NCBI GenBank assembly: GCA_026195895.1
Contig: JAPHRO010000030.1
Span: forward strand, 23,910-87,909
Length of the DNA: 64,000 nucleotides
DNA from: Gammaproteobacteria bacterium
GTDB taxonomy: Bacteria > Pseudomonadota > Gammaproteobacteria > SZUA-229
Direction: 5' to 3'
How positions within the stretch are numbered: position 1 is the stretch's first letter; each line of letters starts with the position of its first letter. The translations under genes were made by a program, and so were the position numbers. Below, one piece after another: positions 1 to 64,000 of the stretch. The notes under the pieces are model-generated. The model was not told the origin of the DNA. It was given only the letters and a program-made list of their open reading frames with translations, and ran no database searches.

Positions 1-570
1 AAAAGCTTCCCGTACCTGGTCGATATCGTTATAGGCCAGGGTCATGGTGTATTCCGCCAGAGCGGCGGGTACGCCGGGTGAGCTGGGAACGCCCAGTGTC
101 AGTGCGCCTGAGCCGGCTTTAACCAGCAGTGAATCAGAGTGGCCATGATAGCAGCCCTCGAATTTCACAATGGTATCGCGACCGGTGAAACCGCGCGCCA
201 GGCGGATGGCGCTCATGGTAGCTTCGGTGCCTGAGCTAACCATGCGAACCAGTTCGATCGAAGGCAGGAGCTGACAGATTTTTTCGGCCATTGCGGTTTC
301 TATAACCGTCGGTGCGCCAAAGCTCAGGCCCTTGTCGGCGGTATCTTTAACCGCCTGAATAACCTCTGGATGGGCGTGGCCCAGAATCATCGGGCCCCAG
401 GAGCCGACATAATCGACATAGCGTTTACCATCGGTATCCCAGGTATAGGCACCCGCCGCCTTATCAATAAATATCGGATCGCCACCCACGCCCTTGAATG
501 CGCGTACCGGTGAATTGACACCGCCGGGAATAAAAGTCTGGGCCTGTTTAAACTGTTCAGCTTGTGACAT
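1..570 (-). CDS. hemL: Glutamate-1-semialdehyde 2,1-aminomutase, N-terminal ~190 aa; the gene runs off the window start
   Basis: Reverse-strand translation from the ATG at 568-570 reads [30 protein letters not shown]...[10 protein letters not shown]...[20 protein letters not shown]..., collinear with E. coli HemL (class III PLP aminotransferase). It is absent from the ORF track because no stop lies within the window. The listed 387..578 ORF is a different frame. Confidence 0.9.
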
Positions 571-735
571 GGGGACATCCTGATGAATTATTTGGAGGCG
601 TGATTTTACATTATTTTTCTCTGCTTGGCAGGTCAGGGGTACGGTTATGGCAGCAAAGACGGTTTAAAATAGATATAGTGATTTGTAGTGGCCAGCAGCC
701 AGGACTGGCAGGCCGCTTTCGATAAGGACTGAAAA

Positions 736-1299
736 ATGAAACCAGAAAAACGCTGTGACTGGGTGACAGATAATGAACTGTACCGGCAATACCATGATCA
801 GGAATGGGGTGTACCCAGTTATGACGACCAGCATCTGTTTGAGATGTTAATTCTGGAAGGCGCCCAGGCCGGTTTAAACTGGATCACTATTTTAAAAAAA
901 AGGGAAGGCTATCGAAAAGCTTTTGATAATTTCGATGCGCAAAAAATGTCTCGCTATAGCCAGAATAAAATTGACAGGCTGTTGCAGAATCCAGCGATTG
1001 TGCGCAATAAATTAAAAGTCAATGCGGCAGTTAATAATGCTAAAGCCTGTCTGCGGGTGGTGGAGGAATTTGGCAGTTTTTCGGATTATATCTGGCAGTT
1101 TGTAAATGGGAAGCCCATTAATAACAGGTGGAAAAAAATTGCGGATGTGCCAGTAACCACCGCCGAGTCAGATGCCATGAGTAAAGATTTAAAAAAACGG
1201 GGATTTAAATTTGTCGGATCAACAATCTGTTACGCATACATGCAGGCAGTGGGAATGGTGAATGATCATACGATGGATTGTTTCAGGTATAAGAAATAA
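736..1299 (+). CDS. tag: DNA-3-methyladenine glycosylase I
   Basis: 187 aa; YHDQEWGVP, FEML(I)LEG(A)QAGL(N)WIT(I)LKKRE and KKRGFKFVGSTICY..MQA.G.VNDH match E. coli Tag along the full length. Confidence 0.95.
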   Translation: MKPEKRCDWVTDNELYRQYHDQEWGVPSYDDQHLFEMLILEGAQAGLNWITILKKREGYRKAFDNFDAQKMSRYSQNKIDRLLQNPAIVRNKLKVNAAVNNAKACLRVVEEFGSFSDYIWQFVNGKPINNRWKKIADVPVTTAESDAMSKDLKKRGFKFVGSTICYAYMQAVGMVNDHTMDCFRYKK

Positions 1300-1355
1300 T
1301 GAAAAATATTTTCAGAGTATGCCTTTGATTGTGCAAATAAAAAACATTGATTCAG

Positions 1356-1547
1356 CTACTCATTTTCATGGAAGGCCTCAATGATTAGTTCATCATCGGC
1401 GGATATGGATATTTTAAAAACAATAGGTCTGCAGCATACCTGGCAGTCTTCGATGTATTCCTGTTGTGCTATTGATCCATCTACCAGAATAGCAATCGGT
1501 TCGCCACAATAAGGGCAGTTCAACTTGTGTTCGACCAGATTTTGCAT
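1356..1547 (-). CDS. Small cysteine-rich CPxCG-type zinc-ribbon protein
   Basis: 63 aa; CPYCGEPI....CQVCCRPI gives two Cys pairs typical of the CPXCG small-protein family. Convergent with tag. Confidence 0.5.
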   Translation of the reverse strand: MQNLVEHKLNCPYCGEPIAILVDGSIAQQEYIEDCQVCCRPIVFKISISADDELIIEAFHENE

Positions 1548-1815
1548 CTATTTTTCTGCCAGATTGTTGATGACGGATATATTAATAATGGTTTCGTCAG
1601 TTTGCTGTTGGGTAATAATTAAGGACGGCGCAAAGCATGCGAATGATTGTGATTAATACTGCTTTGTTCTTTCCTTATACTGGATAAAACTATATTATTT
1701 GAAGTATAGTTTTTTTGAATCCATTATGCGTAGAATTATTCGACTTTTTGAAGGGATAAAGTCGTTTTTGATAATTTTTTGCTTGCAGCGTAAACAGGGA
1801 TTATAACTTTTAGGT

Positions 1816-2115
1816 ATGAACTCAATTTTAGCCAAATATAGATTACATAGCTTGCTTGTCATCAGTATGTTGTTGCTGATGATGCAGTTTGTAACGGCTG
1901 CCCATTCTATTGATCATATCTTTCATGAGCATTCGATTGAATGTGATTTATACCTTGCCTCAGAACATAATAGTTCTGGCTTGCTTAGTGATTTTATCGT
2001 TTTGTCTCCGGCTTTCCAGTCTGGTAGCGAAATAGATTTTTATATATATGCTGATATATCAGTCGATAAAATACAACCCTCAAGTCGTGACCCGCCTGCT
2101 CATCACTTTGTGTAA
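1816..2115 (+). CDS. Small secreted hypothetical protein (His-containing)
   Basis: 99 aa; N-terminal hydrophobic signal-like segment (LLVISMLLLMMQFVTAAHS); HxxxH, HEH patterns; sits directly upstream of the His-rich OM protein and the Znu-like genes. Confidence 0.35.
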   Translation: MNSILAKYRLHSLLVISMLLLMMQFVTAAHSIDHIFHEHSIECDLYLASEHNSSGLLSDFIVLSPAFQSGSEIDFYIYADISVDKIQPSSRDPPAHHFV

Positions 2116-2179
2116 TTAAAATTATTTATTTTAGTTAACAAACGTTTTTTTAACGTTTTGCTAGTGATGAAATTTAACA

Positions 2180-3460
2180 ATGAATTCTAGATATGTTTTC
2201 CCATGCCTGTTCGCAGGCATGGCTATGTCAGGTAATGTCTTATCTGAAACTTTTGATCAACAGGGTATTCAGCAACTGGAGCAGAGAGTCGCACAACTGG
2301 AGGCAGGCGCGTTACCCAATGCGGACAATGCCTTTAATCCAGCGATCAGTATTATTCTTGATGGGCGTTATGCAAATTTTGATGATAACTCTGAAGGCTA
2401 TCATTTACCCGGGTTTCAGTTAGGGGGTGAAGCTGGAGTGGGAGAGACAGGTTTTTCGCTCGGTCATACGGAGATAACTGCCAGTTCCAATATTGATAAT
2501 TACTTTTTCGGCAAAATGACTTTAGCCATTGCCGAGCACGAGGGTGAAACCGAAATTGAACTGGAAGAAGCTTTTTTACAGACGCTGGGTTTGGGGTCTG
2601 GTGTAACACTTACCCTTGGGCGTTTTTTTTCTGATTTTGGTTATCTTAATAAACAACATCCCCATGCCTGGGATTTTGCAGATGCGCCATTGGTGTATCG
2701 CGCGATGATGGGGAATCATTTAATTGATGACGGCGTGCAGTTTTTATATCTGGCGGATAGTGACATGTTCCTGCAGTTTGGCGCTGAAGCATTCCGCGGC
2801 AGCCGGTTTCCCGCAGGTGGCGAGCAGGACAATATTGGTGCCTGGACAGCTTTTGTCGAATTTGGTGACGACATTGATGACAGTAATAGCTGGCAGGCAG
2901 GCATCAGTCATTGGCGGGCAGATAATATTCATCGGGAAGGCGGGCATGGCCATGATCATGGCGGTGGCACTGCGGAAACTCCCGTGTTCATTGGTGAAAG
3001 TAACATGAGTGCGCTGGATCTGGTTTATAAATGGGCGCCCAATGGAAACCCGGTGAACAAAAATTTTAAATTACAGTTTGAATATATTCTGCGTGATGAA
3101 CAGGGTGATGTTGAGCTTGAAGGTTCTGATCCATTGGAAAGCACATCGTATGATGGAGAGCAAACAGGTTGGTATTTACAGGGTGTTTACCAGTTTGCCC
3201 GTCAGTGGCGAACCGGTTTACGCTATGACGCATTGAGTTCTGATAATCGGGCATCTGATGAGAGTGTGTTAGAAGCGGCAGGTTTGCACGATGAAGGGCA
3301 TGATCCCAGACGCATTTCTGCGATGCTTGAGTGGGTGCCTACGGAATTTAGTCGAATTCGATTGCAGTTTAATCGTGACGAATCGACCCTTGTTGCTAAT
3401 AACCAATGGTTTGTGCAGTACACGGTGAGCATGGGTTCTCATGGCGCACATCAATTTTAG
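2180..3460 (+). CDS. Putative outer-membrane beta-barrel protein with His-rich loop (porin-like)
   Basis: 426 aa; signal peptide; N-terminal coiled-coil-like QQLEQRVAQLEAG; alternating hydrophobic beta-strand pattern; C-terminal aromatic residue (…HQF) typical of OMP barrels; HREGGHGHDHGGG His cluster. Co-oriented and 6 bp upstream of a TroA/ZnuA-like binding protein. Confidence 0.5.
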   Translation: MNSRYVFPCLFAGMAMSGNVLSETFDQQGIQQLEQRVAQLEAGALPNADNAFNPAISIILDGRYANFDDNSEGYHLPGFQLGGEAGVGETGFSLGHTEITASSNIDNYFFGKMTLAIAEHEGETEIELEEAFLQTLGLGSGVTLTLGRFFSDFGYLNKQHPHAWDFADAPLVYRAMMGNHLIDDGVQFLYLADSDMFLQFGAEAFRGSRFPAGGEQDNIGAWTAFVEFGDDIDDSNSWQAGISHWRADNIHREGGHGHDHGGGTAETPVFIGESNMSALDLVYKWAPNGNPVNKNFKLQFEYILRDEQGDVELEGSDPLESTSYDGEQTGWYLQGVYQFARQWRTGLRYDALSSDNRASDESVLEAAGLHDEGHDPRRISAMLEWVPTEFSRIRLQFNRDESTLVANNQWFVQYTVSMGSHGAHQF

Positions 3461-3466
3461 TAAAGG

Positions 3467-4381
3467 ATGACTGTAATGCATAAAGTAATAAAATTTATAT
3501 TTGTTATGGCCATGTTCGCATACGCGAACATGGTAAACGCCCAGCTTAATGTATTTACATGTGAGCCGGAGTGGGCTTCACTGGCAAAAGAACTGGGCGG
3601 GGAAAAAATAAAAGTTTTTTCTGCCACCACTGGATTGCAGGACCCACATCATATCCAGGCGCGGCCCAGTTTATTAGCCAGGGCCCGACGCGCAGATTTA
3701 CTGGTCTGCACGGGTGCGGAACTGGAAATTGGCTGGTTGCCTATTCTGTTACGAAAAACGGCTAATGCTGAAATACAGCCAGGAAAACCTGGCAATCTGA
3801 TGGTAACAGAATATTTGTCACTCAAAGATAAGCCCGACCGGCTGGATCGTCGTGAAGGTGATATGCATGCGGAAGGCAATCCCCATGTGCAAACCAGTCC
3901 CTACAATATTTCAAAAATTGCACTTATTTTATTAAAACGATTGCAACAAATTGATGCGGGCAATGCGGCTGTGTACCAAAATAATTATGACGATTTTATA
4001 CAACGCTGGCAGCGAGCCATAGCAAGATGGGAAGAAGAGGCATCGGTCTTGCGCGGAAAATCCCTGATTGTATATCACAGGAACTGGGGGTATATGACCG
4101 ACTGGTTAGGTTTAAATGTTGTTGCTGTAATCGAGCCCAGACCCGGGATACCACCCAGTAGTGCCTATTTGTCAAAAATTATAAAACAGATGGAAGTGTC
4201 GCCAGCCAAAATGATTATTCATGCAGCACATCAACCGGCTAAAGCGAGCGACTGGTTATCGAGTAAACTCGCTATTAAAAAAGTTCAATTGCCGTTTACT
4301 GTGGGCGGCAGTAAAACAGCGCATGATTTGTTTTCCCTGTTTGATGAAACTATTCAACTGCTGGTGTCGGGATTGCAATAA
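3467..4381 (+). CDS. Metal (Zn/Mn-type) ABC transporter substrate-binding protein, TroA/ZnuA family
   Basis: 304 aa; signal peptide; DPHHIQARPS and EGNPHVQTSP motifs correspond to the two metal-ligand DPH / NPH motifs of cluster A-I binding proteins. Confidence 0.8.
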   Translation: MTVMHKVIKFIFVMAMFAYANMVNAQLNVFTCEPEWASLAKELGGEKIKVFSATTGLQDPHHIQARPSLLARARRADLLVCTGAELEIGWLPILLRKTANAEIQPGKPGNLMVTEYLSLKDKPDRLDRREGDMHAEGNPHVQTSPYNISKIALILLKRLQQIDAGNAAVYQNNYDDFIQRWQRAIARWEEEASVLRGKSLIVYHRNWGYMTDWLGLNVVAVIEPRPGIPPSSAYLSKIIKQMEVSPAKMIIHAAHQPAKASDWLSSKLAIKKVQLPFTVGGSKTAHDLFSLFDETIQLLVSGLQ

Positions 4382-5151
4382 TGATGGATGGTCTTGAACT
4401 AAGTATCCTGGGACCTGCTTTTATTGCGGGGCTGTTGGTGTTGATTACCCACGTGCCTCTGGGGCAAAAAGTGTTAGCACGAGGTATTATTTTTATTGAT
4501 CTGGCGATAGCTCAAATAGCGGGCTTGGGCGTGATAGCTGCCTATAGTATGGGCTGGGAAGAACAGACGTACATGGTGCAATTATCTGCCGCTTTGTTTG
4601 CTATAGCCGGTGCATTATTTTTAAGCTGGACAGAAAAATTCTGGGATAATTATCAGGAAGCAATTATTGGGGTGGTATTTGTACTCAGTGCCTGCATAAG
4701 CATTTTGTTATTGGTTGATAATCCGCATGGTGGAGAGCATTTAAAAGAACTATTAGTGGGCCAGGTGCTATGGGTTAATGTTCACCAGCTTATTTATGCC
4801 GCCACTGTTACCGGCTGCATTGTTGCATTCTGGTTGTTTTTGAAAAATAAATTATCCGGAATTTGGTTCTATATATTGTTTTCCATTGCAGTAACCACTT
4901 CGGTGCAACTGGTTGGCGTATATCTGGTGTTTTCCAGTCTTATAATGCCTGCTTTGTTTGTTTCAATAGCTGGCAGGGAAAAGAAACTGACCGATGCCTA
5001 TGTCATTGGCATAGTCGGCTATGCCCTGGGTTTATTGTTGTCGGCCTGGCTGGATTTACCTAGTGGACCCATGATTGTTGTGCTACTGGCTTTTTCCGGA
5101 GTCTTGTATGTTGCGGTAAACCGATATGTCTCTGGCCTCAAGCAGGTCTGA
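4381..5151 (+). CDS. Metal ABC transporter permease (ZnuB-like)
   Basis: 256 aa; 7-8 predicted TM segments; size and hydrophobicity profile of ZnuB/MntB-type permeases; start codon overlaps the binding-protein stop (ATGATGG). Confidence 0.75.
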   Translation: MMDGLELSILGPAFIAGLLVLITHVPLGQKVLARGIIFIDLAIAQIAGLGVIAAYSMGWEEQTYMVQLSAALFAIAGALFLSWTEKFWDNYQEAIIGVVFVLSACISILLLVDNPHGGEHLKELLVGQVLWVNVHQLIYAATVTGCIVAFWLFLKNKLSGIWFYILFSIAVTTSVQLVGVYLVFSSLIMPALFVSIAGREKKLTDAYVIGIVGYALGLLLSAWLDLPSGPMIVVLLAFSGVLYVAVNRYVSGLKQV

Positions 5152-5212
5152 CTGATGTTCCAGTGCATAAGCTATACTTGTGTATGCTACTGGATGATAA
5201 AGGTCTATTGAT

Positions 5213-5623
5213 ATGCAAAAATGTCGTGAGTGCCAGCACCGAGTGAGTGAACAGGCTTTTAGCTGCCCACAATGTGGTGCGCCTTATCCAGCCAAAGAAA
5301 AATGGGATGGCTGGGGATTTGAATATAAATCAGCAGCAGCATTCCTGGGTTGGCCTTTGCTACATATATCGTTTAAATTTCGTCCGAATAAGATGCCGGT
5401 GCCAGCAAAGGGTATTATTTCCATTGGCCAGTTTGGCATGGGTGTCATAAATATTTCGCAATTTGGTATAGGCGTGTTTAGTTTAAGCCAGTTTACGATT
5501 GCCGGATTTGCCGTCGCCCAGTTTGGAGTTGCTTATTCGCTGGTGGCGCAATTTGGAATATATGTTGAGCAGGGTTATGGACAGATGGTTGTGCAACTTG
5601 GCGAGCTTTTTTCCGGGGTATAA
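5213..5623 (+). CDS. Zinc-ribbon protein with five tandem QFGxGV hydrophobic repeats
   Basis: 136 aa; N-terminal C-x2-C-x13-C-x2-C (CRECQ…CPQCG); C-terminal half ISIGQFGMGV / INISQFGIGV / FSLSQFTIAG / FAVAQFGVAY / SLVAQFGIYV. Confidence 0.5.
   Translation: MQKCRECQHRVSEQAFSCPQCGAPYPAKEKWDGWGFEYKSAAAFLGWPLLHISFKFRPNKMPVPAKGIISIGQFGMGVINISQFGIGVFSLSQFTIAGFAVAQFGVAYSLVAQFGIYVEQGYGQMVVQLGELFSGV
5414..5590 (+). repeat. Five tandem 33-nt coding repeats (cagtttggNNtNggNgtN…)
   Basis: DNA units cagtttggcatgggtgtc / caatttggtataggcgtg / cagtttacgattgccgga / cagtttggagttgcttat / caatttggaatatatgtt, spaced 33 nt apart inside the 5213..5623 CDS. Confidence 0.5.
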
Positions 5624-5636
5624 AAACTAATATGTT

Positions 5637-6125
5637 TTAATTTGACTGTTGCCTGGTCAGGCTAATAACAACGGTGAAATAGGCAGCTATCACCCCCAGT
5701 ATCAAAGCTGAAACATCCAGCATATCAAAATGGCCATAGATAAAATAATTGGCGATAGCGTGATTAAACCAGTCGGGTAGTATGTCAATAATAGAGTCCG
5801 TCATTGATGGTTGCTGACCAATTTCAAATAGCAACTCTACCACCAGCCAGAAAATACAAATCAGACGCAGAGTTATAATATTTGCAGAAATAACCGCAGT
5901 GCTTAAAAGAATAAAAGCATAAATATGCAGAAAAGAGGGTATTGAGTAAATGATGCTGTTCGAAAAGACCTGCGGCATGAGATTTGTTTCCGGCAGGTAA
6001 TTGAGGAAAAGTGGTTGTTGGTGTAATCGAGTTGTGAGATATAACAACACACCTGTTAATAGCGCCGAAAGTGCTGCTACTAACAGGAGTGTCCTGTTCT
6101 TATTTGTCCATTTATATTGAATCAT
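5637..6125 (-). CDS. Small integral membrane protein, unknown function
   Basis: About 160 aa from MIQYKW…; four hydrophobic helices. The ORF-track start at 6188 overlaps the upstream gene, so the internal Met at 6125 is preferred. Immediately downstream of the PKD-repeat protein on the same strand. Confidence 0.45.
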   Translation of the reverse strand: MIQYKWTNKNRTLLLVAALSALLTGVLLYLTTRLHQQPLFLNYLPETNLMPQVFSNSIIYSIPSFLHIYAFILLSTAVISANIITLRLICIFWLVVELLFEIGQQPSMTDSIIDILPDWFNHAIANYFIYGHFDMLDVSALILGVIAAYFTVVISLTRQQSN

Positions 6126-6151
6126 TTTTCTGGCTGATGATTTGATTTCTA

Positions 6152-7834
6152 TTAAGGGCAATCTCCTGGGTTTGCGCCGCAACGGCAACCGCTAAGGGTT
6201 TCAATTTGAACTTCGGCCATAACGGTACCCGTAAAGGCGGCATCAATTCGGTAATACATGTTATCCGCAATATTACGCACCACGAAGGATGGTGAGTTAA
6301 TATCGCTAATCGGATTTGCATGGCTTCGACTAAATTCTTCCCAAACCGCAGGAAGAAGTATCGTGAATTCGGCCTGATCCGGGAAATTGGTGCCATCAGG
6401 AATTATGGCCTGATAAACCACCGAATCGGGAATGGGGCCACCTCCTGCTGTCGCGCTTATTTCATCACTGCCGGCTGCATCAATCTGAATATAAGTTGCC
6501 ACTTCACCCATGTCTGGTGCAAATGGCAAAGCGGTTACCAGCGACAGTGGCGTTGAGCAGGCGCCTGGTAAGCTGGTGGTGGATATACGAACAATATCCG
6601 GATAGCTATCATCAGTGCCATCATTGACCACTAGCCGAACCAGATAATTGCCATCACGATCCGGCGTGAGCTGAGTAGTTTGTGTGTCTAATGATGACAG
6701 GGCAGCCGTGCTTCCCGTCGGTTGTTTAATCAACGTCCAGACATAAGTGAGGGTTTGCATTTCGGGATCGCTGCTGCCATTGCCGTTTAAGTTGACAGTG
6801 ACCCCGGTGTTGACACTTTGATCGACGCCGCCATCGGCAATGGGTAGCTGATTATTGCTGGCGATGACGACCACGCGATCTTCGTAGATATCGTCCAGCG
6901 ATCGACTGCTGTCACGAAAGCCGTCGTTGACGCGCAGTCGAATCAGATAAGCGCCTGCGACATCGGCAATGAAAGAAGGCTGCATGCCTGTTTTATCGGT
7001 TAGCTGTGTGGAACTGCCCGTGGGTCGATAAAGCATGCGCCAGTTATAGGACAGGGGGTTGCCATAGGCGCTGTAACTGTTTTGGCCATTGAGTTGCACC
7101 TGGCTACCGATATTAACGAACTGGTCGGTGCCGGCTACGGCAACCGGTAGTGAAAAGTCGCTATTTTTTGATCGGATAATCACAGTATTGCTCGCACTAT
7201 CGACGGCACCATCATTGACGACCAGGTCGAGCATGTAATCAGTATCGCTATCAGCAACAAATGTGGTTGTGGCTGATGTTGTGCTGGAAAGTGTGGCTGA
7301 AGCAGAGCCTGGCTGGAAACTCCAGTTATACGACAGTGAGTTATCGTCGGCATCGGTCGCAGTGCCATTGAGTTGCACGGTGTCACCGACGCTCACTTCC
7401 TGGTAGGCGCCCGCTTCGGCAACCGGTCTGGCATTGCCGGTATAGGCGGTGATTCTGGTGGTGATCGATTCCTGGTTGGCGCCCGTTGAAGTTTTCAGGG
7501 TAGCAACATATTCGCCGTCTACATCCGCTATAAAACTGCTCATCATGGTGAAATCAGTCAGGACACTGCTGCTATCTGCAGGTTTGGAGGTTAATTGCCA
7601 GATAAAATCCAGATAGGCGGTATCGGGTGCGGCTTCGGTGAAATCGCTACAGCGTCCATCCAGAATGACTCGCGAGCCGGTGCGCACGTGCTGGCTTTTT
7701 CCGATGCACGATAGGGTGGTTTGTGTATAGCTATTGCTACCGGTGCCAATAATACTAAGCAGTCCAACGGCAACTACAACACCCAGTGCAGAAAATTGAA
7801 TTAAAAATTTGTAGATACTGGATCGATTTTTCAT
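6152..7834 (-). CDS. Secreted protein with four PKD/Ig-like repeat domains
   Basis: 560 aa; signal peptide (FSALGVVVAVGLLSIIGTGS); repeated ~90-aa modules each ending L(V/R)VNDG..D(S): LDLVVNDGAVDSAS, LRVNDGFRDSS, LVVNDGTDDS, plus a first degenerate copy; C-terminal Cys-rich tail CRCGANPGDCP. Confidence 0.65.
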   Translation of the reverse strand: MKNRSSIYKFLIQFSALGVVVAVGLLSIIGTGSNSYTQTTLSCIGKSQHVRTGSRVILDGRCSDFTEAAPDTAYLDFIWQLTSKPADSSSVLTDFTMMSSFIADVDGEYVATLKTSTGANQESITTRITAYTGNARPVAEAGAYQEVSVGDTVQLNGTATDADDNSLSYNWSFQPGSASATLSSTTSATTTFVADSDTDYMLDLVVNDGAVDSASNTVIIRSKNSDFSLPVAVAGTDQFVNIGSQVQLNGQNSYSAYGNPLSYNWRMLYRPTGSSTQLTDKTGMQPSFIADVAGAYLIRLRVNDGFRDSSRSLDDIYEDRVVVIASNNQLPIADGGVDQSVNTGVTVNLNGNGSSDPEMQTLTYVWTLIKQPTGSTAALSSLDTQTTQLTPDRDGNYLVRLVVNDGTDDSYPDIVRISTTSLPGACSTPLSLVTALPFAPDMGEVATYIQIDAAGSDEISATAGGGPIPDSVVYQAIIPDGTNFPDQAEFTILLPAVWEEFSRSHANPISDINSPSFVVRNIADNMYYRIDAAFTGTVMAEVQIETLSGCRCGANPGDCP

Positions 7835-7960
7835 ATTCCATCCCCTTGCTAATCCTGGTGCGCAATAAATATTTCCTGAAAGGTTAATTAAATTTTAAAA
7901 TGTTGTCTGTCAGGGGTATTGATCTGAGTCAGTTGATTACTAATATGAACAATTGGCTTT

Positions 7961-8593
7961 TTAGAGATTAGTTTTATTATCCAGTAGCTGGCTTATGCGT
8001 TGACTGGCTGCGCGGATATCGGCTGCGTCGAATATGTCCGAAATCACCGCCAGCATATCTGCGCCGGCAGCGACTAACTGGGGCGCATTTGCATGGGTAA
8101 TGCCGCCAATAGTGCAAATCGGGATATTTAGTGTTTTTGCCTGATGAATAAGACTTAGATCGGCTGTTGCCGCTTCAGGCTTGGTGGGTGAGGGGAAAAA
8201 ACTACCAAAAGCAATATAGTTGGCGCCTTCGATTTTGGCCTGCTGGGCCAGTTCGAGTTTATTGTAACAGGACACGCCGATGATTTTTTCAGGGCCTAAT
8301 TTCTGTCTCGCCTGATCAATAGATTCATCGTTGCTGCCAATGTGAACGCCGTCGGCATTGACTTCAAACGCCAGTTCAATATCGTCATTAATAATCAGCA
8401 AGGCCTGATGTTGATCACACAGTTTTTTTAGCTGCAGGGCCTGCTCGAAACGTTTATTAGTGTCACTGGTTTTATCACGATATTGAATAATACGCGCGCC
8501 ACCTGACAGTGTTTGTTCGACAATTTCAATAAAATTTTCCTGAATAAGAAGGTTGGCGCTGGTAATTGCATATAAGCCATGTAGTTGCTTCAT
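7961..8593 (-). CDS. thiE: Thiamine-phosphate synthase
   Basis: 210 aa; LYAIT…, ILINDD.ELA….DGVH.G, IGVSCYN…, IAFGSFF.S.TKP family pattern. Confidence 0.9.
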   Translation of the reverse strand: MKQLHGLYAITSANLLIQENFIEIVEQTLSGGARIIQYRDKTSDTNKRFEQALQLKKLCDQHQALLIINDDIELAFEVNADGVHIGSNDESIDQARQKLGPEKIIGVSCYNKLELAQQAKIEGANYIAFGSFFPSPTKPEAATADLSLIHQAKTLNIPICTIGGITHANAPQLVAAGADMLAVISDIFDAADIRAASQRISQLLDNKTNL

Positions 8594-8600
8594 GGTCGAG

Positions 8601-9392
8601 TTATTTATTCCAGTAAAAACGGTTGGGAATTAATTGTCCACTGCCCGGAGAGTGTGCGTCTTTCAATGATTGCAGGGTATAGTTTTGCGCGCGCCGGATA
8701 GCCTGGCTGATGTCATGGCCCTGAGCAAGCAGGCCCGCAATAGCTGAGGTCAGGGTGCAGCCCGAGCCATGGTATTCATGCTCCAGGCGTTCGGATGAGA
8801 AACTGTTCAGGCAGCGGAAATTGCCAAATAGATGATGCTGTACATCTTTGGTATCTGCATGGCTGCCAGTCACCAGTACATATTCAGTACCCATGTCTAA
8901 TAATTGCATGGCAGCGGCACTGTCGGTGTCCGCTTCTGCGGTAAGCTTATGCAGTTCATGGGTATTCGGTGTTACCAGATAACAGAGAGGAAGCAGCAGA
9001 GATTGAATGGCTTCGATCAAATTCTGTTGTGATAAGCTGGCGCCACCGCCGGCTGCCAGCACCGGATCGAAAATAACCGGGATGTCTGGATAACTGGTTA
9101 AAATACTGTGAATAGCTTCTGCGGTTTCAGCACTCCCCAGCATCCCCAGCTTAATGGCGGCAACGGGCATATCTTCCAGCACGGCACGGGCCTGTTGAAT
9201 AATAATTTCAGCCTTTACCGGTGCGAAATCTTTTACATTATTCGTATCTTGCACCGTTAATGCGGTCACTACTGGCGCTGCATGGCTGCTTTGTGCCGCA
9301 ATGGCTTCAATGTCAGCCTGAATGCCGGCGCCGCCGGTTGGATCGAGTCCGGAAAAACACAGCACAACGGGCTTGTTGGTTTGATTTGTCAT
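8601..9392 (-). CDS. thiD: Hydroxymethylpyrimidine/phosphomethylpyrimidine kinase
   Basis: 263 aa; GLDPTGGAGIQADIE N-terminus, …VTPN..E…, GTGCTL.SAIA ribokinase-like ThiD motifs; 8 bp upstream of thiE. Confidence 0.9.
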   Translation of the reverse strand: MTNQTNKPVVLCFSGLDPTGGAGIQADIEAIAAQSSHAAPVVTALTVQDTNNVKDFAPVKAEIIIQQARAVLEDMPVAAIKLGMLGSAETAEAIHSILTSYPDIPVIFDPVLAAGGGASLSQQNLIEAIQSLLLPLCYLVTPNTHELHKLTAEADTDSAAAMQLLDMGTEYVLVTGSHADTKDVQHHLFGNFRCLNSFSSERLEHEYHGSGCTLTSAIAGLLAQGHDISQAIRRAQNYTLQSLKDAHSPGSGQLIPNRFYWNK

Positions 9393-9395
9393 CGG

Positions 9396-9959
9396 CTACA
9401 ACGTGCCCGCCTGTTGCGCAATAAAACAGGTTTTAGCGGAGAGTTCGAACGAGCAGGTCCATTTGTAAGCCAGATTGATGGATTCGGCGGCGGCGTATAC
9501 GCCATGGCCACGCACTACCGCGACCTTGTGGCTGGCCAGTGCATCCGATATCGCATCGGCGGCCAGTTCCAGGTATTGATCATAGGGGATGGAGATAACC
9601 GGGATACGATCAAAATAATACTGGCCTTCAAAATCCTGCGGCATAAAGTCCTCGCCCTGCATGGTCATGGCCACACTGTAAGCGCCGTGACTGTGTAGAA
9701 TGGCATTGGCTGTGGGGTTTTTCTGGTACACCAGCGCGTGCAGTTTGGCATCCAGCGACGCACCTTCGCCCAGTTCTCCATTAACCGAACAGGAGCAGGC
9801 AACCAGGTTTTTAGCTTCAAGCAGGTCGGCGCAGGCCCCGGTTGGTGTCACCCAGAACTGGTCACCGTCGCGCACGGAAGCGTTGCCGGAATGGGAGTCG
9901 TTGTAGCCGTACTGTCTGAGCCAGTGATAATGGCGAATAAGATCCTGTTTAATGTCCAT
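9396..9959 (-). CDS. Class II aldolase/adducin-family protein
   Basis: 187 aa; SGNASVRDGDQFWVTPTG… and H.HG..S.AM… motifs of class II (metal-dependent) aldolase/epimerase family; stop is 3 bp from the thiD start. Confidence 0.75.
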   Translation of the reverse strand: MDIKQDLIRHYHWLRQYGYNDSHSGNASVRDGDQFWVTPTGACADLLEAKNLVACSCSVNGELGEGASLDAKLHALVYQKNPTANAILHSHGAYSVAMTMQGEDFMPQDFEGQYYFDRIPVISIPYDQYLELAADAISDALASHKVAVVRGHGVYAAAESINLAYKWTCSFELSAKTCFIAQQAGTL

Positions 9960-9996
9960 AGTGGAATTTTACTCCGGAATGGAGCGGGCATCCAGA

Positions 9997-10836
9997 TTAG
10001 CTAATATGACGACAGATATCGGCCAGTTCCATAATGCGGGCACGTATGTATTGCGCCGCCTTGTCGTTGGGTGAGGTTTTAAGGTATGCCTGAAAATCGT
10101 TGAGCGCGGCCTGGTAACATTCCAGTTCATTGTAAATGGCGCCGCGGGCTTTCAGCGCATCGGATTTATCCGAATCCAGACTGACAATATAATCTGCCAT
10201 GGGCAGGGCTTTTGCCCAGTTTTCATTTTGCATGTACAGGTTTCTTAAATTACGCAGTACCCGCACGATAATATCCTTATTGCTGCTGGTGGCCAATAAT
10301 CCGTAAAAGTGGGATTTTTTTAATTTGTCACCATAAAATTCCTGCAGGCGATCTTCCAGATCATCTTCGCTCAGTGAGATGCCGCCAAAATAGGGATCAA
10401 GCACAATCGCGCCGTCATCAATTTCCAGCTTAACCAGAAAGTGCCCGGGAAAGGCGACGCCGGCTAATGGCAGCCCCAGTTCTTTGCCCAGTTCGATATA
10501 TAAAATGGATAAACTAATGGGGATGCCCAGTTTGCGTTCCAGTACATCGTTGAGGAAGCTGTTTTTGGGGTCGTAATAATGCTCTGAATTGCCCTCGTAA
10601 CCCAGTTCGTCAAATAGCGTCCTGTTGAGCTGGGTCAGGGTATCGCCGGCATTTGGATTTTCTGGCAGGCGATTGCGAATCTCGTCGGCCAGTGAATGGA
10701 TGCGATCCAGGTAGCTGTTTACATCCAGGTCGGGGTATTCCATGCGTGCGACCATGAGTGCACCTTCTGCGAGATCGATATTTTCGTCTGGCTGGCGAAG
10801 AAATTGTTCGAATTCTTTTTTAATGCTGTTTTCCAT
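9997..10836 (-). CDS. Transglutaminase-like/TPR protein of the SirB1/YchA (UPF0162) family
   Basis: 279 aa; length and N-terminal transglutaminase-like core followed by C-terminal TPR-like helices (…ALNDFQAYLKTSPND…). Confidence 0.6.
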   Translation of the reverse strand: MENSIKKEFEQFLRQPDENIDLAEGALMVARMEYPDLDVNSYLDRIHSLADEIRNRLPENPNAGDTLTQLNRTLFDELGYEGNSEHYYDPKNSFLNDVLERKLGIPISLSILYIELGKELGLPLAGVAFPGHFLVKLEIDDGAIVLDPYFGGISLSEDDLEDRLQEFYGDKLKKSHFYGLLATSSNKDIIVRVLRNLRNLYMQNENWAKALPMADYIVSLDSDKSDALKARGAIYNELECYQAALNDFQAYLKTSPNDKAAQYIRARIMELADICRHIS

Positions 10837-10995
10837 TATTGTATGGCGGTAGTGTGATAGCTGAAGTCTGGGTCAGGCAATGGCTTTTAGCAAGTCGGTC
10901 TGTCGATATGATTGACTGACTGACCGTGGTGGTTGATTAGGGCCTGATTTTTCTTTGTGCCTGGATAGCGTCATTGTCAGTATCTGGCTAGGACT

Positions 10996-11349
10996 TTATT
11001 TGCACTGGCGATAACGTAAGCGCGTACCATGCTCCAGCGATAAATTGATTTCTGCGGCTTCCAGTTCGGCTGGAAAATAAGCCCCCGAAATTTGTGCCCC
11101 GTGAATACTGGCGCCTTCAAGATTGGCTTTAGAGAAGTCTATGCCGCGTAAATTAGCCATGCGGAAATAACTGTTGCTAAGGTCCAGTCCGTCGGCGTCT
11201 AATCCATTCAGATGGACGCCTCGAAAATCAGCACCGGTTAAATCACAGGTTTCACCCGCGGCTTTGCGCTGGTTGAATTCTTCTACCTTGCCTTCGCGTA
11301 GTAAGCGGTAGAGTTCATCGTTCTTAATTTCAGGTGCTGATTGCGCCAT
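10996..11349 (-). CDS. Pentapeptide-repeat protein
   Basis: 117 aa; consecutive A(D/N)(L/F)xx quintets: CDLTGADFRGVHLNGLDADGLDLSNSYFRMANLRGIDFSKANLEGASIHGAQISGAYF. Confidence 0.75.
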   Translation of the reverse strand: MAQSAPEIKNDELYRLLREGKVEEFNQRKAAGETCDLTGADFRGVHLNGLDADGLDLSNSYFRMANLRGIDFSKANLEGASIHGAQISGAYFPAELEAAEINLSLEHGTRLRYRQCK

Positions 11350-11398
11350 GACTTTACTCCGTGTTAGTTATCTAAAAGTATAGCCTAAGGGATGTTTT

Positions 11399-11815
11399 TT
11401 ACTCACCGTAGACAGTGACGGTAATGCGCCGGGTGTGGGGGTGGGTTCGGTGTTCCCACAGATAAATCCCCTGCCAGGTGCCGAGCAGGGCGCTGCCATT
11501 GTTGATCGGTATGCTCAGGCTGCTGTCGGTTAATACCGTGCGAACATGTGCGGACATATCATCGGGGCCTTCATCTCGGTGCTCATACATCGGATCACCA
11601 TCCGGGGTGATTTTTTCCATAAAATATTCAAGATCACTGCGCACGCTAGGGTCTGCATTTTCACAGAGAATAAGCGAGGCACTGGTGTGCTGGACAAAAA
11701 TATTCACCAGGCCAACGCGAATGTCACACTGCCGAATAATGTCTTCAATCTGGCGGGTGATGTTCGATGTGCCTCGGCCCAGGGTAGACAGGTTAAACGT
11801 ATGTTGATGAACCAT
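11399..11815 (-). CDS. yjbQ: YjbQ-family (UPF0047) secondary thiamine-phosphate synthase-like protein
   Basis: 138 aa; HTSASL.L.ENADP.V..D and ..G.W.GIYL.EHR…R.I.VT… YjbQ-family hallmarks. Confidence 0.8.
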   Translation of the reverse strand: MVHQHTFNLSTLGRGTSNITRQIEDIIRQCDIRVGLVNIFVQHTSASLILCENADPSVRSDLEYFMEKITPDGDPMYEHRDEGPDDMSAHVRTVLTDSSLSIPINNGSALLGTWQGIYLWEHRTHPHTRRITVTVYGE

Positions 11816-12579
11816 TATGCGCTACTGTGAATTTGTTCAAGCATGTCGAGATTAACATAGCTGAAACCATGATTGTCGCCAGCTAGCGTTTTAAAACCCT
11901 GATCTGGCTCACCCATGTTATCCAGTACGATGGCCGCGCCATCGAAATTATCCTGTTCAGTATAGCCATTTACGGTAATGATGGTTTTCAGCCTGGCGCC
12001 CTGGGATGACAGAATGCCATTTCTCGAATCTTCGAAAGCCAGGCAGGCGTCTGCCGGCAAGTTCATTTTTTCCAGTGCCCAGGTGTAGATGTCCGCGGCC
12101 GGTTTTTTAGCCGGCACAATATCGCCAGCGGCAATGACTTCGAACCATTCAGTCGAACCCGGCGCCAGTGCGTGTTCCAGCAGGGCGGTAACATTGGCTG
12201 GTGTGGTGGTAGTCGCCACCGCGAGGCGCATGTTTTTATCACGCGCCTCCGTTATGAGTCGTTTTACGCCGGGCCGCAGCGGGATGGCGCCGGTGGCCAG
12301 TAGCTCGGTGTAATGACGGGTTTTGGCTGCATGTAATTCCCTGATGAGCTCAGGCGTTGTTTCATTCTGTGGATATGCAGTATTGAATTTCTCCAGGTAA
12401 TACGCCATGCGTTCCTTGCCACCGGTAACTGCCAGTAGCTTGCCGTAGAGTTCTTCATCCCAGTACCAGTCCAGATCATATTCTTCAAATGCCTGATTAA
12501 AAGCGACGCGGTGGCCATCGCGTTCGGTATCTGCCAGGGTGCCATCGACATCAAAAATTAGTGCTTCCAGTTTACTCAT
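11815..12579 (-). CDS. HAD-superfamily hydrolase, CbbY-like
   Basis: 254 aa; N-terminal LIFDVDGTLADTE (DxDGT motif I); overall CbbY/phosphatase subfamily IA architecture. Confidence 0.8.
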   Translation of the reverse strand: MSKLEALIFDVDGTLADTERDGHRVAFNQAFEEYDLDWYWDEELYGKLLAVTGGKERMAYYLEKFNTAYPQNETTPELIRELHAAKTRHYTELLATGAIPLRPGVKRLITEARDKNMRLAVATTTTPANVTALLEHALAPGSTEWFEVIAAGDIVPAKKPAADIYTWALEKMNLPADACLAFEDSRNGILSSQGARLKTIITVNGYTEQDNFDGAAIVLDNMGEPDQGFKTLAGDNHGFSYVNLDMLEQIHSSA

Positions 12580-12635
12580 TAATCTTTTTCCGGTTTGGGA
12601 AGGGAGGGCTATTCTATAAAAATGTTGATTTGTTT

Positions 12636-12666
12636 GAAATAGATCAGATGAAATAGATCAGATGAA
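12636..12666. repeat. Tandem direct repeat (gaaatagatcagat x2)
   Basis: Exact 14-mer duplicated head-to-tail at 12636-12649 and 12650-12663 in the intergenic region between the HAD hydrolase and the FAD oxidoreductase. Confidence 0.5.
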
Positions 12667-12865
12667 TGGCCAGCGTCATCGCTACCAGGATTATCAGGAA
12701 TGACAATATGCTGGAATATATTTCGCTAATAGGCCTGTCTGTATCTTCAATTAAGGCTAAAGATGTGCAATCGAAAGAATCTTTGTTTGATGATTATCTG
12801 GTCAGGCCTGTTAAACCGCCGGTGCTGGCAAACGCAGTTGACGGTTTTTTAATTACCAGACGATC

Positions 12866-13975
12866 CTATTTCAAAAATTTATTTACTACGGCAATGACTT
12901 GTCGGGCTGTGGCTCGATGTGCCGTTAATTTGCCACCATAAAGCGTAAAAACCACAGGCTTGAGTCTGTCGTAATGGATAATGGTATTTCGTGGCCTTGA
13001 GAAAATATTCCCCGTCTGTTTTGGTAGTACACGTAAACCAGCAAAAGCATCGCTAACCTGTGATCTTGTTACAGGCTGGTTGAAATAATGGTTATACACA
13101 TCGATAAGATATGAAATATCAGTTTCTGGTGGTTCAACCATGTCGGGAGAATGATTGAAAAAATGTTCAGTTGTGCCAATCATCGTTTGTCCCTGCCAGG
13201 GCATAACAAATACTGCACGCCCGTCAGTTGGCGACTCCAGATAATACATGCCCTGTTGTAACTGGTTGGCAACGACAATATGCGTGCCTAATACCAGGTC
13301 TACGTCACGGATGGTTTGTGCCGGCGTGATTTTTTGTAAAATCTGATTTGCCCAGGGGCCTGCTGCGTTGATAATTAACCGGCTGTTAATGGTTTTATGT
13401 TGCTGGTTTTTTAGATAAGAAATGGTGCAGTAATCCTTAGAACATTCGGCGGATGTAAATAAAGCGCTGGTCTCAATGTGTGTGCCCAGGTGTTGTGCCT
13501 GAGTGATGACTTTTTCTGTTAGCTGCTGATCATTTGTCTGCGCATCATAATACTGAAATACCGTTTTTAAATTGCCGGTTTTTATATTGTCCAGTGTTTG
13601 CCATTGATGCCTGGGAATAATTTTAAATCCCTTGCCACTGAACAGGGAATAGATGACGAGTCCAAGCCAGATGCGCCAGCTTGAGCGGCGGCTTTCGGTA
13701 TAAACGGGAATATAAAATGGCACCAGCTTTACCAGCTCTGGTGCACTGGCTAATAAATGTTTTCGTTCCTGTAAGCACTCGCGCACCAGTTTGAATTGAC
13801 CGGATTCAAGATACCTCAGGCCACCATGTATAAGTTTACTGGATTTGCTCGAAGTGCCGAGACCCGGCTTTTCATATTGTTCCAGTACCAGTACTTTATA
13901 ACCCTGTTGTGCAGCTTCACGGGCACAGGCGGCACCGTGTATGCCGCCGCCAATTATGATCAGGTCATAGATCAT
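12866..13975 (-). CDS. FAD-dependent oxidoreductase (glycerol-3-phosphate dehydrogenase/DAO family)
   Basis: 369 aa; N-terminal dinucleotide fold DLIIIGGGIHGAACAREAA..G.KVLVLE. Confidence 0.75.
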   Translation of the reverse strand: MIYDLIIIGGGIHGAACAREAAQQGYKVLVLEQYEKPGLGTSSKSSKLIHGGLRYLESGQFKLVRECLQERKHLLASAPELVKLVPFYIPVYTESRRSSWRIWLGLVIYSLFSGKGFKIIPRHQWQTLDNIKTGNLKTVFQYYDAQTNDQQLTEKVITQAQHLGTHIETSALFTSAECSKDYCTISYLKNQQHKTINSRLIINAAGPWANQILQKITPAQTIRDVDLVLGTHIVVANQLQQGMYYLESPTDGRAVFVMPWQGQTMIGTTEHFFNHSPDMVEPPETDISYLIDVYNHYFNQPVTRSQVSDAFAGLRVLPKQTGNIFSRPRNTIIHYDRLKPVVFTLYGGKLTAHRATARQVIAVVNKFLK

Positions 13976-14723
13976 GTTGACATGTATTGAGCGCCAGAAC
14001 CGGGTGCTCCAGCATGCTACATATGTCGCGAGTTTCTATGAGTGGGATATTGTGGCTGGCGTAATGAATGGCCAGTTCAGGGTCGGTTACATCATAAATC
14101 ATCCAGTGCCATTCACCCTGCCAGGGCGCTTCGTTGGTGGGTATTTTTCGGTGATTTATAATCAGGTATTCTGGTTTTAGCTGATTTGCTTTACTGAAAG
14201 TTTCATCATCGTAATTATTCAGCACCCAGCCCGCCTGAAAATCGCTATGGTCCTTAACATAATTTATCGCAGCAGCATCGAAAGAAATAATGACGCATTG
14301 CTGGTGAATGATTTCCAGTTGTTTAAGTAGTGCCGGCATTATGTTTTTGATGCCGAATTGCTGCAGGCTTTCTTCCTTGATTTCGATGAATGCAGTTACT
14401 TTCGGATAGTGCTGCAACAGCCGAACGACTTCCTCAAGTGTGGGTATGCGTTGATTAAAAAACGCCAGCGAAAAACGATTCGGTTCGTGGGCGCGAATCT
14501 TTTTTAATTCCTTTTGAGTCATCTCAAAAACATTGCCGCTGACGCCGGTGGTGCGCTCGAGTTCGGTGTCATGGAACACAACAAATTTCCCGTCGGCGGT
14601 GCATTGCACGTCAAATTCGACATAGCAGCCGCCACATTGAAATGCGGTTTCTATGCCAATCAGGGTGTTTTCCGGATACTGATCCATGAATCCGCGATGT
14701 GCGACCAGGTGGGGTATGGCCAT
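13965..14723 (-). CDS. Glycerophosphodiester phosphodiesterase family protein
   Basis: 252 aa; VAHRG….PENTL..I..A…G…VE.DV…DG..VV.HD GDPD catalytic motifs. Confidence 0.8.
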   Translation of the reverse strand: MAIPHLVAHRGFMDQYPENTLIGIETAFQCGGCYVEFDVQCTADGKFVVFHDTELERTTGVSGNVFEMTQKELKKIRAHEPNRFSLAFFNQRIPTLEEVVRLLQHYPKVTAFIEIKEESLQQFGIKNIMPALLKQLEIIHQQCVIISFDAAAINYVKDHSDFQAGWVLNNYDDETFSKANQLKPEYLIINHRKIPTNEAPWQGEWHWMIYDVTDPELAIHYASHNIPLIETRDICSMLEHPVLALNTCQHDL

Positions 14724-14770
14724 ATTGGCAAATCTCTTGTTATTACTTAAAGCTTATTGTAGTCGGAATC

Positions 14771-16171
14771 TCAGAGACTGTGGATTTCATGGCAAAATTT
14801 CTGGTAACGGGCAACAAGTTCTGGCTGGCTTCGGGGAAGAAATATTTGCTCAGTCTGTGGCTTGTGCCAGTCGCTGGGGCAGCCTGCTGCAAGCCATGCC
14901 GCACCTTTAGCGGTGGCTTCGGTTTCCGTCATTCGTGCAATGGGCAGTTTGCTCAGGTCAGCCAGTTTCTGGCACAGCTCATCCAGTTGAGACAGGCCGC
15001 CAGAAATTTTTAGTTGCTGCAGATTGATATGTTGCTGCATTTGTTCGAGATTGGTTTGTAACAGGAAAACAATGCTTTCGATGACGCCGACAAATCGAGC
15101 TTCGATGGATGCCGATTGATCGTCGATAAAATACGCAGGGCAGCCGCTTTTCCACCACGGTGATCCCAGACCGCCAATAGTGTTGATAAATATGGGTGGC
15201 GACTGTTCTTTATCTAACCAGTCGGGTAACTGCTGAAATAGATTGCTAACGGGATATTTTTGCTCGGCCCAGCTAAGGGCCGCCCCCGCACCGTTGACCG
15301 TGCCTTCAAGTAGATAAGTACAGCTTGTGTCTGTTGTCAGGCCAATGCCGCAGAGCAAATCGGTGTTGGTTATTATGTTGTCGCAGGGGGCAAGCACAAA
15401 GGCGCCGGTACCAATATTGATAATGGCGTGACCCTGTTGTACGACACCCTGCGCATGTAAGGCGGCGCTCTGGTCACCACTGACGGCAGTAACCGGGATG
15501 GGGTGAAAATTGAGTTTGCCATAATGATAAAGCATGGGTTTGCATTCAGGAAAAATAGCGTGGGGTAGATCAAACAGATGGAATAATTTTTCCGACCATT
15601 GCAATGCTGCCAGATCAAACAGCAGGGTTCTGTTGGCATTGCTATGATCAATCAAATGCGGGTTTCCTGAAATCAGATGATAGAGTAAAAAACTGACCAG
15701 CGTGCCCATCTGTAGTTGCTGATCTAGCAGCGCCTGTTGAACCTGCGGATTATGCTGGATTAGCCAGCGGCATTTGCCCGCTGCATAGTGGGGCGACAGT
15801 GGCAGGCCGGTAATGGCTTTGATCTGTTTTTCCTGCGGTTTAAATTGTTGCAGGTCGTCCAGGCTGCGACGGTCCTGCCAGCTAATAGCTGGACTCAATG
15901 CTTCGCCGGTTGTTGAATTCCATGCCAGTACGGTTGATCTTTGCGTGGTAATGCAGCACTGGTGGGTATCAGATAATCGGCTTTTATCCAGTTGGCCAAG
16001 GGCGGTGATAATCGAAGTTAATATTTCTTCCGGATCCTGTTCGATATGCGTATGGTTGAGTTGCTGCAGCTTAATCTCAACTTTGGCTTTATCGACTATT
16101 TCACCATTTGATGAAAACAGCATCGCACGTGATGCATGGGTGCCCTGATCAATGACAAGAATATATGGCAT
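14771..16171 (-). CDS. FGGY-family carbohydrate kinase (glycerol/xylulose kinase-like)
   Basis: 466 aa; N-terminal ILVIDQGTHASRAMLF (FGGY motif 1); length appropriate. Confidence 0.75.
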   Translation of the reverse strand: MPYILVIDQGTHASRAMLFSSNGEIVDKAKVEIKLQQLNHTHIEQDPEEILTSIITALGQLDKSRLSDTHQCCITTQRSTVLAWNSTTGEALSPAISWQDRRSLDDLQQFKPQEKQIKAITGLPLSPHYAAGKCRWLIQHNPQVQQALLDQQLQMGTLVSFLLYHLISGNPHLIDHSNANRTLLFDLAALQWSEKLFHLFDLPHAIFPECKPMLYHYGKLNFHPIPVTAVSGDQSAALHAQGVVQQGHAIINIGTGAFVLAPCDNIITNTDLLCGIGLTTDTSCTYLLEGTVNGAGAALSWAEQKYPVSNLFQQLPDWLDKEQSPPIFINTIGGLGSPWWKSGCPAYFIDDQSASIEARFVGVIESIVFLLQTNLEQMQQHINLQQLKISGGLSQLDELCQKLADLSKLPIARMTETEATAKGAAWLAAGCPSDWHKPQTEQIFLPRSQPELVARYQKFCHEIHSL

Positions 16172-16302
16172 AGGATGAGTGATGGCTGCTAAATATCTAC
16201 AGTATAGTCAGTGAGTCAGTTAAAACGACAACAGATTGCTTAATCATCGGCTGAATATAATGTCATAATGCTGCAGCATGTCTCACTTGTTTACTGAAGC
16301 GA

Positions 16303-18147
16303 ATGTCTGTACCTGAACATCAACTCATATCCGATGAATCATCATTGGAAAAATTGCAGCAGGAGACGCTGCAACAATATAGCTGGTCGTATGTGATCAA
16401 GCTGGCGCGCCGCCATAAAAAACTCCTTATTCATGCGCACATCATTGCCATACTGGCGGCTCTAGTCAGCGTGCCCGTGCCGCTGCTGATGCCCTTGCTG
16501 GTCGATGAAGTGCTGTTGCAGCAGCCGGGGGTCATGGTTGGCGTGGTGGATCAGATGTTTCCCGAGAGCTGGCAGGGCCCGGTGCTGTACATACTGGTGA
16601 TTATGCTGGTTACCATGATACTGCGTTTTATCGGGCTGGCATTTGCGGTCTGGCAAACCCGTGAATTTACCCAGGTCGCCAAAGACATTACCTATCGCAT
16701 CCGCAGTAGTCTGTTAAAGCGTTTGCAGTATATTTCGATGGCTGAATACGAAACCCTGGGCAGTGGCGCCGTGGCTTCGCATCTGGTAACTGATGTGGAA
16801 GCGATCGATGTATTTATCGGATCGGCACTGAGTAAATTTGTCGTTGCGCTATTGACCATTGTTGGTGTGGCGGTGATTTTATTGTGGATGCACTGGCAGC
16901 TCGCCCTGTTCATTCTGGTGATGAATCCGATGGTGATTTATTTCACTACGGTGCTGGGTAAAAAAGTTAAACAGCTAAAGAAAAACGAAAACTTTGCATT
17001 TGAACTGTTTCAGCAGTCACTCGGTGAAACGCTGGATGCCATCCAGCAGATCCGGGCGAGTAATCGAGAGCGTCATTATATTCTGCAGGTGATCGATAAA
17101 GCGCGCGGGGTCAAACAGCGGTCATCCAGTTTTAGCTGGAAGAGTGATGCCGCGAACCGCTTGTCTTTCTTTGTGTTTCTGATGGGCTTTGAAGTGTTTC
17201 GCGGCGTTAGCATGTTGATGGTGGTGTTCTCCAGTTTAAGCATCGGTCAGATGTTTGCCGTGTATGCCTATCTCTGGTTCATGATGTCGCCGGTGCAGGA
17301 GGTGCTGGGTATCCAGTACAGTTATTATTCTGCCAATGCCGCGCTGTCCCGTTTGAATCGATTGCTGGGTTTACAGCAGGAACCGCAGTATCCGCACAAG
17401 GCGAATCCCTTTGCCGGCAAGCACACGGTGGGACTGCGTTTGCAGGATATAGATTTCGCCTATGGTGATGGTGAGCCGGTACTGGAAAATGTGTCACTTG
17501 AAATACGTCCCGGGGAAAAAATTGCTCTGGTAGGCGCCAGTGGTGGGGGTAAATCGACCCTGGTGCAGGTGATACTGGGTTTGTATCCCCCCCACCGAGG
17601 GCAGTTGTATTTTGATGGGGTGGCAGTGACCGATATAGGGCTGGATGTGGTGCGTGAGCATGTGGCAACGGTGCTGCAGCATCCCGCATTATTCAATGAC
17701 ACTATTCGAAGCAATCTTGATCTGGGGCAGCAGATTGATGATGCAAAATTATGGCAGGCCCTCGAAATAGCCCAGCTAAAGGATGTGGTCGAGGAAATGC
17801 CGGCGCAACTGGATAGCATTGTGGGCCGGAATGGTATTCGGCTTTCCGGCGGTCAGCGTCAGCGACTGGCGATAGCCAGAATGATCCTGATGGATCCTAA
17901 GGTGGTTATCCTGGATGAAGCAACTTCGGCGCTGGATACTGAGACAGAATATCGCCTGCATCAGGCCTTGCAGGGCTTTTTACAAAACCGGACAACTTTG
18001 ATCATTGCCCATCGGCTGAGTGCGGTTAAACAGGCGGATCGGGCCTATGTGTTTGATAATGGAAGAATTATTGATGAAGGACATCACGATGAGCTGGTTA
18101 ATCGAGATGGCCTGTATCAGCAGTTATATGGCAAGCGACAGAGATAA
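16303..18147 (+). CDS. ABC transporter, fused permease/ATP-binding (MsbA-like exporter)
   Basis: 614 aa; six TM helices N-terminal; Walker A GASGGGKST, signature LSGGQRQR, Walker B ILDEATSALD. Confidence 0.9.
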   Translation: MSVPEHQLISDESSLEKLQQETLQQYSWSYVIKLARRHKKLLIHAHIIAILAALVSVPVPLLMPLLVDEVLLQQPGVMVGVVDQMFPESWQGPVLYILVIMLVTMILRFIGLAFAVWQTREFTQVAKDITYRIRSSLLKRLQYISMAEYETLGSGAVASHLVTDVEAIDVFIGSALSKFVVALLTIVGVAVILLWMHWQLALFILVMNPMVIYFTTVLGKKVKQLKKNENFAFELFQQSLGETLDAIQQIRASNRERHYILQVIDKARGVKQRSSSFSWKSDAANRLSFFVFLMGFEVFRGVSMLMVVFSSLSIGQMFAVYAYLWFMMSPVQEVLGIQYSYYSANAALSRLNRLLGLQQEPQYPHKANPFAGKHTVGLRLQDIDFAYGDGEPVLENVSLEIRPGEKIALVGASGGGKSTLVQVILGLYPPHRGQLYFDGVAVTDIGLDVVREHVATVLQHPALFNDTIRSNLDLGQQIDDAKLWQALEIAQLKDVVEEMPAQLDSIVGRNGIRLSGGQRQRLAIARMILMDPKVVILDEATSALDTETEYRLHQALQGFLQNRTTLIIAHRLSAVKQADRAYVFDNGRIIDEGHHDELVNRDGLYQQLYGKRQR

Positions 18148-18162
18148 GTTTGAAATCTCGAC

Positions 18163-18174
18163 ATATGGCCATAT
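18163..18174. promoter_or_regulatory. Perfect 12-bp palindrome ATATGGCCATAT upstream of thioredoxin
   Basis: Seen 67 bp upstream of the thioredoxin GTG start; possible operator. No further support. Confidence 0.2.
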
Positions 18175-18240
18175 ATAAGGAAATACTAAAGTGTTATACT
18201 GTTTCGCTAATATATAGTCAGTCCCCAGCAGGAGAATATT

Positions 18241-18621
18241 GTGGCCACCATCGAGCTTAATGAACAGAATCTAGAATCCACGGTTAATGACAACGATATC
18301 GTCATTATCGATTTCTGGGCACCCTGGTGTGGACCCTGTAAGTCATTTGGTCCTATTTATGAAGAAGTGTCCGAGAAGCACGCTGATGTTGTCTTTGGCA
18401 AAGTAAATACGGAAGACGAGCAGGCAATTGCGGCGCATTTTCAAATTCGTTCGATTCCAACGCTGATGATCTTCCGCGAACAGATTATTATTTTCGCCGA
18501 AGCAGGCATGTTGCCGGCAACCGGCCTTGAAGAAGTCATTGAGCGGGTAAAAACCCTGGATATGGACAAGGTTAAAGAGGACATAGCCACGGCACAGGCA
18601 GAAGCCGAAGCTAACTCCTAG
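18241..18621 (+). CDS. Thioredoxin with ~20-aa C-terminal extension
   Basis: 126 aa; WAPWCGPCK active site; GTG start; extra acidic/Ala-rich tail (…DIATAQAEAEANS). Confidence 0.85.
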   Translation: MATIELNEQNLESTVNDNDIVIIDFWAPWCGPCKSFGPIYEEVSEKHADVVFGKVNTEDEQAIAAHFQIRSIPTLMIFREQIIIFAEAGMLPATGLEEVIERVKTLDMDKVKEDIATAQAEAEANS

Positions 18622-18661
18622 TTTATTTGCCGGATAGTCGGGGCGGGGCCGTCCTGACTGT

Positions 18662-19111
18662 TTACATGCTTTGTCCGATTGGAGAAGGCTTCCAGTCTGC
18701 AATCCATTGCTCTACTTTCTGTAGATGTTTGCTGGATAATCTGCTTTTCAACTGTTTTCTCTTGTCCGCTATAGCTTCCGCCAGTCGGATGTTGTTGCGC
18801 GATGCGATGCTCAGCCATTTGTAAGCCAGCAGGTCATTTTTCTCGACGCCTTTCCCGGAAAAATACATATTGCCCAGCATGTGCTGGGCTGAGCTCCAGT
18901 TGCTTTCAGCCAGCGCCTTAAACAGTGCTGCCGCTTTTTCTGCAGATTTCTGTTTTCCATTTCGCCCAAGTAGATAATTGAGAGCTTCCTGATAAACCAG
19001 TAGAGGTTGATAGCTGGTACCAACTAGAGAGTTGCCGGGATCAGCATGTACTGTGGCGGCCAGTGAATTGCCCAGTAATAAAACCAGGCCGAATACTGTG
19101 TTTTTGAGCAT
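18662..19111 (-). CDS. Sel1-repeat periplasmic protein
   Basis: 149 aa; signal peptide; Sel1-like repeats (…AQHMLGNMYFSGKGVEKNDLLAYKWL…). Confidence 0.7.
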   Translation of the reverse strand: MLKNTVFGLVLLLGNSLAATVHADPGNSLVGTSYQPLLVYQEALNYLLGRNGKQKSAEKAAALFKALAESNWSSAQHMLGNMYFSGKGVEKNDLLAYKWLSIASRNNIRLAEAIADKRKQLKSRLSSKHLQKVEQWIADWKPSPIGQSM

Positions 19112-19664
19112 GTCCAGGGCTCCTGCGAAACTGTGTTTTCATATTAAATTCCATGTTCAGGGGCAATGCCGGTTAACGGCTTGCATCATCCATGCTTATA
19201 TTTTTATTTTTAGTACGCCTGTTTTGTGCTGTTTTTTAAGATTGCATGATGAACAGGTGGAAATTAACTATAGCAGCAAATGTTCCAGATTCCATGATAT
19301 CTATAAAATTAGTTATTTAAATGAAAAATATATAAATATACGGATGTAAATAATAAATAGTGTAAATAATTGCGACGGGATTTAAGTTTTTTATGGCTGT
19401 GTGAGTTTGTTTATTTATTGAAAAAACAATGATTTATGTTTTATTTTTGGGTTTATTTGAGATTTTTAACTTAATTATGAAATTGTGTTTTTTTATTAAA
19501 AATATCAATATTTAGCATGCCCACAGGGCGGCAATGGTTAGTCGGAAAACTTGCTAAGACAGGAAGCCTGCAGGGCGTCGTCAGCATGTTGAAATCGAAT
19601 ACCCGGGTTACCCCCACCGTCCCTGGTGGTTTGTAACGATGAGGCTACAGGGTCTGCTGCGGGT

Positions 19665-20996
19665 TTATTTCAGTTTTTTAAGCCGCTTCAAAACATCTTT
19701 CTCCCAGTCGGCAGAAAATTGGCCGCGCACCTTGTCTTTACCGGTTTCAATGGCCAGCAGCGCATCTGATCGGCTCTGTACCTGTTTCAGTTCTGCCTGT
19801 ACCCGCTTGAGCTCATCCTGCATTTTTTTCAGATTGTTTTTCATTGCTGTGACAGGGTCAGTGCGGATCGGTTTTTTAGCTACCGGCGACTTTTTGCGGG
19901 TAACTTTCTTTTTAGCCGTGGCTTTTTTCTGTGGAGCGGCCTTTTTCGCGGGGGCTGCCGTTTTCTTTGTGGCGGCCGCTTTTTTCCTGGTTACCGGCGC
20001 TTTCTTTTCTGGAGTTTTCCTGGTCGCGGGTTTGATGGCTTTTTTCTTTGCTGGTTTTTTGGCAGCTGTTTTTTTAGCGGGTGCTTTTTTCGGGGCAGGT
20101 TCTTTTGCAGCAGTGGGAGCTGTTTCTGCCGTTGAAACTGCTGGCTTATCTTTTTTAGCAGGCTCTTTAGTCGGTTCTTGTGCTGGGGCAGGTGCAGGTT
20201 TTTCAGCGGCTACCGGTTTTTCCTCGATCGGAGTAGAAACCGGCACAGGCGCAGGGGCAGGTTTCACCACTACAGGCGCAGGGGCGGGTTCCACCACCAC
20301 CGGCGCGGGTGCCGGTGTTTTCACAACTAATGGTGCAGGCTGGCTTCTACTGGCTGATTTCAGTGCTGTCAGGATGTCTTTAAATATGTCCCTGATGTCG
20401 CCTTTGCCGTCTACTGACGCCAGTTTCTTCTGGTCGCGATAAAAATCGACCACGGGTTGTGTCTGTGATTCATACACGCGTAGACGTTTACCAATAGTGT
20501 CTTCGTTGTCATCGGAACGGTGGTGTAGTTTGCTGCCGCATTTATCGCATTCATTTTCCATTACCGGTGGATTGGTAAAGGTGTTGTAGACTTCGCCACA
20601 GCTTTCGCAGGACAGGCGGCCAGTGAGGCGTTGCATCAGAATATCGAAATCAACGTCAATTAACAGTGCCGTATCGATGGGCTGTCCAAGGTTTTTTAAT
20701 AAATTGTCCAGCGCTTCTGCCTGTTGCGTATTGCGGGGGAAACCGTCCAGAATAAAGCCATTTCGGGCATCGGGGTTGTTCAGGCGCTCACGAATCATGC
20801 CCAGTACAATTTCATTAGGGACTAACTGGCCAGCATCCATAATGGCTTTAGCCTGTCTGCCCAGAGGTGTCTGGGCAACGACGGCTGCTCGAAGCAGGTC
20901 ACCGGTGGAAATTTGAGGTACATTGTATTTGTCGACCAGTTGTTTGGCCTGTGTGCCTTTACCAGAGCCTGGTGCTCCCAACAGTACGATTCTCAT
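19665..20996 (-). CDS. adk: Adenylate kinase (Zn-lid type) fused in frame to a Pro/Ala-rich linker, a histone-H1-like Lys/Ala-rich region and a C-terminal coiled coil
   Basis: 443 aa single ORF. Residues 1-215 are a complete Adk (GAPGSGKGTQ P-loop, four-Cys lid CESCG…CDKCG). Residues ~216-270 are PAPAPVVV repeats; ~270-380 are AKK/KKA-rich; ~380-443 are a heptad-like MKNNLKKMQDELKRVQAELKQVQ coiled coil. No stop between the domains. Confidence 0.9.
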   Translation of the reverse strand: MRIVLLGAPGSGKGTQAKQLVDKYNVPQISTGDLLRAAVVAQTPLGRQAKAIMDAGQLVPNEIVLGMIRERLNNPDARNGFILDGFPRNTQQAEALDNLLKNLGQPIDTALLIDVDFDILMQRLTGRLSCESCGEVYNTFTNPPVMENECDKCGSKLHHRSDDNEDTIGKRLRVYESQTQPVVDFYRDQKKLASVDGKGDIRDIFKDILTALKSASRSQPAPLVVKTPAPAPVVVEPAPAPVVVKPAPAPVPVSTPIEEKPVAAEKPAPAPAQEPTKEPAKKDKPAVSTAETAPTAAKEPAPKKAPAKKTAAKKPAKKKAIKPATRKTPEKKAPVTRKKAAATKKTAAPAKKAAPQKKATAKKKVTRKKSPVAKKPIRTDPVTAMKNNLKKMQDELKRVQAELKQVQSRSDALLAIETGKDKVRGQFSADWEKDVLKRLKKLK

Positions 20997-21090
20997 GGCA
21001 GTGGATCCCCCAATGGTCCTGTGCTTATCTGAAATGATTCTGGATTGTAATCAATGCGGGGACAATGTCGAGTATTCTGTGCAGAGTTAT

Positions 21091-21099
21091 TGATATAAT
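21091..21099 (+). promoter_or_regulatory. Extended -10 promoter element TGATATAAT
   Basis: Exact TGnTATAAT on the + strand, ~140 bp upstream of the ppa remnant and ~420 bp upstream of mrdA; the -35 is weak. Confidence 0.3.
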
Positions 21100-21232
21100 C
21101 CCGGAAAAGTCACTCCGGACAAATCTGCAGCTTGTCTTCGTGCAATACAGGTCTTTGAATCTTCAGGTTATTATGAATTCAATGTATGCGTTTTGTGTCG
21201 TACGGGTCACTGATTAACCGGGGAGTTTCTGT

Positions 21233-21436
21233 TTGTTGAGCAAATTGTATGACGATAACCAGCAGCCGGCTGGCCTGTATGACGGACTGCTGGGGCAGAT
21301 CACGCATTTTTTTGAACAATACAAAGCGCTGGAATCGGGGAAATGGGTCAAGGTGGAAAACTGGCTTGGGGCGGAACAGACTCACCAGGAAATTCTTATC
21401 AGCATTGAGCGATATAATCGTATGGGAATGAAATAG
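21233..21436 (+). pseudogene. ppa: Inorganic pyrophosphatase, 3'-terminal remnant (last ~60 codons only)
   Basis: The encoded …QITHFFEQYKALESGKWVKVENWLGAEQTHQEIL… aligns with the E. coli Ppa C-terminus (…[34 protein letters not shown]…). The frame is closed by a stop at 21215, and no upstream frame encodes the N-terminal ~115 residues; the adk start lies only 237 bp away. Confidence 0.6.
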
Positions 21437-21512
21437 CGACGTGTATCTGGGGTTAGTAAAAAATTCATGGGCATAATTCACAGCACTTTGTGTGAGCTGT
21501 ATTTCTATTCGG

Positions 21513-23375
21513 ATGTATAGTCGCACCGTCATCAAAGACCACAATCAGGAGGCGCTGCTATTCAGGCGACGTGCCCTGGTCGCCGCAATATTCAGTTTGC
21601 TCCTGCTGGGGCTGCTGTTACTGCGGCTGGTGGATTTGCAGTATTTTGAGCACAAGCATTTTAAAACCCTGTCGGAAAATAACCGCGTCAGGCTGATGGC
21701 GATTGCACCGAACCGGGGGCTGATTTATGACCGGAACGGCGTGGTGCTCGCCGAGAACCGTCCGTCTTATCGACTGGAAATTATTCCCGAGCAGATAAAA
21801 GACATGGATGCGACCCTGGACGGGCTGGCACAGTTGATTACGCTAGATGATTCCACGCTTAAACGCTTTAAAAAAACCGTGCGCCGCAGCCGGAAATTCG
21901 AAGGTGTGCCACTGCGTACTAAATTATCCGATGAAGAAGTCGCGCGACTGGCTGTTAATCGTCACCGCTTCCCGGGGGTAGAGATAACCGCCCGCCTGAG
22001 TCGCTATTATCCGCTGGAGAAACGCGCTGTCCACGTTGTCGGTTATGTGGGTCGCATTGACGAAGAAGAGCTAAAGCGAGTTGATGTGGCCAACTATTCT
22101 GGCACCAGCCATATTGGCAAGGTGGGGCTTGAACGCTATTACGAAGATGAATTACATGGTGCTGTTGGCTACCAGAATGTTGAAGTCAACGTTGAGGGTC
22201 GAATACTGCGTGTGCTGGAGAAAACACCACCGATCCCCGGTAATAACCTGGTGTTGTCGCTGGATGCCGAGCTGCAGGCAGTTGCTGAAGATGCGATGGG
22301 CGAATATACCGGTGCGGTGGTGGTGATTGAACCGGAAACGGGGGACGTGCTGGCAATGGCCAGTATGCCGACGTATGATCCTAATCTGTTTGTTCACGGC
22401 ATCAGTGTTAAAAATTATAAGGCCTTACGGGAATCAGTCGATCGACCATTGTTTAATCGTGCGTTGATGGGGCAGTATCCACCGGGTTCAACCATTAAGC
22501 CATTTGTCGGACTGGCCGGGCTGGAAAGCAAAGTTATCGGGCATAAGGAAGAAATTTTTTGTGAGGGTTATTACCTGCTGCCCAATGAAGAGCGAAAATA
22601 TCGAGACTGGAAAAAAGAAGGTCATGGCCATACTGATCTGAATGTTGCCCTGGAACAGTCCTGTGATGTTTACTATTACGAGCTGGCTTACCGTCTGGGC
22701 ATCGATCGCATCCATGCATTTATGCAGAAATTTGGATTTGGCCAGAAAACCGGTCTGGATACCATCGGTGAGCGCTCTGGTCTGTTGCCATCCAGGGAAT
22801 GGAAAAAGCGTAGCCGGAATAAAATCTGGTTTCCCGGTGAAACGCTCATAACAGGCATCGGTCAGGGTTATATGCTGACCACGCCATTACAGTTGGCTGC
22901 GGCCACTTCTACTTTGGGCATGCGTGGGGTTTCCATGCAGCCTCATTTATTGAATGAAATACAGTATCCTGATAGCCAGCAGACGGTGCAGATTGAAGTA
23001 AAAAGTCGGCAACAGATTAATCTGCAGCGTCCAGCCAACTGGCGTCATGTTATCAAGGGCATGATTAGCGTCATGCACAGCCTCAGGGGTACAGCCCGGC
23101 TTTCGGGGCTGGGGCTAGAATTTCAAATGGCTGGGAAAACCGGTACAGCACAGGTTTTTGGTATTGCCCAGGATGAGGAGTATGACGAAGAAACCGTCGC
23201 CCGGAAATTACGCGATCATGCATTATTTGTGGGTTTTGCCCCCCAGGATAAGCCCCAAATAGCCGTGGCCGTGATTGCTGAAAATGGCGGTCATGGCAGC
23301 AGCGTAGCGGCGCCAATCGCGCGTAAAGTGATTGATGCCTGGATGGAAAAAGAGAAGGCCAATGGTCGGAAATAA
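21513..23375 (+). CDS. mrdA: Peptidoglycan D,D-transpeptidase MrdA (PBP2)
   Basis: Collinear with E. coli PBP2 from ...EALLFRRRALVAA...; STIKP (SxxK), SxN and KTGT motifs present. Start chosen at MYSRTV (the ORF track begins at 21492). Confidence 0.9.
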   Translation: MYSRTVIKDHNQEALLFRRRALVAAIFSLLLLGLLLLRLVDLQYFEHKHFKTLSENNRVRLMAIAPNRGLIYDRNGVVLAENRPSYRLEIIPEQIKDMDATLDGLAQLITLDDSTLKRFKKTVRRSRKFEGVPLRTKLSDEEVARLAVNRHRFPGVEITARLSRYYPLEKRAVHVVGYVGRIDEEELKRVDVANYSGTSHIGKVGLERYYEDELHGAVGYQNVEVNVEGRILRVLEKTPPIPGNNLVLSLDAELQAVAEDAMGEYTGAVVVIEPETGDVLAMASMPTYDPNLFVHGISVKNYKALRESVDRPLFNRALMGQYPPGSTIKPFVGLAGLESKVIGHKEEIFCEGYYLLPNEERKYRDWKKEGHGHTDLNVALEQSCDVYYYELAYRLGIDRIHAFMQKFGFGQKTGLDTIGERSGLLPSREWKKRSRNKIWFPGETLITGIGQGYMLTTPLQLAAATSTLGMRGVSMQPHLLNEIQYPDSQQTVQIEVKSRQQINLQRPANWRHVIKGMISVMHSLRGTARLSGLGLEFQMAGKTGTAQVFGIAQDEEYDEETVARKLRDHALFVGFAPQDKPQIAVAVIAENGGHGSSVAAPIARKVIDAWMEKEKANGRK

Positions 23376-24495
23376 TCAGTTTAGACAGAATCAGGGCGGT
23401 GAAAGCCTGACAGCACGGATCGTGCAATTGTTGCACATGGATCCATTACTGCTGATGGGGATATTTCTGCTCACCGCGACCGGCATGGGCGTGCTATACA
23501 GTGCCGGCGATCAGTCGATTGCATTAATCAACCGGCAAACAACCCGTCTGGTACTGGCGTTTGCGGTCTTGCTCATCCTTGCTCAAATCCCCCCGTCTAC
23601 CTATCGCTTCTGGTCGCCCTGGATATACGGTATCGGGGTGATTTTACTGGTGCTGGTGCTGGTGGCGGGTGATGTAGGTAAGGGTGCGCAGCGCTGGCTG
23701 GATCTCGGTTTTGTGCGATTTCAGCCATCTGAAATGATGAAGCTGGCAACACCGATGATGGTTGCCTGGTTTTTCTCGGAACGGCCTTTGCCGCCAAGCT
23801 ATAAATCGTTATTAGTTGCGGCCACGCTGCTCATTGTGCCGACCCTGTTAATTGCCAGGCAGCCGGATTTGGGAACCTCATTGCTAATTTTTGCAGCGGG
23901 TTTTTTTGTTATTTTTCTTGCCGGTTTAAGCTGGCGGCTGATTGTTGTGTTAGGCATAGCAGGGGCATCGTTATTGCCGGTGCTCTGGCACTTCATGCAC
24001 GAATATCAGCGCAATCGGGTGCTGACTTTTCTGGATCCGGAACGTGATCCACTGGGGGCCGGCTACCATATTATCCAGTCTAAAATCGCCATCGGTTCCG
24101 GCGGTATTTATGGCCGAGGCTGGATGAATGGCAGCCAGTCGCACCTTGATTTTCTACCTGAGCAGTCTACGGATTTTATCTTTGCGGTTTTCGCAGAAGA
24201 ATTTGGGCTGTTGGGCGGCATAGTGTTATTAAGTCTGTACGGTTTTATTATTATACGAGGACTGATAATCGCCGCGCAGGCACAGGATACTTATGGCAGA
24301 TTACTCGGAGGGAGTTTGAGTCTGACCTTCTTTGTCTATTTGTTTGTTAATGTGGGCATGGTCTCAGGCATTTTGCCGGTGGTTGGGGTACCATTACCCC
24401 TGATAAGCTATGGCGGTACATCGATGGTGACTCTGATGGCTGGATTTGGCATCCTGATGTCAATAAACTCACACCGACGATTGTGGTCAAAATGA
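23362..24495 (+). CDS. mrdB: Rod-shape-determining protein RodA (SEDS family)
   Basis: Collinear with E. coli RodA (…GAQRWLDLG.VRFQPSE…KIAIGSGG…GKGW…). Start chosen at MVGNNQ, overlapping the mrdA 3' end. Confidence 0.9.
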   Translation: MVGNNQFRQNQGGESLTARIVQLLHMDPLLLMGIFLLTATGMGVLYSAGDQSIALINRQTTRLVLAFAVLLILAQIPPSTYRFWSPWIYGIGVILLVLVLVAGDVGKGAQRWLDLGFVRFQPSEMMKLATPMMVAWFFSERPLPPSYKSLLVAATLLIVPTLLIARQPDLGTSLLIFAAGFFVIFLAGLSWRLIVVLGIAGASLLPVLWHFMHEYQRNRVLTFLDPERDPLGAGYHIIQSKIAIGSGGIYGRGWMNGSQSHLDFLPEQSTDFIFAVFAEEFGLLGGIVLLSLYGFIIIRGLIIAAQAQDTYGRLLGGSLSLTFFVYLFVNVGMVSGILPVVGVPLPLISYGGTSMVTLMAGFGILMSINSHRRLWSK

Positions 24496-24545
24496 TGAAA
24501 ATAACGGGAAATGATACTCAAAGCACGATGAGATTTTGCATAAAT

Positions 24546-25556
24546 ATGAAACGATTACACACATTGTTACTGACTTCTTTTTTGCTTTTACCTGCGGTCA
24601 GTAATGCTAATTACAGCAAGCGTCCGGATGTGAAGGAATTTATTGCTGATATGGTCAGTCAACATGGCTTTGATGAGCAACAACTGAGTCTCTGGATGCA
24701 GGATGTGCAACAACAGAAAAGCGCATTAGAAGCGATTGCGCGCCCGGCTGAAGCAAAACCCTGGAAAGATTATCGGCCTATATTCATCACATCAAAACGT
24801 ATTAACAGAGGCGTTGAGTTCTGGGCAACACATGCTGAAACTTTGCAGCGTGCAGAACAGAAATATGGCGTACCCGCGGAAATTATTGTTGCCATCATCG
24901 GCGTGGAAACTTTTTATGGTAAACGTGCAGGTAATTATCCGGTGCTGGATGCATTAACCACGCTGGGTTTTGACTACCCGCTGGAAAACACAACCCAGGA
25001 AAGAAGAGACAGGAGAGAACGGTTTTTTCGTAAGGAATTGAAAGAATATCTGTTAATGACCCGGGAAGAAAAAGTAGATCCGCGAACATTAAAAGGTTCC
25101 TATGCCGGTGCTATGGGTATGCCGCAATTTATTTCCAGTAGCTTTCGTGCTTATGCCATTGATTTCGATGGTGATGGCAAACGTGATTTATGGAATAGCA
25201 CAGCCGATGCTATCGGTAGTGTGGCAAATTATTTTAGTCGTCATGGCTGGAAAGGTGGTCAGCCGATAGTGAGTCGAGCCTCGGTTGCCAAACCAGCCGA
25301 TGGGCTGGGCAGTAAAAATATGCGCCCGCATAAGGCAATTGGTGACTATAAGCAATTGGGTGTGACACCAGTAAAAGCATTCAATGACAGTCAAATGGCA
25401 ACCTTACTAAAGCTTGAGGGTAGTCGAGGCAATGAGTATTGGCTGGGATTGGAGAATTTCTATGTCATCACCCGATATAATCATAGTCCGTTATATGCTA
25501 TGGCTGTATATCAACTGGGTCAGGCTGTAGCCAGCAAATATCGCTCGAGAGATTGA
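24546..25556 (+). CDS. mltB: Lytic murein transglycosylase B (soluble SltB-like; signal peptide, no lipobox)
   Basis: Strong collinearity with E. coli MltB (…MVSQHGFDEQQL…, GVETFYG…, GAMGMPQF…, YVITRYNHS.LYAMAV.QLGQAV). Start chosen at MKRLHT. Confidence 0.85.
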   Translation: MKRLHTLLLTSFLLLPAVSNANYSKRPDVKEFIADMVSQHGFDEQQLSLWMQDVQQQKSALEAIARPAEAKPWKDYRPIFITSKRINRGVEFWATHAETLQRAEQKYGVPAEIIVAIIGVETFYGKRAGNYPVLDALTTLGFDYPLENTTQERRDRRERFFRKELKEYLLMTREEKVDPRTLKGSYAGAMGMPQFISSSFRAYAIDFDGDGKRDLWNSTADAIGSVANYFSRHGWKGGQPIVSRASVAKPADGLGSKNMRPHKAIGDYKQLGVTPVKAFNDSQMATLLKLEGSRGNEYWLGLENFYVITRYNHSPLYAMAVYQLGQAVASKYRSRD

Positions 25557-26338
25557 TGCGCACCAGTATTGTATTTTTTATTAGTGTTTTTTTTATTAAT
25601 TCATGCGCCACGCATGATAGTGCGCCATCGGATTTCTATAAATCAGCCGATGAAATAAAAAATGCGGTGCCGGTGAATGAACCCCTGAGTCGGTACGGCA
25701 ATCCCGAATCCTATACCGTGATGGGCAAAACCTATCAGGTCATGAAAAACAGCAATGGATTTACCCAGCAGGGCGAGGCCTCCTGGTATGGCACCAAGTT
25801 TCATGGTCAGAAAACATCCAGTGGCGAACCTTACAATATGTACGCGATGACGGCCGCACATAAATCATTACCGTTGCCTACTTATGTCGAGGTAACCCAT
25901 AGGAAAAATGGCCGCAAAGTCATTGTCAAAGTGAATGATCGCGGCCCTTTTCATGACGGCAGAATTATTGATCTGTCCTATGCAGCAGCCAGGAAGCTGG
26001 GTATTTCTGGAGCAGGTACCGGGCCAGTTGAAATCAGAGCGATCAATACCAGCGCACTAGATTTAAATACCAGTTCGGTAGTTTTGCCCGAGACAGCTAA
26101 TGATGGAAAAATTCATGTGCAGGTGGCGGCAATGGGCAGTGAAAATGCCGCCGAAGAGGTTGCGGTAAATTTGCGTGATAATAGTTTCAATAGCGTGCGG
26201 GTACATGTTGTTGAGTCTGACGGTAAAAAACTTTACCGGGTTCGCATCGGTCCAATACCCAGTGTCGATCTCGCCTATCAGGTGCTGAAAAATTTAAATG
26301 ATATCGGTCACAATGCAGCCCGTGTTGTGACTGATTAA
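25553..26338 (+). CDS. rlpA: Septal ring lytic transglycosylase RlpA (DPBB + SPOR domains)
   Basis: 261 aa; GEASWYG..FHG..T..GE.Y….MTAAH..LP…V.VT…NG…V.VNDRGPF DPBB core; C-terminal SPOR-like domain (…YRVRIGP…). Confidence 0.85.
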   Translation: MMRTSIVFFISVFFINSCATHDSAPSDFYKSADEIKNAVPVNEPLSRYGNPESYTVMGKTYQVMKNSNGFTQQGEASWYGTKFHGQKTSSGEPYNMYAMTAAHKSLPLPTYVEVTHRKNGRKVIVKVNDRGPFHDGRIIDLSYAAARKLGISGAGTGPVEIRAINTSALDLNTSSVVLPETANDGKIHVQVAAMGSENAAEEVAVNLRDNSFNSVRVHVVESDGKKLYRVRIGPIPSVDLAYQVLKNLNDIGHNAARVVTD

Positions 26339-26371
26339 ATATATCCAACTTAAACATATAGTGAGTGGAGA

Positions 26372-27532
26372 ATGTCAGCTTTTATGAAAATGACCAAATT
26401 AGTTAAGTCCGTATTTATTGTCACAAGTTTACTGTTTTTTGTTTCCGTCCATGCTGCTCTTGCACCTGTTCCATCTCCGCCAAAAATAGCTGCAAAAAGT
26501 TTTCTGCTTATTGATGCTGATAGTGGCAGAGTGCTGGCAGAAAAAAATATTGATAAAAAAATAGAACCCGCCAGTATTACCAAATTAATGACCGCGTATG
26601 TTGTTTATAAGGAACTGGAAGCTGGTCGACTTAGCCTGGAAGAAAAAGTCACGATTAGTAAAAAAGCCTGGCGTATGAAAGGTTCAAAAATGTTTCTCGA
26701 AGTGGGCAAGCAGGTCACTATTGAGGATTTACTTAAAGGTTTGATTATCCAGTCCGGTAATGATGCAAGTGTTGCGCTAGCAGAGCATATAGCAGGTAGT
26801 GAATCCGCATTTGCAGACTTGATGAATCAGTATGGCCAGTCTTTGGGTATGCTTGGTACCAATTTCGTTAACAGCACCGGCTGGCCCGATAAGAAACATT
26901 TGACTACGGCAAAAGATATAGCGACTTTAGCGAAAGTGGTGATTAATGAATTTCCTGAGCATTACAAGTTGTATGCGGTTAAGGAATATAGTTTCAATGG
27001 CATTAAGCAATACAATCGCAATAAATTATTATGGCGAGATAAAACCGTTGATGGCATAAAAACCGGCCATACTGAATCGGCAGGCTATTGCCTGGTGTCA
27101 TCCGCATTACGTAACGATATGCGTCTCATCGCCGTTGTGCTGGGTACTCGTAGCGAAAAAGCACGCGCCAATGTCAGCCAGTCGCTGTTGAGCTATGGTT
27201 TCCGCTTTTATGAAAGCAATAAACTGTATTCGGCGGGTGAAGGGCTGAACAAAACGCGTATCTGGAAAGGCGATAGTGAAAATTTAAATCTTGGTTTGCA
27301 GGAAGATTTACACGTTACTATTCCAAGAGGACAGTACAAGCATCTGGATGCGGTGATGGATGTTAATAAAGACATCGAAGCGCCAGTTCAGAAAGGTCAG
27401 CAGTTAGGTACCGTACGAGTAACATTGCACGGCGAGGAGATTATTAGCCGGCCATTAGTTGCGTTGCAGTCAGTTGGAGAAGGTAGCATCTGGCAGCGTA
27501 CCAAAGATCAAATTATTCAGTTGTTCCAGTAA
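26372..27532 (+). CDS. dacA: D-alanyl-D-alanine carboxypeptidase (PBP5/6 family)
   Basis: 386 aa; signal peptide; SITKLMT (SxxK), SGN and KTG motifs; C-terminal domain present. Confidence 0.9.
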   Translation: MSAFMKMTKLVKSVFIVTSLLFFVSVHAALAPVPSPPKIAAKSFLLIDADSGRVLAEKNIDKKIEPASITKLMTAYVVYKELEAGRLSLEEKVTISKKAWRMKGSKMFLEVGKQVTIEDLLKGLIIQSGNDASVALAEHIAGSESAFADLMNQYGQSLGMLGTNFVNSTGWPDKKHLTTAKDIATLAKVVINEFPEHYKLYAVKEYSFNGIKQYNRNKLLWRDKTVDGIKTGHTESAGYCLVSSALRNDMRLIAVVLGTRSEKARANVSQSLLSYGFRFYESNKLYSAGEGLNKTRIWKGDSENLNLGLQEDLHVTIPRGQYKHLDAVMDVNKDIEAPVQKGQQLGTVRVTLHGEEIISRPLVALQSVGEGSIWQRTKDQIIQLFQ

Positions 27533-27566
27533 TTGCTGGCAATTTTTCTGCGAGTGTAGATCGCCA

Positions 27567-28430
27567 ATGTCGACAGTGTATTTAAATGGCCAGTTTATGC
27601 CCATTGAGCAAGCAAAGGTGTCCGTGCTTGATCGTGGTTTTTTGTTTGGTGATGGCGTCTATGAAGTTATCCCTGCTTATGGCAACCACTTGCTGCGACT
27701 CAATGAACACCTGCGTAGACTGCAAAACAGTCTTGATGCCGTGCGTATTAACAATCCCCTGAGTCAGCAGCAATGGACAGAAATATTGCAGACCCTGTTG
27801 GCTAAAAATGAGGGTCAGGATCAGTCTGTCTATTTGCAGGTCTCGCGGGGAGCGGCACCGGTAAGGGATCATGCCTTTGCAGCGGATTTAGTCGCGACGG
27901 TTTTTGTCATGGCAAATCCCATGAAAGCCGTTTCAAGGGAAAAACTGGAGCCGGGCGTATCTGCTATTACACTGGACGATATTCGCTGGAAGGCGTGCAA
28001 TATAAAAGCAACAGCCTTGCTGGCTAACGTATTGTTACGCCAGCAGGCCGCTATCGAAGGTGCGGCAGAAGCCATTCTGATTCGTGATGGTAGGGCGACC
28101 GAAGGCGCCGCAAGTAACGTCTTTATTGTGCAGGATGGCGTAATTGTGACGCCACCGACCAGTCCTATGTTGTTGCCCGGCATAACCCGCGATTTAATTC
28201 TGGAGCTTGCCCATCAAAATGATATGCCCTGTGCCGAACGAGATATAAGCGAAGCCGATCTGCGCGCTGCCAGTGAAATATGGCTGACCAGTTCAACCAA
28301 GGAAATATTGCCGGTTATCAGCCTGGATGAACAGCCGGTTGGAAACGGTCGTTATGGCCCCATATGGGGAAGTATGATTGATATCTACCAGGCATATAAA
28401 GCTAAACTGCGGGCAGGCGAAATCCAGTGA
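27567..28430 (+). CDS. Class IV (D-amino-acid / branched-chain / ADC lyase) PLP aminotransferase
   Basis: ~288 aa from MSTVYLNGQF…; fold-type IV pattern (…VLDRGFLFGDGVYEVI…, …E….T.S…V..V..LD…); inserted between dacA and ybeD. Confidence 0.75.
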   Translation: MSTVYLNGQFMPIEQAKVSVLDRGFLFGDGVYEVIPAYGNHLLRLNEHLRRLQNSLDAVRINNPLSQQQWTEILQTLLAKNEGQDQSVYLQVSRGAAPVRDHAFAADLVATVFVMANPMKAVSREKLEPGVSAITLDDIRWKACNIKATALLANVLLRQQAAIEGAAEAILIRDGRATEGAASNVFIVQDGVIVTPPTSPMLLPGITRDLILELAHQNDMPCAERDISEADLRAASEIWLTSSTKEILPVISLDEQPVGNGRYGPIWGSMIDIYQAYKAKLRAGEIQ

Positions 28431-28702
28431 GCACGCAGCATGAAGAAGAAACTCTGTTTGAGTTTCCCTGTCAGTTTCCGATCAAGGCGATGGGAAAATC
28501 TGGTCCTGATCTGGAAGGGGCGGTGCTGGAAATTATTAATCGTCATGTCGATGATCTGTCCGAGGGCGCGATTAAGTTGAACGCCAGTAAAGGCGGCAAA
28601 TACACCAGTATTACTATCACTATCACCGCACAAAGCAAGGCTCACCTGGATGGTATTTATATGGAATTGACCCGTTGTGAGCACGTCCTGTATTCCATTT
28701 AA
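28427..28702 (+). CDS. ybeD: UPF0250/DUF493 protein YbeD
   Basis: 91 aa; LFEFPCQFPIKAMGK…YTSITITI… matches YbeD; conserved position upstream of lipB. Confidence 0.85.
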   Translation: MSTQHEEETLFEFPCQFPIKAMGKSGPDLEGAVLEIINRHVDDLSEGAIKLNASKGGKYTSITITITAQSKAHLDGIYMELTRCEHVLYSI

Positions 28703-28705
28703 ATT

Positions 28706-29344
28706 ATGTCTGTAATCGTTCGTCATCTTGGCTTACAGGATTACCTGCATAGCTGGCAACAGATGCAGCAATTCAATCAGCAGCGTGATGAATCCACTAC
28801 TGACGAAATCTGGTTGTTGCAACATCCTCCGGTTTACACACTGGGCCTGAATGGTAAAAAAGAACATGTGCTGAATATCGGCGATATTCCTCTGGTGGAA
28901 ACCGATCGTGGCGGGCAGGTGACGTATCATGGTCCGGGCCAGCTAATAGCCTATTTTTTATTTGATATTCGGCGTAACAGGTTGGGTGTCAGGCAAATGG
29001 TCAGCCATCTCGAACAGGCGGTAATAGATTTACTGGCTGAAGAAGGTATTGTCGCAGCAGCAAAAAAAACAGCCCCCGGGGTTTATGTTGAAGATAAGAA
29101 AATTGCCGCACTAGGATTAAGGATAAAGCAGGGTGGGAGTTACCACGGTCTTAGCCTTAATGTCGATATGGATTTGTCACCTTTCAAAAATATTAATCCC
29201 TGTGGCTATGAGGGTATGGAAGTTACCAGTCTGGAGCAACTGGGTTTAGGTTATACTATGCCCCAGATCGAAGCCAGACTATTGCAGGCCCTGTGTCAGC
29301 AATTTGATCTGGTGGACTTTCAGGAAATTCACGAGTCAGAATAA
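28706..29344 (+). CDS. lipB: Octanoyltransferase LipB
   Basis: 212 aa; W…HPPVYTLG…, [12 protein letters not shown]…, catalytic Cys region (…PCGY..) in place. Confidence 0.9.
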
Positions 29345-29348
29345 CATC

Positions 29349-30293
29349 ATGAAACAGAAACTGGTTGCGGGTGAAAAACAGCGGGGTGCGGATAAAGTTT
29401 CCCGCATTCCTGTAAAAATAGCCAAAACAGAAAAGCCATTACGTAAGCCAGACTGGATACGTGCTAAATCACCTGCCCATCCAGAAGTAAAACGGCTTAA
29501 AAAAATCTTACGTGACAAAAAATTGTTCACAGTATGTGAAGAAGCGACCTGCCCAAACCTGGGTGAATGTTTTGGACATGGTACCGCTACCTTTATGATC
29601 ATGGGAGAAATCTGTACGCGGCGTTGTCCCTTCTGCGATGTTGGTCATGGCAAGCCACTGGCGCTTGATCAGGACGAACCAGAAAATTTATCTGAAACCA
29701 TTCAGGCGATGGGCTTGAAGTATGTTGTGATTACTTCAGTGGATCGCGATGATTTACGCGACGGCGGTGCACAGCATTTTGCCGAATGTATTAAACAAAC
29801 GCGAGAACTGAATCCGGAAATTAAAATTGAAATTCTGGTGCCAGATTTTCGTGGTCGAGTAGCCACAGCCCTGGAAATTTTAGCGACGACGCCACCCGAT
29901 GTATTTAATCATAACCTGGAAACAGTGCCGCGCTTATACAAACAGGCAAGGCCTGGTGCAGATTACCAGGGGTCGCTCGATCTGTTACAGGACTATAAAA
30001 AATCCTGTCCTGATGTGCCGACAAAATCGGGTCTGATGCTGGGCTTAGGTGAACAGAAAGATGAAGTCATTGAAGTGATGCAGGACTTGCGAGAGCATGG
30101 CGTTAATATGTTAACCCTTGGACAATACCTGCAGCCCAGTGTGCATCATTTACCAGTAATACGTTATTTAACGCCGGCTGAATTCGATGAGTTGAAATCA
30201 GTGGCTGAAGATATGGGATTCACCCAGATCGCCTCCGGACCTATGGTGCGTTCTTCTTATCATGCTGATTTACAGGCAGCGGGAAAATTTTAA
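29349..30293 (+). CDS. lipA: Lipoyl synthase LipA
   Basis: Radical-SAM [10 protein letters not shown] and N-terminal CPNLGECF cluster; start at ATG 29349 just after the lipB stop (the ORF track begins at 29304). Confidence 0.9.
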
Positions 30294-30297
30294 TACA

Positions 30298-31185
30298 CTA
30301 ATTCCATATCTGGATGCAATCGCGGCCAGCCATTTTTGCATTTAATAAGGCATTGTCGGCAAGCTCAATGGCATTATGTACGCTTATATCGCCGTGCATG
30401 GATGCTACGCCGATAGATATGCTGACATCGATATTGCTGCTGTTAAACCTGATATCAATGGTTTTGATACCTTTTCTTAATCGATCAAGAATTTCTACCG
30501 CTTCTTCAACTCCTGTTTCAGGCAGCAGGAACAGGAACTCTTCACCGCCATATCTAAAAATAATATCGTACTTTCTGATTTGATCAACAAAATACTCCAT
30601 GGACGTTTTCAGTACCTGATCACCAGCCAGATGGCCATGTTGATCATTAATATTTTTAAAATGGTCAAAATCAATAATAGCAATCACACATGAGTTGCCG
30701 GTTCGAGATATCCGATCATGTTCCTGGGTCAGTCGATAAGACATGGCATACCGATTCCAGACGCCGGTTAAATGATCCACGGCACATATTTTACTAACTA
30801 ACGTAAACTGGAGGTCCTGTACAGTTGTGCGAAAGTCATAGGCAATATTAATAAAGTCATCATAGACTTCGCTGGTTATATCCTGGCCATCATGTTTTAG
30901 TTTTAGCAGATAGCGGGCTCTTTCATGGACGGAAATGTGCAATTTCTCTACTTCCTCAAATAAAGCAAGATCCAGCAACTGGTCATCTTCTACGGCATAG
31001 TACCATTGACCAAAACGACAGAGATGATGAGCGTCTTCAGCCATATCTTCTGGTGAAGGCGTTCCGCCACAAATAAGTATTCTATGAAATGTTTTTAGCC
31101 AGCCACTATGGTGGGTCAGTGCTACGCCCAGTTCTTTGAGAGTTTTTAATACATTGGAGGGAAGTTGTGGCTCGTCAATTAGCAT
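30298..31185 (-). CDS. Diguanylate cyclase (GGDEF) with N-terminal sensory domain
   Basis: 295 aa; RYGGEEF active-site motif; DHLTGVWNR… A-site region. Confidence 0.85.
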   Translation of the reverse strand: MLIDEPQLPSNVLKTLKELGVALTHHSGWLKTFHRILICGGTPSPEDMAEDAHHLCRFGQWYYAVEDDQLLDLALFEEVEKLHISVHERARYLLKLKHDGQDITSEVYDDFINIAYDFRTTVQDLQFTLVSKICAVDHLTGVWNRYAMSYRLTQEHDRISRTGNSCVIAIIDFDHFKNINDQHGHLAGDQVLKTSMEYFVDQIRKYDIIFRYGGEEFLFLLPETGVEEAVEILDRLRKGIKTIDIRFNSSNIDVSISIGVASMHGDISVHNAIELADNALLNAKMAGRDCIQIWN

Positions 31186-31361
31186 TATGTCGCCTGAAGC
31201 AAGTGAAAAGGGTGTTATTTGTATTCAAGTATAGAGTAACAAATTGCTAATGCACATTAAGTGCTCGCTAATCGAGTAATTATCCGATGGCCGGGAGCGC
31301 AGCAAATTATCGGTGTCGACAGGTAGATTATAGGATTCAGGTTGTTGAGTTTTCGTGTCTA

Positions 31362-31937
31362 TTAATTTTTAATATCAGTCGATTTTGGGGGGAAATTTTC
31401 TAAAATAGTTTTTACAGCATTGTTTATTTTTGCTGTTTGTTTTTCAGGTGTGGAGGCGGGATTAATCGTGTCTTTGGCGGTTGCTCGCCAGAACAGTTTT
31501 TTAGTCCTTGCATCAATGAAATCCAGTATTAAGGTGCCTTCCTGGTAATGATAAGTATTAATGCCACCGGTGCTATAGCCGAAGCTGGCTTCCGGGTATC
31601 TATAACCATAACCTCGGTAGACGGTGTATGGCGCGTAGGTATATCCCCAGGTGCTAATGTCAACTTTGTCTTCTTTACCTACATGAGTGGCAATTTCAAA
31701 GTCTGGCTGAGAGCTGTTTTTAGTTAGTCCTTTGCTGGCCAGGTCTGCATCTATGGCATTGATGAAGCGTGCCTTGTTGAGTTCATCAATGTCAGCATCC
31801 CTGGGAAATGGCAGCCAGTTATAGGTCCTGATGGTAGAGAAGTTTTTGTTGGTATCATAGTCATAGTGAACTGATAAAGTAGAGCATGCACTGGTGATAG
31901 AGATCGAAATGATAAGCACAACAAATTTAAAATAGGC
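31362..31937 (-). CDS. DUF4136-like lipoprotein
   Basis: Start chosen at MAYFKF…ITSAC (lipobox-like); …GTLILDFIDARTKKLFWRATAKD… resembles the DUF4136 lipoprotein family. Confidence 0.5.
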   Translation of the reverse strand, partial: AYFKFVVLIISISITSACSTLSVHYDYDTNKNFSTIRTYNWLPFPRDADIDELNKARFINAIDADLASKGLTKNSSQPDFEIATHVGKEDKVDISTWGYTYAPYTVYRGYGYRYPEASFGYSTGGINTYHYQEGTLILDFIDARTKKLFWRATAKDTINPASTPEKQTAKINNAVKTILENFPPKSTDIKN

Positions 31938-32018
31938 CATTGCGAGTCCTGCAATTTTTTGATGAAAAGACCGATCCATTTCATTCTACATCTCAGATAA
32001 ATTTATCACCACCATATT

Positions 32019-32630
32019 TTACTGGTTCTGTTGTTTAATGCCGGGCATAGAAATATAACCTGGCAGAGCTTCAATCTGCCGGAACCAGCGTTGGATGGCC
32101 AGGTATTTATCTGTATTTACCTGTGCCTGATCTGCCAGCGCGATATAGGGATAACAGGCCAGGTCAGCAATGCTCACCTGTGAGCCGGCAATCCACGCTT
32201 GCTTATGTAACTGATTGTCGATTATTTCCAGCGTTTTTGTTGCAAGTGTCTGGCATTCCGCAAGGTTGCCGGGGCGACCAAATTTCAGAATGCCACGCGC
32301 TCCGGCCAGACCCGAAAATAATTCTTCGCCAGCCACGCTTAACCATTGCATGACGGAGGCGAGATTATCGGCGATATCAGGCAACCATAATTTATCAGCA
32401 TACTTTTTTGCCAGATAAACGAGTATAGCCTGGCTGTCCCACACAATTAATGATTGATCAATTAATACCGGTATTTCGCCTCTTGGATTGAGTGATAGAA
32501 AACTATTGCTTTTGTGCTCATTCTTTTTTAAATCAACCGGTATGGATTCATACTCTAATTTAAGAATATTAAGGAATAAACGAATTTTGTAACAGTTGCC
32601 TGATTCGTGCATATCGTAAAGTTTAATCAT
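32019..32630 (-). CDS. Glutathione S-transferase
   Basis: 203 aa; N-terminal thioredoxin-like GST domain (…SGNCYKIRLFL…IPVL..) plus C-terminal helical domain. Confidence 0.75.
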   Translation of the reverse strand: MIKLYDMHESGNCYKIRLFLNILKLEYESIPVDLKKNEHKSNSFLSLNPRGEIPVLIDQSLIVWDSQAILVYLAKKYADKLWLPDIADNLASVMQWLSVAGEELFSGLAGARGILKFGRPGNLAECQTLATKTLEIIDNQLHKQAWIAGSQVSIADLACYPYIALADQAQVNTDKYLAIQRWFRQIEALPGYISMPGIKQQNQ

Positions 32631-33139
32631 CAGGCTGTTTCCTGTTTAATTAAATGAGGAATATTTCGGCTACAGTTACTGAAAATCTGATTGATATCAA
32701 CCTTAACAACTAGATGGCAATCCGGCCAGAAAGATGTGAATTTTTCCAGCGGCTGTTCAATGATATTTGCGTTGCCGTTAATTCGTAGACGTTGTTGAGT
32801 TTCAAAATTGATAAATAACATGCCGAGTTTATTTGATGTCAGAATATTGCCAATGCTTTGCATCATGTGATTGCCAATTATTTCTGGATAGTAAAGAGTT
32901 GTGTCAGATTCGATATAAACCAGTCCGTTTTGGTAATTGTTGCCACTACCCTTAAAACTACACTGAATATCATTTTTGCCATCACTGGTAGCAATGAAAA
33001 AAAATTCGCTTGAATGGATCAGGTTCTTATCGATAGAATTCAGTTTGCTATGAATGCCTGTACTTACCTTTCTGGCAATATTCTTATTAGCGAAGGCGTC
33101 CTGTGCATAAAGCTGTTGTTCAGTAAATAGTGTATTCAT
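32630..33139 (-). CDS. Pyridoxamine 5'-phosphate oxidase-like FMN-binding split-barrel protein
   Basis: 169 aa; pattern FFFIATSDG…G.PNFQ-like…LVYIES… typical of the PNPOx-like family; overlaps the GST start by 1 nt (operon). Confidence 0.5.
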   Translation of the reverse strand: MNTLFTEQQLYAQDAFANKNIARKVSTGIHSKLNSIDKNLIHSSEFFFIATSDGKNDIQCSFKGSGNNYQNGLVYIESDTTLYYPEIIGNHMMQSIGNILTSNKLGMLFINFETQQRLRINGNANIIEQPLEKFTSFWPDCHLVVKVDINQIFSNCSRNIPHLIKQETA

Positions 33140-33208
33140 AAGATCTCCGTCAATGCCATGGCGATAACAATGTTGTTGCCTAAGGCGGGTGAGAATTTAC
33201 ATAAGGCT

Positions 33209-33625
33209 CTATTCTATCTGTTGACGTATTGTGCGCATGGTTCTGACCAGGTCGGTAAAGTTTTTCTTACCCAGCAAATCATTCATTTGCTGAAATAATT
33301 GCTGGCCTGTTTGTTCCAGTTGTAGCCGCATAGCTTCGGCTTTAGAGGTTGGCCACACGGTGGAGCCTCGTTTATCAGTAATATCAGCATCGCGACGTAA
33401 CAGATCTTTATGAATCAGACTATCGACAAAGCGAGTAACTGTAGACGGTGCCAGTTCAAGTTCGTCGGCGAGCTTCTTCATTGAAATGCCGGGCTGGCTG
33501 AGCACCATGCGTACCAGGTAGGCATGTGCTGGCGACAGGCCGGTAGGTTTGAAGGCTTCATCCCATATTCGGTTGATGCTGCGGGCCAGGGCATTGCTAT
33601 TAAAATAGATGCATTTTTCAAACAT
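33209..33625 (-). CDS. MarR-family transcriptional regulator
   Basis: 138 aa; winged-HTH GLSPAHAYLVRMVL..PGISMKKLADELELAPSTVTRFVDSLI.KDLLRR. Confidence 0.85.
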   Translation of the reverse strand: MFEKCIYFNSNALARSINRIWDEAFKPTGLSPAHAYLVRMVLSQPGISMKKLADELELAPSTVTRFVDSLIHKDLLRRDADITDKRGSTVWPTSKAEAMRLQLEQTGQQLFQQMNDLLGKKNFTDLVRTMRTIRQQIE

Positions 33626-33653
33626 GTGTCTAGTTAAATATAAATTAGTTGTA

Positions 33654-33675
33654 CATACAAGTACTATTTTGTATG
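33654..33675. promoter_or_regulatory. Inverted repeat CATACAA-n8-TTGTATG in the MarR/DUF1015 divergent intergenic region
   Basis: 7-bp arms with an 8-bp spacer, 28 bp from the MarR start; candidate MarR operator. A TATAAT sits at 33728-33733 facing DUF1015. Confidence 0.3.
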
Positions 33676-33776
33676 GTTATTGCACGTAGTCTGTTTCCGG
33701 GTTCATTTATTTAATCGGGCAGGGCTGTATAATAGCGCCGAGAAAAATATTCCATTTAACAACACTGGATACCAAC

Positions 33777-35000
33777 ATGCCTTTGATTCGCCCCTTTGCC
33801 GGACTCCGCCCTGTTGCTGAACATGCTGACGATGTAGTTGCGCCACCTTATGATGTCCTGAATAGCGCCGAAGCGCGTGAACGGGCAGCAGGCAAGCCGA
33901 TGAGTTTTCTGCATATTTCTAAAGCCGAGATTGATTTGCCAGAAGATACCGATCCCTATGATCCAGCCGTCTATGCCAAGGCAGCAGAAAATTTACAGAA
34001 ACTGATTGATAGCGGCGTTTTGATGCGTGAATCTGCGCCGCGTTACTATGTCTACCGGTTAACCATGGGGGACCATGTACAGACCGGTCTGGTAGCGGCT
34101 TCATCGGTAAAACACTACGATAGCAATCGTATTCGCAAACATGAATTTACCCGCCCGGCGAAAGAAGATGACCGGGTGCGTCAAATCGAGGCACTGAATG
34201 CGCAAACCGGGCCAGTATTGCTGGCATATAAATCAGTAGCTGAAATCGATGCTTTGCTGGATAAAGTTGCAGAAGGTACGCCGGTTTATGACTTAACCGC
34301 CGATGATGGTATTGGTCATACCTTCTGGGTGGTGGAAGACGAAGATATCACTAATAAACTAAGTGCCGGTTTCGATGCCATGGATGCCATTTATATTGCC
34401 GATGGTCATCACCGTTCTGCCTCCGCCTCACGGGTGGCTAAATCAATTGGTGGCTCAGATGATCAGATGAGTCATTATTTTCTGTCAGTTATTTTTCCGC
34501 ATAATCAAATGAAAATATTTGATTACAATCGCGTGGTAACGGATCTGAATGGATTATCAAAAGATGAGCTGTTGAACAAAATTGCTGAAAACTTCACCTG
34601 TGTTAAGGAAGATGCGCCAGTGAAGCCCGCGCATGCTGCGCAATTTGGTATGTACCTGGATGGCGAATGGTATCGTCTCGATATCAACAAGGATTTAATT
34701 CCAGCAGATCCGGTGGCCAAACTGGATGTGAGTTTACTGGCGAATAATTTACTCGAACCATTGCTGGGTATTTCCGATCCCCGTACCGATCCCCGCATTG
34801 ATTTTGTTGGGGGCATTCGTGGACTGGACGGCCTGGAAAAACGTGTGAATAGTGGTGAAATGGCGGTCGCTTTTTCCATGTATGCCACCAGTATGGAAGA
34901 CTTGATGGCAGTCGCCGACGCAAATGAAGTCATGCCACCGAAATCAACCTGGTTTGAACCCAAGCTGGCGGATGGCTTAATATCGCATGTGCTGGATTAA
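33777..35000 (+). CDS. DUF1015-family protein
   Basis: 407 aa; N-terminal …PFAGLRP….VVAPPYDV… signature of DUF1015. Confidence 0.7.
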   Translation: MPLIRPFAGLRPVAEHADDVVAPPYDVLNSAEARERAAGKPMSFLHISKAEIDLPEDTDPYDPAVYAKAAENLQKLIDSGVLMRESAPRYYVYRLTMGDHVQTGLVAASSVKHYDSNRIRKHEFTRPAKEDDRVRQIEALNAQTGPVLLAYKSVAEIDALLDKVAEGTPVYDLTADDGIGHTFWVVEDEDITNKLSAGFDAMDAIYIADGHHRSASASRVAKSIGGSDDQMSHYFLSVIFPHNQMKIFDYNRVVTDLNGLSKDELLNKIAENFTCVKEDAPVKPAHAAQFGMYLDGEWYRLDINKDLIPADPVAKLDVSLLANNLLEPLLGISDPRTDPRIDFVGGIRGLDGLEKRVNSGEMAVAFSMYATSMEDLMAVADANEVMPPKSTWFEPKLADGLISHVLD

Positions 35001-35049
35001 GCATGGTTTCGGCTTTAATTTAGTAACAAAAAAATAAGTAACAAAGAAA

Positions 35050-35076
35050 AGGTCAGCAAGTGCTGACCTTTTTTGT
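35050..35076. terminator. Rho-independent terminator (bidirectional candidate)
   Basis: GGTCAGC-aagt-GCTGACC stem followed by TTTTTTGT; preceded by AAAAG on the other side. 50 bp after the DUF1015 stop and ~90 bp after the convergent 35164..35961 gene. Confidence 0.6.
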
Positions 35077-35163
35077 GAGTAGATGTTTGTCAGTAAAATA
35101 CAAGCCACTTTTGTTAATGGTGTTCATTCCCGTAAATATTAATGCAGAAGTGAATAATGACAT

Positions 35164-35961
35164 CTAGCCTGCAATAGCAGTCTGGTGAGTGCCAATTGTA
35201 TTAAACCTATGCTCATTATTCGTTGTAAAAGCAACATCATTTTTATTGATCGTGATAAATCCTGTAAGTTCTTCTATTTCCAGTTCTTCGGCCTGTGAAT
35301 CTATCTGCACAAGAAGCCGCTGTAAGGCAAGACCCATATCAGTTTGTCGTTCTGGATCAAGTCCGAGTTTTTTCCAGCTAATTTTGGCATGATTCTCGCC
35401 AGCTTTGCCTATGCAGTAAAAATGCCTGACTAGTATTTCATTGAGTCTGGCTTTGCCTGTTTTATTTTTAAGAAAGGTTATGATTTCCCGGTCAGACATA
35501 TTTTTTTTCAGCGGTAACAAATCAGCCAAATCGTTGGGAAGAAAAGACCGCATGGTTTCGCCATTGATTCTGCCATGTAAAATATCTTCATCGATTATCT
35601 GCTTATAATCAGGCGTTGGGCTGGCGCCAGTGCGCTTTGATAACTGGATAAGGGCCATTGCCTCGCTTCTATGGCCGCTTATGCCAAATCCGGATAGATA
35701 ATGATCCAGAATGTCATGCACAAAAACCGAAGTATTTATTCGTTGTCCGGTTTCTCGTGTGCTGGCGATTATTTGTGGGTCGCCAATTGAGGCATCTACT
35801 TTCCAGCCCCTGGCGCCAAAACCATCATCCCAGGATTTTTTATAAGTAACGGCCAGTCGAATTCTATTTGATTCAATGTGTAGATATTTTGCCGGATACT
35901 GCAATACATCGTGATATGCGTCTGTAAAAGATTTCCGCACAGCCATCTCTCCAGTAGTCAA
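35164..35961 (-). CDS. Hypothetical protein (last gene of MerR-led operon); weak HD-like H…HD…H pattern
   Basis: 265 aa; no signal peptide or TM; VFVHDILDHYLSGFGISGH could be a degenerate HD-type metal site. No confident family match. Confidence 0.45.
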   Translation of the reverse strand: MTTGEMAVRKSFTDAYHDVLQYPAKYLHIESNRIRLAVTYKKSWDDGFGARGWKVDASIGDPQIIASTRETGQRINTSVFVHDILDHYLSGFGISGHRSEAMALIQLSKRTGASPTPDYKQIIDEDILHGRINGETMRSFLPNDLADLLPLKKNMSDREIITFLKNKTGKARLNEILVRHFYCIGKAGENHAKISWKKLGLDPERQTDMGLALQRLLVQIDSQAEELEIEELTGFITINKNDVAFTTNNEHRFNTIGTHQTAIAG

Positions 35962-35990
35962 ATATCTAACGACCTGTCAATTTATAGTAT

Positions 35991-36455
35991 TTATTCCCAG
36001 ATCAGATTAAGCACTTCTATTTTGCCAAGATTCCGGTTGATTGGACAGTCAGGGCAGCCCTGACTTGAGGGCTCATTCTGACAGCCTGCACATTTCTTTA
36101 CCTGCCTGTCTGCTGCTTTTAATTCAGCTTTGAGCAGCTTTAAATTGTTCATCTGGTCTTCGATATTTTTTATCGCGCTTTCGATGATATTAGATACTTT
36201 TTCACTGCCTTCATCGCCGGTTGAACAGGTATTTCTGGTGGTTCCAATTAATCGAATTACGTCAAGAGAAAATCCATTTTCAGCCAGATGCATAATGGCT
36301 TTCAAACGCGCAATATGTTGAGTGGAATATAAACGTGTAGCACCACCCGTTCTATAAGGCTCTATCAGTCCTTCTTCCTCATAGTAGCGAATGGTGCGGA
36401 CAGTAGTTGTTAACAAATCGGCCACATCACCAATTTTCAAGTAGTCGTTTGGCAT
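35991..36455 (-). CDS. MerR-family transcriptional regulator with C-terminal four-Cys cluster
   Basis: 154 aa; N-terminal HTH IGDVADLLTTTVRTIRYYEEEGLI; dimerisation coiled coil; C-terminal CAGC-x8-CPDC. Confidence 0.85.
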   Translation of the reverse strand: MPNDYLKIGDVADLLTTTVRTIRYYEEEGLIEPYRTGGATRLYSTQHIARLKAIMHLAENGFSLDVIRLIGTTRNTCSTGDEGSEKVSNIIESAIKNIEDQMNNLKLLKAELKAADRQVKKCAGCQNEPSSQGCPDCPINRNLGKIEVLNLIWE

Positions 36456-36683
36456 CTATAAACCTACTAATTGCGCTTCAAATCCTTCTGCCTTAACTTT
36501 ATTTAACAAAGTCAGGGCGTTAGTAATTTCTGCATCGTATGCTACGAAAAGCATATGCTCTTTATCGGTGTTGAATTTTGGAGTAATTACACCATCTACA
36601 TGGCTAAGTTTATTCATTAAGTTATCTTTTGCTTCAGTATTTGTTTTATCGTTTAAATGGATAAGTACATCTGAGTATTTCAT
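36456..36683 (-). CDS. Small hypothetical protein (75 aa), first gene of MerR-led operon
   Basis: Good SD (AGGAG-n6-ATG); predicted beta-alpha-beta-beta-alpha-beta-like composition; no Cys. Stop abuts the MerR start (36455/36456). Confidence 0.5.
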   Translation of the reverse strand: MKYSDVLIHLNDKTNTEAKDNLMNKLSHVDGVITPKFNTDKEHMLFVAYDAEITNALTLLNKVKAEGFEAQLVGL

Positions 36684-36689
36684 GGTTTA

Positions 36690-36750
36690 CTCCTGTATCT
36701 CACGTTAGCGTAAGGTCACTATCTCACGTAAACGTTAGATAGTCAAGTTG
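36690..36750 (-). promoter_or_regulatory. Promoter/operator region of the small-protein/MerR operon with direct repeats ATCTCACGT (x2) and ACGTTAG (x2)
   Basis: On the minus strand: TTGACT-atctaacgtttacgtgagatagtgacc…AGGAG-taaacc-ATG. The repeats at 36697-36705 and 36721-36729 are 24 bp apart and lie between the putative -35 and the start. Confidence 0.35.
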
Positions 36751-36988
36751 TATGGGTCGTATTTAATGTATTGCTTACAGGAAAGGGGCAGGAGATAGCG
36801 ATTAATTAATTGCGAGGCTGTTATAGCGGTGGTTTTATCTGCTCGCCGAAAACAGTTGTTTAGTCTCTAAGGTTGGAGATAAAAAACAGTGCATGGTGGT
36901 GATGAGGCTTATGATTTATTGAAATTCATAAGCCTGATATTTCTATCCGGTTTTTCTGGCGGCTATGCGCCGGGAAAGACCGGCATTA

Positions 36989-38296
36989 TTATAAATATCG
37001 CGCTATCAGGCCACGCTCCGCCATGGCTTCGGGTAAATGCAGGCGCACCTGATAGCCGCCACCCAGGGCGGCATCCATTTTGTTGCCCTTGAGATCTTCC
37101 ATGTGATCCAGAACGATATCTACGTTGCCAGATGGCATTATCAATTCCAGCTTATCGCCGACACCAAATTTATTTTTCACGTCGATTTCTGCCATGCCGG
37201 TTGCTTTATCATATGAAGTAATTTCGCCGACAAACTGTTGTTGATGGCTCAATGAATTGCCCTGCATATAATTTTGATATTCATGGGTGTGATGGCGTTG
37301 GTAGAAGCCATCGGTGTAACCACGGTTAGCAAGGTTTTCCAGTACGCCAATTAATTCCGGATTAAATTCTTTTTTATTCAGAGCGTCGTTTATAGCCTGT
37401 TTATAACTCTGTGCGGTACGCGCTACGTAATAATGGGATTTGGTACGGCCTTCTATTTTTAAACTGTCCACGCCAATTTCTACCAGCCGTTTAACATGTT
37501 CTACCGCCCGCAAATCTTTTGAATTCATAATGTAGGTGCCGTGCTCATCTTCTTCCATTGGCATCAGTTCCCCGGGACGACCGGCTTCTTCGATAAATAC
37601 TGGTTGATCTGCTTTGGGATTTCGTTCATCGCCCATATCGGATTTGCCTGGTTTATAAACGCCTTCCGCATTTTCTTCGGCAGGTGTTGTTTTGTAATTC
37701 CAGCGACAGGCATTGGTGCAGGTTCCCTGGTTGGGATCGCGATGATTGAAATACCCAGACAATAAACAGCGGCCCGAATAGGCAATACACAGGGCGCCAT
37801 GGACGAAAACTTCCAGTTCCATATCGGGACATTGCTGGCGAATTTCTTCAATTTCATCGAGCGACAATTCGCGGGATAAAATAATGCGTTCGATCCCCAC
37901 GGATTGCCAGAATTTTACCGTGGCATAGTTTACGGTATTTGCCTGAACAGAAAGATGCACGGCCATATCTGGCCAGGTTTCACGAACCATCATAATCAGG
38001 CCTGGATCCGCCATGATGAGTGCGTCGGGCCCCATTTCGATAACGGGTCGCATGTCATCAATAAACGTTTTAATTTTACTGTTGTGGGGCATCAGGTTGG
38101 AAGTGAGATAAAACTTTTTCCCCAGCTTATGCGCTTCAGCAATGCCAATAGCAAGATTCTCCTCGAGAAAATCATTATTGCGCACTCGTAAACTATAACG
38201 CGGCTGCCCTGCGTAAACGGCGTCAGCACCATAGGCAAATGCGTAGCGCATATTTCTTAAAGTACCGGCTGGCGATAATAATTCTACTTTTTTCAT
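36989..38296 (-). CDS. Peptidase U32-family protein (YegQ/TrhP-like length class)
   Basis: 435 aa; MKKVELLSPAG…, …E.HGALCIAYSGRCLLS.Y…RD.N.G.C…CRW conserved U32 Cys cluster; the C-terminal extension places it with the ~450-aa YegQ group rather than UbiU/UbiV. Confidence 0.8.
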   Translation of the reverse strand: MKKVELLSPAGTLRNMRYAFAYGADAVYAGQPRYSLRVRNNDFLEENLAIGIAEAHKLGKKFYLTSNLMPHNSKIKTFIDDMRPVIEMGPDALIMADPGLIMMVRETWPDMAVHLSVQANTVNYATVKFWQSVGIERIILSRELSLDEIEEIRQQCPDMELEVFVHGALCIAYSGRCLLSGYFNHRDPNQGTCTNACRWNYKTTPAEENAEGVYKPGKSDMGDERNPKADQPVFIEEAGRPGELMPMEEDEHGTYIMNSKDLRAVEHVKRLVEIGVDSLKIEGRTKSHYYVARTAQSYKQAINDALNKKEFNPELIGVLENLANRGYTDGFYQRHHTHEYQNYMQGNSLSHQQQFVGEITSYDKATGMAEIDVKNKFGVGDKLELIMPSGNVDIVLDHMEDLKGNKMDAALGGGYQVRLHLPEAMAERGLIARYL

Positions 38297-38382
38297 GGGT
38301 ATTCTGTTCTAGTTCAGGGGGGGTAATTGCTTATTTTAACTGATTGCTGTCATGTGTGATATGGAGGCGTTAAACTGTTTTT

Positions 38383-39483
38383 ATGGTCGAATTACTTGCA
38401 AATATCTGGTCGGTTTATCTGGATACTGCCTTCTGGTTGCTGGTGGGCTTGATTGCAGCGGGCCTGGTCAAAGCCTATATACCGGAAGATGCCATGCAGC
38501 GCTGGCTGGGTGGTCGCGGTTTCTCCGCAGTAGGTCGTGCGGCCCTGTTCGGCGCACCTTTGCCTTTGTGCTCCTGCGGCGTGTTGCCTGCAGCACTGGG
38601 TATTCGCAGAAGCGGCGCCTCAAAGGAAGCGACGGTTTCTTTTTTGATTTCTACGCCTGAAACCAGCGTCGATTCCGTCGCGGTGACTTATGCCTTGATG
38701 GGGCCGGTGATGGCGGTGTACCGACCATTGGCTGCGCTACTGAGTGCGATAGTGACGGGCATGATGACAGTATATGTGGATGACGAAAGGGAGGCTGTAA
38801 GTGAGCCTGCAGAACCCTTATCTTGCTGCAATAAGGAAAAAACCGTCGAGTCGGCAACCGCTTGTTGCAGCAATAGCTCGACCCCGACCAATGGCACCGA
38901 TATCTGTTGCGGCACTTCGGCAAAAATCGCCACTAATCGTTTCAGGCAGGCACTGCAATTTGCCGGTAGCGAATTGCTGGACGATATTTCTAAATGGCTG
39001 TTTATTGGCATTGTAGCGGCAGGTGTAATGACCACGATCATACCCCCTGGCTGGCTCGAGCAATGGGGGCAGGGTGTATTGGCAATGCTGGTGATGGCTC
39101 TGATTGGAATACCTATGTATATCTGTGCGGTCGCTTCCACGCCGGTTGCTGCTGGCTTATTAGTCGCCGGTGTATCGCCGGGAACGGTGCTGGTGTTTTT
39201 ACTGGTGGGTCCGGCAACCAATATTGCGAGCCTCATTTTAATCAGCAGGGAACTGGGTCAAAAAGTCACTGCGGTATATCTGGCGGGTATTACTGTTAGC
39301 AGTATTGTTATGGGACTGATTCTTGACGGCCTGATCAGCAATATGGGATTTACAGTCATTGCTGAGATAGGTGATAGCCAACGCATGTTACCCGACTGGC
39401 TGGCTTTATCCAGTGCAATAATATTGTTGATACTTGCCGTGCCTTTTTTAAGAAATCGAGTGATACCATTTCTAAGATATTGA
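38383..39483 (+). CDS. DUF318 (ArsP/YraQ-like) permease with Cys-rich central loop
   Basis: 366 aa; two 4-TM halves; PLCSCGVLP (the CSC motif found in ArsP-type permeases); cytoplasmic loop CCNKEK….ACCSNSS….DICCG with three CC pairs. Confidence 0.7.
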   Translation: MVELLANIWSVYLDTAFWLLVGLIAAGLVKAYIPEDAMQRWLGGRGFSAVGRAALFGAPLPLCSCGVLPAALGIRRSGASKEATVSFLISTPETSVDSVAVTYALMGPVMAVYRPLAALLSAIVTGMMTVYVDDEREAVSEPAEPLSCCNKEKTVESATACCSNSSTPTNGTDICCGTSAKIATNRFRQALQFAGSELLDDISKWLFIGIVAAGVMTTIIPPGWLEQWGQGVLAMLVMALIGIPMYICAVASTPVAAGLLVAGVSPGTVLVFLLVGPATNIASLILISRELGQKVTAVYLAGITVSSIVMGLILDGLISNMGFTVIAEIGDSQRMLPDWLALSSAIILLILAVPFLRNRVIPFLRY

Positions 39484-39575
39484 AAAAAATAGAAATTTAT
39501 TTGGTTCTTGCTTTACAAGGCTAATCTTTCTGACTATAAAAAACAGCAATAATTATTATTCGAGCAGGGCCTGGT

Positions 39576-39950
39576 ATGTCTTTATTTAAAAAGAGTTTGT
39601 TTGTTTTAGTGGCTGGCAGCGTGTTGGTGGGGAATCTGGCTTTGGCCGAGGGCGTGTTTCAGGAAAGAAAACGTGCCGGACATGAGCTGACTGCGGCGGA
39701 GCAAAGACAGTTAACGATAGAGTTTTACGAAAAATTTGGACATCAGAAGTCATCACCGATCAAAAAATCCAATAATCCATGGCAGGCTAAAAAGCAGCGT
39801 AGCATGACGCAATCGCCAGCTATTAGCTGGGGTGAGTGTCGGGATTATGCGCTGCAAAAACGTAATAGCTGTTATAAACAGGGAAAGGATGCTTACAATT
39901 GTGAGCGTTTTTATGAGGCGCGGACACAGAAATGCAATCAGGATTTTTAG
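39576..39950 (+). CDS. Small secreted 4-Cys protein (paralogue of 54217..54597)
   Basis: 124 aa; signal peptide. C-terminal domain NNPWQAKKQ…CRDYALQKRNSCYKQGKDAYNCERFYEARTQKCNQDF aligns with NNPWASKKAKQ…CQQFALKQRNQCYAVGNDGSICELYYKARVGHCAEYF of the second copy. All four Cys are conserved. Confidence 0.6.
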   Translation: MSLFKKSLFVLVAGSVLVGNLALAEGVFQERKRAGHELTAAEQRQLTIEFYEKFGHQKSSPIKKSNNPWQAKKQRSMTQSPAISWGECRDYALQKRNSCYKQGKDAYNCERFYEARTQKCNQDF

Positions 39951-39981
39951 CCGCCGTGACGATGTGAATAGTCAAAATACT

Positions 39982-40359
39982 TTAGCTTAATAATTTATAA
40001 GACAGTATGGCGCCGGCAATATAGCAGGGAAGTATAAACAGAATAGCAAAAATTTTACTGTACCGGTCCATGTCCCTGTTTTCCTGTTCTGAGAGATCCG
40101 GGTAATTTGATGCTTTTATATACCTGAGTGCGTATTGATCCCAGGCGATCGCATAAACCAGGAAGGGCAGTACCATCCAGCTCAGTAGACCAGCCAGTTC
40201 CGGCTTCCAGTGAGCCGTTATGAAAACGATACCAATAGCACCGGAAAAGACTTCACCCAGGATATAGGCAATGCTTCGCTTATCAAGATAATCTTTGATA
40301 ATAGATATGAAGATAACAGCTGTCAGTACGACTAAATACGCAATCGCCCACCACGGCAT
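39982..40359 (-). CDS. Small integral membrane protein (4 TM), unknown
   Basis: 125 aa; four hydrophobic helices. Confidence 0.45.
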   Translation of the reverse strand: MPWWAIAYLVVLTAVIFISIIKDYLDKRSIAYILGEVFSGAIGIVFITAHWKPELAGLLSWMVLPFLVYAIAWDQYALRYIKASNYPDLSEQENRDMDRYSKIFAILFILPCYIAGAILSYKLLS

Positions 40360-40428
40360 AGCTTTCCCTCACTAATTTATAATTTTTATTTATTAATTAT
40401 AGACAATAAACAAAATTTATTTTTGGCT

Positions 40429-41043
40429 TTACAAAGCCTGTTTAACTAAATAGTGCGATAGTTCCAGTGCGTGATTCTGTTCATCCGTCAGGTCATTATC
40501 ATCTTCCTGATCAAGATGATGCGTGGGTCTGGAATGGTCTTTTTGCAACAGAGTTTCCAGTACGGCGGACAAGGCATGTATACGTTCCTGCGCAATAACC
40601 AGTTCCAGCATCCGGCAAAAAGGTTTGAGCAGATCAATATATTCAATGCTGTGTACCAGGGGGAGTTGTAGCTCTTCGGTCTCACTGGTTTTATAGGCCA
40701 GTGGCTGATTATCTAAAATCGGTAAATTTTTTATTTTTATAACATCCAGTTCATTTCGGCTTTGTTTTATACAGATCAGCAGGTGCTTCAGGTGGGATTC
40801 GATTTCTTTACGTTCGGCATAACTGGTACGTTGTATAAACTGGTCTCGATTGGCGGTGATGGTGAGAAACTGGATAGCGAGATTGTCGAGGCTATTGATT
40901 AATGATTTGGAGCTATATTCGTGCTCGGGTCCAAATCGTAGTGAGGTATCGAATCCCGTCTGCTGCAAACTGATCAACAGGGAGTTATTGGCTGTTTTTA
41001 TATCAACAAGTAATGCATTGATCACCGCTATAGATTTAATCAT
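40429..41043 (-). CDS. Hypothetical cytoplasmic protein, unknown
   Basis: 204 aa; no TM; acidic C-terminus (…HHLDQEDDNDLTDEQNH…). Confidence 0.45.
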   Translation of the reverse strand: MIKSIAVINALLVDIKTANNSLLISLQQTGFDTSLRFGPEHEYSSKSLINSLDNLAIQFLTITANRDQFIQRTSYAERKEIESHLKHLLICIKQSRNELDVIKIKNLPILDNQPLAYKTSETEELQLPLVHSIEYIDLLKPFCRMLELVIAQERIHALSAVLETLLQKDHSRPTHHLDQEDDNDLTDEQNHALELSHYLVKQAL

Positions 41044-41082
41044 GCTGTTTTATACGCTGTGTTTTTAGATGCTTAATCAGGC

Positions 41083-41115
41083 CTGTTGAATTACGAGAGC
41101 TTATGAATTCAACAG
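41083..41115. promoter_or_regulatory. Perfect 10-bp inverted repeat CTGTTGAATT-n13-AATTCAACAG
   Basis: 40 bp upstream of the 40429..41043 gene start; no adjacent U-run, so more likely an operator than a terminator. Confidence 0.4.
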
Positions 41116-41192
41116 TAAATACCATCAGTCCGGCGTCAGTTAATTCAGGATTTAAGCCGTGTGGCTGGAGAATATCTGCTTCAAATTGGCGC

Positions 41193-41326
41193 TGTGGATA
41201 TTTTATTGTTCTATCTTCCCTGAACCATTTTTTATTAGGTTTCCACTATATATGGGGGTTTGGGTAAGGTCAAGCACAACAAACTGTGTATGTCTTTGTG
41301 GGCATGTATGGGAAAAGCTGTGGATA
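41193..41326. promoter_or_regulatory. Two DnaA-box-like 9-mers (TGTGGATAT at 41193-41201; exact TGTGGATAA at 41318-41326) in a 320-bp AT-rich intergenic region
   Basis: The exact reverse complement of TTATCCACA plus a one-mismatch copy in the same orientation ~125 bp apart, with T-rich runs between. Confidence 0.3.
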
Positions 41327-41362
41327 AAGTTACATAATACCACTGAAATCAAGCGGATATTA

Positions 41363-41785
41363 TTAATAGCTCGGGGGCTTATTAAGTATATAAATTACAT
41401 AGCCCGCGGCAATAAATTGGGAAAAATGCCCAATATTCTGTACCAGTTTCAGCAGGCGCAATGCGCGCTGGCTTTCTGGGGAATGCTGCCCTGAATGACT
41501 GGCGATGCCCTTTAGCAGGTGCATATTCGCAAATACATAGGTTGCGGCGAGAATAGCCAGGAGCAGGGCAGCCTGCTGGTTTTTGATCAATGCAGCAATC
41601 AGGCCGCCAAGTAAACACAGGGTACTATTTAAACGGTAAAAGCGTCGATAAATGAGTAGCTGTTGTTGCTGCTCGAGTTGTTGTGCGATAAGCGGTTTGT
41701 AAAGGATCGTCAGCAGTAGAAAACTACCCATTGTGCTGCCTGCAAATGCAGCGCTTACCAGTGTTAAAAAATCATAAAGATGCAT
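41363..41785 (-). CDS. Small integral membrane protein, unknown
   Basis: 140 aa; 3-4 hydrophobic helices; QQ-rich loop. Confidence 0.4.
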   Translation of the reverse strand: MHLYDFLTLVSAAFAGSTMGSFLLLTILYKPLIAQQLEQQQQLLIYRRFYRLNSTLCLLGGLIAALIKNQQAALLLAILAATYVFANMHLLKGIASHSGQHSPESQRALRLLKLVQNIGHFSQFIAAGYVIYILNKPPSY

Positions 41786-41924
41786 CTGGCGATTGTAGCA
41801 TTATTCTTTACCCGCAATGACGGCAGGGAAGCTGTGGGGAATTTTAAGTTGGTAATGCTGACGAATCGGTAAAGATAAATCATGGCTGCATGAATATTCA
41901 TGCAGCCATGCAAAACTTTCGGGA

Positions 41925-43190
41925 TTAATAATTTTCCAGCTTACGCATACTGGCCGGTAGCATTTTGAAATCTACCAGTGAACTGACGAAGGCTTTAACA
42001 AAGGTCGCTTCATCTTCGTGGATTAATTTATAGTACTGGATTTTCATGGTCAGAGCGCTGCCGAATATGATCGAGACCAGTGCCAGCATGGAGCCAACGG
42101 CAAGTGTAGAAACTCCCGTAATCCCCTGGCCAATAGTGCACCCAAGCGCAAGTACACCGCCAATGCCCATCAGGATGCCGCCAATAATATGGGTGGCAAA
42201 GTCCCTGAAACTGGCGAACCATTCAATGCGGAAATTTTTTGAAACCAGTGACCAGAACAGGGCGCCGGTTATAACACCAAATAAAGCCGCCAGGCCAAAG
42301 GTCAGATTCAGGCTGTTAAAGCCATTTAACGCGTAACGCAGAGATTCGCCAATGGGATTAATAAAGGTGTATGACTGAACCGCGATGCCATCCGGTGATT
42401 TGGATTCTTCGAGCATGCTCCAGTTGTCAACATTGGCATAAGATACCCAGCTATAGGTTTCACCATCTACTTCTATGGTTGCCATGCCACCACTGATGTA
42501 CCAGGCACCCAGGACACACAGGCCAATGACGCTGCCTGAAATAATATTGTCTTTGGTGCTGCGGAAATCTGCTGAGCGAAACACGATAATAAGCAGGGCT
42601 ACGCCAATGACCAGTCCCAGGATCAAACGTAGTGAAGCTACCTCAGTAGCCAGGATACCCGCCAGTAAGGAGCCCAGATCCTGTTGTCCTATCAGGCTTA
42701 TAGTGGTTGCATTGGTCCAGCCATAGAACACTTCGGAGTAAATGGTTTTATCTGTGCCTGGAAAAGGGTTGACCATGAAATAGGCGCAAACCGCAATAAC
42801 GGCAAACAGCACGATAGATTTGAGATTGCCGCCACCAATACGGATCAGGGTTTTGTTACCACAGCCGCTGCCCAGTGTCATACCGACGCCAAACATGACG
42901 CCGCCCAGGATGTATTCCAGCCAGGCAAAGCTGCTACCACGATAGGGTGGACGTGAAACATCAACCGAGAGCAGATTCATGGATTCAACGATGGTGACGC
43001 CAATCATGGCCACCGCGATGGCTAAAAACCAGGCGCGAATACGGCCAGAATCACCCATGTTTACCAGGTCTGATACAGCGCCCATGGTGCAGAAGTTTGT
43101 CTTTGTGGCGACAGCTCCCATGATAAAGGCAATGGCAAATGCCAGCCAGATAATAGTTGAATGGGCTGAAGCAAAGCTTTCAAATGACAT
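41925..43190 (-). CDS. YeeE/YedE-family sulfur-compound (thiosulfate-type) transporter
   Basis: Start chosen at MSFESF… (43190). Paired conserved motifs FCTMGAVSD and LGCTIGQGITGVS (one per repeat half) are characteristic of the YeeE/YedE family; ~10 TM helices. Confidence 0.75.
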   Translation of the reverse strand: MSFESFASAHSTIIWLAFAIAFIMGAVATKTNFCTMGAVSDLVNMGDSGRIRAWFLAIAVAMIGVTIVESMNLLSVDVSRPPYRGSSFAWLEYILGGVMFGVGMTLGSGCGNKTLIRIGGGNLKSIVLFAVIAVCAYFMVNPFPGTDKTIYSEVFYGWTNATTISLIGQQDLGSLLAGILATEVASLRLILGLVIGVALLIIVFRSADFRSTKDNIISGSVIGLCVLGAWYISGGMATIEVDGETYSWVSYANVDNWSMLEESKSPDGIAVQSYTFINPIGESLRYALNGFNSLNLTFGLAALFGVITGALFWSLVSKNFRIEWFASFRDFATHIIGGILMGIGGVLALGCTIGQGITGVSTLAVGSMLALVSIIFGSALTMKIQYYKLIHEDEATFVKAFVSSLVDFKMLPASMRKLENY

Positions 43191-43529
43191 CTCAGCGTCC
43201 TCGTCAGTGTTGATTGTGTAACCCGGCAGAAAATCTCTGATCAGGGGGTGATGATTATAAGGTATATGAACAGCATTTAGCATTTGCTAAATATCGCCAT
43301 TATTTCCCTGGTTTTTATAATAGAGACAGCTACGCTAATGAAAACATTTCTGAATGGAAATGCAGGTTATATCTAAATATCCGATCTAAGCGTCGGCTTT
43401 ATTGGTCTGAGGAATAATACCCGCAGATTTCAGAAAAGCAACGAGCATAATAAAACGCTAATATTGAAGTTTGTGTGGCCTGTGTTGATTAAACAGGCAC
43501 CATGCAACAAGGCCGGTGGTCAAAGCCTG

Positions 43530-45236
43530 TTATTTGTACAGTGGTTCCAGTTCGCTTGTGGTTGAGGATTTTCGATCATCTATAGCCGATAGTGTTTGCC
43601 GACTGGCGCGCCATAAATTAGCGCTGTTCCAGTCGGCTGGGCTGTTTGAATAAAGGGCTGCACTAAGATTATTTATTTCTGTTTTTAAAGGCTCACCCGC
43701 TTTGTCTGCCAGTTCGCCCAGGCTAGTCGGCGGCTGGTCAGCAAAGACAGTTTTACCCCATTGCAGGAAGGCATCTTTACAGGCACCGGCATTACCCGAA
43801 TCACAGGCCTGTTTTAAAATTTTATCGATTTGTTGCAGCGAGTCTGTATGCCTGGTCGAGGGTTGTTTTTTCTGTTTTGATTTTTTTTGTGAACTGAAAA
43901 ACCAGAACAGGCCGGTTAGTAACCAGCCCATAGCCAGTGCCAGGCTTAGCCAGATCCAGAATGAAGACGTCGCCTGGCTGCTCGTTCTGGATTCCGGTTC
44001 TGTCAGCGGTATAAGTTCTGGTGCTGGCTGGACGGGTTCAGCAGGTGTCGCCTGCGTGGCCTGAGGTTTGCCGCTGGCGACAACGACCAGATGCTTTGCA
44101 GGTAATTTAGCGATTTCCATTTTATCGGTCTGGCTATTCCACCAGGGGATTTCTATTGCAGGCAAAACAAACTCGCCGGCACGGGCGGGAATCAGGGCGA
44201 TGTTCTGTTCATATTTGCTGGTTATGCCGGTAGACGACTTAACATCGCCGGTGACTGGCTGGTCCGGGTACTGTTTTAATCCGGCAATGGCAGGCATGGT
44301 GATTTCGGGTAACTGTGAAAAACTGACGCCGTCCGCCAGCACGGTGATATTACGTGTAATCGGTTCTCCGACTTTATATTCCGTCTTATTGTCTGGCCAG
44401 TGTTCCAGCAACTGGATGCTATTTGCTACCAGCCAGTGCTGAGCCTTAAACTGTTTGGGGACGGGTAATACTTCCAGATCGATAGCTCTGGATAGCGCGC
44501 GTTTCGTTTGCGCGTTGCTGCGGAATGGATCGTAATAGTTTGAATTGCTACCAATATTTACCCTGGCCGCAGCAAGGCTCGGTTCGATATGCAGCTTTCC
44601 TGATTGTTGCGGGAAAATAGCGAAGCGAATTTCGGCGACCTGATAAGTTATGTTGCCGCGACGCGTGTTAAAAAGTTTTCCTTCATCAAGTTGTTCGACA
44701 ATAATATCAACACCGCTGGTTTTTAATTCATTGAATTGCGGAGTTGAAGCAAAACGACGATTGCTCAGTAATCGGCGGGTAACAATTATCTGGGCGTTTA
44801 CATAGGCCTGGTTGCTGCTGACTTCCAGTTCAGAAATAAAATCACCGGACGCTGTTGCTGCATTTTGATCCAGCGGTTTGATGGTTAACTGAATTTGTGG
44901 ACTCAGGTCTTTACCGAAATGAATTGATGGTATGGTAAAGACGCCGGCTTTTAATGGCATCAATGTCACTGTCCAGGTGGCTGTTTTTTTATAGTTACCA
45001 TTGATGATGCTGATGTTGCTGCTTTTACTTTCGCCGAGATTACTAAAGTTATTTTCCAGTGGTGAAAAATCCGGATCGTCATCAACAGAGCCAGTGGCTT
45101 CAAAAATCAATTGAAAGGTTTCATTGGCGTAAAGCGTGCTTCTGTCTGTTTGCACCGTGATATTCGCCGCCAGGCTGTTGGCGGCGAATACAAAAAACAA
45201 TACAAATATGTAAGTTAATTTATTTAAAACGTGCAT
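43530..45236 (-). CDS. BatD-like protein (Bat/MoxR-vWA operon)
   Basis: 568 aa; signal peptide; large periplasmic region; a single TM near aa 440 (FWIWLSLALAMGWLLTGLFWFF); last gene of the MoxR-vWA operon. Confidence 0.65.
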   Translation of the reverse strand: MHVLNKLTYIFVLFFVFAANSLAANITVQTDRSTLYANETFQLIFEATGSVDDDPDFSPLENNFSNLGESKSSNISIINGNYKKTATWTVTLMPLKAGVFTIPSIHFGKDLSPQIQLTIKPLDQNAATASGDFISELEVSSNQAYVNAQIIVTRRLLSNRRFASTPQFNELKTSGVDIIVEQLDEGKLFNTRRGNITYQVAEIRFAIFPQQSGKLHIEPSLAAARVNIGSNSNYYDPFRSNAQTKRALSRAIDLEVLPVPKQFKAQHWLVANSIQLLEHWPDNKTEYKVGEPITRNITVLADGVSFSQLPEITMPAIAGLKQYPDQPVTGDVKSSTGITSKYEQNIALIPARAGEFVLPAIEIPWWNSQTDKMEIAKLPAKHLVVVASGKPQATQATPAEPVQPAPELIPLTEPESRTSSQATSSFWIWLSLALAMGWLLTGLFWFFSSQKKSKQKKQPSTRHTDSLQQIDKILKQACDSGNAGACKDAFLQWGKTVFADQPPTSLGELADKAGEPLKTEINNLSAALYSNSPADWNSANLWRASRQTLSAIDDRKSSTTSELEPLYK

Positions 45237-45242
45237 TGCGAT

Positions 45243-46991
45243 TTACCAGGGTTGGTTGGCATCAGACTGGTGGCCCTGTCTATTATATTGATAAAGAAAT
45301 TTATTTCGTAGCAAGCCGCCAGGATCATTGGGGATTTTTTTGAGCCACTGTTGTTGTTCCTGTTTGCTCAGGTCCTGTTGCGATGATTCTGTGCTTGCTT
45401 GCTGTTCTTCTTCAGGCTGCGTTTTCTGTTGTTGTTCTTCAGTCTGGTTTTGCTGTTGCTGCGAAGATTCATTTTCAGCTTGCTGTTCTTCTGTTGACTG
45501 ATTTTCTGCCGACTGTTGATCTTTTTTTTGCTGCTGCTGGGATGAATCCTGTTGCTCGGATTTATCCTGCGACTGCTGTTCAGAGTTTTTCTGATCTTTG
45601 CTCTGTTCGTTGTTTTGCTGATTGTTTTGCTGTTTTTCCTGTTGCTGTTTTTCCAGCAGCTCTCTGTTGAATTTTGCGTCTTCATGGTTGTTATCAAGTT
45701 GCAGCGCCTGGTTATACGCATCAATGGCTTCGCCTGCTCGGCCCATCCTGGCCAGCGCATTGCCGCGATTGTAATGAGCGTCTGCAGTGTCTATGTCCGT
45801 TAACTGTTCGATGCTTTGTTCAAACTCACCGGCTTTATAAAAAGCACTGGCTTTCCATTCTGGCTGCTTGAATAGTTCGGCGGCTTCGGCGTTATTGCCA
45901 GCGGCAAATTGCTCACTGGCACGTTGATTATCGTTGCGCCACAGTTCATCCCAGCTCAACGCATCGGCAGGTTGTGGGAAGGGTATCAATAAAATAAAAG
46001 CCAGTGATAAATAACCTTTGCGAAAAGCAAACGCGGCCAGCGGCATTAGCAATAATAATAGCCAGGGCCCCTGTTCGCGCCAGACGTCGGTTTTCATTTC
46101 TGTTTCGGTTGAATCTTTTTTAGTGTGGCTGGCTACCAGTAAACCGAGGATGTGTTTGATATCTTTATCGGAAGCCGTGAGACGACTAAATCGCCCGTCG
46201 CCACTGCTGGCGATAGCTTTCAGTTTGGCTGCATCAAGTTTAGGAATAACGATCGCGCCACTGGCATTTTTTACAAAGCCACCGTTGCCTGAGGGAATAG
46301 GTGCACCATCCGGCGTGCCAATAGCGAGGATTGATAAACGATGCCCCTGGCTGGTGAGTTCATCAATAGTTGAGTCGGCGTCGTCTACATCGTCGGTAAT
46401 TAACAGTATATCGCCTTTACTGATGCCGGCATTTTTCAGTAATTCGCTGGCCCTGTTTAAAGCCTTGCTGATATTGCTACCCTGGGCGGGCATCAGCTCG
46501 GTGCTTAAACTGGGTACCAGTGAATTAATGGTAGCGGCGTCATCGGTTAACGGGCTTATGGTAAAGGCTTCGCCGGCATAGCCAATCAGTGCCGTCTGGC
46601 CTTCTTTTCTGAATTTTAAAATATCGGAAATTTTGTGCCGCGCGCGTGCTAATCGACTGGGTTTAATATCCGTGGCATCCATTGATAATGATAAGTCCAG
46701 AGCAATCACCAGCGCCGACTGTTTTTTGAAGACTGGTTGCGGGCGTTTTTCCCAGGCCGGCCCGGCAAGAGCAATAACAGCGAGTATACCGCCGATAAAA
46801 AATAACATAACCGGCAGTCGGCTATTTTTTCCGGGTTTGCCAATGAGCAGATGGGGAAGCAGGGCAGGATCGATGACTGATTGCCAGCTTCGGCTGAACA
46901 GTTTTTTGCGGAGCAGCAGCCAGGTCAACAATAGTAAAGGCAGCAGTGCCAGTAGCCAGCTCGGACGAATGAAATGAAACTGTTCAATCAT
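45243..46991 (-). CDS. Fused vWA-domain + TPR protein (BatB/BatC-like) with ~100-aa Q/E-rich low-complexity tail
   Basis: 582 aa; N-terminal TM helices; vWA MIDAS (DLSLSM); TPR region (…YNRGNALARMGRAGEAIDAYNQALQLD…); QQNNQQNNEQSKDQKNSEQQSQ… low complexity. Confidence 0.7.
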   Translation of the reverse strand: MIEQFHFIRPSWLLALLPLLLLTWLLLRKKLFSRSWQSVIDPALLPHLLIGKPGKNSRLPVMLFFIGGILAVIALAGPAWEKRPQPVFKKQSALVIALDLSLSMDATDIKPSRLARARHKISDILKFRKEGQTALIGYAGEAFTISPLTDDAATINSLVPSLSTELMPAQGSNISKALNRASELLKNAGISKGDILLITDDVDDADSTIDELTSQGHRLSILAIGTPDGAPIPSGNGGFVKNASGAIVIPKLDAAKLKAIASSGDGRFSRLTASDKDIKHILGLLVASHTKKDSTETEMKTDVWREQGPWLLLLLMPLAAFAFRKGYLSLAFILLIPFPQPADALSWDELWRNDNQRASEQFAAGNNAEAAELFKQPEWKASAFYKAGEFEQSIEQLTDIDTADAHYNRGNALARMGRAGEAIDAYNQALQLDNNHEDAKFNRELLEKQQQEKQQNNQQNNEQSKDQKNSEQQSQDKSEQQDSSQQQQKKDQQSAENQSTEEQQAENESSQQQQNQTEEQQQKTQPEEEQQASTESSQQDLSKQEQQQWLKKIPNDPGGLLRNKFLYQYNRQGHQSDANQPW

Positions 46992-47974
46992 CGACTCAGT
47001 CCTGTTGCTTTGAGTACACTAATGAAAAATACAATGACCAGAGCAAAGCCCAGTGGCCAGAAATATAACGCCATAATCGGACGAAAGCTCTGGCTTTCCT
47101 GCTCAACCGGTTCCAGTTCATCAAGCAGGCTGTAAATTTTATTCAATTCTTCTGTATCTCGCGCACGGAAATATTTACCGCCGGTTTGTTCAGCAATGGC
47201 GGTTAATGTTTTTTCGTCGATTTCCCGGTTTTTTACCTGACGATTAAAAAAGAAGCCGCCCCGTTCAACCATCTCCGCACCGATGCCAATGGTATAAATT
47301 TTCAGTCCCTGTTCGGCCGCAATTTCTGCCGCTTTAATCGGTTCAACTTCACCAGCCGTGTTTCTGCCATCGGTGAGTAATATCAATACCCGGCTGTTCA
47401 CTTCGAGATTCTGCAATCTTTTTATACCCAGACCAATGGCGTCACCGATAGCCGTGGCTTTGCCCGCGATGCCGATGAGTGATTCCTGCAATAAAGTATT
47501 CACCGTGGTGATATCGAATGTTAAGGGTGTCTGTAAATAAGCGCGTTCACCAAACAGGATGAGTCCCAGGCGATCGCCTTCACGGCGCTTGATAAATTCA
47601 CCGGCCACCAGTTTTACTGCCTGCAAACGATTGATGGTTTGATTGCCGATGGCAAAATCTTCTTCGGCCATACTGCCAGATAAATCAACCGCCAACATTA
47701 AATCACGGCCGGAGACAGGAATATCGAGCCGATCGCCTAACCATTGTGGTCGACTTGCCGCCAGTACCAGCAATATCCACGCGATGCTGGCCAGCATCAA
47801 TAGCCAGCGATTCAGCTTGCGGGTTTTATCCAGGCTGGTGTCGGCGGCAAAATCCTCAATAAAAGGCACGCGCAGGGCAGCATCCTGTACAGTATTGGCC
47901 GCGGGTAGAATAAAGCGCAGTATCAGGGGCAGCGGTAAACAGAGTAATGCCCAGGGCCAGTCGAACTGAATCAT
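46988..47974 (-). CDS. vWA-domain protein BatA-like
   Basis: 328 aa; N-terminal TM helices; MIDAS DLSGSM; overlaps neighbours by 4 nt (ATGA). Confidence 0.8.
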   Translation of the reverse strand: MIQFDWPWALLCLPLPLILRFILPAANTVQDAALRVPFIEDFAADTSLDKTRKLNRWLLMLASIAWILLVLAASRPQWLGDRLDIPVSGRDLMLAVDLSGSMAEEDFAIGNQTINRLQAVKLVAGEFIKRREGDRLGLILFGERAYLQTPLTFDITTVNTLLQESLIGIAGKATAIGDAIGLGIKRLQNLEVNSRVLILLTDGRNTAGEVEPIKAAEIAAEQGLKIYTIGIGAEMVERGGFFFNRQVKNREIDEKTLTAIAEQTGGKYFRARDTEELNKIYSLLDELEPVEQESQSFRPIMALYFWPLGFALVIVFFISVLKATGLSR

Positions 47975-48483
47975 GTCGATGCCCCCTGAGCGTTTTTGGG
48001 TAAGGCGGCGATCCAGTTGTTACAGCTAGCCAACAATTGCTGTGTGTCGATATGAATTTGTTTCTGGTAGGGCGCAGTTAATAAAATATCGCCCAGTTGT
48101 TCAGAGAAATAATCTGCTTCGGTCAGCGAATTTAATTGTGCTATCCAGTGACTGCCGATAGTGCTGGCGCTTTGTTCCCGCGGCAGATAGCTGATACAAA
48201 CTCGACGCAGCAATACGGAGAGTTGCTGCACAAGTAACAGTTCATTTTTATGTTGCACAAAAGCTTGCTGAATCTGGTTGAATTCATTGAGGGCTGTTTT
48301 TTTCAGCGGTTTCTGTTTGAGTTTGCGCAGTAACCCGGGCACTAAAATAATCAGCGCAATAATCAGCACTGCCAGCAACCACCAGCCGGGTGCGGGTGGC
48401 CACCAGCTCACCGGGTCGGGTAAATGGATGTCGCGTAGCGGTAGTTCGCTCAGCTTGCCGGGATTCATTTGCGCGGGATTCAT
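47971..48483 (-). CDS. DUF4381-like membrane protein
   Basis: 170 aa; LPDPVSWWPPAPGWWLL motif and a single TM, as in DUF4381 members of MoxR operons. Confidence 0.55.
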   Translation of the reverse strand: MNPAQMNPGKLSELPLRDIHLPDPVSWWPPAPGWWLLAVLIIALIILVPGLLRKLKQKPLKKTALNEFNQIQQAFVQHKNELLLVQQLSVLLRRVCISYLPREQSASTIGSHWIAQLNSLTEADYFSEQLGDILLTAPYQKQIHIDTQQLLASCNNWIAALPKNAQGAST

Positions 48484-49418
48484 TTTTTCAGTCCAAGCCC
48501 CGCCTGCAAGCTGGCAACTAAATTATCATCGGTAGCAAGACTCAAATAAAACATATTCAGTTTGTGACAGGTGTCGCGCAAATATTGCTGGTGCTGAACA
48601 AAGCGTTGTTGATAGTTCTCGCGAACACTGGCTCGACGCGTATTCAATCCCATTTCGTTGCTACCGTCGGAGACGCGATAAAATCCCGCCGGTGGTAATT
48701 CAGTTTCCAGCGGATCGTGAATGGACAATAGCACCACGTCATTGTGTCGAGCCATCATGGATAAATGTGAATAGGCAGCTTCATCCAGATGGCGAAAGTC
48801 AGAAATTAAAAAAATCAAACTGCCGGGTCGTGCCACACGTCGCAATCGATTCATCGCCTGTGCGCCGCTGCTTTCATTGGGCGAGCTGTGTTTAAAGTCC
48901 TGCCATGCCGCATGTTCAGCCAGTTTTTTAATAAAGTGCAGGGTGCCGGCCTTGCCCCGTTGTGGTCGCAATTCTTCGTGGCTGTGTTCCGAGAAAATCA
49001 GGCCGCCCAGTCGGTCTCCGTGTTGGGCGGCACTCCAGGCCAGCAGTGCCGCCGCTTTGGCCGCGACCACGGACTTGAACGAATTCCGGGTACCAAAAAA
49101 CATTGGTTGTCGGTAATCCACCCACAGCAACACCGGTCGCTCGCGTTCTTCACGAAACAGTTTGGTATGGGGTTTGCCGGTGCGAGCAGTCACGCGCCAG
49201 TCCATGGAGCGAATATCGTCACCGGGCTGATAGGGGCGCACTTCATCGAATTCCATGCCACGACCCTTGAAGGCAGATAAATAATTACCGCTGAACTGGG
49301 CGCCAATTTTGCCTGATTTCAACGGTAATTTGCGCGCTTCCCGATTCAGCCCAATGAGAGTGGACTGGCGAATACGGACGATATCGTCGGCTTCAGTTTG
49401 TTGTTTAACAGCAGACAT
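48480..49418 (-). CDS. DUF58-family protein
   Basis: 312 aa; canonical position after MoxR; …F.G.G.EF…R.Y..GD..R.IDW… pattern. Confidence 0.8.
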   Translation of the reverse strand: MSAVKQQTEADDIVRIRQSTLIGLNREARKLPLKSGKIGAQFSGNYLSAFKGRGMEFDEVRPYQPGDDIRSMDWRVTARTGKPHTKLFREERERPVLLWVDYRQPMFFGTRNSFKSVVAAKAAALLAWSAAQHGDRLGGLIFSEHSHEELRPQRGKAGTLHFIKKLAEHAAWQDFKHSSPNESSGAQAMNRLRRVARPGSLIFLISDFRHLDEAAYSHLSMMARHNDVVLLSIHDPLETELPPAGFYRVSDGSNEMGLNTRRASVRENYQQRFVQHQQYLRDTCHKLNMFYLSLATDDNLVASLQAGLGLKK

Positions 49419-50369
49419 TTATGGCACAGCAACTCGTGCAATCAGTTCATCAATAAATTTATCGGTGGTGATGCCTTCAGCCTCGGCTTCAAAGCTGAGA
49501 ATAATACGGTGGCGCATCACATCATGGGCCATGGTCTGGATATCTTCCGGGGTGACAAAGTCTCGCCCAGCCAGCCAGGCGTGGGCGCGGGCACAGCGAT
49601 CCAGTGCCATGCTGGCGCGTGGGCTGGCGCCATATTGCAGCCACTCGGCCAGGTCTGCACCATAGGCGCCCGGATTGCGGCTGCTGAGTACCAGGTGTAA
49701 TAAATAGTCTTCCAGGTTCTCCGCCATGTGGATATCCAGCACTTCCTTGCGCGCCGCAAACAGATCGGCCTGGGAAATCTGGGTCGCCGGTTTTGCCGGT
49801 TCACGTAAATCTTCGCGGGCTTCCTTGCGCGTTAGATGGAGAATTTCTTTTTCGGATGCCGCATCCGGGTAATCAATGAACACGTGCATCAGAAAACGAT
49901 CCAGCTGGGCTTCCGGCAAAGGATAGGTGCCCTCCTGCTCGATCGGATTTTGTGTGGCCATGACCAGGAACAGGTCGGGCAATTTATACGTAACTGAGCC
50001 CACTGTGATCTGCCGTTCTGCCATGGCTTCCAGCAGTGCCGATTGCACCTTGGCCGGGGCGCGGTTAATTTCATCCGACAGGATCAGGTTATGAAACAGC
50101 GGGCCCTGCTGGAATTTGAATGAGCCGTCCTGTGGGCGATAAATTTCAGTACCGGTTAAATCAGCGGGCAGCAAATCCGGGGTGAACTGGACGCGATGAA
50201 AATCACCTTCGATACCTTCGCTGAGTACTTTGATCGCGCGTGTCTTCGCCAGGCCCGGCGCCCCTTCCACCAGTAAATGGCCGTCTGCCAGCAGGGCGAT
50301 GAGCAAACGATCCACCAGTATTGACTGGCCTATAATCTGCTGGCTGACATAGTCTCGAAGTTGTTGCAT
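49419..50369 (-). CDS. MoxR-family AAA+ ATPase
   Basis: Walker A GAPGLAKT, Walker B LILSDEINRA; start chosen at MQQLRD… (the ORF-track start at 50567 adds ~66 unlikely residues). Confidence 0.9.
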   Translation of the reverse strand: MQQLRDYVSQQIIGQSILVDRLLIALLADGHLLVEGAPGLAKTRAIKVLSEGIEGDFHRVQFTPDLLPADLTGTEIYRPQDGSFKFQQGPLFHNLILSDEINRAPAKVQSALLEAMAERQITVGSVTYKLPDLFLVMATQNPIEQEGTYPLPEAQLDRFLMHVFIDYPDAASEKEILHLTRKEAREDLREPAKPATQISQADLFAARKEVLDIHMAENLEDYLLHLVLSSRNPGAYGADLAEWLQYGASPRASMALDRCARAHAWLAGRDFVTPEDIQTMAHDVMRHRIILSFEAEAEGITTDKFIDELIARVAVP

Positions 50370-50621
50370 GGCCTGTTGATGTGACAAAGTTATTCCCCCC
50401 TGATGTACCTGAAAATGCCCGAGTATTCTAATGATTCCACCGGCAGGCGCCAAGCGTGTATCATTGCGTTTTACAGACAGTGAAAAAATCAGATAGTTTA
50501 AACCTGAAAAATCGCAGTTGACCCTGGGTGCATAAAACCAAGATATGATCAGAAAAGTATTTTTCAATATTATTGTATTTAGCCATTGGATGAGTGTCCT
50601 GTGCAGCGGATTGCGTATTAA

Positions 50622-51131
50622 ATGAAACAGCTCATCATAGGTGGTGCCCGCTCAGGTAAAAGCCGTTATGCCGAACAACTGGCGGGTGAAACGGGCAAGC
50701 GGGTGATTTATATCGCCACCGCCGAGGCCGGTGATGCTGAAATGCAGGCGCGCATCGAACAACATCGGCAGCAACGTGACAATAACTGGCAGCTTGTCGA
50801 AGAACCAGTGTTTCTCGCCGATGTCCTGAAACAAAATGACGCCGGCGAGGTATGTATGCTGGTCGATTGTCTGACCTTGTGGTTAAGCAATTTGTTATGC
50901 AGTGTTGATGAAAATGTGTTTCAGTTACAACGACTCAAGCTGCTGGAAGTTCTGCCTTATCTGAAAGCCGATGTTTTGCTGGTGAGCAATGAAGTTGGTC
51001 AGGGCATAGTGCCTATGGGTGAGCTGAATCGTCGCTTTATTGATGAGTCGGGACGTTTGCATCAGGAACTGGCAGATACCTGCGACAAGGTAAGCTGGAT
51101 CATGGCGGGTTTGCCGCAGCGATTAAAATAA
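50622..51131 (+). CDS. cobU: Adenosylcobinamide kinase / adenosylcobinamide-phosphate guanylyltransferase
   Basis: 169 aa; P-loop GGARSGKS; …YIAT…, …VLVDCLT.W..N… CobU/CobP family. Confidence 0.9.
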   Translation: MKQLIIGGARSGKSRYAEQLAGETGKRVIYIATAEAGDAEMQARIEQHRQQRDNNWQLVEEPVFLADVLKQNDAGEVCMLVDCLTLWLSNLLCSVDENVFQLQRLKLLEVLPYLKADVLLVSNEVGQGIVPMGELNRRFIDESGRLHQELADTCDKVSWIMAGLPQRLK

Positions 51132-51157
51132 CCGACGTTAAAAAAGTCTTTACAGGA

Positions 51158-52216
51158 ATGAACTTGAGTATCGATTGGCTAGAAAAAGACACGGCGATTA
51201 TCAATAAAGACTGGTTGAGCTACGCACGGGATCGACAAAACAGTCTCACCAAGCCACCGGGTTCAATGGGATTACTGGAAAATATTGCTATTCGCATTTC
51301 TGCACTACACGGTTGTGCAAAGCCCTCACTAGAGCAGGTGCAGATCGTTGTATTTGCTGCCGACCATGGCATTGCTGAAGAAAATGTGTCGGCTTTTCCC
51401 CAGGCAGTGACGGTAGAAATGGTAAAAAATTTTTCCCGTGGCGGTGCCGCGATCAGTGTGCTGGCAAAACAGTTGCACGCGGACCTGGAAGTCGTCAACG
51501 TGGGTACGGTGAGCGAGCATGAATCCCTGCTCGGCGTAATTGATCAGCGTATCGCCGCCGGCACGGCTAATTTCAGTAAACAGGCTGCCATGTCGCAAAG
51601 TCAGCTGGCCGAAGCTCTGAACGCCGGTAGAGATGCTGCGATACGTGCACGGCGGGCCAGTGCAGATTTATTTATCGGCGGTGACATGGGGATCGCCAAT
51701 ACCACCTCGGCATCCGCCATTGCCTGCGCACTATTAAATGAGTCGCCGGAAAAACTTGCCGGGCCGGGCACCGGACTGGACGAACATGGCGTGAGTCACA
51801 AGGTGCAGGTTATTGCGGATAGTTTGCGCCTGCATCAGACTAATTTAAGCCGTCCACTCGATGTGTTGCAGCATCTGGGTGGGTTTGAAATCGCCGCCCT
51901 TACCGGCGCCTATATAGCCAGTGCGCAGAGTGGCATGGCCATACTGGTGGATGGTTTTATTGCCAGTGTAGCGGCGCTGGTGGCGATAAAAATAAAGCCT
52001 GGCGTAAAAGAGTGGATGTTCTTCTCTCACGCTTCGGCTGAACCCGGCCACAAAACGATTATGCAGGCAATCAATGCGCGACCGATGCTGGACTTGAACA
52101 TGCGCCTGGGCGAGGGTAGCGGTGCCGCCGTTGCGGTACCCATCATGCGCATGGCCTGTGCACTACATACTGGCATGGCGACGTTTGAGCAGGCGGGTGT
52201 GTCTAATAAAGATTAG
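51158..52216 (+). CDS. cobT: Nicotinate-nucleotide--dimethylbenzimidazole phosphoribosyltransferase
   Basis: 352 aa; …KP.GS.G.LE…, …AADHGI…, …GGDMGIANTT…, E…GEGSGAA CobT motifs. Confidence 0.9.
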   Translation: MNLSIDWLEKDTAIINKDWLSYARDRQNSLTKPPGSMGLLENIAIRISALHGCAKPSLEQVQIVVFAADHGIAEENVSAFPQAVTVEMVKNFSRGGAAISVLAKQLHADLEVVNVGTVSEHESLLGVIDQRIAAGTANFSKQAAMSQSQLAEALNAGRDAAIRARRASADLFIGGDMGIANTTSASAIACALLNESPEKLAGPGTGLDEHGVSHKVQVIADSLRLHQTNLSRPLDVLQHLGGFEIAALTGAYIASAQSGMAILVDGFIASVAALVAIKIKPGVKEWMFFSHASAEPGHKTIMQAINARPMLDLNMRLGEGSGAAVAVPIMRMACALHTGMATFEQAGVSNKD

Positions 52217-52223
52217 TTTTTTA

Positions 52224-52847
52224 ATGTCAGAAAATATCACCACGATTTATTTATTACGCCACGGTGAAACCGCTGCCGGTTCATGTTTTTTAGGCGCAAC
52301 GGATGCGCCATTGACTGTCTATGGCTGGCAGCAAATGACTGAAGCCTGTGAGCATAAAATAGATTATGCGTGGCTGGTATCATCACCCTTAAAACGCTGT
52401 GCAGATTTTGCCAGGCAGTTGTCCAATAAAAATAACCTTCCGTTGTTGATTGAAAATGATCTACGGGAAATACATTTTGGTGACTGGGAAGCTAAAACCA
52501 GTGATGAGCTCTGGCAAACGGATCGGGAAAGATTGTCGGCCTTCTGGGATGATCCGGTCAATAATTCACCGCCGGGTGGTGAATCTCTATCGCAGCTTTA
52601 TACTCGGGTTATCAATTCAATGACCGATTTAATAAAAAAATATCCGGGTCAGAAAATATTGTTGATCGCGCACGGTGGTTCCATTCGTTGTGCACTGGCG
52701 TGGGCGCTGAAAATGCCAGTTGCCAATATCAATAGCATCAGTCTGGCGCATGGGTCACTGAGTTGTATTAAAGTCAGCCAGGATAAACAGCAGCTTTATC
52801 CGGAGGTTGAATTTATCAACGCGCCATCAAATTGCGTTCATGGATAA
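52224..52847 (+). CDS. cobC: Alpha-ribazole phosphatase (histidine phosphatase family)
   Basis: Start at ATG 52224 (MSENITTIYLLRHGET: RHG catalytic motif); …IAHGG… second His; follows cobT by 8 bp. Confidence 0.8.
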   Translation: MSENITTIYLLRHGETAAGSCFLGATDAPLTVYGWQQMTEACEHKIDYAWLVSSPLKRCADFARQLSNKNNLPLLIENDLREIHFGDWEAKTSDELWQTDRERLSAFWDDPVNNSPPGGESLSQLYTRVINSMTDLIKKYPGQKILLIAHGGSIRCALAWALKMPVANINSISLAHGSLSCIKVSQDKQQLYPEVEFINAPSNCVHG

Positions 52848-53254
52848 TAGGTTTTTATCCGCTCGCAGTTACGCACATCAAAATGTAACCAGGATACGCC
52901 AAGTTCGATGCTGCCAATCAGTTCAAAGGCGGCATCATCGGGATGAGCCAGAATATCCTGGCGCACCTGTTCGGCTGTTTTGTGTTTAAACAGACAGTCG
53001 GCGGCACGGCCAAAGGAATGCTGGCTGAAATGGCTGTAGTAGGGGCTGTCGCTGGTGCGCAATCCGCTCCATTCTCTTGCTTTGCCCCAGTGGTAATTAT
53101 TGACCGTCATCGAACCGTAGCGCTCGCGTAATCGATCGAGGCTAATCAGCAATCGCTCATCCAGTAATTCCCAGGCTTTTTCGCCGCGGGAATAAAAAAC
53201 CTCAGGGGGCACCAGTTCATGAATTGCAAAGTGTGTACATTTGTATATGGTCAT
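52838..53254 (-). CDS. Peptidase M15-family (D-Ala-D-Ala carboxypeptidase/endolysin-like) small protein
   Basis: 138 aa; H-x6-D (SQHSFGRAADC) and a downstream H (WLHFDV), the Zn ligand arrangement of the M15/VanY/Hedgehog fold; no signal peptide. Confidence 0.6.
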   Translation of the reverse strand: MTIYKCTHFAIHELVPPEVFYSRGEKAWELLDERLLISLDRLRERYGSMTVNNYHWGKAREWSGLRTSDSPYYSHFSQHSFGRAADCLFKHKTAEQVRQDILAHPDDAAFELIGSIELGVSWLHFDVRNCERIKTYYP

Positions 53255-53284
53255 GGCTAATCCTTTAGTAAATTTTATATAGTT

Positions 53285-53770
53285 ATGATCGAAATTATAC
53301 AGGCCGACTTACATAATCAAAGCCATGCCAGTGCGTTGCTGGAATTATTGAATGGCTACGCCATGGATCCAATGGGCGGCGGTGAGCCATTATCAGAATA
53401 TACCCGGCAAAATTTGATCACCGCACTGCAGCAACGGGAAGATGCCGTAGTGGTTCTGGCTTTTGTCGATAATAGGCCAGCCGGGCTGATAATTTGTTTT
53501 GAAGGTTTCTCCACTTTTGCCTGCAGGCCGTTGCTGAATATTCATGACGTAACTGTTGCGAATGAATTTAGGGGCATGGGTTTGTCGACGCGAATGCTGG
53601 AAAAAGTGGCCGCCATCGCGATACAGCAAGGCTGCTGTAAGCTCACCCTGGAAGTGCTGGAAAATAATACGATTGCTCAGGCGAGTTATATTAAATCCGG
53701 TTTCCGGGCGTATCAGCTTGATCCATCGATGGGCCGGGCGCTATTCTGGGAAAAGAAACTCACACCATAA
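53285..53770 (+). CDS. GNAT-family N-acetyltransferase
   Basis: 161 aa; motif A RGMGLSTRML; …KLTLEVLE.N..A…Y.K.GF. Confidence 0.8.
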   Translation: MIEIIQADLHNQSHASALLELLNGYAMDPMGGGEPLSEYTRQNLITALQQREDAVVVLAFVDNRPAGLIICFEGFSTFACRPLLNIHDVTVANEFRGMGLSTRMLEKVAAIAIQQGCCKLTLEVLENNTIAQASYIKSGFRAYQLDPSMGRALFWEKKLTP

Positions 53771-54216
53771 AATCTCGATGAATTAACCAAACAGGCGCAA
53801 TGCAGCAGCTGGTGACCACCAGTTGCCGCGTGCTACGCGCAGGTATCGAGCGGGTGGTGCTCTCGGCACTGGCTGCAATGGCCCGGGCTGGCGTTAGCTA
53901 TTCTGCTGCTGATGGAGCTGCATAAGCTGATCGGGCCAAATTGCGACAATCCAGCAATATAAGTAAATCAGAATAGTTTGATATTCTTCCGGCTTTATTC
54001 TAAAATCCCACCCATATTGTTCAGATACTATCTGGATGAGATCAGATTTAGGTGCCATGGGGCCTGTCCATACTGTCGCCGACTTAAGTCTACAAATGAT
54101 AAAAGCACTGCCAGTACCGCTGGTCTCGAGAGCATTTCCTTCGTAACTACCAGGAATCAAAACGGATTCAGGAATGGGAAATGCGTAGCTTTTAATCAAT
54201 TTTGTAAGGAATATTC

Positions 54217-54597
54217 ATGCACTTTACCAAAATATTAAGCACTGCGATTTCTACTATCCTGTTAATTTCTGTTATGTCGGGCGCTAATGCAGCGGGTACC
54301 GCGCAAAAACGCGTATTGAGCGATCAGGAAAAGCAAAGAATTGCCGCTGAGTTCAATCAGCATTTTCGTGCTACGGACTCAGGTTCGTACCAGAAATTGA
54401 ACAATAATCCCTGGGCGAGCAAAAAAGCGAAACAGAAAAGACATGCTGAAAAAATGCTCAGGTTGAGCGGCTCAATGGATAGCTGTCAGCAATTTGCGTT
54501 GAAGCAGCGTAACCAGTGTTATGCCGTAGGGAATGATGGTTCTATCTGCGAGTTGTACTACAAAGCCCGCGTCGGTCATTGCGCTGAGTATTTTTGA
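54217..54597 (+). CDS. Small secreted 4-Cys protein (paralogue of 39576..39950)
   Basis: 126 aa; signal peptide; shares NNPW.(A/S)KK…C..ALKQRN.CY..G.D…CE.(F/Y)Y.AR…C…F with the 39576 copy. Confidence 0.6.
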   Translation: MHFTKILSTAISTILLISVMSGANAAGTAQKRVLSDQEKQRIAAEFNQHFRATDSGSYQKLNNNPWASKKAKQKRHAEKMLRLSGSMDSCQQFALKQRNQCYAVGNDGSICELYYKARVGHCAEYF

Positions 54598-54606
54598 TTC
54601 AGCAGC

Positions 54607-54645
54607 AAAAAAACCGACATCAGTGCGGCGCTCGCCGCGCCTGAT
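54607..54645 (-). terminator. Candidate rho-independent terminator for the cytochrome c4 gene
   Basis: Imperfect GC-rich hairpin (atcagtgcggcg-ct-cgccgcgcctgat) followed on the minus strand by a 7-U run (aaaaaaa at 54607-54613 on the + strand). Confidence 0.4.
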
Positions 54646-54672
54646 CAATACCAGCAGTTTCTCTACTGGCTA

Positions 54673-55308
54673 TTAAAGCCGCGACAGGTAGTCAGCAACG
54701 GCATCCAGATCAGTATCCGACAGGGCCTTTACCTGCTCAACCATCGCCGGGTTGCTGTTTTTCCGGAAACCATCGCGAATCCATTTTAACTGGCGCAACA
54801 GGTAGGCATGATGCTGTCCTTTTAAGCGTGGGAAATATGCGTCATTGTTCCCCTGGGCATTGTCACCATGGCATTGCATGCAACGCTGGCGATAGATTGT
54901 TTTACCCAGTTCCAGTTGCTGGCTATTACCCATACCAGGAGTAGGGTCCTGATCCATGGAAGCGATGTATGCTGTAACATCGGCTATAGCCTGTACCCCG
55001 CCGATGGATTCAGGATCGGTGAATGGATACATGGTGGGGTTTACCCGGTTCATGGCGCGAATATCGGCCAACTGTTTTATCAGGACCTTGCGGTGCTGTC
55101 CGGCAATGACGGGAAAGCTGCCATCTTTTTTGCCCCAGCCATTTTTCATATGACAGGCGGCACATAAAGGATAGATTTTTTTGCCGTTTTCGATATTGGG
55201 TGTAAGCTCCAGTGACTGGTGAATTTCATCAGGAGTTGATAAGGCACAAAGCGGTACCAGGCCGGTTAGTATTAAAATAAAGCCCGTTAGTAAATGTCGT
55301 CTATTCAT
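54673..55308 (-). CDS. Dihaem cytochrome c4-like protein
   Basis: 211 aa; signal peptide; two CxxCH haem sites (CAACH, CMQCH), each followed by a Met-containing distal region. Confidence 0.85.
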   Translation of the reverse strand: MNRRHLLTGFILILTGLVPLCALSTPDEIHQSLELTPNIENGKKIYPLCAACHMKNGWGKKDGSFPVIAGQHRKVLIKQLADIRAMNRVNPTMYPFTDPESIGGVQAIADVTAYIASMDQDPTPGMGNSQQLELGKTIYRQRCMQCHGDNAQGNNDAYFPRLKGQHHAYLLRQLKWIRDGFRKNSNPAMVEQVKALSDTDLDAVADYLSRL

Positions 55309-55363
55309 GCGCGTAGCATAGCATTGCTGGACGGTGTTTTTTTATAAACCAGATCAATTTATT

Positions 55364-56119
55364 ATGAATTTAAAAACAGTTTTAATTTGCCTGGCTATTT
55401 TTGCACTTGGTTCCCCGGTACAGGCAAAAGAAGTTAGAACCATAGAGACCGACGATGTTGATCTTGATGTGCGTATATTCCCTGCCAAAGGTAATGTTTT
55501 GCTGCTCGGCTTCCCCTGTGATGAAGGCAGAAGTATTGCGGAAGAAAAAACTGCGGCGGCATTGGCCGAAGATGGGGTGGAAGTCTGGATGCCGGATATG
55601 CTGTCGGCCTTCATGTTGCCCAAGGTGCGCAGTAGTCTGGCCAATATTTCGACAGATGCGCTGCTGGCCCTGATTGATGAAGCAACCAGTACCGGTAAAC
55701 GGGTTTACCTGATTGCCAGTGGCCCCGACACCGAGCTGGTCTTACGCGGTGCCAGTCAATGGGAACAGGGCCATAAAAATACTGCTCTGGCAGGCGCGAT
55801 ACTCATGTTCCCTCGTTTGTTCAAAGCAGAACCTGAGCCGGGGAAAATACCGGAATATGTCGATGCGGTAGGTAAAACCCGATTGCCTATCATGTTACTG
55901 GAAGGTGAGCGCACGCCCAATCGCTGGGGCATCAATACCCTGAGTGAAGAATTACAAAAAAGCGGCAGCACGGTGAAAGCGGAAGTGATCCCGATGGTGC
56001 GCGGTTATTTTTTTAAACGACAGGATGCTAACTGGTCAGAAGACGTGGTGACCTCGCAAATGGCGGGACTGATCAAAGTAAGTTTATTTTATCTTGAGGA
56101 AAAAGAAATCAATGATTAA
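55364..56119 (+). CDS. Secreted alpha/beta-fold-like protein, stand-alone copy of the N-domain of 57207..58487
   Basis: Start at MNLKTV… (signal peptide). …AGVEVWMPDMLSAFMLPKVRSS… and …TGKRVYLIASGPDTELVLRGASQW… parallel …AGVEVWMVDLAESLYLPRGPST… and …TGKTIALIGRSYSAIPVLRGVRDW… in the fused gene. No canonical GxSxG nucleophile motif. Confidence 0.55.
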   Translation: MNLKTVLICLAIFALGSPVQAKEVRTIETDDVDLDVRIFPAKGNVLLLGFPCDEGRSIAEEKTAAALAEDGVEVWMPDMLSAFMLPKVRSSLANISTDALLALIDEATSTGKRVYLIASGPDTELVLRGASQWEQGHKNTALAGAILMFPRLFKAEPEPGKIPEYVDAVGKTRLPIMLLEGERTPNRWGINTLSEELQKSGSTVKAEVIPMVRGYFFKRQDANWSEDVVTSQMAGLIKVSLFYLEEKEIND

Positions 56120-56615
56120 ACGTTTATTCGTTTTCGCTATGCTAGTTAGTGTGACTGGGTTATTGCAGGCAAGCAATCTGAAACCTTACACGGCCAAAGG
56201 CCCGACGCCCCCGTTAGTATTGCAGGATTTGCAGGGCAATCTCCATGACCTGAAAGATTATAAAGGCCAGGTGGTGCTGGTTCAGTTCTGGGCGACTTAT
56301 TGTACGCCCTGCCGGAAGGAAATGCCGTCAATGAACAAGATGATGAAAAAAATGGGCAATGTACCATTTAAAATTCTTGCCGTTGATATGGGCGAAACCA
56401 GAGCGGAAGTGACGCAGTTTGTTAATGAAGTAAAACCCGAGTTTACTATCCTGATGGATGAGTCAGGTAAAAGCATTGCTGACTGGCGTGTATTTGCCGC
56501 GCCTTCAAATTTTATTCTCGATCCCGAAGGTAATATTCGTTATACCCTGTTTGGTGGTGTGGAATGGGATTCCGATGAGCTGGTGGATAAATTAAAAGCC
56601 CTGGCGACCAGGTGA
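56094..56615 (+). CDS. TlpA/DsbE-family periplasmic thiol:disulfide oxidoreductase
   Basis: 173 aa; signal peptide; WATYCTPC active site; thioredoxin fold with cis-Pro region. Overlaps the 3' end of the preceding gene (likely start at MIKRLF, 56112). Confidence 0.8.
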   Translation: MRKKKSMIKRLFVFAMLVSVTGLLQASNLKPYTAKGPTPPLVLQDLQGNLHDLKDYKGQVVLVQFWATYCTPCRKEMPSMNKMMKKMGNVPFKILAVDMGETRAEVTQFVNEVKPEFTILMDESGKSIADWRVFAAPSNFILDPEGNIRYTLFGGVEWDSDELVDKLKALATR

Positions 56616-56690
56616 TTTTTGCAAAACAGATTGAAGTTAAGCTGATCGGTTTTTAATGTGGAAGTTTTATCTCGTTGTTGAGAGAAGTGA

Positions 56691-57134
56691 ATGGCTGTTT
56701 TAGACGATTCAATACTTGCTTTGATTGCGCGATTTGTTGTTGATGATATTGATCATCTCAGTATATCGGATGAGAAGTTTTTACAGCAGCAGGTCGCCGA
56801 AATAAAAAACCAGATTGGTGATGTGCCGGATGATCAGCGCCAGCGATTAGTGCTGGCCTGGATTCAGGAACATGCCGAGCGCTATCGTGAAGAATGGAAA
56901 AGAAAATCTTTTTCTGAACTGCCGTTGAGTCAGCGCTGTTCTGATTGCCCCATTATTCACAATAGCCATATATCCCATTGCATGATCCACAAAAAATGGA
57001 CCCGTTTGTTGCACGATTATATTAATGGTAATCTTGATTCCGAAAAATATATCAACGAGACTCTGCATCTGCTGGACGCACATAAAAACAAATTAAAAAT
57101 ATCTCAGATTTCCAACCAGTTAAATTCAAAATAA
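56691..57134 (+). CDS. Hypothetical cytoplasmic protein with C-x2-C…H…H-C cluster
   Basis: 147 aa; QRCSDCPIIHNSHISHCMIHKKW; sits between the two TlpA-type modules. Confidence 0.4.
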   Translation: MAVLDDSILALIARFVVDDIDHLSISDEKFLQQQVAEIKNQIGDVPDDQRQRLVLAWIQEHAERYREEWKRKSFSELPLSQRCSDCPIIHNSHISHCMIHKKWTRLLHDYINGNLDSEKYINETLHLLDAHKNKLKISQISNQLNSK

Positions 57135-57206
57135 ACCGGTTTTATTCCTTGCGAAGGATTTGCTCCACTAAACCATTTTGAACATGATGTGGAGGCTTAG
57201 GTTACA

Positions 57207-58487
57207 TTGACTACTATGCGTTTTTTACTGTTACTGATGAGTTTCTGGCTGGCTGCGGCTCAGGCTGCGACCCAGGAATCTGCAGATGAATTATCGATAG
57301 CGGTTGATGATCAGGAATTAAATGTAACTCGGTTTGGCGCCACAGGTGCTCGGCTGGTAATCTGGATTATGCCCGGCTTCGGCGAGCCGGATCGAATGAT
57401 TACCAGCGCACAGCAACTGGCGCAGGCCGGGGTCGAAGTCTGGATGGTCGATCTGGCAGAAAGTTTATACCTGCCCAGAGGGCCATCAACCATGCGTAGT
57501 ATTGATGGTCGCTATGTTGCTGCGTTGATCGAAGCCGCCCACAAACAAACGGGCAAAACCATTGCGTTGATCGGCCGCAGTTATTCCGCTATTCCTGTGC
57601 TACGTGGTGTGCGTGACTGGCAGCAGAGTCAGCAACGGGCGGGAGCAACTAAGGCCTATGTATCAGGTGTGCTGCTGTTTTCGCCTGAATTGTACGCAAC
57701 CATACCGGCGCTGGGCCTGGATCCGATATTTGAACCCATTGCTCAGGCGACCAATGTTCCGATCATGTTATTCCAGGCAGGTAAACGCGGTAATCGCTGG
57801 CAACTGGATAATTTATTATCCCGCTTGCGTTCAGGTGGTGCCCAGGTGTTTGTGAAAATCATGCCTGGTGTGACCGGATTGTATTATCACGAAGACAGTG
57901 CGCCGGAAACACTGGCCATGCTGCAGCAGATGCCTAATCAGATAATTAACAGTCTGCGCCTGCTGGAAAATATACCCACGCCGCTGGTTGCTTTGCCCTT
58001 GCCGAAGCAGGCCAAAGCAAAAGGCCGCGGGCTGGATAATGCATTAAAACCTTTCCAGGGTAATCCAGAGCCGCCGCCGATTGCGTTAATCAATGCCCAG
58101 GGTAAAAAGCTAATCCGTAAAGATTATCGCGGCAAGGTTACGGTGATGAATTTCTGGGCTAGCTGGTGTCGGCCCTGTGTTGAGGAAATCCCTTCGTTAA
58201 ATAATTTGCGTAAAGCAATGGCCGGTCGGCCGTTCGAATTAATTTCGGTAAACTATGCAGAAGATACCGAACAAATCACCGACTTTCTAAAAATGGTAAA
58301 AGTTGAATTTCCTGTACTACTGGATACCGATGGCTCCGAATCAGCAAAATGGAATGTACTGGTATTTCCTTCTACCTTTGTCATTGGTCCCGATGGGCGT
58401 ATAGTTTACGGATTAAACGGCGCGATTCACTGGGATAGTCCCGAAATCGTCACACAATTAAAAGCGTTGTTGCCGAAATCAAAATAA
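57207..58487 (+). CDS. Fusion protein: secreted alpha/beta-fold-like domain + TlpA/DsbE thioredoxin domain
   Basis: 426 aa; signal peptide; N-domain paralogous to 55364..56119; C-domain NFWASWCRPCVEEIPSLN…SVNY…FPVLLD…FPSTFVIGPDGRI… (classical CcmG/DsbE-like WCxxC). Confidence 0.7.
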   Translation: MTTMRFLLLLMSFWLAAAQAATQESADELSIAVDDQELNVTRFGATGARLVIWIMPGFGEPDRMITSAQQLAQAGVEVWMVDLAESLYLPRGPSTMRSIDGRYVAALIEAAHKQTGKTIALIGRSYSAIPVLRGVRDWQQSQQRAGATKAYVSGVLLFSPELYATIPALGLDPIFEPIAQATNVPIMLFQAGKRGNRWQLDNLLSRLRSGGAQVFVKIMPGVTGLYYHEDSAPETLAMLQQMPNQIINSLRLLENIPTPLVALPLPKQAKAKGRGLDNALKPFQGNPEPPPIALINAQGKKLIRKDYRGKVTVMNFWASWCRPCVEEIPSLNNLRKAMAGRPFELISVNYAEDTEQITDFLKMVKVEFPVLLDTDGSESAKWNVLVFPSTFVIGPDGRIVYGLNGAIHWDSPEIVTQLKALLPKSK

Positions 58488-58514
58488 CGCCGGCTTGCTG
58501 AAGGAGGGATTGTC

Positions 58515-58826
58515 ATGCAACAGGCGAAATTTCAGATTGGTCAGATCATCGAACATAAACTGTTTGGCTATCGTGGTGTGATCTTCGAAGTTGATCCGGT
58601 GTTTTCCCTGAGTGATGAATGGTATGAACAGGTCGCCAGATCCCGGCCGCCGAAAGACGCGCCATGGTACCAGGTGCTGGTCGATAAGGAATTACACACT
58701 ACTTACGTTGCAGAACAAAACCTGATCAGCACAGAAGAATTAACTGCTATTCATCATCCGGCGCTTAAAAGTTATTTCAGTGATTTCAAAGATGGTGTTT
58801 ATGTCACTCGTCAGCTTAGTATGTAG
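58515..58826 (+). CDS. hspQ: Heat-shock protein HspQ (hemimethylated-DNA-binding YccV-like domain)
   Basis: 103 aa; KFQIGQIIEHKLFGYRGVI..VD… YccV-like signature. Confidence 0.8.
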   Translation: MQQAKFQIGQIIEHKLFGYRGVIFEVDPVFSLSDEWYEQVARSRPPKDAPWYQVLVDKELHTTYVAEQNLISTEELTAIHHPALKSYFSDFKDGVYVTRQLSM

Positions 58827-59073
58827 GCTGGTTTATTCATTATAAAAATCTTGTGCTAGCATGCGGATTCAATATAAAAATGGAACAGACTCAGGGAAAT
58901 AAGATTAGTCATTCAAACAGGGAAACAATCGACCTCAAAGCTGGTTTCACTCTATGGTAGTTCTGTCATACAATCAAATGACCGAAGCAGCAATAACTAT
59001 GCTACTCAATTCGACCATCAGGTATTTTTCTGAATGATTGTAAGTAATTTAGCCAATCACATTGGGGAAGATA

Positions 59074-60792
59074 ATGGTGACAAAAGATCAACTTCAGAAA
59101 AAAATTACCCCATTAGACGGCATGGATTACGGGGCCTATCAATCTTTGATTGGAACTTATGATTTTGATCGGTTTTCATTAATTATCGAGCAGATCCCAA
59201 AAGATCCTTACGCTCCTCCCCATACTGGAATTTATCGGATTCAATTTCCCCTGACTGATACGGCAATTGAAGCTGATATGATCGATTCAGGAATTGAGAA
59301 AATTGCCTGTCGTGATTTTTATGCCCGTCAATTTTTTTATAATAGTACTAAAATCGCAGGTCAAAGGCGGGGACCTGGTTATAGCGGTATCATAACTATC
59401 AATGAACCGGGGCAGACAATCCTGGAGAGAAGCTCGGTTGTCATTAATGAAAATAGTCTGGAAATCCGTTGCTTTGTTGGACTTCCAGCATCCAAAAGAA
59501 ATATCAAAGCCAGGCTGGCCGTTAAAATGTTGCTTGAAGAGCTACCGGAAATTGTCAGTTTGTCATTGCATCGGGGTCATACGGATAGTGATGATTTACT
59601 GTCTCACATACATACTGCCGTAGATGCAGAGTTTTTGCGGCAAAAACTGCCTGATATGGGCCTGGTGGCTTTTATAGCCGACGGTGCCATCCTGCCCAGG
59701 GAAAGCGGCATCAGTGACTGCACCATGAACAAAGACTCGGTCATACCATTTGAAACCCCTGAAAGTCTGAAAACTGAAATTGATCTGCCTTATGCTGGAA
59801 AAATAACCGGTATGGGAATCCCGCAAGGCATCACTCTGCTTGCCGGTGGTGGCTATCATGGTAAATCGACCCTGCTGCAGGCAATCGAGATGGGTGTGTA
59901 TAACCATATAGCCAGTGATGGTAGAGAACAGTGTGTATCGTTAACAGAGACTGTGAAAGTCAGATCCTATAGCGGCAGACATGTGGTTAAGACAGATATT
60001 TCCCCCTTTATCAGGAATCTCCCGTTTCGCGAAGATACCAGTGCTTTTTCAACCGAAAATGCCAGTGGCAGTACCTCCCAGGCGGCAAATATTATTGAGG
60101 CCATGGAGGTGGGTGCAAAAGTAATTCTGATGGATGAGGATACCTGTGCCACTAATTTTATGATTCGTGACATGTATATGCAGAAGCTGGTAAAAAAATC
60201 AGATGAACCGATTACTTCATATATAGATAAAGTTCGTCAGCTATATCTTGAAAAAAAGATATCGACAATTCTCGCATTGGGTGGAGTGGGAGATTATTTT
60301 GAAGTGGCAGATCATGTCATCCAGATGATTAAATATCATCCGCAAGATGTTTCTGCACAGGCAAAGGATATCATTCACAACTATCCAACAAAAAGAGTAA
60401 AAGAGGATATTGAATACCCCATTCAACCCAAAGCACGTATTCCAGTCGCTGAAAGTGTTGACCCGATGAGTGAGTATGGAAAATGGCGTCTTTATACGAC
60501 GGAGGTTAATACCCTGCATTTCGGCCAAAATAAAATCGATCTAACTGATCTTGAGCAGTTGATTGAGCTGTCACAGACAAAGGCGATTGGTTTTTCTATG
60601 CTTTATGCCAGGCAGTATATGGATGGGAAAAGAACTCTGAAGCAAGTCATTGATTTAGTTATGGCTGATCTTGAGGAAAATGGACTCGATATTCTCAATG
60701 AAAAGATTTCCGGACATTTTGCGCAGTTCCGCTCTTTTGAACTGGCATTTTCTTTGAACCGAATGCGCTCTTTTAACGTTAACCAGATATAG
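59074..60792 (+). CDS. ABC-class ATPase domain protein (PF09818-like 'predicted ATPase of the ABC class')
   Basis: ~572 aa; P-loop GGGYHGKSTLLQAIEMG in the middle of the protein; Walker B-like ILMDEDTCATNF; overall size and layout of the ABC_ATPase family; no transporter partner adjacent. Confidence 0.65.
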   Translation: MVTKDQLQKKITPLDGMDYGAYQSLIGTYDFDRFSLIIEQIPKDPYAPPHTGIYRIQFPLTDTAIEADMIDSGIEKIACRDFYARQFFYNSTKIAGQRRGPGYSGIITINEPGQTILERSSVVINENSLEIRCFVGLPASKRNIKARLAVKMLLEELPEIVSLSLHRGHTDSDDLLSHIHTAVDAEFLRQKLPDMGLVAFIADGAILPRESGISDCTMNKDSVIPFETPESLKTEIDLPYAGKITGMGIPQGITLLAGGGYHGKSTLLQAIEMGVYNHIASDGREQCVSLTETVKVRSYSGRHVVKTDISPFIRNLPFREDTSAFSTENASGSTSQAANIIEAMEVGAKVILMDEDTCATNFMIRDMYMQKLVKKSDEPITSYIDKVRQLYLEKKISTILALGGVGDYFEVADHVIQMIKYHPQDVSAQAKDIIHNYPTKRVKEDIEYPIQPKARIPVAESVDPMSEYGKWRLYTTEVNTLHFGQNKIDLTDLEQLIELSQTKAIGFSMLYARQYMDGKRTLKQVIDLVMADLEENGLDILNEKISGHFAQFRSFELAFSLNRMRSFNVNQI

Positions 60793-61141
60793 TGTTTAAA
60801 TTACCCGGTAGACATTCGTTTCTCACTACGCAACATTTTTCCGGCAATTGATGTGTTACTAAAGGTTTAGTTCTGGCCTTAATCGAAACTGAATTTTAAA
60901 ATATTCAAGTTCAGACAAAGGGGGAAGAAGGAAAAACCGGGTCAGAGTGAGCCGCCCCCAATAAATCGGACACTCAAAAACAGGAGTAATTGTGAAGTAC
61001 AGACCAGGGATTTCTAAATTATATTCCGAAGCATCAATCAGGAGTAAATTTAATAGTCGAATTATTGCTGAAACATTGTTATTAATAGCATTGCCCTGAA
61101 TATTTTCTGGGCGTTGACACAAATAATGGAGGTAAGTTGTC

Positions 61142-61726
61142 ATGGCTATTCCCTGGGCATTAAAACCAAGCAGCAAAAATGTAGTCGCCGATTATCATCA
61201 GTGGGTTAAAACCCATTACAAACTACACAACCGCAATCCATGTTTATGTAACTGGTTTCCATTGCGCATCCTGGTTGAATTTGCTGCTGAACATGGTGTA
61301 CGTCTGAAATTAATTTACTGGCCAGGCTCTGCTTCAACCACAGGCGGTCGCAGAGCATGGAATACTAAAAAAGAATTAGTCCATGATTCCCACGGCGGAA
61401 AATTCAATTCTAAAATAGCCTATCGACGAAAAGTAGAAAGCACAGTAACCGCGCGTATGATTGGTACGCTGAATACGTCAGCTATTTTGAAGGCTGAAGC
61501 CCGTGTGGGCGATTTGTTGTTACGAGATCTTACAGCCAGTTTTTGGCATATTGAATTAATCACCGATATAACGGGTAATGTGATTACTACCGAGGCGGGT
61601 AGTACGCCAGCGGTGGTGCCGAAGAACCATAAAGAGGTTTACGGGGACACGCTGACTGATGGTCGAAAACTTTACGAAAATAAACCCAGACGATGGGATT
61701 TTACCAGTATATGCAGTGGTGCGTGA
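61142..61726 (+). CDS. Hypothetical protein; candidate T6SS-associated Cys/His (papain-like) effector
   Basis: 194 aa; no signal peptide; N-terminal Cys pair (NPCLCNW), distal His/Asp (FWHIELITD); one gene away from tagH. Good SD (GGAGG) upstream. Confidence 0.35.
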   Translation: MAIPWALKPSSKNVVADYHQWVKTHYKLHNRNPCLCNWFPLRILVEFAAEHGVRLKLIYWPGSASTTGGRRAWNTKKELVHDSHGGKFNSKIAYRRKVESTVTARMIGTLNTSAILKAEARVGDLLLRDLTASFWHIELITDITGNVITTEAGSTPAVVPKNHKEVYGDTLTDGRKLYENKPRRWDFTSICSGA

Positions 61727-62107
61727 AGCCTGACAACTTTGGACCGATGGTGTTCCTGTTGATAATGCCGGACTGGTTGTCGGTGCGGGGCATGTTGTTG
61801 TTCTGGTCGGTATTCGAGCAAGTGCGACAGCGGACGAAACTTTTGATCTTAAAATTTATGATCACTGGCCACCGAATGTGGGTAACATGAGCTGGCGTCC
61901 GGGGAGTCACCTGTCAGCAATTGTTTCAGGTGTTGCCGGTAATCCAGATCGAAACATCTGTTTTCTGGTGAAAAGCTGATATTTGTCAGACGCGGTACTC
62001 GGTGTATTAATATTTAGCGGGCCTTGCGCGCCTGTTTTATCTAAACATGCCAAAAGCGTTGATAAAATACAAGGGTGCTTGTTTTTGGCTAATGCGTTAT
62101 TTTGATT

Positions 62108-63592
62108 TTATTTTGTGCTGTTTTTTGCCGCTTTCAGCTTGGCTACCTGTTGTTCATAGGCACGGCTAAACTCATCACCAAACAGGGTATGAAAATCATC
62201 TTCGACACTGGCAATGATTGCTTTGTAATGGGTGTTGAAGGCTTCCCAGTATTTCGCTTTTTTGCCACCTAGTGAAAAATCTTCGAGTGAAAAACTTTTT
62301 CCTTTTTCCCGCTGTTCGAAGTCCTGTTCCAGTATGATGGGATCGAACCGTTTCAAAACGGTGTGTAGCGCAGTTTGCATGCCGGCCATGACTGCAATCA
62401 TATGGGCTTCCAGGTCGTTAAAGCCTTCATCAACGGCCTGGATAGCAGGCATATAGCTTGATGATCCTGTAGAGAACATGTGATTAAGGGCATCCATTCC
62501 TGTAGGAGAAAACTTGATTGGATTGTTTTCCCGAGCCTGGATGGTTGTTAAGGACATGCGGAATTCGCTTTTAATACTGGCGCGCGCGCGCAGTACCGCG
62601 ACCAGTCCTTCTACTGATGCGCGTACCAGTTGTCCGGCCTGAAGGGCCAGGGCCGCTTCTTCTTCTGGTGTTAGAGAAAGATGTTCCAGCCCCATGCCCT
62701 TAAGCAAATTTTCCATTGCCCTGGTATTGCTACTCGTCAGTACTGATGCGGGTGTAGTTGATCGTGCCGACGGTGCGGGTCTGGCTGATGCCTTGTCGGG
62801 CGTTTCTACCTCTGCTGGTGGTGGAGTTTGACTGGGTGCACCGTACTGCCAGTTATTCGGGATAATAGGGCTGGCGCCATTCTCCGGCGGAGATTGTGGG
62901 GCCGGCGGGCTGACAGGCGGGGGCTCGAACTGTTGCTGCAATGGTGAGGCGTTATCGCCGCCGGTACTCGACAGAATATGTTGGTCATCCCCCGGTGTCG
63001 GTGTATCGAAAGGCGATGATGGGTTTAATTCACCAAGACCAAGATCATCGATGCTGCCAGGATCACTGGTTTTTTTTGGGGTGGTGGAATGGGCTGAGCC
63101 ATTCAACACCGCAAGTGGATCAAGCAGTTTTTCTCCGCCTACGTGAAAGGATGATGTTTCATTCAGGTGGCCAAGATCATCTGTTGATACGGGGTCGTCT
63201 GGCAAAGTTGAGCTGCCGTTGGGATTGCCTGCATGTTCAAATGGGGAGCTATCTGGATTGCCTAATGGCAGTGATGCGTCTGCCTGGATAGTAACAGAGA
63301 TATCGTAGGGTCCTATCCGTATACTATCGCCATGGCTAAGTTTAATTTGGTTGCCTTTACCTAATGCTTCAGTTGCATCATTAATAAATACACCATTGGT
63401 ACTGAGATCAGTCAGGAAATAGTCGCCATTGCTACTACTAATCTGGGCGTGTTTGCCTGAGGCGAGTCGCTCTGGGTCGACAAGTACCCAGGTATTTTCA
63501 GATGAACGACCAATCGTTCCTTCTGTATGAAAGGCTGCGCTAATCTCCTGACCTGGGTTAGGTTTATTTAAGATCGTTAGTATTAAGCTCAT
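62108..63592 (-). CDS. tagH: Type VI secretion system-associated FHA-domain protein TagH
   Basis: 494 aa; N-terminal FHA (…IGRSSENTWVLVD…ISSSNGDYFLTDLSTNGVFIN…); long Pro-rich linker; conserved TagH-type C-terminal domain (…LGGKKAKYWEAFNTHYKAI…FGDEFSRAYEQQ…). Confidence 0.65.
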   Translation of the reverse strand: MSLILTILNKPNPGQEISAAFHTEGTIGRSSENTWVLVDPERLASGKHAQISSSNGDYFLTDLSTNGVFINDATEALGKGNQIKLSHGDSIRIGPYDISVTIQADASLPLGNPDSSPFEHAGNPNGSSTLPDDPVSTDDLGHLNETSSFHVGGEKLLDPLAVLNGSAHSTTPKKTSDPGSIDDLGLGELNPSSPFDTPTPGDDQHILSSTGGDNASPLQQQFEPPPVSPPAPQSPPENGASPIIPNNWQYGAPSQTPPPAEVETPDKASARPAPSARSTTPASVLTSSNTRAMENLLKGMGLEHLSLTPEEEAALALQAGQLVRASVEGLVAVLRARASIKSEFRMSLTTIQARENNPIKFSPTGMDALNHMFSTGSSSYMPAIQAVDEGFNDLEAHMIAVMAGMQTALHTVLKRFDPIILEQDFEQREKGKSFSLEDFSLGGKKAKYWEAFNTHYKAIIASVEDDFHTLFGDEFSRAYEQQVAKLKAAKNSTK

Positions 63593-63982
63593 TTAAGCGG
63601 GCCTTAATCTATTCCGTCAGTAGATTTCACTGTGTGCTGTATGCCTGTTCTGAATGTATCAAACTAATACCCATCGATGATTTTGCTACTATACATCTGC
63701 TATGGAGTGGCGATATTAATATATCTTATGTTTATGATTATGGAGCGAAGTTCAGGTGTTGTCCAATACGTCGGATTAGCCTCATTGCAATAGCGGGGAT
63801 AGTTGAATTATGGTGGCAAAGTATGAAAATTGGGTGGTCGGGCAATACGCATCTCCGGCTGCTGTCGATTTGAAAGAAGTGGTTGATTTGTATAGAACCT
63901 CAGGATTCCAGAAGCCATGTTTCACATTGATATATGTGCCAGTTTTGAAGTGCGTATAGAAATTGCCAGGAGACGGCCAGAA

Positions 63983-64000
63983 ATGGCGGAAAGTGTGGAA
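63983..64000 (+). CDS. Start of a divergent ORF (MAESVE…), possibly T6SS sheath subunit tssB; truncated by the window end
   Basis: ATG with a strong SD (AGGAGA-n9-ATG) 390 bp from the tagH start on the opposite strand. Only 6 codons are visible. Confidence 0.2.

Follow-up and report, generated by a model that had tools for sequence, protein, structure and literature searches.

A four-gene locus for putative zinc acquisition with a ZnuB-like permease that lacks the coupling helix

Related zinc uptake systems

The closest described counterpart of the locus considered here is the omr-znuAII-znuBII cluster of Vibrio, which is carried by V. parahaemolyticus, V. campbellii and V. vulnificus. In V. 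parahaemolyticus the cluster corresponds to VP_RS21430-21420, with ZnuAII (ZnuA2) being Vpa1307, and znuBII, znuAII and omr are reported as members of the Zur regulon that are 283-, 543- and 1034-fold up, respectively, under zinc limitation (PMC9817125). Deletion of vpa1307 is described as weakening growth under zinc depletion, and conserved histidines of the protein as contributing to its activity (PMC3794297). ZrgA, and not ZnuAII, is nevertheless given as predominant in zinc acquisition by V. parahaemolyticus, and V. campbellii is said to carry the same cluster (PMC9817125). Where the members of the V. parahaemolyticus cluster are listed no ATPase is named (PMC9817125), and the searched passages of the two papers contain no remark on its absence (PMC9817125; PMC3794297). 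In both, the Vibrio barrel is called a ‘TonB-dependent receptor’ (PMC9817125; PMC3794297).

Two other systems share parts of this design. Escherichia coli ZnuABC, like the cassette described below, combines a three-histidine ZnuA-type protein with a ZnuB-fold permease, and ZnuB (PDB 9oko) and the cassette permease have the same set of transmembrane (TM) helices plus periplasmic helix α1. Unlike ZnuABC, the cassette has no ZnuC, its permease has a deletion of coupling helix α2 (154-162) and has Gln45 aligned with the ZnuB channel residue His40, its binding protein is without a His-rich loop, and its operon contains dedicated genes for a porin and a small membrane protein. The Zur-regulated ZrgABCDE system of Vibrio contains a DUF2607 protein, ZrgD (PMC9817125), and DUF2607 is matched by some homologues of the cassette's small protein; in contrast, ZrgA is a DUF2796 protein that is not ZnuA-like, and Zrg lacks a porin but includes an ABC ATPase and a permease of its own.

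Organization and components of the cassette

In the window, by which we mean the whole 64 kb stretch of DNA analyzed, four co-oriented ORFs are present on the + strand, encoding a 99-aa small protein (1816-2115), a 426-aa outer-membrane porin-like protein (2180-3460), a 304-aa periplasmic ZnuA-type binding protein (3467-4381) and a 256-aa ZnuB-like inner-membrane permease of ABC-3 fold (4381-5151). The porin stop lies 6 nt from the binding-protein start. The last nucleotide of the binding-protein TAA (4379-4381) is also the first of the permease ATG (4381-4383), giving TAATG, in agreement with the first-pass annotation of these two genes as adjacent and translationally coupled (4379-4383). That annotation also correctly gave the next gene after the permease, on the same strand, as one for a zinc-ribbon protein (5213-5623).

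The order small protein-porin-binding protein-permease is seen again at 80 of 80 loci, drawn from different species, which suggests more than chance; in 64 of these the small gene was detected, immediately 5′ of the porin gene. These loci span Thiotrichaceae, Cycloclasticus, SUP05 relatives, Porticoccaceae, Methylococcales, Nitrospirota and Desulfobulbaceae, and the four-gene order is also found in the cultured Sulfuricaulis limicola and in Sulfurovum mangrovi (Campylobacterota). The genes that flank the cassette show no conservation (the most frequent cluster among them occurs in 12/80 loci), and its presence in unrelated neighbourhoods suggests a self-sufficient unit. V. campbellii has the last three genes only (porin, binding protein and permease).

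The window was compared with V. campbellii proteins, so that its link to V. parahaemolyticus runs through V. campbellii; identities are 36% for the porin (3e-79), 37% for the binding protein (1e-78) and 36% for the permease (1e-38). When the reported Vpa1307 histidines 69, 148 and 202 are set against V. campbellii 68, 147 and 211, only two of the three match. The Vibrio cluster is like the window in the arrangement of its homologous porin, binding-protein and permease genes, in having no ATPase gene, in the same gap at the coupling-helix site of the permease, and in a porin with a His-rich loop and a C-terminal GAHGAHxF (GSHGAHQF in the window). It differs in having no small DUF2607-like gene in cis, ZrgD being encoded elsewhere in Vibrio, and in the clear Zur boxes of V. 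campbellii, of which the window has none.

The binding protein is of the cluster A-I type, has a signal peptide and matches Pfam ZnuA (1.8e-37, 129.7 bits against a cut-off of 29). Its residues H61, H140 and H204 are invariant across 23 sequences and align with the histidines of the DPH, DPH and FHPSW motifs of Synechocystis ZnuA 1pq4 (2.7e-20), so the protein has a ZnuA domain with all three histidine zinc ligands. The binding-protein alignment shows no counterpart of the flexible, His-rich loop that Gram-negative ZnuA proteins typically have, and NCBIfam equivalog scores fall below their cut-offs (ZnuA, 36.3 against 268; AztC, 63.7 against 350). As judged from its sequence, the protein is a member of a distinct subfamily, and the same was concluded for Vpa1307 (Liu et al., PMC3794297).

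For the 426-aa protein, which carries an N-terminal signal peptide, an AF2 model of moderate confidence (pLDDT 69, pTM 0.67) predicts a barrel of 16 strands, and its Foldseek matches are only porins (OmpT, DcaP, OprO/OprP and OmpF, with E down to 4.5e-07 and TM about 0.4). The barrel is like OprP/OprO, DcaP and 16-strand porins in its strands, long alternate loops and C-terminal Phe (GSHGAHQF), although its TM-scores against them are only about 0.4. These features bear out the earlier proposal of an OMP-like, non-TonB porin-type outer-membrane component with a His-rich loop; the corresponding segment, HREGGHGHDHGGG, is present in the translation, and the loop spans residues about 249-263. The longest loop (151-181) contains an invariant QHxHxWDFxDxP segment. 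An HMM assignment, suggested earlier as a check, was obtained for relatives but not for the window protein itself, which has no Pfam match above threshold; among 20 homologues, 15 match BBP2 (E ≥ 3e-07) and 7 match Porin_O_P. The protein therefore has the strand number (16-18), signal peptide and C-terminal aromatic residue of a porin, with weak Pfam support. At least 5183 barrel homologues were found. An N-terminal coiled coil is present in most homologues. The invariant His/Asp residues of the long loop, together with the His-rich loop, suggest selectivity for cations (zinc) over anions.

TonB-dependent receptors have a 22-strand barrel, an N-terminal plug and a TonB box, and are usually >600 aa. 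This assignment was rejected for the barrel family, whose members have 380-475 aa and no Plug or TonB_dep_Rec Pfam match, the model of the window protein having 16 strands; the name used for the Vibrio-type barrel is likewise contradicted by fold and size.

The 99-aa protein has a basic N-terminus and one hydrophobic helix, followed by H30-x3-H34-x2-H37 and then C43. The HxxxHxxH motif is thus present in the translation. The first-pass annotation took the protein for a secreted one; it is not clearly so and looks rather like a membrane-anchored, ZrgD/DUF2607-like protein. Invariant residues of the family are H30, H34, C43, R91, P93 and P94, the last three within a C-terminal RxPP motif (RDPP in the window, RAPP in most homologues). 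Pfam DUF2607 (PF10795) is matched by 11 of 28 homologues (best E 4e-06); the window protein itself is unmatched, and phmmer links it to the homologues at 1e-4 to 1e-13.

An expected Zur box at 1560-1815 or 2116-2180 was not found by consensus or core scans: the best match to the 23-nt Zur consensus is 14/23, and allowing ≤3 mismatches to the core gives no site close to the cassette. A Zur-core-like site is present upstream in ~8 of 60 related loci, against 1.25 expected, with several of these coming from related genomes, and two Zur-box palindromes immediately precede the homologous cluster of V. campbellii. Zinc regulation of the window copy is thus only a possibility. A perfect 9-nt inverted repeat, AAAACTATA-N10-TATAGTTTT (1686..1713, no strand), overlaps a promoter-like site, TGGATA-18-TATAGT (1681-1710); it was rejected as a Zur box and is a candidate operator for some regulator, with its membership of the cassette uncertain. 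About 0.4 such repeats are expected in the region by a rough estimate, so it is not statistically unusual alone, and the other loci show no conserved equivalent of it.

The earlier description of the locus as a metal-acquisition module is upheld, with zinc the most likely metal, by the conserved ZnuA histidines and by the reported Zur regulation, zinc-limitation induction and zinc-acquisition function of the Vibrio homologues. Mn/Fe binding proteins use Glu as third ligand and Asp as fourth; the third ligand here is His, as in zinc binders, and the closest solved relatives by score are the zinc binders ZnuA, AdcAII, YcdH and AdcA. Hosts of the cassette include marine sulfur, methane and hydrocarbon oxidizers, and many hosts have a copper-rich metabolism. 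That general background, the fact that His-rich loops and His/Cys motifs are not zinc-specific, the lack of a Zur box in the window and NCBIfam scores far under all zinc equivalog cut-offs leave a small chance that the same architecture handles Cu, Ni, Co, Cd or Mn. The strong response of the Vibrio homologues to zinc limitation and Zur (PMC9817125), the zinc-limited growth supported by Vpa1307 (PMC3794297) and the enrichment of Zur-like sites upstream of a subset of loci argue for zinc instead.

The permease and its coupling-helix site

The ABC-3 transmembrane fold of the permease is seen in its Pfam match (9.6e-23, 81.5 bits against a cut-off of 20.1), in the match of the family profile to E. 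coli ZnuB 9oko_B (4.1e-11) and in Foldseek, where the best match of an AF2 model of moderate confidence (pLDDT 77) is PsaC 7kyp (TM 0.71-0.77). The predicted fold is therefore of PsaC/ZnuB type apart from one site. In ZnuB the coupling helix comprises residues 154-162 and provides the main contact with the Q-loop of ZnuC (ZnuBC cryo-EM preprint, PMC12236471). In the profile comparison ZnuB residues 148-163 are unmatched; a MAFFT alignment of 5 sequences has a clean gap of 15-19 residues at the same position in the permeases of the window, Sulfuricaulis, Vibrio and Sulfurovum; and in the AF2 model TM helices 134-153 and 161-178 (TM5 and TM6) are joined by a 7-residue loop, 154-160. The coupling helix of a type II ABC importer was thus not found in the permease by profile, alignment or model, and all aligned members of the family are without it. 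In addition, the ABC-3 match of the permease is split into two stretches, and Pfam ABC-3 and NCBIfam AztB matches are split or begin near residue 154-160, consistent with a break at the coupling-helix site.

The polar residues D40 and Q45 fall on or beside the ZnuB positions Asp36 and His40, which line the channel, F38 aligns with the Tyr33 gate, and all three are invariant in the family. The mean column identity of the family is 67-71%, at least 7985 homologues were found, and those with E ≤ 1e-30 form 483 clusters at 50% identity; on its sequence conservation, the family is under selection rather than decaying. Some of its permeases have His-rich insertions in the TM2-TM3 loop.

A ZnuC-type ABC ATPase is absent from the whole 64 kb window (Walker A and LSGGQ scan; phmmer with ZnuC), where the sole ABC ATPase is a 614-aa fused exporter-type protein (16303-18147), so the first-pass observation that no ATPase gene lies next to the permease extends across the window. 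Nor was a cognate gene of this type found within ~8 kb of the cassette at any of 83 loci from several phyla, the only two small ABC ATPases (250-251 aa) nearby being PstB-like and SufC.

ABC importers are defined by the coupling of a membrane domain to an ATPase, and the accompanying suggestion that the ATPase is encoded elsewhere would make the permease part of a conventional importer that relies in trans on ZnuC or a different ATPase of the ABC-3 type, much as FhuC serves both HtsBC and SirBC in Staphylococcus aureus. This reading is rather unlikely, although it has points in its favour: the permease has a type II ABC importer fold and a Pfam ABC-3 match, the ATPase searches covered the 64 kb window and ~8 kb around the other loci, and the Zur regulon of cassette-bearing Vibrio species includes both znuC and a zrg ATPase (PMC9817125). 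It is weakened by the deletion of the coupling helix in all aligned permeases, by the 0 of 83 loci with a ZnuC-type gene within ~8 kb and by the unrelated neighbourhoods that point to a self-sufficient cassette. Permeases known to share an ATPase retain their coupling helix.

A proposed route for zinc and its implications

Because the coupling helix, which transmits the movements of the ATPase, is lost and an ATPase gene does not travel with the cassette, we lean slightly towards a self-contained, four-component zinc-acquisition cassette whose permease imports zinc without ATP hydrolysis, a reading taken from sequence and structure prediction only. Zn2+ would cross the outer membrane through the 16-stranded porin-like channel, which has a predicted His-rich surface loop and an inward-folding long loop whose invariant His/Asp residues may form a selectivity site. 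The small inner-membrane-anchored His/Cys protein and the three-histidine ZnuA-type protein would then capture the ion, and the latter would dock on the ZnuB-like permease, which is presumed to be homodimeric like ZnuB itself. Gated by the binding protein, the permease would act as a facilitator or secondary carrier through which Zn2+ reaches the cytoplasm, with the drive coming from the inside-negative membrane potential and from zinc buffering in the cytoplasm. Such a model requires zinc to be released from a high-affinity binding protein without ATP-driven opening. The ATP-independent energetics are foremost among our inferences, which also include the order of hand-off, the task given to the small protein and the dimeric state.

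Loss of an energy-coupling element could also mean loss of active transport, in which case the cassette would serve in periplasmic zinc buffering or sensing, or in metal export or relay to envelope proteins, with the ZnuB-like protein as scaffold or sensor. The predominance of ZrgA over ZnuAII in V. parahaemolyticus (PMC9817125) fits such a role, which is nonetheless very improbable, since the channel- and gate-aligned residues D40, Q45 and F38 are invariant across the permease family, uptake systems are typically induced by zinc starvation and coupled in translation to a binding protein, and deletion of vpa1307 impairs zinc-limited growth (PMC3794297).

ATP-independent import through the cassette would have functional parallels. 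TRAP and TTT systems are binding-protein-dependent secondary transporters of organic anions that use ion-gradient-coupled elevator mechanisms. They resemble the proposed logic of the cassette in that a periplasmic binding protein feeds an ATPase-free membrane component, but their folds are unrelated to it, so the likeness is one of working and not of family membership. The chances appear evenly balanced that this large ZnuB-like clade, whose thousands of sequences form no fewer than 483 clusters at 50% identity and come from Gammaproteobacteria, Campylobacterota, Nitrospirota and Desulfobulbaceae, is the first known ABC-importer membrane domain to have shed its ATPase and that it works, alongside a dedicated zinc-selective porin and a ZrgD-like membrane metallochaperone, as a zinc facilitator or secondary transporter gated by its binding protein.

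If so, a type II ABC membrane fold can serve as a passive or gradient-driven carrier, and the cassette would represent a new class of binding-protein-dependent transporter beside TRAP and TTT. It would also provide a TonB-independent, porin-based route for zinc over the outer membrane, a poorly understood step, and point to a setting in which the unexplained ZrgD/DUF2607 proteins may operate. The analysis corrects the propagated annotations ‘zinc-regulated TonB-dependent receptor’ and ‘ABC transporter permease’, and it is relevant to how zinc is obtained by Vibrio pathogens and by abundant marine symbionts and oxidizers of sulfur, methane and hydrocarbons.

Organization and distribution of a four-gene cassette

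The four open reading frames proposed by the first-pass annotation were all recovered at exactly the positions it gave, on the forward strand: ORF translation yields a 99-aa small protein (1816-2115) and a 426-aa porin-like barrel protein (2180-3460), which are followed by a 304-aa binding protein (3467-4381; Pfam ZnuA domain, 1.8e-37) and a 256-aa permease (4381-5151; Pfam ABC-3, 9.6e-23). Six nucleotides separate the porin stop codon from the start of the binding-protein gene, and the binding-protein stop overlaps the permease start in the sequence TAATG, and the domain matches and this junction bear out the adjacent, coupled ZnuA-type and ZnuB-type genes described for this pair.

At least 5183 homologues of the 426-aa barrel exist, typically at 55-65% identity, and a pattern scan that used one genome per species identified 482 loci with a barrel relative, 80 of which were examined. 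Homologues of the binding protein and permease are encoded downstream of the barrel gene in all 80 loci, and a homologue of the 99-aa protein precedes it in 64, with several of the rest ending at a contig edge. The hosts in this sample include Thiotrichaceae, Cycloclasticus, SUP05-type symbionts, Porticoccaceae and Methylococcales, plus metagenome-assembled genomes of Nitrospirota and Desulfobulbaceae; all four genes are present in the cultured species Sulfuricaulis limicola and, at ~31% identity, on a Sulfurovum mangrovi replicon. A search of the 80 loci for conserved neighbours (a regulator, a COG0523 gene and others) found none, and the commonest flanking cluster occurs in 12 of them. The FUR-family gene that adjoins the Sulfuricaulis cassette, beside bamE, is probably the housekeeping fur.

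The gene that follows the permease in the window (5213-5623, forward strand) encodes a 136-aa zinc-ribbon protein with an N-terminal CxxC...CxxC arrangement, weak Pfam DZR and Zn_Ribbon matches and, towards the C-terminus, a series of hydrophobic 'GQFGxGV..SQFxIG' repeats; it starts 61 nt past the end of the permease gene, and the gap contains no terminator-like site. This gene was rejected as a fifth component because it adjoins the cassette in none of the 80 other loci. On the reverse strand, and divergent from the cassette, lies a gene (1356-1547) for a cysteine-rich, putatively metal-binding 63-aa protein of the Cys_rich_CPXG family (PF14255, 2.4e-20). An apparently secreted 560-aa protein (6152-7834, reverse strand) contains several ~95-aa tandem repeats of Ig/PKD-like appearance with a recurrent 'NG..S.D.D...L.Y.W' motif, and its ORF overlaps the start of one for a 183-aa membrane protein (5637-6188). 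GC skew is positive in every 2-kb bin of the window except 36001-38000 (-0.001), so the cumulative skew has no turning point, which is consistent with the whole window lying inside a single replichore.

A ZnuB-fold permease lacking the coupling helix

The lack of an ABC ATPase gene beside the permease, as originally reported, extends to the whole 64-kb window, where a six-frame scan for Walker A and signature motifs and a phmmer search with ZnuC detected no ZnuC-type ATPase and so gave no sign of one that had been missed; the sole ABC ATPase in this region is a 614-aa fused exporter-type protein (16303-18147). A ZnuC-type ATPase was also absent within ~8 kb of the cassette in all 83 loci searched. 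Only two small ABC ATPases (250-251 aa) are encoded near cassettes, and neither was accepted as a ZnuC counterpart: that of locus L034 is PstB-like and closes a pst-type operon, and that of locus L009 is SufC.

A search of the Protein Data Bank with the single permease sequence gave no match and a family profile was needed; when built from 24 members, this profile matched E. coli ZnuB (PDB 9oko_B, E 4.1e-11) over its full length except for one stretch, ZnuB residues 148-163, which has no counterpart in the family. The ZnuBC cryo-EM preprint describes TM5 of ZnuB as reaching into the cytosol and being followed by α2, the coupling helix (residues 154-162), and places the main ZnuC-ZnuB contacts at α2 and the Q-loop (PMC12236471). 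When the window, Sulfuricaulis, V. campbellii and Sulfurovum permeases were aligned to ZnuB with MAFFT, a clean gap of 15-19 residues was found at the coupling helix, and the Pfam ABC-3 and NCBIfam AztB matches to the permease split or begin near residue 154-160, in keeping with a break at this helix. The AlphaFold2 model of the permease (pLDDT 76.8, pTM 0.73) keeps the ZnuB helix series, including the periplasmic helix (117-126), and links helices 134-153 and 161-178 by just seven residues; its best structural matches are to PsaC of the pneumococcal manganese importer (TM 0.71-0.77), followed by the membrane domains of other type II ABC importers. Unlike E. coli ZnuABC, the cassette has a permease without a coupling helix and no ZnuC gene in or near its loci. 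The main rival to a permease that works alone is that an ATPase is supplied in trans, a less probable explanation that is weakened both by deletion of the helix through which ZnuC docks and by the autonomy of the cassette.

The permease family is strongly conserved (mean column identity 67-71%) and large (at least 7985 homologues; 483 clusters at 50% identity with E <= 1e-30), so it is not a decaying remnant. Within it, D40 and Q45 are invariant and align, respectively, next to ZnuB Asp36 and at His40, two channel-lining residues jointly required for growth when zinc is limiting; a non-transport role for the cassette is considered less likely. Several longer homologues (P0297, P0335, P0334 and P0308) carry histidine-rich insertions such as HHDHVHGHGHGHDH in the TM2-TM3 loop, which should be periplasmic by the positive-inside rule and ZnuB topology, and this suggests that metal capture has shifted onto the membrane component in some lineages. 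None of these longer members has regained the coupling helix.

Outer-membrane, small and binding proteins

The barrel protein is modelled (pLDDT 69, pTM 0.67) with 16 strands joined by alternating long and short connections, and the structures that this model matched in Foldseek are mostly porins and outer-membrane channels with 16-18 strands, including V. cholerae OmpT, DcaP, OprO/OprP and OmpF (E down to 4.5e-07, TM ~0.4). Together with the absence of a plug domain from the protein, these features led to rejection of a TonB-dependent receptor, a label given to the Vibrio barrel and also carried by the close homologue P0068, and favour the predicted non-TonB, porin-type protein that had been proposed. 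The check on its HMM family placed its homologues in Pfam BBP2 (15 of 20) more often than in Porin_O_P (7 of 20), with weak matches to both. The family's most strongly conserved motif, in which H160, H162, D165 and D168 are invariant, lies in the longest loop (residues 151-181); by analogy with ordinary porin topology, this loop would be the inward-folding L3, the histidine-rich segment would lie in a surface loop and the invariant H421 and H424 would fall in a periplasmic C-terminal tail. Most barrel homologues have, like DcaP, an N-terminal coiled-coil segment, 35-50 residues long in these homologues (columns 95-150 of A1, the barrel-family alignment), and the corresponding segment of the window barrel is far shorter (~15 residues).

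The small protein begins with a basic stretch and a single hydrophobic helix, which are followed by H30, H34, H37 and C43 and an R-x-P-P end. Pfam DUF2607 matches 11 of 28 members of its family (best E 4e-06), the window protein itself giving no match, and a Vibrio study identifies ZrgD of the Zur-regulated ZrgABCDE system as a DUF2607 protein (PMC9817125).

The binding protein has three invariant histidines (H61, H140 and H204), which correspond to those in the DPH, DPH and FHPSW motifs of Synechocystis ZnuA. A histidine as third ligand is the zinc-type pattern, whereas manganese and iron binders use Glu and Asp, and the best-scoring solved relatives of the protein (ZnuA, AdcAII/Lmb, YcdH and AdcA) are zinc binders; a different metal as the substrate is a less likely alternative. 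The protein has no histidine-rich loop, scores far under the NCBIfam equivalog cut-offs and is a separate subfamily.

Putative zinc control and a proposed route of uptake

The Vibrio study lists no ATPase for the omr-znuAII-znuBII cluster (barrel, binding protein and permease) and reports the same cluster in V. vulnificus and V. campbellii (PMC9817125). The V. campbellii copy (locus L082) was located by tblastn against plasmid and chromid records and lies on NZ_CP050465.1, an almost unannotated 2.06-Mb record filed as a 'plasmid' that is evidently the second chromosome. Its porin, binding protein and permease are 36%, 37% and 36% identical to those of the window (E 3e-79, 1e-78 and 1e-38). Beyond these three ORFs come unrelated genes in convergent orientation, and the 70 nt upstream of the barrel gene hold two Zur-box palindromes (L082 5936-5984), TGTTATGCTATAACA and TGTTATAACATAACA. 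A 2013 report describes Vpa1307 (ZnuAII) as a 'novel subfamily of ZnuA' that is induced when zinc is limiting and aids growth in zinc-depleted conditions, with conserved histidines that contribute to its activity (PMC3794297). Of the histidines reported there, those at 69 and 148 have counterparts at 68 and 147 in V. campbellii and the third differs (202 versus 211); V. parahaemolyticus is tied to the window only through this V. campbellii copy.

The Zur box anticipated at 1560-1815 or 2116-2180 of the window was not found with the 23-nt gammaproteobacterial consensus, a 15-nt core or the palindrome GTAATGNNATTAC. The only perfect match to this palindrome in the window is GTAATGTGATTAC at 61575-61587, near-matches are at chance level (19 versus 20.7 expected), and no Fur/Zur homologue is encoded in the 64 kb. 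No motif common to 60 upstream regions emerged from a k-mer search, and Fur-like and Zur-core-like sites are modestly enriched in a subset of loci only. Zur-core-like sites (at least 12/15) occur in 8 of the 60 related regions, against 1.25 expected, several of them from related genomes, and zinc control of the copy in the window is inferred from homology. No riboswitch or other RNA element was matched in Rfam at E <= 1 between 1200 and 5700. One perfect inverted repeat, of 9 nt (1686-1713), overlaps with a promoter-like site and is neither statistically unusual nor conserved; another, of 7 nt, AAACGTT-N5-AACGTTT (2141-2159), falls in the 64-nt spacer between the small-protein and porin genes and might form a weak stem-loop or serve as a processing site.

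Earlier work on the Vibrio Zur regulon already includes this gene family, with one component characterised, so the locus is not categorically new and its assignment to zinc is not original. The literature searched yielded no discussion of the consistent lack of an ATPase combined with a lost coupling helix, of the 'receptor' being a porin, or of the recurrent ZrgD-like fourth gene.

On computational grounds, the best-supported reading is that the cassette is a self-sufficient zinc-acquisition unit with an ATPase-free permease. Zinc would enter through a zinc-selective porin and be captured by the three-histidine binding protein, alongside which the ZrgD-like membrane protein may act as a chaperone or tether, and would then be delivered to a ZnuB-fold permease operating without an ATPase. 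As in ZIP-type carriers, where membrane potential and cytoplasmic zinc buffering drive uptake, transport could be powered by the inside-negative membrane potential and tight buffering of cytoplasmic zinc.

Follow-up and report, generated by a model that had tools for sequence, protein, structure and literature searches.

An open reading frame in the 64,000-nucleotide window (the whole stretch of DNA analyzed here) encodes a 136-residue protein in which a Cys4 zinc ribbon precedes six decapeptide repeats, each anchored by an invariant glutamine. The gene is genuine and evolves under purifying selection, and its repeats are old rather than recent. We call this family ZnR-QF. In the reading that we prefer, at a probability of roughly 0.4, the protein would be a membrane-embedded, self-associating rod with a cytoplasmic zinc ribbon, which senses or anchors either alone or when fused to signaling domains. 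What is new here is a Q-F repeat of 10 or 11 residues with a fully hydrophobic surface and a likely membrane location, in a large, conserved and unannotated family. The β-solenoid fold class and the zinc ribbon are already known.

The reading frame and its decapeptide array

5200..5203, + strand: Shine-Dalgarno-like AAGG, 9 nt 5' of the ATG, as read from the sequence
5213..5623, + strand: ZnR-QF ORF with ATG start, 136 aa and TAA stop, from an unannotated 'zinc ribbon domain-containing protein' family
5213..5290, + strand: Cys4 zinc ribbon, residues 1-26, with C4, C7, C18 and C21 arranged as C-x2-C-x10-C-x2-C
5291..5410, + strand: aromatic/basic 'collar', residues 27-66 (KWDGWGFEYKS ... PLLHISFK(Y/F)RPN ... 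PVPAK), from the column profile of 76 orthologues
5411..5584, + strand: six Q-anchored decapeptide units, residues 67-124, from self-identity and the column profile, with AF2 β structure over 65-122
5585..5620, + strand: putative C-terminal amphipathic helix, residues 125-136 (MVVQLGELFSGV), with an AF2 helix at 129-135

The sequence-only reading of this locus had described an ORF in which a spacer separates an N-terminal zinc ribbon from hydrophobic repeats, and this architecture, including the two CxxC knuckles, is real. It had placed 13 residues between the knuckles, but the cysteine positions leave 10. All four cysteines are invariant in alignments of 32 close and 35 diverse sequences. Two zinc-ribbon HMMs match residues 1-28 of the window protein below their cut-offs (15.1 bits for a cut-off of 25 and 17.5 bits for a cut-off of 27.3), and the relatives P0214 (32.0 bits for Zn_Ribbon_1, cut-off 25, and 31.5 bits) and P0188 (41.5 bits) score above them. 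In the AF2 model, the ribbon forms short β-hairpin knuckles. The collar holds most of the invariant polar residues of the protein (D32, E37, K39, H51, K55, R57 and N59), and its residues 52-66 include four K/R and no D/E. Short strands predicted within it (37-62) cap the modeled solenoid. At the other end, L129, L132 and an acidic residue at position 131 are conserved in the 76-orthologue profile. A Shine-Dalgarno-like motif is found within -20..-4 of the start in 50 of 75 orthologues, no conserved upstream motif appears among 16 gammaproteobacterial orthologues, and the 64-kb window contains no second copy of the gene.

The anchor glutamines of the array are Q73, Q83, Q93, Q103, Q113 and Q124. 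The first five have codons at 5429, 5459, 5489, 5519 and 5549, each 10 residues from the next, and the sixth (5582) follows after the only 11-residue step. Units conform to the consensus [small]-Q-F-[G/A/T]-phi-[G/A]-phi-phi-[S/T/N/A]-phi, such that small residues recur at Q-1, +2, +4 and +7, aliphatic or aromatic residues occupy +1, +3, +5, +6 and +8, and the glutamine itself never varies. The five decapeptides listed earlier (ISIGQFGMGV / INISQFGIGV / FSLSQFTIAG / FAVAQFGVAY / SLVAQFGIYV) are correct and correspond to residues 69-118, though the array extends to a sixth Q-anchored unit. Their period had been given as 11 residues or 33 nt, whereas it is 10 residues or 30 nt. Protein self-identity is 0.38 at lag 10 and at background (0.06) at lag 11, and DNA self-identity is 0.47 at lag 30 and again at background (0.20) at lag 33. 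Within residues 67-124, the lag-10 identity of 0.44 was matched at any lag from 3 to 20 by none of 20000 composition-preserving shuffles. Residues 67-118 contain no charged residue (GRAVY 1.3) and are flanked by four K/R on the N-terminal side and two D/E on the C-terminal side.

Predicted fold and membrane topology

In the membrane-embedded rod that we propose, the zinc ribbon would stay in the cytoplasm, the collar (WDGWGFEYKS ... HISFKYRPN) would lie at the membrane interface, and the lipid bilayer would enclose the uncharged six-decapeptide array. Most likely, the array forms a parallel β-solenoid that is very narrow, with rungs of about 10 residues each. Its core would be filled by Gly, Ser, Ala and Thr at Q-1, +2, +4 and +7, and its exterior would be aliphatic and aromatic apart from one ladder of invariant glutamines. 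Such a rod would probably cross the membrane once with an N-in/C-out orientation, and the basic residues before and acidic residues after positions 67-118 fit this orientation under the positive-inside rule. The glutamine ladder would probably drive lateral self-association. The stand-alone protein may then signal or recruit partners through its zinc ribbon, and in distant relatives the same module is wired to a Ser/Thr kinase or a HAAS signaling domain. We infer the membrane embedding, topology, oligomerization and sensor or adaptor role of the protein. The earlier suggestion that the repeats have an amyloid-like or membrane-interacting flavor is compatible with both the modeled β-solenoid and the charge-free segment.

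The AF2 predictions differ between a shallow alignment of close homologues and a more diverse one. With 32 close homologues, the model (pLDDT 66) has β structure at 65-91 and a helix at 93-119. With 35 sequences that include distant relatives, the top model reaches a pLDDT of 93.1 and a pTM of 0.70, and it consists of unbroken β structure over 65-122, the capping strands at 37-62, and the helix at 129-135. The five models range in pLDDT from 64.6 to 93.1. AF2 is known to over-predict solenoids for repeat sequences, and this warning still applies here, though the repeats are imperfect and conserved. A Foldseek search against the PDB finds no significant analogue (E > 0.2, TM <= 0.21). The model suggests approximately one decapeptide per rung, an estimate that comes from the fit to a 12-residue-per-rung solenoid and the unbroken DSSP 'E' assignment and not from coordinates.

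Sequence covariation provides a second view of the fold. The column profile reads as two in-out-in triplets per 10 residues, which fits a solenoid. G75/N80 co-vary with A75/T80 at a separation of i, i+5, with 128 and 43 concordant sequences versus 11 discordant ones. In a phylogeny-aware test that compares each sequence only with its closest relative, the co-change of positions 75 and 80 is highly significant (Fisher p = 1e-8 for nearest-neighbor sequence pairs; p = 1.8e-5 in the all-pairs scan of 449 tests). F114-Y122 (i+8) and F89-L91 (i+2) are the other coupled pairs that survive correction, and spacings of i+3 or i+4 are absent among these three strongest pairs. An enrichment of i, i+10 pairs by MI-APC (7 of 21, p = 7e-4) was discounted because the nearest-neighbor co-change test failed to reproduce it. 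Overall, the sequence tests only modestly favor a β-arch geometry over a continuous helix.

Distant relatives of the protein, here called the long form, widen the family into a superfamily. They retain the order of elements (Cys4 ribbon, [WF]GFE[WY]KS, PL[LV]H[IV]A, A[KR]G and then repeats), and their arrays have 6-7 or more loop-free units that alternate between 10 and 11 residues in a 21-residue super-period. A C-terminal tail of the form W-[ST]-x4-D-P-x-A-V-x2-F follows. Long forms are about 170-180 residues in length and number at least 5152, one of them in the cultured bacterium Desulfobacca acetoxidans.

In Planctomycetes, six proteins whose full-length sequences are 56-89% identical among themselves join this module to a kinase. 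After the zinc ribbon and the repeats come a single canonical hydrophobic helix with K/R behind it, a Pro/Ala linker, and a Ser/Thr kinase domain (Pkinase, 1.4e-53). Since both the kinase and the Cys4 ribbon are expected to be cytoplasmic, the repeat domain must cross the membrane an odd number of times. One relative (P0279) has an additional N-terminal transmembrane helix followed by RFRRR, an arrangement that agrees with this topology. Fusions in the order HAAS (PF22564), zinc ribbon and repeats score 27.0 bits (P0144), 27.2 bits (P0216) and 18.7 bits (P0171) for a HAAS cut-off of 27. HAAS domains are described as preceding sensor domains of the multi-TM, Toastrack or pentapeptide-repeat kind, with a PadR regulator usually encoded alongside (PMC11237479). 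No PadR, PspC or Lia genes lie beside the two HAAS-fused relatives examined, and the absence of PadR at these loci makes HAAS a weak lead. The kinase and HAAS fusions suggest a membrane-signal input module that has gone unrecognized.

An alternative that we regard as somewhat doubtful would keep the β-solenoid and remove it from the bilayer. The array would form a cytoplasmic platform beneath the membrane that does not span it, self-assembles in the manner of bactofilins, Toastrack domains or functional amyloids, and docks partners, with the ribbon as an interaction domain. Apart from the glutamine ladder, the repeat has no charged or reliably polar face, which would leave a soluble monomer or filament with an unbroken greasy exterior. 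The fusions raise a further difficulty, in that a kinase preceded by a single canonical TM helix would end up extracellular unless the repeats themselves cross. Pfam also returns no bactofilin, Toastrack or pentapeptide match.

A second alternative, which we judge unlikely, interprets the solenoid as a repeat artifact of AF2 and the array as an α-helical membrane hairpin (TM1 at ~67-89 and TM2 at ~96-118) with an N-in/C-in topology. It would place a polar turn, S90-L-S-Q-F-T95, in the periplasm and tether the zinc ribbon to the inner membrane. The uncharged 52-residue segment with basic residues ahead of it, the invariant or nearly invariant S90, S92, Q93 and T95 at mid-segment, the helix at 93-119 in the shallow-alignment prediction, and the solenoid bias of AF2 all agree with a hairpin. 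However, a TM helix is conventionally a stretch of 19-23 residues with a favorable insertion energy or a KD mean of at least about 1.6, and the array does not contain a classical segment of this kind as judged from its position-independent Hessa-type sums of +3.4 to +8.4 kcal/mol per 19-residue window (a simple calculation) and its KD means of 1.0-1.64. The positive sums oppose helix insertion driven by the translocon. The strict 5/10 periodicity of small residues falls off any single helical face, GxxxG does not occur, and the most strongly coupled pairs have spacings of i+2, i+5 and i+8 in place of i+3 or i+4. Long forms add repeats without polar loops, and only an odd number of crossings would suit the kinase fusions.

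The most novel version of the membrane-embedded rod would be a true transmembrane, ribosomally synthesized parallel β-solenoid in the inner membrane, with a Gly/Ser/Ala core, aliphatic and aromatic residues facing the lipid, and a glutamine ladder that zips protomers together and possibly lines a polar conduit. We consider this version improbable. Ribosomally made transmembrane β-solenoids are not known, a literature search found none, and no pathway is known that would insert one. These points weigh against the preferred membrane rod as well, as do the variability of the AF2 models, the missing Foldseek analogue and the borderline HAAS scores, and no conserved neighbor supports any particular function. 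If the AF2 model is true, then this would be the first natural protein with a membrane-embedded β-solenoid, rather than helices or a barrel. It would bear on membrane-protein folding, on transmembrane prediction (standard hydropathy misses the array) and on protein design. If the solenoid is also transmembrane, it would represent a new class of integral-membrane fold that Ser/Thr kinases and HAAS signaling proteins have taken up as an input module. Should the model prove wrong, the family still provides a clean natural test of AF2 solenoid bias on imperfect repeats.

Comparison with described families

The sequence-only reading recognized no described family that combines a zinc ribbon with such an array, and our searches agree. 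Pfam, NCBIfam, PADLOC, PHROGs and a PDB sequence search return no match to the repeat domain, and a literature search with its motif strings finds nothing relevant. PADLOC and PHROGs match only the zinc ribbon, and the PDB search yields only noise from eL37-type and other zinc ribbons. Ten distant relatives compared with Pfam and NCBIfam likewise give ribbon matches, some above cut-off, and none on the repeats. A few long-form relatives have PF26040.1 among their precomputed domains.

We define a 'ZnR-QF decapeptide repeat' family by a Cys4 ribbon, W/F-G-[FY]-E-[YW]-[KR]-S, P-L-[LV]-H-[IV] and [AV]-[KR]-G, and then at least five [small]-Q-F units at a spacing of 10 or 11 residues. The window protein carries every one of these elements, and they are invariant or nearly so. 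So defined, the family has 3224 short-form and at least 5152 long-form sequences. Thousands of genomes and metagenomes carry the gene at about 70% identity, and about 80% of the protein has no family, structure or literature. At a minimum, the family merits a Pfam/InterPro entry.

Several known systems resemble parts of the protein. The generic bacterial zinc-ribbon families Zn_Ribbon_1 (PF13240), Zn_ribbon_3 (PF13248) and DZR (PF12773), which begin small membrane-associated proteins, share its two N-terminal CxxC knuckles and a hydrophobic region, but their models cover only residues 1-26 and leave the collar and repeats (~110 of 136 residues) uncovered. Pentapeptide-repeat proteins (A(D/N)LXX) fold as a quadrilateral β-helix (PDB 6fls) with an acidic, DNA-mimicking exterior, whereas the ZnR-QF exterior is uncharged and hydrophobic with a glutamine every 10 residues, and its period is 10 or 11. 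Pentapeptide HMMs do not match the protein even at E <= 10. Toastrack domains (DUF4097/DUF2154/DUF2807; LiaF/LiaG/PspC-type envelope-stress proteins, PMC11237479) are larger and have polar surfaces, unlike the ZnR-QF repeat domain. Pfam gives no Toastrack match, and PadR, PspC and Lia neighbors are absent from the two HAAS-fused loci examined. It also falls outside the bactofilins (DUF583, PF04519), which are polar-surfaced triangular β-helices.

The resemblance to secreted repeat proteins is equally limited. The antifreeze protein of Tenebrio molitor (1ezg), with 12 residues per rung, and the YadA-like heads of trimeric autotransporters, with 14, have no sequence relationship to the array (3-12% identity). 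These narrow solenoids are secreted and polar-surfaced, whereas the ZnR-QF protein lacks a signal peptide, a disulfide core and an autotransporter anchor. The signal peptide, Hep_Hag repeats and YadA anchor barrel that together define YadA-like heads do not describe it. The curli subunit CsgA, a functional amyloid, has hydrophilic repeats of ~19-23 residues (S-X5-Q-X-G-X-G-N-X-A-X3-Q), is secreted by Sec, and is encoded in csg operons. In place of a signal peptide, the ZnR-QF protein has a cytoplasmic-type zinc ribbon, its units are 10 residues long, and no csg genes are nearby, so it is not a CsgA-type protein, for which the marks are a Sec signal peptide, Q/N repeats of 19-23 residues and a setting in a csg operon.

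Genomic context, repeat age and distribution

5' of the ORF, in order: tag (PF03352), a CPXCG protein, a 99-aa ORF, and a 426-aa protein without a Pfam match
Then: a ZnuA-like gene (PF01297, 1.8e-37), an ABC-3 permease gene (PF00950, 9.6e-23), and the ZnR-QF gene
3' of the ZnR-QF gene, opposite strand: a 183-aa membrane protein, a PKD protein, thiE and thiD

The position of the ZnR-QF gene 61 nt downstream of the ZnuA-like and ABC-3 genes on the same strand, together with the Cys4 zinc site of its product, could point to zinc homeostasis, in which the protein would be an accessory, chaperone or sensor for the adjacent uptake genes. We find this very improbable. In a syntenic MAG (L015), the tag gene directly precedes the ZnR-QF gene and the downstream genes are the same as in the window, which identifies the block at 1816-5151 as a lineage-specific insert. 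At another locus (L005), genes for DUF2339 and DUF3999 occupy the interval of the Znu genes, and at no other locus examined do Znu genes adjoin the ZnR-QF gene. On the strength of the synteny with these two loci, the link to zinc uptake was rejected.

Clustering of neighbors across 64 non-redundant loci, the window included, detects no recurrent neighbor family. The largest 'cluster' mixes PAS, response-regulator and histidine-kinase proteins that are unrelated to one another. Recurrence of Sod_Fe is confined to two lineages, and GNAT acetyltransferases likewise occur in two. Six loci that were inspected singly have wholly different contexts, and three long-form loci are likewise unrelated. 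In 43 of 59 loci, the upstream neighbor shares the strand of the ZnR-QF gene, and the gap between them is often <100 nt. This arrangement suggests that the ZnR-QF gene is probably often co-transcribed with whichever gene lies upstream.

The age of the repeats is evident from their constancy. Repeat count and spacing are identical in ~125 full-length subfamily members, with no variation in repeat number among them, and independent assemblies give equal lengths. Residues specific to individual repeats (S90, T95, Y108 and S109) are fixed or almost so in 76 multi-phylum orthologues. The units have diverged to 33-60% nucleotide identity and 30-70% amino acid identity. At the DNA level, where the repeats had been called visible, they barely are: Tandem Repeats Finder returns no tandem array even at a score of 30, and a repeat search finds only matches of 14-19 nt at a spacing of 90. 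The fixed repeat number, old divergence and constraint rule out recent tandem duplication, copy-number variation among strains and collapse of the assembly. The protein also contains no GxxxG anywhere, only two small-xxx-small pairs occur in residues 67-124, and the pattern of small residues is of a β type rather than one for helix packing, so there is no GxxxG(xxxG) on one helical face as in a glycine zipper. Thus, the repeat proposed by the sequence-only reading is real and highly significant, but as a recently expanded and perhaps strain-variable array that forms a glycine zipper it has next to no probability.

A search of 5.8 billion proteins finds the 3224 short-form homologues at E <= 1e-3, and their names go no further than 'zinc ribbon domain-containing protein' or 'hypothetical'. 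Identity to the window protein is 68-79% among the best 120, almost all of which are 134-137 residues long. A profile search of 1.84 billion cluster representatives gives 1346 clusters at E <= 1e-3 and 309 at E <= 1e-10. Among contigs from one genome per GTDB species, the gene is present in 333 species genomes and at least 10 phyla, and the best 80 matches are 66-79% identical. Gammaproteobacterial carriers are Thiorhodococcus, Thiocystis, Thiodiazotropha and Sedimenticolaceae, and Desulfosarcina, Desulfocicer, Geobacter and Syntrophales are listed under Desulfobacterota. The gene also occurs in Binatia, Chloroflexota, Planctomycetota, Nitrospirota, Alpha- and Betaproteobacteria, KSB1, Calditrichota, Kiritimatiellota (Pontiella), Bacteroidota and one Clostridia MAG.

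Among the best 80 of the 333 species, the nearest relative of the gammaproteobacterial copy is from a 'delta proteobacterium' MAG (79%), which implies that either constraint has flattened the phylogeny or horizontal transfer has mixed it. Searches of plasmids and phages with tblastn find no copies, and thus give no evidence of a mobile-element vehicle. Codon analysis of the 76 orthologues gives dN/dS values of 0.06-0.3 in close pairs with unsaturated dS, and the median pS over all orthologue pairs is 0.82 versus a median pN of 0.20. Cultured bacteria with the short form include Thiocystis violacea DSM 208, Thiorhodococcus minor DSM 11518, Desulfocicer vacuolatum DSM 3385 and Pontiella sulfatireligans F21. 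Most carriers are sediment-type anaerobes and sulfur-cycling bacteria.

Genes flanking the target gene

The interval upstream of the target gene contains a block of four genes, one of which encodes a 426-aa protein with a His-rich stretch (HGHDHGGG). This protein has no match in Pfam and looks like an outer-membrane protein.

Window 1816-5151: block of a 99-aa ORF, the 426-aa protein, a ZnuA-like binding protein and an ABC-3 permease
Window 5637-6188 (-): 183-aa membrane-protein ORF, TTG start as listed
Window 6152-7834 (-): PKD-domain gene, upstream of the 183-aa ORF

The block is missing from the interval between tag and the target-gene orthologue in the syntenic MAG locus L015, and so appears to be a metal-uptake cassette that was inserted. 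It has no adjoining gene for a ZnuC-like ABC ATPase. On the opposite strand downstream of the target gene, the 183-aa ORF shares 37 nt with the end of the PKD-domain gene when it is read from its listed TTG codon; the start actually used probably lies further downstream. The membrane protein that it encodes also has no Pfam match, and its gene is kept beside the target gene in L015 only.

Domain fusions in relatives

The zinc ribbon and Gln-Phe (QF) repeats are joined to other domains in several homologues. In six Planctomycetes metagenome proteins (P0183, P0277 and P0279-P0282) they are followed by a single TM helix and then a Ser/Thr kinase. This order is the reverse of the usual PknB-type arrangement and places the sensor-like module N-terminal to the kinase. 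Two further loci encode proteins in which a HAAS domain precedes the zinc ribbon and QF repeats.

L091 3195-3929: HAAS-zinc ribbon-QF-repeat protein
L092 4001-4747: HAAS-zinc ribbon-QF-repeat protein

Although HAAS domains are reported to be invariably coupled to a PadR-type regulator, usually encoded by a neighbouring gene (PMC11237479), none is found near either of these genes. A GNAT acetyltransferase is encoded immediately upstream of the fused gene in L092, and likewise of the short-form gene in L001 and L012. Two other metagenome proteins, P0131 (325 aa) and P0264 (199 aa), join the module to a C-terminal beta-lactamase-like fragment or an N-terminal HATPase_c fragment. Each fusion has one example, and both look like products of a frameshift or of chimeric gene calling, not real domain combinations. 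The precomputed domain lists of five long-form relatives (P0410, P0427, P0444, P0461 and P0473) include PF26040.1, which might already cover part of the target family.

Superoxide dismutase neighbours and a gene present in two copies

Fe/Mn superoxide dismutase genes lie no more than two genes from a family member in one Desulfosarcina genome and in Binatia genomes; the Binatia loci also encode a 315-aa double-zinc-ribbon protein.

L003 6306-7031: Fe/Mn superoxide dismutase gene
L008 7420-8136: Fe/Mn superoxide dismutase gene
L009 5196-5912: Fe/Mn superoxide dismutase gene

This proximity is probably due to chance, since the pattern occurs in only two of the 64 non-redundant loci. The MAG MFD00709.bin.1.229 carries the 136-aa gene twice, on separate contigs (L016 and L018). 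These copies are nearly alike (pS 0.05, pN 0.012): the gene could have been duplicated recently, the bin could contain a mixture of strains, or the assembly could be redundant.

Follow-up and report, generated by a model that had tools for sequence, protein, structure and literature searches.

Adenylate kinase (Adk) is the textbook case of a small, soluble, monomeric enzyme, and the bacterial cytoplasm is usually taken as well mixed for adenine nucleotides. In the 64-kb stretch of DNA studied here (the window), an adk gene continues past its catalytic domain into a tail of 228 amino acids. A preliminary description had proposed a single in-frame polypeptide in which a complete Adk is followed by PAPAP repeats, a Lys/Ala block resembling histone H1 and AlgP/Hc1-type DNA-binding tails, and a heptad coiled coil. 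The locus raises the question of whether this fusion is real and, if so, what such a tail might do for an enzyme that normally has none.

The open reading frame lies on the minus strand, which the preliminary description had left unstated, begins with ATG and encodes 443 amino acids without an internal stop (Table 1). Its N-terminal part is readily recognised as adenylate kinase: it matches Pfam ADK (PF00406) at 1.7e-58 (197.5 bits), NF001380 with 301.7 bits against a cutoff of 251 over positions 1-214 of 216, and TIGR01351 with 263.4 bits against a cutoff of 168. It carries the P-loop GAPGSGKGT at aa 7-15, and a match to ADK_lid (PF05191, 3.6e-13 over aa 127-162) places it in the zinc-lid subtype; solved Zn-lid Adks in the PDB align over residues 1-211/213, the best of them being of the Bacillus type. 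C130, C133, C150 and C153 are invariant in 112 aligned sequences, as are the P-loop (G7-T15) and R36, R88, R123, R127, R160 and R171. AlphaFold2 models the domain with pLDDT above 90 except in the lid (82-91). Compared with the homolog P0001 the domain has a dN of 0.041 and a dS of 1.45 (dN/dS 0.028), and dN/dS ranges from 0.03 to 0.08 across comparisons. From the conserved catalytic residues and these ratios we infer that the protein would catalyse ATP + AMP <-> 2 ADP. The domain is acidic, with a mean net charge of -6 in 104 homologs.

Table 1. Position and basis of the features of the adk-tail locus in the window
Feature	Position	Strand	Basis or remark
Sigma-70-like promoter match TCGACA-16-TACAAT, upstream of adk	21044..21071	-	10/12 consensus
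Shine-Dalgarno-like GGGGGA, 9 nt upstream of ATG	21006..21011	-	Read from sequence
Whole adk-tail CDS	19665..20996	-	443 codons + TAA stop at 19665-19667; ORF listing
Adenylate kinase catalytic domain, aa 1-215	20352..20996	-	Pfam ADK, NF001380, PDB alignments, AlphaFold2
Zinc-binding lid, aa 127-162, C130/C133/C150/C153	20511..20618	-	Pfam ADK_lid 3.6e-13
Near-neutral Pro/Ala/Val/Glu/Thr-rich spacer with PAPAPVVV repeats, aa 216-300	20097..20351	-	Composition, AlphaFold2
Polycationic Lys/Ala/Thr/Pro-rich disordered block, aa 301-380	19857..20096	-	Composition, AlphaFold2
Conserved C-terminal helical module, aa 381-443	19668..19856	-	AlphaFold2, conservation, periodicity, profile search

Among the checks that the preliminary description had named were independent reads across the junction, adk genes of similar length and the state of the tail in close relatives; an independent assembly and the relatives largely bear its claim out. 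The 443-aa protein is identical in an independent Logan assembly (SRR31146644, L081), which matches the window over 19551-22834 at 99.79% DNA identity and has neither a stop nor a frameshift at the junction. As relatives we took the best 120 hits of a first search together with their cluster members (124 proteins); 112 of these share the same in-frame plan at 390-468 aa, 112 are matched by an HMM of the C-terminal module, and the window protein could be aligned end to end with 111 others. More than 100 clusters stay in frame across the 113-191 variable residues as well as across the helix (37-75% identity), which, together with the L081 match, excludes a missed stop or frameshift. Five short proteins occur among the best Adk-domain hits. 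P0136 ends in LSLIHI, which we take to be translated sequencing-adapter sequence, P0138 reaches the end of its contig, P0122 is a 205-aa fragment and P0141 (236 aa) comes from a contig of 1.4 kb. The metagenomic contig L090 alone is truly split, its tail being out of frame in a separate ORF that overlaps adk; this split is a frameshift, and the near-identical relative P0036 is in frame, so a tail that is a separate gene in relatives can be rejected. Judged from these comparisons, Adk and tail form a genuine fusion that is translated in this reading frame and kept by purifying selection.

Promoter-like and Shine-Dalgarno-like sequences can be read upstream of the gene (Table 1), the promoter being a consensus match only, of a kind no commoner in the region than in shuffles. 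On the plus strand, the ORF 19639..20442 had been regarded as a mere mirror image of the low-complexity region, and it behaves as one: its translation is F/A/G-rich and of low complexity, and relatives do not conserve the longest open stretch on the antisense strand (279, 248, 129 and 198 aa). The AT-rich spacer downstream of adk showed no conservation in relatives by blastn, and Rfam gave no match in it or in the window. The divergently transcribed neighbours of adk are mrdA and rodA, two genes of cell-wall elongation.

The tail itself consists, in this order, of a near-neutral spacer, a disordered block of ~80 residues with a charge of about +24 to +30, and a 62-residue helix, and this order is conserved; the three zones are those originally described. 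In the spacer, 22 P, 18 A and 12 V occur per 85 aa and K+R (10) nearly balance D+E (9); a tandem repeat with a 27-nt period is present in 2.3 copies at 20244-20306 (TRF), and the tail as a whole holds four PAPAP motifs. The following segment (aa 301-384) has 28 K and 4 R against 2 D/E, that is a net charge of +30 and a pI of 11.8, and in the Lys-rich zone TRF detects only a 15-nt unit in 2.7 copies. AlphaFold2 finds no secondary structure in the spacer (pLDDT 43-58), gives the polycationic block a pLDDT of 38-50, and over residues 220-378 or so assigns values of 38-58 with secondary structure absent. In the relatives, the linker formed by these two zones measures between 113 and 191 aa and always keeps the frame, with 31-65% identity and many indels. 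Its charge polarity is nevertheless conserved: in 104 homologs the first half has a mean of +5±5 and the second half +24±3.7 (range 16-33). Because the closest relative already gives a saturated dS, all that can be said of the linker is the qualitative statement that dN is far below dS. On this evidence selection keeps the charge and polarity of the linker and not its sequence. The Adk tail is the sole K/A/P-rich stretch among the ORFs of the 64-kb window; a genome-wide habit of adding Lys-rich tails was considered and dropped, there being no second such ORF in the window.

The likeness to H1, AlgP and Hc1 holds for the Lys/Ala/Pro composition and fails as a claim of homology. In the window tail KPAA, S/TPKK and AT-hook (GRP) motifs each occur zero times, so that it has neither a KPAA-repeat domain of the AlgP/PhaF type nor an AT-hook (PF02178), and at E<=1 the protein matches neither HC2 (PF07382) nor a linker-histone family in Pfam. 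Because these motifs and matches are absent, the analogy with DNA-binding tails is one of composition only. Some homologs do have precomputed matches to HC2.

For the C-terminal module, AlphaFold2 predicts a single 62-residue helix from 381 to 442 (monomer prediction, pLDDT 89-97). Heptads extend over 385-406 and are followed by a polar break with the near-invariant R409. The hydrophobic periodicity of aa 382-412 is 3.50, a value reached by 3/2000 shuffles, and that of aa 413-443 is about 3.70 and not significant (266/2000). The heptad coiled coil originally described is hence only partly borne out: about three canonical heptads of the proximal half may form one, whereas in the distal half the helix is amphipathic and carries a separate motif, R424-x2-F427-S428-x2-W431, with conservation at R424, F427, S428, W431, L439 and K440. 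In appearance this highly conserved half is closer to a surface for specific docking than to a generic zipper. Against P0001 the helix has a dN of 0.18 at saturated dS, and the pattern of conservation argues that here, unlike in the linker, selection preserves the sequence itself. Queried with the entire protein, its tail, the module or a module profile, Pfam, NCBIfam and the PDB sequences revealed no recognised domain in the tail and gave sub-threshold coiled-coil noise only; the PDB matches of the helix profile were confined to designed coiled coils and TolC helices (E>0.005), and none of the three databases has a family covering the terminal helix.

Is this architecture peculiar to one genome? 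Tailed Adks fill the nearest-neighbour lists of the window protein, and we define a clade of long tailed Adks by the succession of Adk, near-neutral P/A-rich spacer, polycationic block and conserved C-terminal helix, with the C-terminus F-S-x-x-W-x-K-D-x-x-K-x-L-K-K-I/L-K. The window protein conforms to this definition, and its charge polarity lies within the family range. Where relatives could be named, their sources were hydrothermal-vent metagenomes, a tubeworm endosymbiont and Thiotrichales. As far as these protein sequences can tell, the tailed design is common to hundreds of uncultured marine Gammaproteobacteria lineages. A group of Adks of ~330 aa from Thiotrichales and other Gammaproteobacteria combines a basic linker with a related coiled coil. 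Unrelated Lys- or Arg-rich tails occur on Adks of other lineages (at least those among the GTDB matches listed), some of them basic and without any helix; a scan of GTDB genomes with generic Adk motifs gave no module-bearing genome among the matches listed. By these comparisons basic tails on Adk recur in separate lineages, and since some of them are without a helix, the charge block seems to be the common denominator.

A long-form Adk has already been recognised as a family of its own in NCBIfam (NF010381, PRK13808), a curated model of 335 positions for Adks that are extended at the C-terminus by a long tail. With 228.6 bits the window protein stays below the model's cutoff of 426, the best stretch being residues 1-128, and seven relatives score 184-222 bits, all below that cutoff. 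The tail of P0001 aligns along the model up to position 311 of 335, which suggests that the NF010381 tail is similar to it in composition; however, the family is that of another lineage, and nothing in the model points to a terminal helix module. A tailed Adk, which the preliminary description had called unusual, is therefore unusual in comparison with the Adks that have been studied, but not among its nearest neighbours, nor in view of the differing basic tails of other lineages and the NCBI long-Adk model.

The helix module itself is rare. An exhaustive profile search of 1.84 billion representative proteins returned 12 hits, of which every strong one was a long Adk or a fragment of one. Two hits were long repetitive coiled-coil proteins and two were small stand-alone proteins composed of a basic region and a helix, without an Adk domain. 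This result rules out that the module is a targeting peptide common to other enzymes. In the two stand-alone proteins (P0134 and P0135) an N-terminal K/R-rich region precedes a helix homologous to the module (hhalign probability 96.9%, E 1.3e-10, 58 columns); P0135 has four GRPPK repeats, which Pfam AT_hook (PF02178) scores below its cutoff (15.5 vs 17.4 bits). In a word-index search for a larger stand-alone family, an alignment of the two recovered P0134 only. These two relatives suggest that the tail might be a portable cassette of spacer, polycation and helix.

Several known proteins combine similar parts in other ways. AlgP (AlgR3) of Pseudomonas aeruginosa has a helical domain and a long disordered, highly positive Lys/Pro/Ala-rich C-terminal region; this histone-H1-like region binds DNA and is required for the association of AlgP with polyphosphate (polyP) granules and for their spacing (PMC9239181). 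In AlgP, however, the helix is N-terminal and the tail C-terminal, there is no enzyme domain, and the tail is a regular KPAA tandem array, while that of the window Adk has almost no tandem periodicity; homology between the two could not be detected. PhaF of Pseudomonas putida comes closer in plan, as it joins a cargo-binding part, a short oligomerising coiled coil (a leucine zipper forming a tetramer) and a disordered K/A/P-rich DNA-binding tail, and thereby tethers a cytoplasmic object to the nucleoid (PMC3574117). Its cargo is the PHA granule, whereas that of the window tail is a covalently attached enzyme, and its coiled coil lies between the domains rather than distal to the basic block; Pfam scans of the window protein found no phasin family, and no homology with PhaF was detected. 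The C-terminal domain of H1 and the chlamydial Hc1/Hc2 proteins are likewise Lys/Ala/Pro-rich and disordered over ~80-100 residues with ~35-40% Lys, but the window protein is without the winged-helix globular domain and S/TPKK motifs of H1. Low-complexity Lys/Ala/Pro tails on a conserved globular protein are also found in mycobacteria, where PAKKA-type Lys-rich C-terminal tails such as that of M. smegmatis Ku modulate DNA binding (PMC3553676). Those hosts already bind DNA, in contrast to a metabolic enzyme whose tail ends in a conserved helix. A soluble Adk that gains an extension fixing its cellular site is known from trypanosomes, in which a 55-aa N-terminal motif confers flagellar localisation (PMC12316301), and other eukaryotic AK isoforms are likewise anchored; the trypanosome extension is eukaryotic, N-terminal, structured and axoneme-targeting, and is unrelated in sequence to the window tail. 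In the literature searched we found no report of a tailed, localised or anchored bacterial Adk.

Given the net charge of +30 over 84 residues and the literature on AlgP and PhaF, we infer that the window tail would bind DNA and/or polyP. Our preferred reading, to which we assign a probability of about 0.5, is that the tail may be a leash by which Adk is tethered to a polyanion and multimerised there, and may so serve in localisation and assembly. The polycationic block would bind a cellular polyanion non-specifically, the candidates being chromosomal DNA as the most abundant, polyP granules and rRNA; nucleoid DNA is the most likely ligand, with polyP or RNA as alternatives. The terminal helix would form a coiled-coil oligomer and thus make binding multivalent, comparable to the leucine zipper of the PhaF tetramer. 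The Pro/Ala spacer would keep the catalytic domain off the anchor, so that the opening and closing cycle of Adk could proceed unhindered. The outcome would be an anchored and locally concentrated exchange of 2 ADP <-> ATP + AMP in place of a freely diffusing monomer.

It might also be that the tether is specific for polyP granules, a narrower explanation that we regard as unlikely. The polylysine block would bind polyP and bring Adk beside PPK or a polyP:AMP phosphotransferase, where AMP and polyP would yield ADP, which Adk would convert to ATP on the granule surface. AlgP, with its comparable K/P/A-rich tail (net +55), stood out in a polyP-granule proteome, and the even spacing of granules depends on that tail (PMC9239181); ATP regeneration by polyP:AMP phosphotransferase plus adenylate kinase is established biochemistry (Resnick & Zehnder 2000, cited in PMC8776046). 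The habitats and affiliations of the named relatives (vent metagenomes, tubeworm endosymbiont, Thiotrichales) fit as well. Many sulfur-oxidising members of these groups store polyP. On the other side, ppk, ppk2 and ppx were absent from the ~30 window ORFs scanned with Pfam, charge by itself cannot separate polyP from DNA, and the AT-hook-like motifs in the stand-alone cassette relatives point to DNA.

Polyanions at the membrane offer a further, distinctly unlikely, explanation. The polybasic block and an amphipathic helix (...DVLKRLKKLK) would bind anionic phospholipids and keep Adk on the cytoplasmic side of the inner membrane, where ATP synthase and transporters are close by. A polybasic stretch with an amphipathic helix is a common membrane-targeting device, for example in the C-terminal helix of MinD. 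The last 30 residues are indeed amphipathic, with a conserved Lys-flanked hydrophobic stripe (I416, V423, F427, W431, V435, L439, L442), and their periodicity of ~3.7 is nearer to a plain amphipathic helix than to heptads. However, known membrane-targeting helices are far shorter than this unbroken one of 62 residues, whose N-terminal half shows clean heptads; the conserved K420 and R424 break the hydrophobic face, and a transmembrane segment and a lipidation signal are both absent. The cell-wall elongation genes next door could be counted in favour of a membrane site, but the neighbourhood of a divergently transcribed operon is weak evidence.

Regulation or assembly of the enzyme itself we consider very unlikely. 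Here the helix would attach to the Adk domain or else cause Adk to oligomerise, the linker with its charges would serve as an entropic spacer, a solubility bristle or a condensate driver, and activity would respond to ionic strength or to the level of nucleotides or polyanions. That the module occurs almost only on Adk among 1.84e9 representatives is as expected if its partner is Adk, and could equally mean that it functions with the Adk domain itself; the distal motif shows conservation of the kind seen in interaction surfaces, and an acidic Adk domain beside a strongly basic tail makes intramolecular attraction possible. Against this stand the two cassette homologs, both without an Adk domain, and the basic tails of other lineages, which do without the helix. 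A non-functional tail, whether by neutral read-through, low-complexity expansion or an assembly or annotation artefact joining adk to a downstream ORF, is hardly credible and largely refuted: the fast-evolving linker with its indels and the split L090 would agree with it, but the identical protein in an independent assembly, the frame held by more than 100 clusters over the variable residues and into the helix, the dN far below a saturated dS, the charge polarity kept within narrow bounds and the in-frame P0036 do not.

In all databases consulted these proteins are simply named 'adenylate kinase', on the basis of a model of 216 positions that leaves half of the protein out of account, and the tail is for this reason invisible in annotation. 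Hundreds of environmental lineages probably have the tailed form as their essential Adk, and this tail bears the typical marks of tethers by which PHA and polyP granules are positioned. If the tail only bound DNA non-specifically and without physiological effect, it would be a curiosity of protein architecture. A conserved tail under selection would be evidence for adenylate equilibration at a defined site in some bacteria. Rather unlikely, and put forward tentatively, is the wider proposal that in a large clade of Gammaproteobacteria, uncultured, marine and in many cases symbiotic or sulfur-oxidising, the housekeeping Adk is anchored to the nucleoid or to polyP granules in the form of a coiled-coil multimer, as a bacterial counterpart of the spatially fixed adenylate-kinase phosphotransfer nodes of eukaryotes. 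Were it true, adenylate energy charge would be linked directly to a polyanionic compartment, for example through the regeneration of ATP from polyP or through its supply where transcription and translation occur. The recurrent, unrelated basic tails on Adk would then represent a general and overlooked organisation of bacterial energy metabolism.

The fusion of adenylate kinase (Adk) to its tail is close to certainly real. A complete Adk occupies residues 1-215 (Pfam ADK, 1.7e-58; NCBIfam NF001380, 301.7 bits vs a cutoff of 251, positions 1-214 of 216), as the preliminary description had stated, with the zinc lid at aa 127-162 (Pfam ADK_lid, 3.6e-13), and the frame continues for 228 residues past this domain without a stop. 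The domain aligns end to end with solved Zn-lid Adks among PDB sequences, and the solved Adks among the matches listed reach at most ~245 aa. The in-frame junction, without stop or frameshift, was borne out because the same 443-aa sequence is found on an independently assembled Logan contig (L081, run SRR31146644), which is 99.79% identical to window positions 19551-22834. The first protein search gave the best 120 clusters (265-468 aa) and cluster look-ups four further proteins; with an HMM built from the last 62 alignment columns, 112 of the 124 proved to carry the C-terminal module, so long adk genes do occur in relatives. The linker between Adk domain and module varies from 113 to 191 aa in 104 homologs, and the frame runs into the helix every time. 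Against P0001, the closest relative in the codon comparison, dN is 0.041 and dS 1.45 for the Adk domain; for the module helix dN is 0.18 and dS is saturated. Identity in the Adk domain is 78-94% among the relatives used in the codon comparison, and the family alignment shows no variation in the P-loop, the catalytic arginines or the four lid cysteines.

Most of the short proteins among the nearest Adk-domain matches listed (P0136, P0138, P0122 and P0141) are truncated: the last residues of P0136 are LSLIHI, which we take to be translated sequencing-adapter sequence, P0138 reaches the end of its contig, and P0122 is fragmentary. P0141 (236 aa) comes from a 1.4-kb contig. The tail as a separate gene is not the rule in relatives; the only split version seen lies on a 2950-nt JGI contig (L090; 3300003876, 346-1588), where an Adk of 221 aa is overlapped by an out-of-frame ORF of 200 aa for tail and helix. 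Compared with P0036, a near-identical protein, L090 lacks a short stretch (~17 codons in P0036) immediately behind its Adk domain, with a shift of frame. Since P0036 is in frame, the split is a frameshift confined to one contig, which may have arisen from faulty sequencing or assembly, or may reflect a real disruption of recent date.

Features of the adk region, other window ORFs and tailed adk loci elsewhere
Feature	Position	Strand	Remarks
Adk + tail ORF	19665..20996	-	ATG start, 443 aa, single ORF
Shine-Dalgarno-like GGGGGA	9 nt 5' of ATG	-	read from sequence
Putative sigma-70-like promoter match	21071-21044	-	consensus match
27-nt tandem repeat	20244-20306		codes for PAPAPVVV-type repeats
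Opposite-strand ORF	19639..20442	+	F/A/G-rich low complexity
Spacer, adk stop to Sel1-repeat gene	19112-19664		553 nt; GC ~33-36% vs ~50% around
ppa-like 67-aa ORF	21233-21436	+	in gap 20997-21491; PF00719 positions 98-153 of 153, E 8.9e-10
ORF, 426 aa	2180-3460	+	no Pfam family at E<=1e-5
ORF, 265 aa	35164-35961	-	no Pfam family at E<=1e-5
Helix-less tailed adk loci	~6001 in most		L001, L002, L004, L005, L009, L012, L015, L018, L019, L020, L022, L049

Composition and an AlphaFold2 model built from a 112-sequence alignment agree with the Pro/Ala-rich, Lys-rich and helical zones described earlier for the tail. Residues 216-300 are near-neutral, rich in Pro, Ala and Val, and hold the tandem repeats; residues 301-384 carry 28 Lys and 4 Arg vs 2 acidic residues (pI 11.8); residues 385-443 are helical. 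In the model the Adk domain has pLDDT >90 outside the lid, ~220-378 are without secondary structure (38-58) and one helix is predicted over 381-442 (89-97). The linker is hardly alignable among the 104 homologs, its composition and charge polarity being nonetheless maintained: K, A, P, T, V, E or S make up 89% of its residues, and net charge is +5 ± 5 in the first half and +24 ± 3.7 (range 16-33) in the second. The opposite-strand ORF fits, as had been argued, a mirror image of this region, expected from the antisense of Lys/Ala/Pro codons, and its length is not conserved (279, 248, 129 and 198 aa in relatives). The last 62 residues are 37-75% identical to the window protein among relatives. 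The proposed heptad coiled coil is right for about three heptads only (a/d positions L389, L392, L396, V399 and I/L403), since hydrophobic periodicity is 3.50 in the first half of the module, matched by 3 of 2000 shuffles, and ~3.7 in the distal half, where it is not significant in shuffles. A near-invariant R409 lies in a polar break after the heptads, followed by an amphipathic stretch with conserved L413, I416, R424, F427, S428, W431, L439 and K440; this remainder of the predicted helix is amphipathic and conserved, and it has a motif of its own.

Searched alone, the module matched no family in Pfam, NCBIfam or PDB. When all 1.84 billion representatives were scored with a profile from 40 modules, 12 proteins matched: long Adks or their fragments, two small proteins that stand alone, of 126 aa (P0134) and 183 aa (P0135; L087:6001-6552), and two long repetitive coiled-coil proteins, which we rejected as noise. 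From this outcome the cassette of basic region and helix is rarely independent and otherwise Adk-specific. In both small proteins a Lys/Arg-rich N-terminal region precedes a helix that matches the module over 58 columns (hhalign probability 96.9%, E 1.3e-10); in P0135 the basic region holds four GRPPK repeats, with a Pfam AT_hook match under cutoff. Three tandem DUF2173 genes lie directly upstream of the P0135 gene, which comes from a stromatolite-metagenome proteobacterium. Searching further with the two proteins brought up no larger family; they may have donated the cassette, or be its free-living form.

When the query was the Adk domain by itself, the nearest Adks among the matches listed were nearly all long (284-377 aa; 66-82% identity). 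In a populous group of ~330 aa (P0145, P0160, P0183, P0198 and at least some 80 further clusters), some entries are named Gammaproteobacteria bacterium and others Thiotrichales bacterium, of which one is on a 2.8-Mb contig. Its members have a conserved …SALRGMRS…L… directly after the Adk domain, then a basic linker shorter than that of the window clade and a C-terminal coiled coil of another kind (P0145 ends in …KLAKKQASLK), similar to the module in its first half only (hhalign probability 89%, E 2e-6). The module is absent from 12 of the 124 first-search proteins; three are truncated, and nine have a plain Lys-rich end or a different short coiled coil followed by Lys runs. Among the matches listed for GTDB species representatives, helix-less tails of 70-190 aa, Lys- or Arg-rich and unrelated to this one, occur in Natronospirales, Thiotrichaceae NORP103, Acidiferrobacterales, Steroidobacteraceae (Arg-rich) and unclassified proteobacterial or gammaproteobacterial MAGs; they look like independent acquisitions. 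Given the ~330-aa group and these unrelated tails, basic tails on Adk are recurrent, and the clade of the window protein has the most elaborate version. No other ORF of the 64-kb window has a K/A/P-rich stretch, so the Lys-rich tail is not a proteome-wide habit here. The window protein and seven relatives miss the cutoff of NF010381, a 335-position NCBIfam 'adenylate kinase' model, and are named via the 216-position model, which covers the catalytic half only. The variant is real, conserved and without annotation in its tail.

The gene order FGGY kinase, thioredoxin, Sel1, adk, divergent (ppa), mrdA, rodA, mltB-like, rlpA, dacA is common to the window and the endosymbiont of the tubeworm Galathealinum brachiosum, and a JGI metagenome contig has the identical order without ppa. 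The match of the 67-aa ORF to inorganic pyrophosphatase is confined to the C-terminal third of that family; at the equivalent spot in the adk-mrdA interval the endosymbiont has a full 178-aa ppa, and in L085, a closer relative, the gap is 195 nt with no gene called. The ORF looks like a 5'-truncated ppa remnant in mid-loss; the Logan contig is 99.79% identical across it. The Sel1 gene is absent from L083, the closest relative. The window spacer between adk and Sel1 gave no Rfam match, nothing resembling a terminator in the direction of adk and, by blastn, no resemblance to the spacers at this place in relatives. Nine neighbouring proteins, from an NCBI MAG labelled 'Gammaproteobacteria bacterium', have NCBI accessions (MCW9013689 to MCW9013721; 104.5-kb contig), whose numbering spares exactly one slot for adk, yet the exact 443-aa Adk is listed from the Logan assembly only, not from NCBI; hence NCBI may have annotated a different adk start or form.

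The comparisons establish the architecture, its conservation and the selection acting on it. Beyond this we propose, with a probability of about 0.5, that the tail tethers the enzyme: the block of +24 to +30 would bind a polyanion, the helix would oligomerise and so make binding multivalent, and the Pro/Ala spacer would leave the catalytic domain free to move. DNA is favoured as ligand because stand-alone relatives carry AT-hook-like motifs. Among bacterial proteins, the parallels studied most closely are AlgP, whose K/P/A-rich tail binds DNA and is required for polyphosphate granule association and spacing (PMC9239181), and PhaF, in which a helix that binds granules is combined with a tetramer-forming leucine zipper and a K/A/P-rich tail that binds DNA (PMC3574117). 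Their tails and that of H1 are alike in composition to the Adk tail, which by this analogy probably resembles them in function; however, it has no KPAA array, no S/TPKK and no HC2 or linker-histone match, so that the H1/AlgP likeness claimed earlier stands for composition and not for membership. Polyphosphate instead of DNA would be an attractive, though less likely, ligand, as adenylate kinase and polyP:AMP phosphotransferase together regenerate ATP from polyP (work cited in PMC8776046). No polyphosphate genes were found among the Pfam-scanned window ORFs. Two readings with less probability again are that polybasic block and amphipathic helix form a membrane anchor, and that the helix regulates the enzyme itself.

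The preliminary observation was confirmed and its interpretation partly supported. Eukaryotic Adk isoforms are positioned by extensions, as in the flagellar ADKs of trypanosomes (PMC12316301); we found no description of a bacterial equivalent in the literature searched. The named homologs come from hydrothermal-vent metagenomes. Although the protein had been called unusual, and is so against the textbook Adk, the variant is not rare: it is common in uncultured marine Gammaproteobacteria, and the surprise is therefore mainly one relative to the textbook picture of the enzyme.
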